Origin: Cytophagaceae bacterium
GTDB taxonomy: Bacteria; Bacteroidota; Bacteroidia; Cytophagales; Cytophagaceae
DNA length: 24,078 nt
Direction: 5' to 3'
Assembly: GCA_035484095.1 (NCBI GenBank)
Contig: DATHPH010000166.1
Span: 1 to 24,078, forward strand
Shown here one piece after another: positions 1 to 24,078 of this stretch. A program made the translations under genes and the position numbers. The stretch's first letter is position 1, and every line of letters begins with the position of its first letter. The notes under the pieces are model-generated. The model had not been told where the DNA came from, did not search any database, and worked only from the letters and a program-made list of their open reading frames with translations.

Positions 1-1255
1 CCAAACTTTTTATCTTAGAAATCCGAATCCCTGCTTCCGGCACAATTTCATACAATGTAACAGTAGGACCAATCGTTGCTTTAATACTCGCGATCCCAAT
101 GCTGTAATTCCGAAGAGTTTCTACAATCCTGTCTTTATTCGCTTCGAGTTCTTCTTTTGTAACATTTCCAGCTTTATGTGTATCGTACTCGTTTAATAAT
201 TCTAACGTGGGATATTTATAGTGGGGCAGATCCAACGTAGGATCGTAATTTTCCAATGGACCTTCATGATTTTTTTCAACATCCTCTTCGTTTGGCTCTA
301 CGAATTTATCGTTGACAACAATCGTATTTGTTTCTGAAAGTCGCAATTCATCCTTTACAAGAGGGGTAATTTCTTCCGGAACATCTTCTATCTGTAATTC
401 CAGCTCTTTCTTCACTGCCTTTTTATTGCCCTTATCAACAACTTTCACTTCCCATAACTCCTCTTCCGCTACGTCGTCAGTATCCTCTTCCTCGTCTATA
501 ATTTCATCTTCCTGCAATTCTTCTAAAATAGCTTCCTCCTCTATATCAGATAAAACTTCCGGAATAGATTCTATCTCAATATTTTTTTCATTCCCGGGTT
601 TAATAATTTTGAAAGTGGTAATATTAAAAAAGAAAACAACGAAACCGATGGCCAATAAAATTACTAACAAAGGTGTAGCCCATCCAATCAATGCATCGGA
701 AAAGGAGGCTACCACATAACCGATTCCACCACTCAAGAAAGATAGATTGGCCTCTCCATCTGCTTTTAATACAATATAACCTAATGCAAAACTTATCCAG
801 AGAATAAGAAATAGATTGGTCTTGATTGTAACAGGTAAATTCATTAAATCTTTTTCGAATACTATTCTGACTCCAAAAAGAAAAACGATTGGTACAAACA
901 AAAAAGAGGCTAACCCAAACCATTTGAAAATAAAAAAATAAGCGAGTATAGCACCACTCAAACCCAACCAATTTTGTGCTTCTTTCCCTGAATCTAAAAT
1001 ACTGGTTCCAAAGAAAGACTCTACTACGCTTTGATCGTCTGCCCCGGTAAATAGGTAGGATAGGAAGGACAAGCACATACACAAAGAGAAAATTAAAACA
1101 AAAAATCCAGCTACAAGCTGAAACCTTCTATCTTTTACAAACTGAAAATTTAAGATCGGTTTCCGCGGTTCTTTTTCCACTTCAACCTTTTCTCCTTTAC
1201 GTCTGTTTTTCTTTTCCGGAGTATCTTTAGGCTTTTTATAGGTGTTTTCTGCCAT
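1..1255 (-). CDS. ftsK: DNA translocase FtsK, N-terminal part (runs off the left edge)
   Basis: Manual translation from ATG at 1255: MAENTYKKPK...RFQLVAGFFVLIFSLCMCLSFLSYLFTGADDQSVVES (N-terminal membrane domain), an acidic linker, then ELEANKDRIVETLRNYSIGIASIKATIGPTVTLYEIVPEAGIRISKIKSL, the start of the FtsK motor region. Not in the ORF track because there is no stop in the window. Confidence 0.95.
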   Translation of the reverse strand, partial: MAENTYKKPKDTPEKKNRRKGEKVEVEKEPRKPILNFQFVKDRRFQLVAGFFVLIFSLCMCLSFLSYLFTGADDQSVVESFFGTSILDSGKEAQNWLGLSGAILAYFFIFKWFGLASFLFVPIVFLFGVRIVFEKDLMNLPVTIKTNLFLILWISFALGYIVLKADGEANLSFLSGGIGYVVASFSDALIGWATPLLVILLAIGFVVFFFNITTFKIIKPGNEKNIEIESIPEVLSDIEEEAILEELQEDEIIDEEEDTDDVAEEELWEVKVVDKGNKKAVKKELELQIEDVPEEITPLVKDELRLSETNTIVVNDKFVEPNEEDVEKNHEGPLENYDPTLDLPHYKYPTLELLNEYDTHKAGNVTKEELEANKDRIVETLRNYSIGIASIKATIGPTVTLYEIVPEAGIRISKIKSL

Positions 1256-1270
1256 AGTAATATAGTAACG

Positions 1271-1278
1271 CAAAGTTA
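1271..1278 (-). promoter_or_regulatory. Bacteroidota housekeeping promoter -7 element (TAACTTTG) upstream of ftsK
   Basis: Exact TAnnTTTG match on the minus strand, ending 15 nt before the ftsK ATG. Confidence 0.65.
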
Positions 1279-1400
1279 CACGACTTTGGCAGATTTAAAA
1301 ATAGGGGAAAGATGGAAAGATGTATAGAAGGCCATTTTTGGTACAATATTAAAACTTCTTTTGAAATTCAGAATATCTAATCTTTCTCTTTCTTTCACTG

Positions 1401-1482
1401 TGCTCTGAGGGGGACTCGAACCCCCACACCTTGCGGAATACGCCCCTCAAACGTACATGTCTACCAATTTCACCATCAGAGC
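1401..1482 (-). tRNA. tRNA-Leu(GAG)
   Basis: Reverse complement has acceptor stem GCTCTGA/TCAGAGC, D-loop TTGGTAGAC, anticodon arm TACGT-TTGAGGG-GCGTA (anticodon at 1446-1448), a long variable arm and T-loop GTTCGAGTC. CCA is not encoded. Confidence 0.97.
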
Positions 1483-1530
1483 ATTTTGGTAATTTAAAGT
1501 TACTAAAACATTCTCCTATTTAAAATATTT

Positions 1531-1902
1531 TCAAAAATAAGATTTAGATTTTTTCTTCAGCGTTACCTTTGCTCGCTCGCAGCGACCACCTACCGGAGGA
1601 TTGTATTTACTTACACTCACCTCTACAGAAACCACATTGCCATGTGTTTCAAAAATTCTTTCAATGATGTTGGCGGCAAGTGTTTCTAAAAGTTTTGAAG
1701 GCGTTTTCATTTCTTCTCTGGCACATTGATAAAGTTTTTCATAGTTTACAGTCTTCCCCAAATCTTCAATACCTTGTTGAAAAATATAATCAAAAAGTAT
1801 TTTTATATCTACTGAAAAACGGTTTCCTATTTTCTGCTCTTGTTCATACACTCCATGATAAGCATAAAACTCCAACCCTTCCAATACAATTTCTGCTTCC
1901 AT
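1531..1902 (-). CDS. folB: Dihydroneopterin aldolase
   Basis: LEGLEFYAYHGVYEQEQKIGNRFSVD, TVNYE, LLETLA and SKYNPP motifs; 123 aa. The start overlaps the DivIVA stop (TAATG). Confidence 0.95.
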   Translation of the reverse strand: MEAEIVLEGLEFYAYHGVYEQEQKIGNRFSVDIKILFDYIFQQGIEDLGKTVNYEKLYQCAREEMKTPSKLLETLAANIIERIFETHGNVVSVEVSVSKYNPPVGGRCERAKVTLKKKSKSYF

Positions 1903-2618
1903 TATCCTATGGTATCAAAAAATGAACCACCTTCTTTTTTTGTTTCTTTTATTTCCTCCGTTGAACGTGAGACATTCACATTTGTAGCAGGTTCCGAAGG
2001 TTTTAGCAGAACTTCCGTATTGGTTATTTCTAAATTCTTAATGGGATTATGGTTGTTAATGTTCCTTATCTCTTTTAGTTTAAGATCAAAAGAAGTACGA
2101 CTTGTTTTCTGTTCGGATTTCAAAACTTTATCAAGCGTATCTTTAACATAATTCTTGATTTCATCGAGCAGATATTCTTTTTGTGAATCAATATAATTGT
2201 ATTCCTTTTCAATGTTTTTAGCCTCAATCTGAAGATCGTCCAAAATATTTTTCACTTCAATCTCCGCGTCTTCAATCATTGCCCGGGCTTTGCTTCTGGC
2301 TTCATTCAACAACCCTTCGGCATTCATCTGTGCTTCTCGAATATGCAACTCTGCTGCTTTGTTGGATTGTTCTATGATATTAGAACTGGTATCTTCTGCC
2401 GTTTTTAAGGTCCGAAAAAGAGTCGCCTCAACTTCACGCATTCTGGATACTTCTTTCTCAAGAAATTCTATCTTTCTCTGATGTTCCCTGTTTTCTTCCT
2501 GAACTTTTTCCCATTCCTGAGAAAGGGATTGCAAAAAGGCATCCACCTCTTCTTTTTCATAACCCCTAAAAGCTTTTTCAAACTCTTTTTTCCTTATTTC
2601 AATCGGTGATATTTTCAT
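1902..2618 (-). CDS. DivIVA-domain coiled-coil protein
   Basis: N-terminal ISPIEIRKKEFEKAFRGYEKEEVDAFL is the DivIVA signature, followed by a long coiled coil. Confidence 0.9.
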   Translation of the reverse strand: MKISPIEIRKKEFEKAFRGYEKEEVDAFLQSLSQEWEKVQEENREHQRKIEFLEKEVSRMREVEATLFRTLKTAEDTSSNIIEQSNKAAELHIREAQMNAEGLLNEARSKARAMIEDAEIEVKNILDDLQIEAKNIEKEYNYIDSQKEYLLDEIKNYVKDTLDKVLKSEQKTSRTSFDLKLKEIRNINNHNPIKNLEITNTEVLLKPSEPATNVNVSRSTEEIKETKKEGGSFFDTIG

Positions 2619-2642
2619 TTATTTTTCCGATAAATAATTTGT

Positions 2643-3590
2643 TTAATTATTAAACTCTATGTTCCAAACAGAAATACTCCTGTCGTCACTGGCAGCTACC
2701 AAAACATCGTTATAATCGCTCCAGAATAATTTATTTACGGAAGTGCCATGCCCGACATGACGGGCCTTGTCAATTACTTTCAACAACCGGAATTGCTCTG
2801 CGTCCCATATTTTAATAGATTTATCCAAACTACAGGTTGCAAAATGTTTTCCATCTGGACTAAACGCAATATGATTGATGGCAAACAAATGCGCTACAAT
2901 TTTTTCCTTTATCTTAAAATCATTTTGCACGTCCCATATAGTAAGATGTGCATCCCGGCTTCCGCTTAATAAGTATTTTCCGTCTGGAGAAAATGCCACC
3001 GTAAACACAGAATTTTTATGCGCTTCAAACTCGTATACCATTTTCAACGAAGCTACCTCTAAAATCCTGATAGAATTATCACTAAAAGCAAGTGCCATAA
3101 AATTTCCATCCGGCGACAACGCAATACTTCTTATGCTTTGGTCGGACAATTTTATTTTATTTAAAGTAGTAAGATCCTTTGCGGATAAAACTACCAAAAA
3201 GCCATTACCCGTAGCCACGATTATTTTATCCTCTATCACCTCAATATCAAACAGGTAAGAATCCGTAATGGCAGCAGAATAAAGTTCTTTCTTACTTCCC
3301 ACATCAATCAAATGGATTCCTCGGAAATTATGTCCTACCAGTAATTGATGCTCCAAGGGAAGATATTTCAACGCATATACAGAATTCTCTACTTTTGCTA
3401 TCAACGTTCCATTTTCAGGATTTTTCAGGTCCCAAAGTACTACCATTCCATCTCCGGCCGCAGAAAAAAAGAAATTTTCCTCTTTCCCTTTTTCCAATGC
3501 ATAAATGCAGTCCCTATGACCCGTAAGGGAGGTTATTTTTTCTACTTTTACCAACGACACGAACGTGATATTTATCATAAAATTAAGCAT
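2643..3590 (-). CDS. WD40-repeat beta-propeller protein
   Basis: Repeated GH...WD units (GHRDCIYAL...VLWD, AHKNSVFTVAFSPDG...IWD, AHLFAINHIAFSPDG...IWD). The true start may be the GTG at 3560. Confidence 0.9.
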   Translation of the reverse strand: MLNFMINITFVSLVKVEKITSLTGHRDCIYALEKGKEENFFFSAAGDGMVVLWDLKNPENGTLIAKVENSVYALKYLPLEHQLLVGHNFRGIHLIDVGSKKELYSAAITDSYLFDIEVIEDKIIVATGNGFLVVLSAKDLTTLNKIKLSDQSIRSIALSPDGNFMALAFSDNSIRILEVASLKMVYEFEAHKNSVFTVAFSPDGKYLLSGSRDAHLTIWDVQNDFKIKEKIVAHLFAINHIAFSPDGKHFATCSLDKSIKIWDAEQFRLLKVIDKARHVGHGTSVNKLFWSDYNDVLVAASDDRSISVWNIEFNN

Positions 3591-3763
3591 TTATAGCTTA
3601 AAAGCCGATTAAGTTATACACAACCTAATTTACTAAACAATCGTTTATTTTTCAAATATTTACGCAAATGGACCTAGAATTGAGACTGCTCTGGTAAAAC
3701 CATGACTAAAATAGTGCGCTTTCGGATTTAACAGGAATTTATAAATTGCAAAAAACTATCGAA

Positions 3764-4369
3764 ATGGAAAAACGAAACATTCTTGCCTTCCTATTGCTTT
3801 TACCCTTTTTAACATTCGGCCAAGCGAGTTCGATCTATAAAGTAGGGGATAAGGTGGAAAATTTTACGCTTACAAATGTAGTAGATGGATCAAAGGTTTC
3901 TTTAAGTGGACTGAGCTCCACGAAGGCCGTTGTGCTGGTCTTTACTAGTCATGAATGTCCTTATACTAAAATATACGAACAACGGGTCAAAGATTTCGTT
4001 CAGGAATACAATCAAAAGGGTGTCCTTTTCTTATTGATAAATTCCAACAATCCTGTGTCTAATCCGGAAGAGTCCCCGGAAGAAATGGCAAAGGCTGCCA
4101 AAGAAAGAGGCTACAAATCTCCTTATCTTTCCGATGCGTCACAAATTGTATGCAAGCAATATGGAGCATCGAAAACACCTGAAATATTTGTGCTAAAAAA
4201 TCAAAGTAACGGTTTCGTAGTTAAATATAAGGGAGCTATTGACGATAATCCTCAAAATGCTACCGATGTAACTGCTCATTATCTTAAAGATGCATTGGAT
4301 GCCATTCTCAACAATCAACCTGTTAAAATAACAGAAAAAAGGGCTTCAGGATGTATGATTCATCAATAA
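3764..4369 (+). CDS. Exported thioredoxin-fold/peroxiredoxin-like (redoxin) protein
   Basis: Signal peptide MEKRNILAFLLLLPFLTFG-Q; VGDKVENFTL, SHECPY, GASKTPE, YKGAIDDNP and C-terminal GC. ATG 3764 is preferred over TTG 3746. Confidence 0.85.
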   Translation: MEKRNILAFLLLLPFLTFGQASSIYKVGDKVENFTLTNVVDGSKVSLSGLSSTKAVVLVFTSHECPYTKIYEQRVKDFVQEYNQKGVLFLLINSNNPVSNPEESPEEMAKAAKERGYKSPYLSDASQIVCKQYGASKTPEIFVLKNQSNGFVVKYKGAIDDNPQNATDVTAHYLKDALDAILNNQPVKITEKRASGCMIHQ

Positions 4370-4741
4370 AAGAATGTGTGTATTTTATCCTACTACAATT
4401 AGTACAGATTTTATTCCGCTAAGATCAAGGGATAGATTACCTCTTTGGTGCGATGGTACTTATTCCCCTGTTTGCAATTAATGGATTACGACGGAGAATT
4501 GCTTCGACTCTTTTAAACTATCGTAATTTAGTTGCCTCTCCTTTTTCACAACAGTTTTAGCGTTTATACCGGGTGATTTTTGAATAATTGGTATGTTATA
4601 ATATCACCCACTATACTTCTTAAAGAATTTTTCCGACTCCTTGATCATCCTAAGGCAATAGAAATACCCATCCTGCTTTGCTTCATACTATTTTTTAGTT
4701 ACTTTATATTTCATCAATTGATTCTTAAAAAAACAATTTGT

Positions 4742-5107
4742 ATGATTCTCAAAACAATTAAAAGTTTTCGCTGTGCAATACGAGGATTCGGTAAAGTAAT
4801 GCGTTACGAAAACAATGCAAAAATTCATTTAATTGCCACTCTCGTCGTGCTGATTTTCGGATTTTATTTTCGAATTTCTTTTCGCGATTGGTGTCTGCTT
4901 TTGATTGCGGTAACACTGGTATGGGTTTCTGAAACGCTCAATACCGCAATTGAGAAATTAGTGGATCTGCTTTCTCCCGATTACAATGAAAAAGCAGGGA
5001 ATATCAAAGACATTGCAGCAGGTGCAGTATTGATCGCCAGCATAGGTGCTTTGATAATTGGTATAATAGTATTCGATCATTACTTATTCCATAATTTTGC
5101 AAAATGA
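4742..5107 (+). CDS. dgkA: Diacylglycerol/undecaprenol kinase (DgkA family)
   Basis: SFRCAIRGF, ENNAKIH, ETLNTAIEKLVD and KDIAAGAV motifs. ATG 4742 gives the typical size of about 120 aa. Confidence 0.88.
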   Translation: MILKTIKSFRCAIRGFGKVMRYENNAKIHLIATLVVLIFGFYFRISFRDWCLLLIAVTLVWVSETLNTAIEKLVDLLSPDYNEKAGNIKDIAAGAVLIASIGALIIGIIVFDHYLFHNFAK

Positions 5108-5140
5108 TCCTTGCTACTTTTAATAACAACAAAAAGGGAG

Positions 5141-5205
5141 TCTATTGAATTTAACTTCAAGGAACGGATAGCACGTTCCCTATTTGAACTGAGAAATTGA
5201 ATAGA
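5141..5205. terminator. Long imperfect hairpin between convergent dgkA and rsmG, likely a bidirectional terminator or processing stem
   Basis: Nested arms TCTATTGAATTT/AAATTGAATAGA (11 of 12), TTCAA/TTGAA and GGAACG/CGTTCC around a 7-nt loop. Confidence 0.55.
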
Positions 5206-5206
5206 T

Positions 5207-5830
5207 TTATTTTACAGATACGTAAACTACTTTTTTCGTTTCAAAAAATTCTTCCTTAAAAAAATCATTTAATTCATAAATACGATATTTCTTCCCATAT
5301 TCGGCCATTTCTTCTTCAAGGTTGCCTCCTTTAAGGTATAAAATACCATTTTCTAAAGAATTAAATCCACCTTTTAAAAATTTCCGTTTTACCCATTCAT
5401 AAAAAGAAGCAAATCGTGTAACCGCTCGGCTTACGACAAAGTCCACTTTAATGTCCACTTGTTCTACTCTGGCATTTAATGCCTTTACATTTTTCAATTC
5501 CAATCCGGCCGCTACTTCTTCTACCACTTTTATTTTTTTCCCTATCGAATCAACCAATGTAAACTGACAATCGGGAAATAATACTGCCAACGGAATTCCC
5601 GGAAACCCACCACCGGTGCCTACGTCTAATATTTCCGTTCCCGATTTAAACGAACACACTTTTGCGATTCCTAACGAATGAAGGATATGCTTTTCATATA
5701 GGGAATCGATATCTTTCCTTGAAATGACATTGATTTTTTCATTCCATTCTTGATATAGAATACCCATTTTCTCAAACTGAGAAATTTGCTGGCTTGTGAT
5801 TTCCGGAAAATATTTCCTGATTAGTTGCAC
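5207..5830 (-). CDS. rsmG: 16S rRNA m7G527 methyltransferase
   Basis: WNEKINVIS, HILHSL, DVGTGGGFPG, DSIGKK and SRAV motifs; GTG start. Confidence 0.96.
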   Translation of the reverse strand: MQLIRKYFPEITSQQISQFEKMGILYQEWNEKINVISRKDIDSLYEKHILHSLGIAKVCSFKSGTEILDVGTGGGFPGIPLAVLFPDCQFTLVDSIGKKIKVVEEVAAGLELKNVKALNARVEQVDIKVDFVVSRAVTRFASFYEWVKRKFLKGGFNSLENGILYLKGGNLEEEMAEYGKKYRIYELNDFFKEEFFETKKVVYVSVK

Positions 5831-5838
5831 TACAAAAA

Positions 5839-6444
5839 TTAAATAGCGTCTTTCTTATTTTTGACAAGGTCATACAGCAATTCGCGGGCACGGTGCAATT
5901 GTGCTTTTACTGTACCCAAAGGAACCTTCATTTCTTCCGCTATTTCCTCGTAAGATAGTTCTTGAAAGTATCTTAACCTGACAAGTACCTGGTATTTCGC
6001 TGGTAATTTGGTTACGATGTTTTGAATAATTTCAATCTTCTCCCCTTTTATAGCTTCTTCCTGAGGATCCGGATTAAAATCTTTTATGTCAATATCAACG
6101 CTGTCTCCGTTATCGTCTTTATAAGAATTACTGATACTCATCGTATCAAGTTTCTTTTTCCGTATAAAATCAATACAATTATTGGTAGCAATTCGGAAAA
6201 GCCAAGTACTAAAGGTAAAATCCGGATTGAATTTTTTAAGATTCCGGAATGCCTTCGCAAATGCTTCAATGGTAAGATCTTCAGCATCGTCTACATTACG
6301 AACCATCTTCAGGATCATGTGGTAAACAGGCTTTTTATACCTTTGCATGAGTTCTGCAAAAGCCTTTTCATCAGATTGTTTGGCCCGCTCTACAAGCAAA
6401 AAATCTTTTTTGGCCTTTTCTGAAAATTCCTTATCTAACTCCAT
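5839..6444 (-). CDS. ECF (sigma-70 group 4) RNA polymerase sigma factor
   Basis: Region 2 DAEDLTIEAFAKAF...FSTWLFRIATN and region 4 LSYEEIAEEMKVPLGTVKAQLHRAR. Confidence 0.95.
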   Translation of the reverse strand: MELDKEFSEKAKKDFLLVERAKQSDEKAFAELMQRYKKPVYHMILKMVRNVDDAEDLTIEAFAKAFRNLKKFNPDFTFSTWLFRIATNNCIDFIRKKKLDTMSISNSYKDDNGDSVDIDIKDFNPDPQEEAIKGEKIEIIQNIVTKLPAKYQVLVRLRYFQELSYEEIAEEMKVPLGTVKAQLHRARELLYDLVKNKKDAI

Positions 6445-7547
6445 TTAATTTTTTTATAAAGCACTAAAGAAAGCGTAATTAACAGATAATTAAAAATATA
6501 TACAACATCGAGTGGAAATAGTAACCACCACCATTTATAATTATCGCCTAATTTTTTTGCAATTAATACAAAAATAACCACAAATACCAAACTGCGAATC
6601 ATTAAAAAGAAGAAAGCGGCTTTATAATCCTGACAAAAAACAATCCCTGCAAATACATAAAAAAATACGTGCGAAAAAATTTCTAACCCAAGCAACGCCT
6701 GGTGCCTCCATTTGTACTTTACTCCAACGGATAAATGTCTTCTTTTTTGTCGTAACCATGAAAAATAATTTTCTTTTGGAATGGAAATCATTTGTCCATT
6801 TTTGTGCATACAACAAGCGGTATTTGTGCTTTTGCCTACTTCTCCGATAAAAAGATCATCGTCTCCTCCAGTAATATTTATATGCGTTTTAAATCCTTGA
6901 TTCTTTTTAAACAAGGACTTTTTATACATCAAATTTCTCCCCACACCCATATAAGGAAAGCCGGACAAGGCAAATGAAAAATAATGAACAGCTGTCATAA
7001 GTGTCTCGTACCTTATCAGCATATTTAAAAAACCGCTTCTATATTCATAAGGCGAATATCCTAAGACAATTTCAATTTTACTGCTATTCAAAAAAGAAGC
7101 CATTTCTGCTATCCAATATTCAGAAGATGGGATACAATCGGCATCTGTAATTAAAAGGGTGTCAAATTCAGAAACCTCGATAGCTTTGGTTAGAGCATTT
7201 TTTTTAAAATTTTCATTTGCCTTCTTTTCTTCAATCCTGATAATACGGAAACGGGTTTCTGCCTGATATTTATCCTTGAAATAAGCAAAACTGCCATCCG
7301 TCGATCGGTCGTCTACCAAAAGAAGCTCAAAATTTTTATACCGTTGACCAAGGATGGCCGGAATAAGCCTTTTTAAATTTTCCAACTCATTATGGGCGCA
7401 AACCAAAACAGATACAGGAACAGATGGAACGTTGTCTAAATCCTTCGCATCAACTATTTTCACTCCTAAAATTCTTATATAAAAGAAAAAAAAGTAAAAC
7501 AATTGGATAGTAGTTACTCCGAGCAGTATGTAAAGTGGTAAAGACAA
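6435..7547 (-). CDS. Membrane glycosyltransferase family 2
   Basis: N-terminal TM, VSVLVCAHNE, VDDRSTD, DADC, GGDDDL, QKRRH and C-terminal TM helices. Overlaps the sigma start by 10 nt. Confidence 0.9.
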   Translation of the reverse strand: MSLPLYILLGVTTIQLFYFFFFYIRILGVKIVDAKDLDNVPSVPVSVLVCAHNELENLKRLIPAILGQRYKNFELLLVDDRSTDGSFAYFKDKYQAETRFRIIRIEEKKANENFKKNALTKAIEVSEFDTLLITDADCIPSSEYWIAEMASFLNSSKIEIVLGYSPYEYRSGFLNMLIRYETLMTAVHYFSFALSGFPYMGVGRNLMYKKSLFKKNQGFKTHINITGGDDDLFIGEVGKSTNTACCMHKNGQMISIPKENYFSWLRQKRRHLSVGVKYKWRHQALLGLEIFSHVFFYVFAGIVFCQDYKAAFFFLMIRSLVFVVIFVLIAKKLGDNYKWWWLLFPLDVVYIFNYLLITLSLVLYKKIKWS

Positions 7548-7596
7548 TAGTATTAATTTTCTCGAAAATACCCAATCTATATCACAAGAAAAAGCC

Positions 7597-7604
7597 TATT
7601 TTTG
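7597..7604 (+). promoter_or_regulatory. -7 promoter element (TATTTTTG) of tgt
   Basis: TAnnTTTG match 6 nt before ATG 7611. Confidence 0.6.
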
Positions 7605-7610
7605 TTTTCT

Positions 7611-8741
7611 ATGTTTTTCAAACTCCTACACAAAGATCTCCAAAGTAAGGCACGCGCCGGTGAGATTCACACCGGTCATGGAATCATCGAAACTCCGATC
7701 TTTATGCCGGTGGGTACAGCAGGTTCGGTAAAAGCTTTGCACCAACCTGAACTTCATGAGGATGTCAAGGCACAGATCATTCTTGGCAACACCTATCATT
7801 TATACCTTCGCCCAGGATTGGAGACGTTGGAACGAGCGGGAGGCTTGCATAAATTCAATGGCTGGCATAGCCCCATTCTTACCGACAGCGGTGGTTATCA
7901 GGTATATTCACTTTCTGACAGAAGAAAAATTCAGGAGGAAGGTGCTACTTTCAGTTCCCATATCGATGGTTCCAAACATCTTTTCACACCTGAAAACGTA
8001 ATGGATATTCAACGTACGATTGGTGCGGATATTATCATGGCCTTTGATGAATGTACTCCTTATCCTTGCGAATACCGCTATGCCAAAAATTCTATGGAGA
8101 TGACACATCGATGGCTAAAACGATGTTGTACACAATTTGACAATACAGAATCCAAATATGGTTACCCTCAATACCTCTTCCCAATTGTACAAGGCAGTGT
8201 TTATAAGGATCTGCGGCAACAATCTGCCGAATTTATTGCTTCTATGAATCGGGAAGGAAATGCCATTGGTGGGTTGTCTGTGGGCGAACCGGCAGAAGAA
8301 ATGTATGCCATGACGGAAGTAGTGACCGCTATTCTACCGGAGGAAAAACCACGCTACCTGATGGGAGTAGGAACACCGGTCAACTTACTTGAATGCATCG
8401 CTCTGGGCATTGATATGTTTGATTGTGTAATGCCTACAAGGAATGCGCGGAATGGTATGCTCTTCACCACACAAGGAATTATAAATATTAAAAATGAAAA
8501 ATGGAAGAATGATTTTTCTGCTATCGACCCAGAGCTTCCTTCTTTTCTGAAAGAATATTATTCGAAAGCATATCTGCGCCACCTTATTATTAGCCAGGAA
8601 ATATTGGGTGCTCAAATAGCCAGCATTCAAAACCTAACCTTCTATCTCTGGCTTATGGAGCAGGCGAGAACACAGATTAAGCTTGGCACATTTAATTCCT
8701 GGAAAGAGAAAATGGTTAAGCAGGTTTCGCAGCGACTATAG
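7611..8741 (+). CDS. tgt: Queuine/preQ1 tRNA-guanine transglycosylase
   Basis: TPIFMPVGT, NTYHL, TDSGGYQ, DECT, GGLSVGE and FDCVMPTRNAR motifs. ATG 7611 is preferred because TTG 7602 lies inside the promoter motif. Confidence 0.97.
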   Translation: MFFKLLHKDLQSKARAGEIHTGHGIIETPIFMPVGTAGSVKALHQPELHEDVKAQIILGNTYHLYLRPGLETLERAGGLHKFNGWHSPILTDSGGYQVYSLSDRRKIQEEGATFSSHIDGSKHLFTPENVMDIQRTIGADIIMAFDECTPYPCEYRYAKNSMEMTHRWLKRCCTQFDNTESKYGYPQYLFPIVQGSVYKDLRQQSAEFIASMNREGNAIGGLSVGEPAEEMYAMTEVVTAILPEEKPRYLMGVGTPVNLLECIALGIDMFDCVMPTRNARNGMLFTTQGIINIKNEKWKNDFSAIDPELPSFLKEYYSKAYLRHLIISQEILGAQIASIQNLTFYLWLMEQARTQIKLGTFNSWKEKMVKQVSQRL

Positions 8742-8766
8742 AGATTTTATTAATTTTGATATACCA

Positions 8767-9843
8767 ATGAAGCTACTTGACAAATACATACTGAAAAAAT
8801 TTCTGGTCTCTTTTTTCTTTGTAGTAATTTTACTGGTCACCGTTATTGTTGTCATAGATATTACAGAACGATTGGATGACTTTATGTCAAGTGGTTCAAG
8901 TTTTAAATCTGTAATAGTGGACTATTACCTAAACTTCGTCCCATACATTGCCAATATGTTGAGTCCGATTACCGTATTTATTGCAACGGTTTTCGTAACC
9001 GCCCGATTGGCTGCTCATACTGAAATCATTGCCATACTAAGCAGTGGAGTAAGTTTTAAACGACTCCTTTTTCCCTATTTTATTGGTTCTCTTATGATAG
9101 GAATCGGAACATTCTTTTTAATTGGCTGGGTGATTCCAAAAGCAAACAAAGCCCGTGTTGATTTTGAAAAACGTTACTTTGAAGGAGAATATTTTTTTGA
9201 AGGAAGAAATGTTCATTTAAAGATAGCTCCTGAGACTTATGTCTACTTAGAAAGTTACAACAGTAGCATTAATATCGGCTACCAGTTTACACTGGAAACA
9301 ATTCGCAACAATCAGATGGTTTATAAACTCAAAACGGATAAAATTGTTTGGGACACCACCTTGAAGGCATGGCATTTGGACAATTATTCCGAGCGCACTA
9401 TTATTAAGGGTGTAGAATCGTATAAAGAAGGGTACAATAAAAATTTAAAAATTAATTTAACCGCCAAAGATTTTGGAAACAACTATATGTTACAGTCTAC
9501 TTATACGCTTCCAAAGCTTATAAAATATGTACACGAGCTCAGAGAAAAAGGAGCAGAAAATATAAATGTCTATCTGGTAGAAATGTATGAACGATTTACC
9601 TACCCCTTTTCGATCATTATTCTTACAATGATCGGTGTAGTAGTCTCTGCCCGAAAATCAAGGGAAGGAACTGGTTTTCAAATAGCTTTTGGCTTCATTC
9701 TGGCTGCAATTTATATCCTGATGGTCATTGTAAGCCGAAATTTTGCAAATGTAGGCGATATTAGTCCATTGATTGCTTCTTGGATTCCTAATGTAGTATT
9801 TTCCCTAATTGGGTTTCAAATGTACCGAAACGTACCCAAATAG
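8767..9843 (+). CDS. LptF/LptG family LPS export ABC permease
   Basis: MKLLDKYILKKF start, three N-terminal TMs, LAAHTEIIAILSSGVS, a periplasmic beta domain and C-terminal WIPN. ATG 8767 avoids an overlap with tgt. Confidence 0.9.
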   Translation: MKLLDKYILKKFLVSFFFVVILLVTVIVVIDITERLDDFMSSGSSFKSVIVDYYLNFVPYIANMLSPITVFIATVFVTARLAAHTEIIAILSSGVSFKRLLFPYFIGSLMIGIGTFFLIGWVIPKANKARVDFEKRYFEGEYFFEGRNVHLKIAPETYVYLESYNSSINIGYQFTLETIRNNQMVYKLKTDKIVWDTTLKAWHLDNYSERTIIKGVESYKEGYNKNLKINLTAKDFGNNYMLQSTYTLPKLIKYVHELREKGAENINVYLVEMYERFTYPFSIIILTMIGVVVSARKSREGTGFQIAFGFILAAIYILMVIVSRNFANVGDISPLIASWIPNVVFSLIGFQMYRNVPK

Positions 9844-9934
9844 TTAAAAAAAGATAAAAAGAGAGGAATGATTATTGTATAAAAAAGATTAATAAACTAC
9901 TTTTGGGTCTACATTTTAGAAATGAAAAATATAG

Positions 9935-9964
9935 TTGCAAATAATATTGATTTCTTATCTTTCA
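9935..9964 (+). promoter_or_regulatory. Candidate arg operon promoter (-33 TTG, -7 TATCTTTC)
   Basis: TTG at 9935-9937 and TATCTTTC at 9957-9964 (one mismatch to TAnnTTTG), with a 19-nt spacer. Confidence 0.55.
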
Positions 9965-9975
9965 ACACCACTCGC

Positions 9976-10011
9976 TTGAAAAATAAATTCTCTTTTTCTC
10001 CCAGGCCTTAG
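9976..10011 (+). CDS. Candidate leader peptide MKNKFSFSPRP (TTG start, ends AGG CCT TAG)
   Basis: Short ORF just after the predicted promoter, with a single AGG Arg codon at the penultimate position, overlapping hairpin AGGCC-TTA-GGCCT. An in-frame ATG at 9922 would give a 29-aa version. Confidence 0.35.
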   Translation: MKNKFSFSPRP

Positions 10012-10125
10012 GCCTCAGCGTTATCGTTTTGCCTATGTGGCAGAATTCTACAGATACGTCTTCCAATAACAATTCATTAATTATTGAACCAAATATTAAT
10101 TTTCTTTTAATCGCCTTAACTGAAA

Positions 10126-10791
10126 ATGTCTGAGATAAGTGTACAAATTGCCGGTAAACAACATTTGCATTTAGCAGAAACTATATGCAAAGAAATGGAA
10201 GAAAGCGCCAAAGTGCGTGGAACCGGAATCGCCAAACGAGACCCTAATTATATCTGTAAAAAGATGGAAGAGGGGAAAGCTATTATTGCCGTCACAAAAG
10301 ATGGGAAATTTGCAGGCTTTTGTTATATCGAAACATGGGGTCATGGAAATTATGTCTCCAATTCGGGACTTATTGTAGTGCCCGAATTCCGTAAATACGG
10401 ATTGGCTACTAAAATAAAACACAAAGCTTTTGAATTGACTCGTTCCAAATACCCGGAAGCCAAACTCTTTGGACTTACAACCAGTGCTGCGGTGATGAAA
10501 ATCAATGCTGAATTGGGGTATCGTGCTGTTACATTCGGCGAACTGACAGATGACGAAGAATTTTGGAAAGGTTGTCAAGGTTGTGTCAACTACCCAATCC
10601 TTGAAAGTAAGGATAAAAAAATGTGTTTCTGTACCGGAATGTTATACGATCCAAAAGAAAAAGAAGAAGAGCGATGGGATTTTATTAAAAAATCCAAGTT
10701 ATACGAAAGCTGGCAACAGTTGAAGACGCATAAATTTTTCAACATGTTTCATAACAAGAAAAAGGATAGTTTGAAAATAATGATGTCTTAA
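10126..10791 (+). CDS. GNAT-family acyltransferase, probable Bacteroidota N-acyl(succinyl/acetyl)-glutamate synthase (functional ArgA)
   Basis: GNAT motif A SGLIVVPEFRKYGLA; first gene of an arg cluster that has no canonical argA or argJ. Confidence 0.75.
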   Translation: MSEISVQIAGKQHLHLAETICKEMEESAKVRGTGIAKRDPNYICKKMEEGKAIIAVTKDGKFAGFCYIETWGHGNYVSNSGLIVVPEFRKYGLATKIKHKAFELTRSKYPEAKLFGLTTSAAVMKINAELGYRAVTFGELTDDEEFWKGCQGCVNYPILESKDKKMCFCTGMLYDPKEKEEERWDFIKKSKLYESWQQLKTHKFFNMFHNKKKDSLKIMMS

Positions 10792-10830
10792 TTTGACTTT
10801 ACAGAACTTAAAAATTAAAGAAATAGTATA

Positions 10831-12027
10831 ATGAAAAAGAAACTTGTTTTAGCATTTAGCGGTGGTCTTGATACTACTTACTGTTTGAAATACCTTACAG
10901 AAGACAGAGGATTTGATGTAGATACAGTTATTGTAGATACAGGAGGATTTAGTAAAGAAGAGCTGGAAGACATTGAAAGAAAGGCTTACGAACTTGGCGT
11001 AACCAAACACACTTGTATAGATCAGATAAGCAATTATTACCAGAACTGTATCAAATACATGATATTTGGGAATGTCTTAAAAAACAATACTTACCCACTT
11101 TCTGTTTCTGCCGAAAGAATGTTTCAGGCATTGGCCATAGCCGAATATGCAAAGTCGGTGAACGCAGATGCTGTAGCACATGGCTCTACAGGTGCCGGGA
11201 ACGATCAGGTACGTTTTGATATGGTATTTCATATTCTGATTCCAGGAATTGAAATTATCACTCCAATACGGGACAATAAGCTTTCACGTGAAGCGGAAAT
11301 AGAATACCTGAAAGCAAAAGGCGTAGAACGTGATTGGACAAAAGCAGCTTACTCCATCAACAAAGGAATCTGGGGAACCTCGGTTGGCGGCAAAGAAACA
11401 CTTACCCCGGACGGTTACCTTCCCGAAACAGCTTGGCCTACACAAGTTACCAAACACCATCCGGAAGAAATTTCACTTGATTTTGAAAACGGAGAATTTG
11501 TAGGTATTAACGGAACCAAAGCCGCAGATCCTGTTGGAGCAATTCTATGGTTAAAAGAAATTGCCGGTCCTTTTGGCATAGGCCGTGACATTCATGTAGG
11601 TGATACTATCATTGGTATCAAAGGACGTGTTGGCTTCGAAGCTCCTGCTCCGCTTATTATTATCAAAGCACATCATTTGTTGGAAAAACACACGCTTACC
11701 AAATGGCAAATGTATTGGAAAGATCAACTCGCCAACTGGTACGGAACACTGCTGCACGAAGGACAATACCTGGAACCTGTTATGCGAAACATAGAAACAT
11801 TTCTTGCTGACAGCCAAAAAAGTGTAACCGGATCGGTAAGAGTACAACTTGCTCCTTATCATTTCTATTTACTTGGCATTCACTCACCGTACGATATGAT
11901 GTCTTCTAAATTCGGCACGTATGGAGAAATGAACAATGCCTGGAGCGGAGACGATGTAAGGGGCTTCTCCAAAATCCTCGCAAATCAGGCAATGTTTCAT
12001 GGATTGGTGAATCAAGAGAATAAATAA
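10831..12027 (+). CDS. argG: Argininosuccinate synthase
   Basis: LAFSGGLDT, AHGSTGAGNDQVRF and KGRVGFEAP motifs. Confidence 0.97.
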   Translation: MKKKLVLAFSGGLDTTYCLKYLTEDRGFDVDTVIVDTGGFSKEELEDIERKAYELGVTKHTCIDQISNYYQNCIKYMIFGNVLKNNTYPLSVSAERMFQALAIAEYAKSVNADAVAHGSTGAGNDQVRFDMVFHILIPGIEIITPIRDNKLSREAEIEYLKAKGVERDWTKAAYSINKGIWGTSVGGKETLTPDGYLPETAWPTQVTKHHPEEISLDFENGEFVGINGTKAADPVGAILWLKEIAGPFGIGRDIHVGDTIIGIKGRVGFEAPAPLIIIKAHHLLEKHTLTKWQMYWKDQLANWYGTLLHEGQYLEPVMRNIETFLADSQKSVTGSVRVQLAPYHFYLLGIHSPYDMMSSKFGTYGEMNNAWSGDDVRGFSKILANQAMFHGLVNQENK

Positions 12028-12046
12028 AATATAAGGTTTATATGAA

Positions 12047-12087
12047 AATACAAATAAATGATGTTAGTCGCATCATTTATTTGTATT
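12047..12087. repeat. Perfect 17-bp inverted repeat with a 7-nt loop
   Basis: AATACAAATAAATGATG-ttagtcg-CATCATTTATTTGTATT. Confidence 0.95.
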
Positions 12088-12212
12088 AAAACAGTTTTCC
12101 CAAACTGAGATTTCAAAACAGAAACAACAAAACGTACCACCCGAATATACCGTAAATAATTTAATCAAAGGGTTTACATCTGGATAGGGATAGAGTATTT
12201 AAGATAACAAGT

Positions 12213-13214
12213 ATGATAAAAGTCGGCATCGTAGGAAGCGCAGGATACACAGGAGGAGAGTTAATTCGGTTGTTAATATTCCATCCGGAAGTGACCATTG
12301 TTTTTGCCCATAGCAACAGCAATTCCGGCAATCCCGTTTCTCAGGTACATACCGATTTGTTTGGGGTAACGGATTTGAAATTTTCCGACACCCTTTCCAA
12401 CAACATTGATGTATTGTTTATGTGTGTGGGCCATGGAGATGCTGTAAAATTCATAGACAGCAATACCGATTATTTTAAAGATTCTATGTTCAAAATAATC
12501 GATTTGAGTCAGGATTTTCGAATTCATGAAAAAAACAAAACCTATTCTTCCGTTCTTAATACTCAAGAATTTGTTTACGGTCTTGCCGAATTACAGAAAG
12601 AAAAAGTAAAAAAAGCAAAATACATTGCAAACCCTGGATGTTTTGCTACGTGTATCCAGCTTGGGTTGTATCCACTTGCCGCAAAAGGATTGATCAAAGA
12701 CGAAATACACATTTCCGGAATTACAGGTTCTACCGGTGCAGGCCAAGGTCTTTCTCCAACATCTCATTTTAGCTGGAGAAATAATAATTTTTCCATTTAC
12801 AAAGCCTTTACACACCAACATCTGAAAGAAATTACCCAAAGCCTGAAACAACTTCAACCTTCGTTGGACAAAGCAATTAACTTCATTCCTTTCCGTGGCG
12901 ATTTTACACGGGGAATTTATGCAACACTATATACTACCTACGACGGGACGATTGAAGAGGCCTATAAACTATACGAAGACTATTATGCAGGACATCCTTT
13001 CACGCACGTTTCCAAAGTAAACCCTGATTTGAAACAAGTAGTCAATACAAACAATACAATCGTTTATCTGGAAAAACATGACAATAAACTATTAATTGTA
13101 AGTATGAACGATAATTTATTAAAAGGTGCCTCGGGACAAGCTGTTCAAAATATGAACCTGATGTTTGGGTTGGAAGAAACTACCGGATTAAAATTGAAAG
13201 CCGCTTCCTTTTAA
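12213..13214 (+). CDS. argC: N-acyl-gamma-glutamyl-phosphate reductase
   Basis: GSAGYTGGEL, IANPGCFAT, GSTGAG and DNLLKGASGQAVQNMN motifs. Confidence 0.97.
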   Translation: MIKVGIVGSAGYTGGELIRLLIFHPEVTIVFAHSNSNSGNPVSQVHTDLFGVTDLKFSDTLSNNIDVLFMCVGHGDAVKFIDSNTDYFKDSMFKIIDLSQDFRIHEKNKTYSSVLNTQEFVYGLAELQKEKVKKAKYIANPGCFATCIQLGLYPLAAKGLIKDEIHISGITGSTGAGQGLSPTSHFSWRNNNFSIYKAFTHQHLKEITQSLKQLQPSLDKAINFIPFRGDFTRGIYATLYTTYDGTIEEAYKLYEDYYAGHPFTHVSKVNPDLKQVVNTNNTIVYLEKHDNKLLIVSMNDNLLKGASGQAVQNMNLMFGLEETTGLKLKAASF

Positions 13215-13228
13215 TTAGAATTACCCAT

Positions 13229-13246
13229 TTATAATTTAAATTATAA
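13229..13246. repeat. Perfect 18-bp AT-only palindrome just upstream of the argD start
   Basis: TTATAATTTAAATTATAA is its own reverse complement. Confidence 0.85.
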
Positions 13247-13250
13247 TACT

Positions 13251-14399
13251 ATGAAACCATTCGATGTATACCCTCTTATCAATGTTGAGCCTGTAAAAGC
13301 TCAAGGTTCTTATCTTTGGGATAAAAACGGAATCAAATACCTGGATCTTTATGGCGGTCATGCGGTGATATCGATTGGACATACACACCCACATTATGTA
13401 AAAAGAATTACAGAACAATTGAATAAAATTGCGTTCTATTCTAATTATGTTATCATTTCATTGCAGGAAGAGCTGGCCAAACTTTTAGGAGAGGTTTCAG
13501 GAAAAACGGATTACCAACTTTTCCTTTGTAATTCAGGTGCTGAAGCCAATGAAAATGCCTTAAAACTTGCCTCTTTCCACAACGGAAAGAAAAAAATAAT
13601 CGCATTCAAAAGAGGCTTTCATGGTAGAACTTCTTTGGCTGTTGCCGCTACTGACAACACTTCCATTGTGGCTCCTGTAAATCAAACAGACAATATTGTG
13701 TTTCTTCCATTCAACGATGAACAAGCATTGGAAGAAGCATTCAAAGAATATGAAAATGAAATTTCTTCTGTCATCGTTGAAGGAATTCAAGGTGTAGGTG
13801 GAATTTACGTTGCCTCAGAATCTTTTCTTAAAAAGATCCGCTCCTTATGTGACCAACATAATGCCGTTTATATTGCCGACTCTGTACAATGTGGATACGG
13901 ACGTAGTGGCAAGTTCTATTCACATGATTTTGCCGGAGTAAATGCTGACATTTATACCATGGCCAAAGGAATGGGCAATGGATTCCCAATTGGCGGAATT
14001 TCGATAGCACCTTCTATCAAACCTAAGCATGGCATGCTTGGTACTACTTTTGGCGGAAATCATCTGGCCTGTGCCGCTGCTCTGGCAGTGCTGGAAGTAA
14101 TGAAAGAAGAAAAAGTAATGGAAAATTCCAATTATCTGGGGAGTTACTTAATGGGTGAATTGAAAAAAATATCGGGTGTAAAAGAAGTTCGCGGACGTGG
14201 ATTGATGATTGGAATAGAATTAGAATTCCCTTGTGCAGATGTGCGTAATAGTTTAATCTTTGACCACAAAATATTTACTGGCTCTTCTTCCGATAAAAAT
14301 ACAATGCGACTTTTGTCAGCACTGAATTTACAGAAACAAGAAGCTGATTTCTTTTTGAATGCCTTTAAAGAAGTAATGAGCAAAATGCTTGTTAAATAA
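13251..14399 (+). CDS. argD: Acyl-ornithine aminotransferase (class III PLP)
   Basis: DLYGGHAV, NSGAEANE, FHGRT, EGIQGVGG, DSVQCGYGRSG, TMAKGMGNG (PLP Lys) and GTTFGGN motifs. Confidence 0.95.
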   Translation: MKPFDVYPLINVEPVKAQGSYLWDKNGIKYLDLYGGHAVISIGHTHPHYVKRITEQLNKIAFYSNYVIISLQEELAKLLGEVSGKTDYQLFLCNSGAEANENALKLASFHNGKKKIIAFKRGFHGRTSLAVAATDNTSIVAPVNQTDNIVFLPFNDEQALEEAFKEYENEISSVIVEGIQGVGGIYVASESFLKKIRSLCDQHNAVYIADSVQCGYGRSGKFYSHDFAGVNADIYTMAKGMGNGFPIGGISIAPSIKPKHGMLGTTFGGNHLACAAALAVLEVMKEEKVMENSNYLGSYLMGELKKISGVKEVRGRGLMIGIELEFPCADVRNSLIFDHKIFTGSSSDKNTMRLLSALNLQKQEADFFLNAFKEVMSKMLVK

Positions 14400-14448
14400 T
14401 CCTTTCCGGAATCAGGATTTGCCGGATTTTGGAATGTCCGGAATTTAT

Positions 14449-14510
14449 TTCTATTGGTACATTAAATTCAATTTGATAATATAAAAATTGAATTTAATGT
14501 ACCAATAGAA
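14449..14510. repeat. Perfect 26-bp inverted repeat with a 10-nt loop, followed by a T-rich tract
   Basis: TTCTATTGGTACATTAAATTCAATTT-gataatataa-AAATTGAATTTAATGTACCAATAGAA, then GCACTTTTTATTTT. Confidence 0.97.
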
Positions 14511-14584
14511 GCACTTTTTATTTTATAGCTTAGAACTATTTTTTGATTCATGACACGTAATCATTTAATTGATATCGAGTCGAG

Positions 14585-14760
14585 AAAAGATGAGGCGATT
14601 TTGTGGTGGAAGACAGATTAATCATTGACTCAAAAGCTTTTATTAATCTCAACCAAACTCACTTGATGCCACCTAAGAATTAAGTGATTGCGTACAATTT
14701 TGAAAAAAGTCTCTACCCAATTTCGAAAACAATGCTCTTCAAGACAAATTAATATCCAAC
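14585..14760 (+). pseudogene. Relic of a GxxExxY protein (PD-(D/E)XK nuclease-like), C-terminal half
   Basis: Reads KR*GDFVVEDRLIIDSKAFINLNQTHLMPPKN*VIAYNFEKSL, then after a -1 shift near 14713 LPNFENNALQDKLISN. This is gap-free colinear with the family consensus as I recall it (ADFVVE..VIVELKA...L...HLAQALNYLEAYNLEVGLLINFG..SL.FKRL). Confidence 0.75.
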
Positions 14761-14942
14761 TTAGGATGCAATTCTGACAAGGGAAAATCTCCATCCAAAA
14801 ATCAAGCGAGAATAAATAATGGTAAAGAATAGATAATATTGTAAATTCAGATCATTGTATTAATTTAGATTTGAGAATGAACAAACAAATATATTCATGC
14901 TCAATCCCAGTAAATTCTGTTCAAGATATTATATAATTTACA

Positions 14943-15893
14943 ATGAGAAATTTCACCACCGTCACCGATGTAGTCGACCTCAACGCACTATTGCAAGATG
15001 CCATAGCCTTAAAGAAAAATCCTTATGCCTTCAAAACTTTAGGTGCCAATAAAACATTGGGATTAATATTCTTAAACCCAAGTCTCCGTACACGTTTAAG
15101 TACGCAAAAAGCCGCACTGAACCTGGGTATGAACGTCATGGTCATGAACATGGACAAAGAAGGCTGGGCGCTCGAAACAGAAGACGGCATTGTGATGAAT
15201 CAAAACACGGTAGAACATATCAAAGAAGCAGCAGCGGTGATGGGCCAATACTGTGATATTATTGGCGTTCGTTCGTTCCCTAAACTATTGGATCAGGAAG
15301 AAGATTATTCAGGTGATTTTTTTAAGAAATTTATTAAATACTCTGGTGTGCCAATCGTAAGTCTTGAAAGCTCTATTCTACATCCACTGCAATCTTTTGC
15401 CGATGTATTGACTATCGAAGAAACGAAGAAAACAGCAAGACCAAAGGTAGTACTTACCTGGGCACCTCATATCAAAGCATTGCCACAAGCCGTACCCAAT
15501 TCTTTTGCAGAATGGATGAATGTGTACGATGTAGATTTTACGATTACACATCCAAAAGGATATGACCTGGCGGAAAAATTTAGTGGTAAAGCAAAAATTG
15601 AATACAATCAAGATAAGGCACTCGAAGGTGCTGATTATATTTATGTAAAAAACTGGTCGTCATACGAAGATTACGGAAAGGTACTTTCCATGGATAGCAA
15701 CTGGATGATGACAAATGATAAATTAAAAAATACGAACAACGGAAAGGTAATGCACTGTCTTCCGGTACGTCGTGGCATCGAATTGGCAGATGAAATTCTG
15801 GACGGGCCAAACTCATTGGTAATTCAGGAAGCCGGCAATCGTCTATGGAGTGCTCAAGCGGTGTTGAAGAAAATATTGGAATCGAATTTTTAA
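14943..15893 (+). CDS. argF': N-succinyl/N-acetyl-ornithine carbamoyltransferase (ArgF'), predicted N-succinylornithine type
   Basis: NPSLRTRLS, HPLQSFAD, TWAPHIKALPQAVPNSF, KNW and HCLPVRR are typical of the AOTCase/SOTCase subfamily; Val at position 90. Confidence 0.92.
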   Translation: MRNFTTVTDVVDLNALLQDAIALKKNPYAFKTLGANKTLGLIFLNPSLRTRLSTQKAALNLGMNVMVMNMDKEGWALETEDGIVMNQNTVEHIKEAAAVMGQYCDIIGVRSFPKLLDQEEDYSGDFFKKFIKYSGVPIVSLESSILHPLQSFADVLTIEETKKTARPKVVLTWAPHIKALPQAVPNSFAEWMNVYDVDFTITHPKGYDLAEKFSGKAKIEYNQDKALEGADYIYVKNWSSYEDYGKVLSMDSNWMMTNDKLKNTNNGKVMHCLPVRRGIELADEILDGPNSLVIQEAGNRLWSAQAVLKKILESNF

Positions 15894-15897
15894 CGAA

Positions 15898-15948
15898 ACA
15901 TGAAGGCACAAAGACGCGAAGCGTTTTTATACTTTCGTATTTTTGAGG
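15898..15948. repeat. Degenerate 8-mer tandem units with an imperfect inverted copy (REP-like hairpin)
   Basis: CATGAAGG-CACAAAGA-CGCGAAGC followed by CTTTCGTATTTTTGAGG, which can fold back on it. Confidence 0.55.
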
Positions 15949-15960
15949 TTGAATTGAAAG

Positions 15961-16755
15961 ATGGAAAAATTATACGTAATTAAAATTGGGGGAAATATTA
16001 TAGAAGATGCAAAGGTCCTTGATGATTTTCTGTGCAACTTTGCCTCTTTAAATTGTTATAAAGTTTTAATTCATGGAGGAGGAAAGAATGCTACACAATT
16101 CGCTAATGATATTGGAATTGAAGCGCAATTTGTGGAAGGAAGAAGAATAACAGATGAGAAAATGCTGAGAATTGTACAGCAAATATATACGAGCCTCAAT
16201 CAAGAAATTATAATAAAATTATTTAATCTCGGCTGTAAAGCGACTGGGATAACCGGAAAAGATGGCAAAATCATCAATGCCGTTAAAAGAGCTCCATTGA
16301 ACGGGATAGATTATGGGTTTGTTGGAGATATAAGGGAAGTAAACGGTGAATTCTTATCGGATATAATTATTAAAGATCAATCAATTCCTGTTTTATCCCC
16401 TATTGTTTATGATATCCAGACAAAAAAAGTACTGAATACCAATGCAGATACTATTGCCTATAATGTTGCAAAATCACTTATATCAAAATTTGAAGTCCAT
16501 CTTATTTATTGTTTTGAATTAAAAGGTGTACTCGAAAATTTCGAAGATAAAAATTCCGTTATTTCAGAAATTACTCCTGCAAAATATTCCGAACTGAAAG
16601 AAAAAGGAATTATATCCAAAGGTATGATTCCTAAGATGGACAATTCTTTTGATGCTATCCATTCAGGTGTTACTTCTGTCAGAATTTGTCACGCAGATGA
16701 TTTAGTTGATATTATAAATAAAGAAGAATTAAAAGGTACAAAATTGCATAAATAG
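15961..16755 (+). CDS. argB: N-acylglutamate kinase
   Basis: VIKIGGN, LIHGGGK, GRRITD, GFVGDI, NTNADTIA and GMIPKM motifs. Confidence 0.96.
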   Translation: MEKLYVIKIGGNIIEDAKVLDDFLCNFASLNCYKVLIHGGGKNATQFANDIGIEAQFVEGRRITDEKMLRIVQQIYTSLNQEIIIKLFNLGCKATGITGKDGKIINAVKRAPLNGIDYGFVGDIREVNGEFLSDIIIKDQSIPVLSPIVYDIQTKKVLNTNADTIAYNVAKSLISKFEVHLIYCFELKGVLENFEDKNSVISEITPAKYSELKEKGIISKGMIPKMDNSFDAIHSGVTSVRICHADDLVDIINKEELKGTKLHK

Positions 16756-16809
16756 CTATAGGAACTAAAATCTACTATCAAAACTCTTTTTTACCTTCAA
16801 TTATTTATT

Positions 16810-16817
16810 TACCTTTG
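16810..16817 (+). promoter_or_regulatory. Internal promoter -7 element (TACCTTTG)
   Basis: Exact TAnnTTTG match, with an ATG 4 nt downstream. Confidence 0.65.
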
Positions 16818-16821
16818 CCCC

Positions 16822-16887
16822 ATGCAAACCAACAAGGCATATATACTTTTTAGCCCCATTACTACTACTCCCTGCGGGGTTCGGTAA
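16822..16887 (+). CDS. Candidate leaderless leader peptide MQTNKAYILFSPITTTPCGVR (21 aa, ends CGG TAA)
   Basis: ATG at the expected transcription start, an ATT-ACT-ACT-ACT codon run and a terminal CGG Arg; upstream of argE-argH. Confidence 0.45.
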   Translation: MQTNKAYILFSPITTTPCGVR

Positions 16888-17046
16888 TCATTTGAGCTAT
16901 TTGCTCATTCTCCCTTTATTTATCCTACTATAATATTAGTCAAATTCCCATACTTTATTTAATTTCAAAGGTCTTTTGATAGTTGAAATTCCTAAAGTTT
17001 AGAATTTGTATCGGAATTAAACTATCAGAATTTAGAACAAACATTT

Positions 17047-18111
17047 ATGGCTGATTTAAAACTATTACAACAAGACGCATTAGAACTGCTGAGAAACTTG
17101 ATTCGTACTGAATCACTAAGCAAACAAGAAGATAAAACGGCAGAAATTTTAAATAATTTTTTCATACAACATGGTATGGAAACCAAACGTTTGAAAAATA
17201 ATGTATGGTCGTTCAATAAATATTACGATCCAGCCAAACCTACGATTTTATTAAACTCTCACCACGATACGGTAAAGCCGAATCCAGGATATACCAACGA
17301 TCCGTTTGATCCATTTATAAAAGATGCCAAACTATACGGCCTAGGTTCTAACGATGCCGGAGGATGTCTGGTATCTTTAATTGCTACGTTCCGCCACTTC
17401 TATGAAAAGCAGAACATGAAATACAACATTTGTATAGCCGCTACTGCAGAAGAAGAAATTTCCGGTTTCGATGGATTGGAATTAGTATATCCTGAATTAG
17501 GAAAAATTGATTTCGCCATAGTAGGAGAACCTACTTTAATGGACATCGCAGTTGCAGAAAAAGGATTAATGGTTATTGATTGCGTTGCTAAAGGAAAAGC
17601 CGGACATGCCGCCCGTGAAGAAGGCGACAACGCTATCTACAAAGCCATAAAAGACATCGAATGGATTAAAAACCACAAATTCGAAAAAGTATCGCCCCAT
17701 CTTGGCCCAATGAAAATGTCGGTCACAATCATCAACGCCGGATATCAACACAACGTGGTTCCTGAAAGCTGCCACTTTACCATCGACGTTCGGATAACGG
17801 AAATGTATAAAAATGAAGAGGTCTTAAAAATAATTGACGACAACATTGAATCAGAAGTAAACCCACGTTCGGTAAGATTGCGTCCTTCCTTTATTGATCC
17901 GGAACATGCACTGGTAAAAGCTGCTATTAAGTTAGGTGCAAAACCTTATGGTTCTCCCACCACCTCCGATCAGGCTTTGGTACCGGTTCCATCTGTAAAA
18001 ATGGGACCTGGAAATTCTGCCCGTTCACATTCGGCGAATGAATTTATATACCTTATCGAAATCGAAGAAGGGATTGAAAAGTATATTAAGATATTGGAGG
18101 AATTAGTTTGA
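17047..18111 (+). CDS. argE: M20 family deacylase (ArgE; N-acyl-citrulline/ornithine deacylase)
   Basis: LLNSHHDTV, GLGSNDAGG, AEEE, GEPT and GPGNSARSH motifs; located in the arg cluster. Confidence 0.9.
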   Translation: MADLKLLQQDALELLRNLIRTESLSKQEDKTAEILNNFFIQHGMETKRLKNNVWSFNKYYDPAKPTILLNSHHDTVKPNPGYTNDPFDPFIKDAKLYGLGSNDAGGCLVSLIATFRHFYEKQNMKYNICIAATAEEEISGFDGLELVYPELGKIDFAIVGEPTLMDIAVAEKGLMVIDCVAKGKAGHAAREEGDNAIYKAIKDIEWIKNHKFEKVSPHLGPMKMSVTIINAGYQHNVVPESCHFTIDVRITEMYKNEEVLKIIDDNIESEVNPRSVRLRPSFIDPEHALVKAAIKLGAKPYGSPTTSDQALVPVPSVKMGPGNSARSHSANEFIYLIEIEEGIEKYIKILEELV

Positions 18112-18160
18112 GTAAGCTATTGATGCAAGATACCAGGAATTGAATTAGATAAACTTTTTT

Positions 18161-18531
18161 ATGCGTGAATTTAAAAATTATACCTATTTGAAAGTGTATC
18201 AAGTTTCCAGAGAATTGTCAATAGATATACATACGCTTCCTAAATTTGAATTATACGAAGAAGGTGGACAACTCAAACGACAAACCAAATCAATACCTTC
18301 GACTACAAAAGGCGGACAATGGAGGAGAAATTATAAAAATGATTTTATACGCTATACTCTATTTGTTCTTAAAGTAGATGATATGCTATTAATTCACTTG
18401 AAATTCTTATCCTTTACCAATTCGACAACAAATTCAGAATTGTTCAACACGTTATCCAATAAATATAAAACATCATGGAAATGTTAAATGGGTTTCTTGA
18501 TGTCGTTATTCGAAAAACATTTAAGCGATAA
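18161..18531 (+). pseudogene. Degraded four-helix-bundle protein (23S rRNA IVS protein family)
   Basis: LKVYQVSRELSIDIH-TLPKFELYEEGGQLKRQTKSIPS...RRNYKNDFIRY resembles the family. The C-terminal MLNGFL segment (18481-18531) is in the -1 frame, and the usual N(I/L)AEG motif has eroded to TTKGG. Confidence 0.75.
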
Positions 18532-18543
18532 ATAGTATGAATA

Positions 18544-18582
18544 CTGGACACAAGATTCCGGCTATTAGAATCTTGTGTCCAG
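18544..18582. repeat. Perfect 15-bp inverted repeat with a 9-nt loop
   Basis: CTGGACACAAGATTC-cggctatta-GAATCTTGTGTCCAG. Confidence 0.95.
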
Positions 18583-18617
18583 CATTTGAAATCTTATAAC
18601 CTAACTACTACATTAAA

Positions 18618-19949
18618 ATGAAACTCTGGCAAAAAGACAAAGACGTAAACAAAGAAATAGAACGCTTTACCGTAGGGCGTGATCGGGAGATGGATATGTA
18701 TTTGGCAGAATTTGATGTATTGGGTTCTTTGGCGCATACGCAGATGTTGGAAAGCATTGGTTTAATTCCGAAAGAAGAATTACCAATTCTGCAGAAAGAA
18801 TTGAAAAATATTTACGCTGAAATTAAAGCCGGTAATTTTTCAATTGAAGACGGAGTAGAAGATATACACTCGCAAGTAGAACTTATCCTAACTAGACGAC
18901 TGGGAGATATAGGAAAAAAAATTCACAGCGGACGTTCACGAAACGATCAGGTTTTATTGGATTTAAAACTTTATACCAGAAGTGCGATCGAACACACTGT
19001 ACTAAATGCAAAAGAATTGTTCGACTTACTTATTCAACTTTCAGAACAATATAAAAATCATTTACTTCCGGGATATACGCATTTGCAGATTGCAATGCCT
19101 TCTTCTTTTGGTTTATGGTTTGGTGCTTACGCAGAAAGCTTGACCGATGACATGGAAATGATGTTGGCCGCTTATAAAATATCCAATAAAAATCCATTAG
19201 GTTCTGCTGCCGGGTATGGCTCCTCGTTCCCGTTGAATCGTCAGATGACCACAGAATTGTTGGGCTTTGATAGAATGAACTATAACGTGGTGTATGCTCA
19301 AATGGGTCGCGGGAAAACGGAAAAAAACGTGGCAGCCGCATTGTCTTCGTTGGCCGGCACCCTGGCCAAAATGTCGATGGACATTTGCTTATACATCAAT
19401 CAGAATTTTGGATTTATTTCATTTCCAGATGAGTTAACCACAGGTTCTTCGATTATGCCACACAAAAAAAATCCCGATGTATTCGAACTGACTCGTGCGA
19501 AATGTAATAAAATTCAATCGTTGACAAATGAAATTACCTTGATGACGACCAATCTTCCTTCCGGATATCACCGTGATCTCCAGATTATCAAAGAAAGTTT
19601 TATTTCCGCGTTCAATGAGATGAACGATTGCCTCAGCATTGCCCTTTATGCCTTAAAAAATATCCGTATCAAGGAAGATATTTTGAAAGACCCTAAATAT
19701 CTGTATTTGTATAGCGTTGAAGTAGTCAATACGATGGTACTGGAAGGTATTCCCTTTCGTGACGCCTATAAAAAAGTAGGTGCGTTAATTGAAGAAAACA
19801 AATTCACTGCTCCCGCCAATATCCATCATACACACGAAGGAAGCATCGGAAACCTTATGAACAAAGAAATACAGCAAGCCATGAACAAAATCATCAATCA
19901 GTTTTATTTTGAAAGGGTTCATTTGGCTTTTGAAAAGTTGGTAAAATAA
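18618..19949 (+). CDS. argH: Argininosuccinate lyase
   Basis: HSGRSRNDQV, PGYTHLQ, GSSIMPHKKNPD and GYHRDLQ motifs. Confidence 0.97.
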   Translation: MKLWQKDKDVNKEIERFTVGRDREMDMYLAEFDVLGSLAHTQMLESIGLIPKEELPILQKELKNIYAEIKAGNFSIEDGVEDIHSQVELILTRRLGDIGKKIHSGRSRNDQVLLDLKLYTRSAIEHTVLNAKELFDLLIQLSEQYKNHLLPGYTHLQIAMPSSFGLWFGAYAESLTDDMEMMLAAYKISNKNPLGSAAGYGSSFPLNRQMTTELLGFDRMNYNVVYAQMGRGKTEKNVAAALSSLAGTLAKMSMDICLYINQNFGFISFPDELTTGSSIMPHKKNPDVFELTRAKCNKIQSLTNEITLMTTNLPSGYHRDLQIIKESFISAFNEMNDCLSIALYALKNIRIKEDILKDPKYLYLYSVEVVNTMVLEGIPFRDAYKKVGALIEENKFTAPANIHHTHEGSIGNLMNKEIQQAMNKIINQFYFERVHLAFEKLVK

Positions 19950-20036
19950 TTTATTACTCGTAGCCTCTTCCATGACCTCTTTTGTTATAGAAGTAGGTTT
20001 TATGTAAATTGTAATTGTTTAATGATTACAATAAAA

Positions 20037-21890
20037 ATGAACAATTTTATAGCAATTACTTTCGCCTTATTCTTTCCGCTATTCATATTGGCACAAGATG
20101 AAAAGGCAATTAAAAAAGGAGATTCTTATTTCAACAGCGGAAATTTTTTTTCTGCAGCAGAATCATACGAAGATGCCATCCGACTAAAAAAAGACAATCC
20201 TTATTCTCATTTCAGGCTGGCAAATTGCTACATCGCCATTTCCAAACCTTCTAAAGCATTGGAATATGCCAACAATGCGGTAAAATTAAGTCCAAAGCCG
20301 ACCAGCGAAATGTTTTATACGCTAGGGTATGCACTTCAACTGGACCTTCAGTTTGACAAAGCCATTGAATATTATCGAAAATCAGATGTGGGAGGAACCA
20401 ATCGAAAAATGACTTCCAAACTTATAAAAGAATGTGAATTTGGAAAACAATACAAAGCGAATCCAGTTGATGCAAAAATTACCAATGCAGGACCCATTGT
20501 TAATACCGAACACAACGAATATCTCCCTTACATCACCGCAGATCGTTCCAAATTGTTTTTTACTTCTCGCAGACCAGGGTCTACAGGAGGTAAAAAAATG
20601 GAAGATGGTTTATTACCTGAAGACATCTACTTTTGCTATAACAAAGGAGGAGCGTGGGATACCCCTCAAAATATTTCTTCTCTGAATACAGACGGACATG
20701 ACGCCTGTGTAGGTATTTCGGAAGATGGACAAACTATGTTTGTATATAAAGGAACCAACGGTGGTGATTTATACATGAGTGAATTGAAAGGGAAAAACTG
20801 GGCGAAACCTGAACCACTTTCTTTTAATACAATTGGTTTTGAAAGCACCGCCTCTCTCTCTCCTGACGGGAAAACACTTTACTTCGTATATGCTTCGTCG
20901 GCCGAGGGCAACAGAGATATTTATACATGCAGCAGAACCCTTGGCGGGAATTGGTCCAAACCAAGAAGGCTGGAAATTAACACAGAATTTGACGAAGATT
21001 CCCCTTTCATCCATCCTGATGGGAAAACACTCTATTTCAGTTCGAAAGGACATAGTACCATGGGAGGATACGATATTTTTAAATGTACGAAAACCTCAGG
21101 TGGCTGGAGCACTCCGGAAAATCTTGGTTATCCCATCAATACTCCCGGAGATGAAATTTATTTTGTTTTATCCGCCGACGGTAAAGTGGGATTTTATTCC
21201 TCCGATAAAGAAGGAGGCCTTGGGAAACAAGATATTTATTCCATACGCATGCCAGTTCCGGAAAGAGAACCGGAACTTGAACTCTTAACGGGTACAGTAA
21301 AAGAAGCTACCACAGGGAAAGCTATGGAAGCTGAAATCACTGTAACAGATAATAACTCGAAAGAAGTCATCAGCAAAATAAAGTCAAATGCGGAGGACGG
21401 CAAATACCTGGTAGCATTGCCTTGTGGCAAAAATTATGGTATTGCCATTGAAAAGAAAGGGCATCTGTTTCACTCTGAAAACGTAAACCTTCCTTGTACA
21501 CAAGGGTTTAAAGAAATTAAAAAAGAAATTAAATTAGTGGATGCAAAACCGGGGGCCAAAGTGGTACTACGTAACATTTTTTTTGACACAGGGAAATCAG
21601 ACATTCGCCCGGAATCTGCTTCCGAACTTCAAAGATTGGTAAAATTACTCAATGAAAATCCATCCTTAAAAATAGAAATTTCAGGGCATACGGATAACAT
21701 TGGAGATCCTAAAATAAACCAGGCACTTTCAGAAAATCGCGCCATCAGTGTTATGAATTTCCTCATTGCAAACGGAATAGCCAAATCAAGACTCCTTTCA
21801 AAAGGGTACGGGAGTACACAACCTATTGATAATAACGACACAGAAACAGGAAGACAAAACAACCGAAGAACTGAGTTCAAAATTTTATAA
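20037..21890 (+). CDS. OmpA-family peptidoglycan-binding protein with TPR, PD40 propeller and carboxypeptidase-regulatory-like domains (PorE-like architecture)
   Basis: Signal peptide ending ILA-Q; TPRs; PD40 repeats (PYITADRSKLFFTS, ASLSPDGKTLYF, PFIHPDGKTLYFSS); OmpA C-terminus with EISGHTD and NRRTEF. Alternative start at 20022. Confidence 0.9.
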   Translation: MNNFIAITFALFFPLFILAQDEKAIKKGDSYFNSGNFFSAAESYEDAIRLKKDNPYSHFRLANCYIAISKPSKALEYANNAVKLSPKPTSEMFYTLGYALQLDLQFDKAIEYYRKSDVGGTNRKMTSKLIKECEFGKQYKANPVDAKITNAGPIVNTEHNEYLPYITADRSKLFFTSRRPGSTGGKKMEDGLLPEDIYFCYNKGGAWDTPQNISSLNTDGHDACVGISEDGQTMFVYKGTNGGDLYMSELKGKNWAKPEPLSFNTIGFESTASLSPDGKTLYFVYASSAEGNRDIYTCSRTLGGNWSKPRRLEINTEFDEDSPFIHPDGKTLYFSSKGHSTMGGYDIFKCTKTSGGWSTPENLGYPINTPGDEIYFVLSADGKVGFYSSDKEGGLGKQDIYSIRMPVPEREPELELLTGTVKEATTGKAMEAEITVTDNNSKEVISKIKSNAEDGKYLVALPCGKNYGIAIEKKGHLFHSENVNLPCTQGFKEIKKEIKLVDAKPGAKVVLRNIFFDTGKSDIRPESASELQRLVKLLNENPSLKIEISGHTDNIGDPKINQALSENRAISVMNFLIANGIAKSRLLSKGYGSTQPIDNNDTETGRQNNRRTEFKIL

Positions 21891-21895
21891 TTTCT

Positions 21896-22636
21896 ATGAC
21901 AAAAAAAATAACTTTTATCCACCCTCTTTTTATTGCATTGTTCGCATGCCAGTTCCTATCAGGCTGCAACAACAAAAATTCCAATTACACTTTATATGAG
22001 AGGGAACTAAAGTTGATAGATTCCGTTCAAAAAGCTTACAACTTGTCCATCAAAGACTCTTCTACTTCAGATTTTTTTATGAAAGAAGTTCGATACCGGA
22101 AATTTGGGGTAAGCATCTACCGACTTGAAGATAAAAATAATAACTATTATTTATTTGGGATTTTAAAAAACGATACCTCGGTGCGAATTTTCCCATTGAT
22201 CGATAATAGATTATTGGAACAAGAAAAACTTGCAGCTTCTGACACAAATCAATTGGATTATTTTCTGAAGGAAGTGTTGCGCATGAATGGAGATACAACC
22301 TCCAATTGGTTCGAACGACATGAATTTATTTCAGGTAAAATTCTCATCCCCATACTTGATCTCCATGAGATTCACTTAGACATGGCAGAAAAAACATTGG
22401 AAAGGTTAAAAAAGGACACCAGCCAATTACTTATAAAAGATAAGGATTGCAGACAAGTCTATATAAAAACGTATGAATTCATAATAGCCCAGCAAAAAAA
22501 CAATGCACCGAAATTTTACTATAAACATCCAAAATATGATAACGGCTTAATTTACGAAATTGATTTTGCCAATAATAACGGTGATTTTAAGGTACGATAC
22601 CTAAACGAAAAATGCTTTTCCAATTTTCTATATTAA
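21896..22636 (+). CDS. Hypothetical lipoprotein
   Basis: MTKK plus a hydrophobic stretch and lipobox LSG-C24; no recognisable domain; starts 5 nt after the OmpA stop. Confidence 0.65.
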   Translation: MTKKITFIHPLFIALFACQFLSGCNNKNSNYTLYERELKLIDSVQKAYNLSIKDSSTSDFFMKEVRYRKFGVSIYRLEDKNNNYYLFGILKNDTSVRIFPLIDNRLLEQEKLAASDTNQLDYFLKEVLRMNGDTTSNWFERHEFISGKILIPILDLHEIHLDMAEKTLERLKKDTSQLLIKDKDCRQVYIKTYEFIIAQQKNNAPKFYYKHPKYDNGLIYEIDFANNNGDFKVRYLNEKCFSNFLY

Positions 22637-22872
22637 AGAAAACTGATCTGAAACATAAATCACCTATTTGAGAGAAGTATATTCCAATTGCTTAGTATTG
22701 AAAAGGTAGATGTATCGGAGGTTAAAATAAACAAATAGGCTCGCCTGCATAAGAATCTTATTATTTTAATATTGTTTGTAATAACTTACATCACACATGA
22801 AAATGATTCTTCTATTTCTTGTAAAATCATCATTTTTTAATGATTTTTGCTAACTTTTGAATAAAAAGAGAG

Positions 22873-24078
22873 ATGTTGAAGAAGGCGGATATAAATAATA
22901 TTCTTGAAGATTTAAATAAACAAAGATACGGTAAGACGATTATCATTCTATGGATCGTATTTTCGTTTGTACTTTATAATCTTTTTGTATTAACACTTCT
23001 TATTCGTTTTAACCTTACCATTTTATTTGGCGGGTTTCCAAACTATGAAAATCTTGAAAACCCAACAAGTGACCAAGCCTCGGAAATATATTCCTCCGAT
23101 GGAGTACTCCTTGGAAAATACTTTCGAGAAAACAGAAGCCCCGTTACATACGATGAAATATCTCCAAACGTGATTCAAGCATTAATTGCTACGGAAGATA
23201 CGCGATTTCAGCAACATTCAGGAATTGATTTAAAAGGATTCTTTGCCATATTTTATTATACACTAAAAGGAGATAAACGTGGCTCTAGTACTATCACACA
23301 GCAACTTGCCAAAAATCTTTTTAAAACACGTACGGATAAAGGATTGTTTGGGTATGTTCCCGGAGTGAATGTTTTAATAGCAAAAATGAAAGAGTGGATG
23401 CTTTCCATTGAATTGGAAAAGCAATACACCAAAACAGAAATTCTCACCATGTATCTCAATACAGTAGATTTTGGGAGCAATTCCTTTGGTATTAAAACGG
23501 CGGCCAAAACTTTTTTTGATACTTCCTGTGATAGTCTTAGTGTTCCACAAGCAGCCATGCTTATAGGAGTATTGAAAGCACCAACATTGTATAGCCCTCG
23601 TTCTAATCCTGAAAATTGCTTGAACAGACGAAATACTGTTTTTGAATTAATGGTCGATGGGAAAGTTCTTTCAGAACAAAATGCAGCTAAATACAAAACT
23701 GCCCCTTTAGGTCTTCATTACAAAACAGAAGACCATAACGATGGGTACGCTACTTATTTCAGAGGAGAACTAAATAAATTTTTACTTGATTGGTGCAAAA
23801 AAAACAATAAAAATCTATATGCTGACGGATTGAAAATATACACCACCATTGATTCTCGAATGCAAAAGTATGCTGAAGAAGCGGCAGCCGAACATTTAAG
23901 TAAACTTCAGAAAAATTTCTTTGACCATTGGAAAGGAAAAAATCCATGGAGATATGAAAACAATGAAGAAATACCAAATTTTCTTGAAGATGCGATAAAG
24001 AAAACACCTACTTACAAATGGCTGGTAAATAAATTTGGCGAAGGAAATGACTCTATAAAAATATACTTAAATACTCCA
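22873..24078 (+). CDS. Class A penicillin-binding protein (PBP1A family), N-terminal part (runs off the right edge)
   Basis: Manual translation from ATG 22873: TM anchor, then GT51 motifs EDTRFQQHSGID, GSSTITQQLAKNL, KEWMLSIELE, YLNTVDFG and RRNTV, continuing to GLKIYTTID. Absent from the ORF track. Confidence 0.93.
   Translation, partial: MLKKADINNILEDLNKQRYGKTIIILWIVFSFVLYNLFVLTLLIRFNLTILFGGFPNYENLENPTSDQASEIYSSDGVLLGKYFRENRSPVTYDEISPNVIQALIATEDTRFQQHSGIDLKGFFAIFYYTLKGDKRGSSTITQQLAKNLFKTRTDKGLFGYVPGVNVLIAKMKEWMLSIELEKQYTKTEILTMYLNTVDFGSNSFGIKTAAKTFFDTSCDSLSVPQAAMLIGVLKAPTLYSPRSNPENCLNRRNTVFELMVDGKVLSEQNAAKYKTAPLGLHYKTEDHNDGYATYFRGELNKFLLDWCKKNNKNLYADGLKIYTTIDSRMQKYAEEAAAEHLSKLQKNFFDHWKGKNPWRYENNEEIPNFLEDAIKKTPTYKWLVNKFGEGNDSIKIYLNTP

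Follow-up and report, generated by a model that had tools for sequence, protein, structure and literature searches.

The window analysed here is a stretch of 24,078 nucleotides from a Cytophagaceae bacterium, and positions 10126–19949 of its forward strand hold an arginine biosynthesis operon. The first gene of the operon encodes a GNAT acetyltransferase (10126–10791, forward strand), recognised by a PF00583 score above the cut-off. It is followed on the same strand, up to 19949, by argG, argC, argD, argF', argB, argE and argH, which are named after NCBIfam models. Upstream, a gene for an lptF/G-type permease ends at 9843, leaving 282 nt of intergenic DNA before the GNAT gene. The source assembly is 2.5 Mb in size, 78% complete and 36% G+C. 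Its closest named records are metagenome bins of the Cytophagaceae or Cytophagales, and Cytophaga aurantiaca belongs to the same family. The intergenic DNA contains a predicted promoter, a short leader open reading frame (ORF) and three hairpins, A, B and D. The conserved parts of this module, namely hairpin A, hairpin B at the Arg codon and stop, and hairpin D, span about 125 nt.

The leader ORF (9922–10011, forward strand) has an ATG start, comprises 29 codons followed by TAG, and ends Pro(CCC)-Arg(AGG)-Pro(CCT)-stop. An earlier reading of this DNA, made without database searches and called here the sequence-only reading, had begun the ORF at the TTG at 9976. The resulting peptide, MKNKFSFSPRP, with its AGG at 10003–10005 and its TAG ending at 10011, is present as placed. 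The TTG, however, is in frame with the ATG at 9922, and it is the longer ORF, of 29 amino acids, which has been kept. Within the family, 24 genomes from 16 genera were compared in the region preceding the GNAT homologue, and 22 of them contain an ATG ORF in the same register. These ORFs have 21–31 codons, mostly 29–31, and end in Pro-Arg-Pro-stop, once in Pro-Arg-Leu-stop; one short member probably starts at an upstream GTG. Nor is the AGG the only Arg codon, as had been supposed, since codon 18 of the full ORF is CGC. The distance from the leader stop to the GNAT gene is 114 nt in the window and 104–177 nt in the family. There are two same-family exceptions (L008 in genome G010 and L010 in genome G017): one has no recognisable leader, and the other has a TTG-started ORF which ends Leu-Arg(AGG)-Leu-TAG and has neither a GGCC arm nor hairpin D. 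No NCBIfam leader-peptide protein model matches the leader.

A promoter of Bacteroidota type is predicted at 9875–9905 on the forward strand. The -7 consensus of Bacteroidota promoters is TAnnTTTG, which is matched here by TACTTTTG at 9898–9905, with a -33 TTG at 9875–9877. Nearly all of the 22 family leaders have a TTG...TAnnTTTG motif 17–22 nt 5' of their ATG. The promoter proposed earlier, TTG-N19-TATCTTTC, falls inside the leader ORF and is not conserved as a promoter. A GGAAC(A/G)-N4-6-TTTG block, here GGAATGATTATTG (9866–9877), extends the -33 element and recurs in several genera of the family, as a possible UP-like element or binding site for a factor.

The end of the ORF is constrained at two levels. 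In the 22 family leaders, no position of AGG, TAG or the GCC after it varies, while the Pro codons at -3 and -1 are invariant at their first two positions and variable at the third (entropy 1.46 and 1.62 bits, respectively). The family constraint is CCN-AGG-CCN-UAG-GCC, a coding pattern with an RNA-level pattern on top. Because the ORF is conserved and its Pro codons vary at the third position only, it appears to be read as codons, and on this pattern of substitution it is evidently translated. The only universally kept sense codon is that of the penultimate Arg, here AGG, which makes up 11% of the Arg codons in the genome and is thus a minor codon, though not the rarest. In 47 leaders this AGG is never CGG, even though hairpin B would survive or even grow longer with CGG, and a gene for tRNA-Arg(CCG) is there. 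Two relatives carry a dedicated tRNA-Arg(CCU) gene. The absence of CGG thus points to selection on the codon itself. A +1 frameshift at CCC-AGG was considered and rejected, as there is no conserved slippery site and the preceding codon varies (CCC, CCG, CCT, CCA).

The invariant near-palindrome GGCC-NTA-GGCC might lead one to see in AGGCC-N-TAGGCC a DNA operator for some repressor, with the ORF being incidental. We regard this as most improbable, since the variation coincides precisely with third codon positions in a conserved ATG ORF, since other families substitute unrelated sequences which still form an RNA hairpin over the stop, and since the site lies some 100 nt downstream of the promoter.

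Hairpin A (TTTCAA/TTGAAA; 9960–9981, forward strand) is predicted inside the ORF. Most family leaders have a hairpin of differing sequence at the same place, and in other families it takes the form CUAUUCC-N4-GGAAUAG, encoding S-I-P-A-G-I-V. Hairpin B (10003–10015, forward strand) pairs GGCC at 10004–10007 with GGCC at 10011–10014, adding an A10003–U10015 pair, and four of its pairs are kept in all 22 family leaders. The Arg codon lies in its 5' arm and the UA of the stop codon in its loop. Within the family the hairpin is invariant save for one C>U change which retains a G-U pair. In other families different Arg and last codons occupy the 5' arm and are matched by the 3' arm after the stop, examples being GACGC/GCGUC, UAGGGU/ACCCUA and ACGCU/AGCGU. 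An energy-based test found the stop-codon hairpin to be more stable than 95% of shuffles in 13 of 35 leaders, where about two would be expected. A crude count of stem length in the other families gave no enrichment (4.6 versus 4.2), and as a whole the leader is no more stable than its shuffles (z = -0.66).

Hairpin D (10027–10045, forward strand) has a 7-bp stem, formed by 10027–10033 with 10039–10045, a UAUGU loop and the core CCUAYGYGG. Its stem covaries: 94.8% of cells are paired, five of the seven pairs show compensatory changes and none of 500 shuffles reaches the observed score. Seven of the nine core nucleotides are near-invariant in the family, and the loop also occurs in at least six further families. 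The hairpin keeps a fixed distance of 24–28 nt from the upstream Arg codon, also in leaders with a shifted stop. Thus in two leaders from other families of the order (L028 and L029) the ORF continues past the AGG hairpin and stops 3–4 nt before hairpin D, with the AGG-to-D distance still at 24–25 nt; the reference point for the spacing is therefore the Arg codon, not the stop.

These properties fit a reading in which hairpin D is the real sensor, or a handle for an arginine-responsive RNA-binding protein or other factor that recognises the CCUAYGYGG loop, and in which the ORF does no more than govern ribosome traffic or RNA folding. D is situated immediately past a ribosome halted at the ORF end and is explained by no ribosome position, which also speaks for such a role. 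However, D is present in a single copy per genome and so marks no regulon, it is a 19-nt hairpin with neither bulge nor pocket, no candidate binding protein is encoded nearby and the conserved Arg codon is left unexplained. Furthermore, the leader has no match in Rfam, the T-box model included, either at the gathering threshold or at E <= 10. We consider this reading quite unlikely. As a regulon mark D was rejected directly: it is the sole intergenic hairpin of its kind in the genome, and of the only two other D-like hairpins one lies within a 253-aa ORF and the second is putatively coding, as it appears from its flanks.

The sequence-only reading had envisaged three competing helices: 1:2 (AGGCC/GGCCT, 10003–10015, hairpin B), 2:3 (TAGGC, 10009–10013, with GCCTA, 10031–10035) and 3:4 (TTTTGCC/GGCAGAA, 10027–10045, hairpin D). 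All of these strands are present, and helices 1:2 and 3:4 are real. The 2:3 antiterminator, on the other hand, was rejected: four of its pairs are invariant, the fifth is broken in nine of the 22 leaders, and no covariation is seen. The alignment upstream of the GNAT gene that had been suggested as a check therefore bears out a conserved AGG-CCN-TAG and a covarying 3:4 stem, but not covariation in 1:2, which is invariant, or in 2:3. The D loop is kept in families whose stop region no longer holds UAGG, and so it is not conserved for pairing with the stop region. With the usual footprint, a ribosome whose A site is occupied by AGG or UAG covers hairpin B and most of the spacer and leaves D uncovered, so that D should fold whatever the ribosome does. 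Such a ribosome would cover the 5' strand of the 2:3 pairing. The earlier reading is thus partly supported, being right in essence and wrong as to the start, the promoter and the logic of the switch.

The leader extends well beyond the source genome. A covariance model of the region comprising the Arg codon, the stop and hairpin D gives one match in the source genome (E 4.7e-14) and, in an order-wide sample, matches six of eight genomes of the family, once each. A scan of 185,579 species genomes with a strict DNA pattern returned 84 loci, about 47 of them in Bacteroidota: Cytophaga and Cytophagaceae, some 22 Pontibacter species, Imperialibacter, Roseivirgaceae, and Ferruginibacter/Chitinophagaceae. 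In nearly all of the Bacteroidota loci a GNAT homologue follows 96–186 nt downstream, and both inside and outside the family the form is an ORF ending CCN/NNN-AGG-CCN-TAG-GCC before a GNAT-argG operon. The remaining loci, mostly in high-G+C genomes and without the GNAT gene, are chance matches. The Pontibacter leaders are longer (42–44 codons) and end Arg-x-Arg-Pro-stop.

A survey of the class, based on 60 GNAT upstream regions out of 301 sampled genomes, shows a wider variety of endings. An ATG ORF of 14–75 codons with one to three Arg codons among its last three codons precedes 35 of the 60 operons, across 21 families, and the ends include RR-stop, RRR-stop, PRP-stop, PRA-stop and FRV-stop. 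Position -2 uses at least five of the six Arg codons across these leaders, and in a protein alignment of ten leaders from six or more families the penultimate Arg is the sole invariant residue.

Arginine synthesis is a textbook case of control by the ArgR repressor, and most of the sampled Bacteroidia are without ArgR. The ArgR C-terminal domain (PF02863) was not found in the source genome or in 40 relatives of its order (41 of 41), 34 of these relatives being of high quality; the same search was positive in the control, Bacteroides thetaiotaomicron. In the class sample the domain occurs in 13 of 301 genomes. Eight sampled operons have argR directly upstream of the GNAT gene (G067, G102, G179, G209, G236, G262, G288 and G339), in the place held elsewhere by the leader. 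Seven of the eight lack an Arg-terminated leader, and the Arg-ended ORF in the eighth is probably a chance ORF. The distributions of leader and ArgR are complementary, which is a pattern and not a statistical test, since the genomes are related and non-independent. The earlier suggestion of a leader with a penultimate Arg(AGG)-Pro-stop end before the arg operon holds in ArgR-less Bacteroidota. Full-text searches of the published literature turned up neither a leader peptide described for a bacterial arg operon nor a reported attenuator for arginine, in agreement with the view that the leader had not been described. On comparative grounds, it is a real, conserved cis-regulatory element, and apparently an undescribed one.

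The untranslated spacer after hairpin D (10046–10125, forward strand) has, by composition, a G-poor stretch with C in excess over G, followed by an AT-rich block up to the GNAT start. Across 47 distinct leaders, C and G make up 24% and 8%, respectively, of the 50 nt that come after D. The C-over-G tract noted in the sequence-only reading is indeed there, with 10 C and 3 G in these 50 nt, but the excess is modest, a C-G of 7 or more being reached in 9% of the 50-nt windows of the genome. The 27 nt before the AGG are also richer in C than in G (30% versus 17%). As that reading had observed, no U-tract follows hairpin D: neither a terminator-like hairpin nor a U-tract lies between the stop and the GNAT gene in the window, and a terminator-like hairpin is likewise lacking in 19 of the 22 family leaders. 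In Pontibacter leaders (L031, L044, L049, L065-L109) two further hairpins follow D, the last being GC-rich, succeeded by U/A-rich sequence and situated about 45 nt before the GNAT gene; it may be an intrinsic terminator, a feature otherwise absent from these leaders. Rho is encoded in all five near-complete relatives, while its RNA-binding domain was not found in the source assembly, which is 78% complete.

We propose that the leader at 9922–10011 senses arginine through the dwell of a ribosome at the Arg codon and that its output is Rho-dependent, a reading in which we have middling confidence, placing its chances at about even. According to this proposal, the arg operon transcript would carry at 9922–10011 a translated mini-gene as its leader, in which the dedicated tRNA-Arg-CCU reads the AGG. 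Under a shortage of charged tRNA-Arg the ribosome would dwell with AGG in the A site, holding hairpin B open and occupying the pyrimidine-rich stretch between hairpins A and D. Pyrimidine-rich RNA flanks B and D on either side, and the paused ribosome would mask its upstream part. With ample arginine the ribosome would instead finish at the adjacent stop and depart, allowing B and D to fold, and its release would leave 114 nt of untranslated, G-poor RNA bare. Rho could then load and halt transcription before the GNAT gene is translated. The ORF with its codon pattern, hairpins B and D, the missing terminator and the distribution complementary to that of ArgR are observations; it is the Rho step, the response to arginine and the direction of the regulation that we infer here. 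The geometry would resemble that of tna, with the difference that the signal would be a hungry cognate codon and not the free amino acid, and the logic of the module differs from that of the classical terminator/antiterminator switch.

A hungry-codon sensor is the most economical explanation because Arg is the sole conserved codon, because it is present in one to three copies depending on the family, and because it sits at the end of the ORF and in the 5' arm of the stop hairpin. A Rho-type output is plausible given the lack of an intrinsic terminator, the G-poor, C-over-G tract after D and the presence of Rho in relatives. An output by translational sequestration of the GNAT start was modelled and rejected: when the region covered by the stalled ribosome was forced to be unpaired, the predicted accessibility of the start region in 22 leaders was 0.41, against 0.41 unforced.

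Several points stand against the proposal. The leader has a single terminal Arg codon, where classical attenuators have runs. Pro-stop ends are slow to terminate, and a ribosome may linger there even when arginine is plentiful. In the model, the C-rich tract that follows hairpin D would lie out of reach of a ribosome paused at AGG, which sits ill with its keeping Rho away. The strictly conserved D loop is without a role in the codon-sensing model. Also to be counted against it are that AGG is not the rarest Arg codon, that the C excess in the window itself is modest and that the Rho RNA-binding domain did not turn up in the source assembly.

The same dwell at the Arg codon could have mRNA decay or processing as its output, the departure of the ribosome allowing B and D to form and be cut by an RNase. 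This variant has a precedent in orf34 of speF with RNase G (PMC6386406), and it accommodates both the lack of a terminator and the fact that the ribosome governs only the folding of B, with D being constitutive. No cleavage motif has been identified, however, and the G-poor tract would be left unexplained, so that we see only a slim chance for it.

A further possibility is that the Arg-Pro nascent peptide itself blocks release at the UAG, with free L-arginine bound in the ribosome, and that the parked ribosome lowers downstream expression. Arg is fixed at exactly -2, whichever Arg codon is used in other families, and the last residue is Pro in 46 of the 47 leaders with the AGGCC...TAGGCC motif. 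TnaC, the leader peptide of the tryptophanase operon, likewise ends Arg-Pro-stop, and the 29–31 codons usual in the family would fill the exit tunnel. Yet no residue besides Arg is invariant, and the best-kept peptide motif, the S-I-P-A-G-I-V of other families, corresponds to the two arms of hairpin A, so that its conservation is explained at the RNA level. The tandem Arg ends of other families (RR-stop, RRR-stop) are a hallmark of codon sensing, and the stop codon varies between families. Moreover, stalling under high arginine would need to bring about repression, and the sequence shows no element for a stop-parked ribosome to inactivate. Release blocked by the nascent peptide is therefore unlikely. 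Taken more broadly, as a ribosome-arrest device in which the Arg-Pro-stop end and the invariant hairpin D together sense free L-arginine or a D-bound factor, the idea carries a low but appreciable probability. Were it true, much of the Bacteroidota would possess a bacterial counterpart of the fungal arginine attenuator peptide, and for the first time an arrest peptide would be known that shuts down a biosynthetic operon.

Comparison with known systems brings out what is particular to the proposed codon sensor. With the classical attenuators (trpL, hisL, leuL, thrL, pheL) the arg leader shares a short translated 5' ORF with the cognate codon near its end, hairpins which overlap the end of the ORF, and the fact that it stands in for a missing repressor. 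It differs in having one terminal regulatory codon and not a run, and in having neither a terminator composed of a hairpin and U-tract nor a supported 2:3 antiterminator. Thus, of the features which define a classical attenuator, a short conserved 5' ORF is found, as a sequence pattern, whilst exclusive pairings and an intrinsic terminator are not. As to cognate codons, there is one invariant AGG at -2 together with the CGC at codon 18, related families having one to three terminal Arg codons. When the genome was searched for leaders of the classical type, with His, Trp, Phe or Arg runs, no His-run ORF came up and the rest was noise. In a comparative study, T-boxes are the only RNA-level control listed for arginine genes, and cys leaders without a terminator are proposed to be Rho-dependent (PMC1262725).

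The Rho-dependent tnaC leader of the E. coli tryptophanase operon resembles the arg leader in its ending and in its long untranslated, terminator-less spacer, and in both a ribosome held at the end of the ORF is expected to decide the action of Rho. TnaC, however, senses free tryptophan through its conserved Trp12 and Asp16 and induces a catabolic operon, whereas the arg leader precedes a biosynthetic operon, its likely signal is tRNA charging and it is invariant only at Arg. Sensor residues of the TnaC type (Trp12, Asp16 and Pro24 in TnaC) were not found, only the penultimate Arg and, in this clade, the terminal Pro being invariant. TnaC itself is the subject of PMC8429421.

Arginine codons have been implicated in two other bacterial leaders. 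In orf34 of speF (SpeFL; Salmonella, E. coli) Arg codons modulate expression by arginine and translation of the ORF interferes with Rho (PMC6386406). The arg leader shares with it Arg codons in a leader ORF and an arginine-dependent expression, which in the arg leader is that of our proposal. In orf34, however, the Arg codons are internal, the main ligand is ornithine and the output includes RNase G, and there is no sequence similarity. In Staphylococcus aureus, rbfL senses arginine limitation by the slow decoding of rare AGA/AGG codons in a tiny upstream ORF (PMC13009471). It differs in lying across the downstream ribosome-binding site, which it occludes, and in repressing expression during starvation, whereas the arg leader ends 114 nt before the GNAT gene and a modelled stalled ribosome leaves the predicted accessibility of the start region unchanged. 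The fungal arginine attenuator peptide (arg-2/CPA1) is also encoded by an upstream ORF, of 24–25 codons, before an arginine-synthesis gene, with stalling at the stop codon in fungi. It blocks eukaryotic scanning and senses free arginine through a conserved peptide core, and bears no sequence relation to the arg leader.

If the codon-sensing reading is true, the leader would explain the feedback of arginine on the arg operon in abundant ArgR-less relatives from soil, water and the gut, and arginine would join the short list of amino acids under leader-peptide control.

Two further features of the window may be mentioned. A second small ORF (16822–16887) encodes 21 amino acids, ends Gly-Val-Arg(CGG)-TAA and lies after an exact TACCTTTG, 160 nt before argE. 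Two congeners have the same ORF together with a CCC-UNCG-GGG hairpin, and their peptides end GVC-stop and GV-stop; with its terminal Arg not kept there, this ORF was rejected as a sensor of the same kind and as support for the leader. The AT-rich block before the GNAT gene (10068–10125) is about 85–90% conserved within the genus, more so than the C-rich tract preceding it. It contains ATTCA-N8-TGAA and a GTTAAC palindrome, which bear a loose likeness to the junction of two ARG boxes, with no ArgR being encoded, and the block may be a start-site enhancer or an operator.
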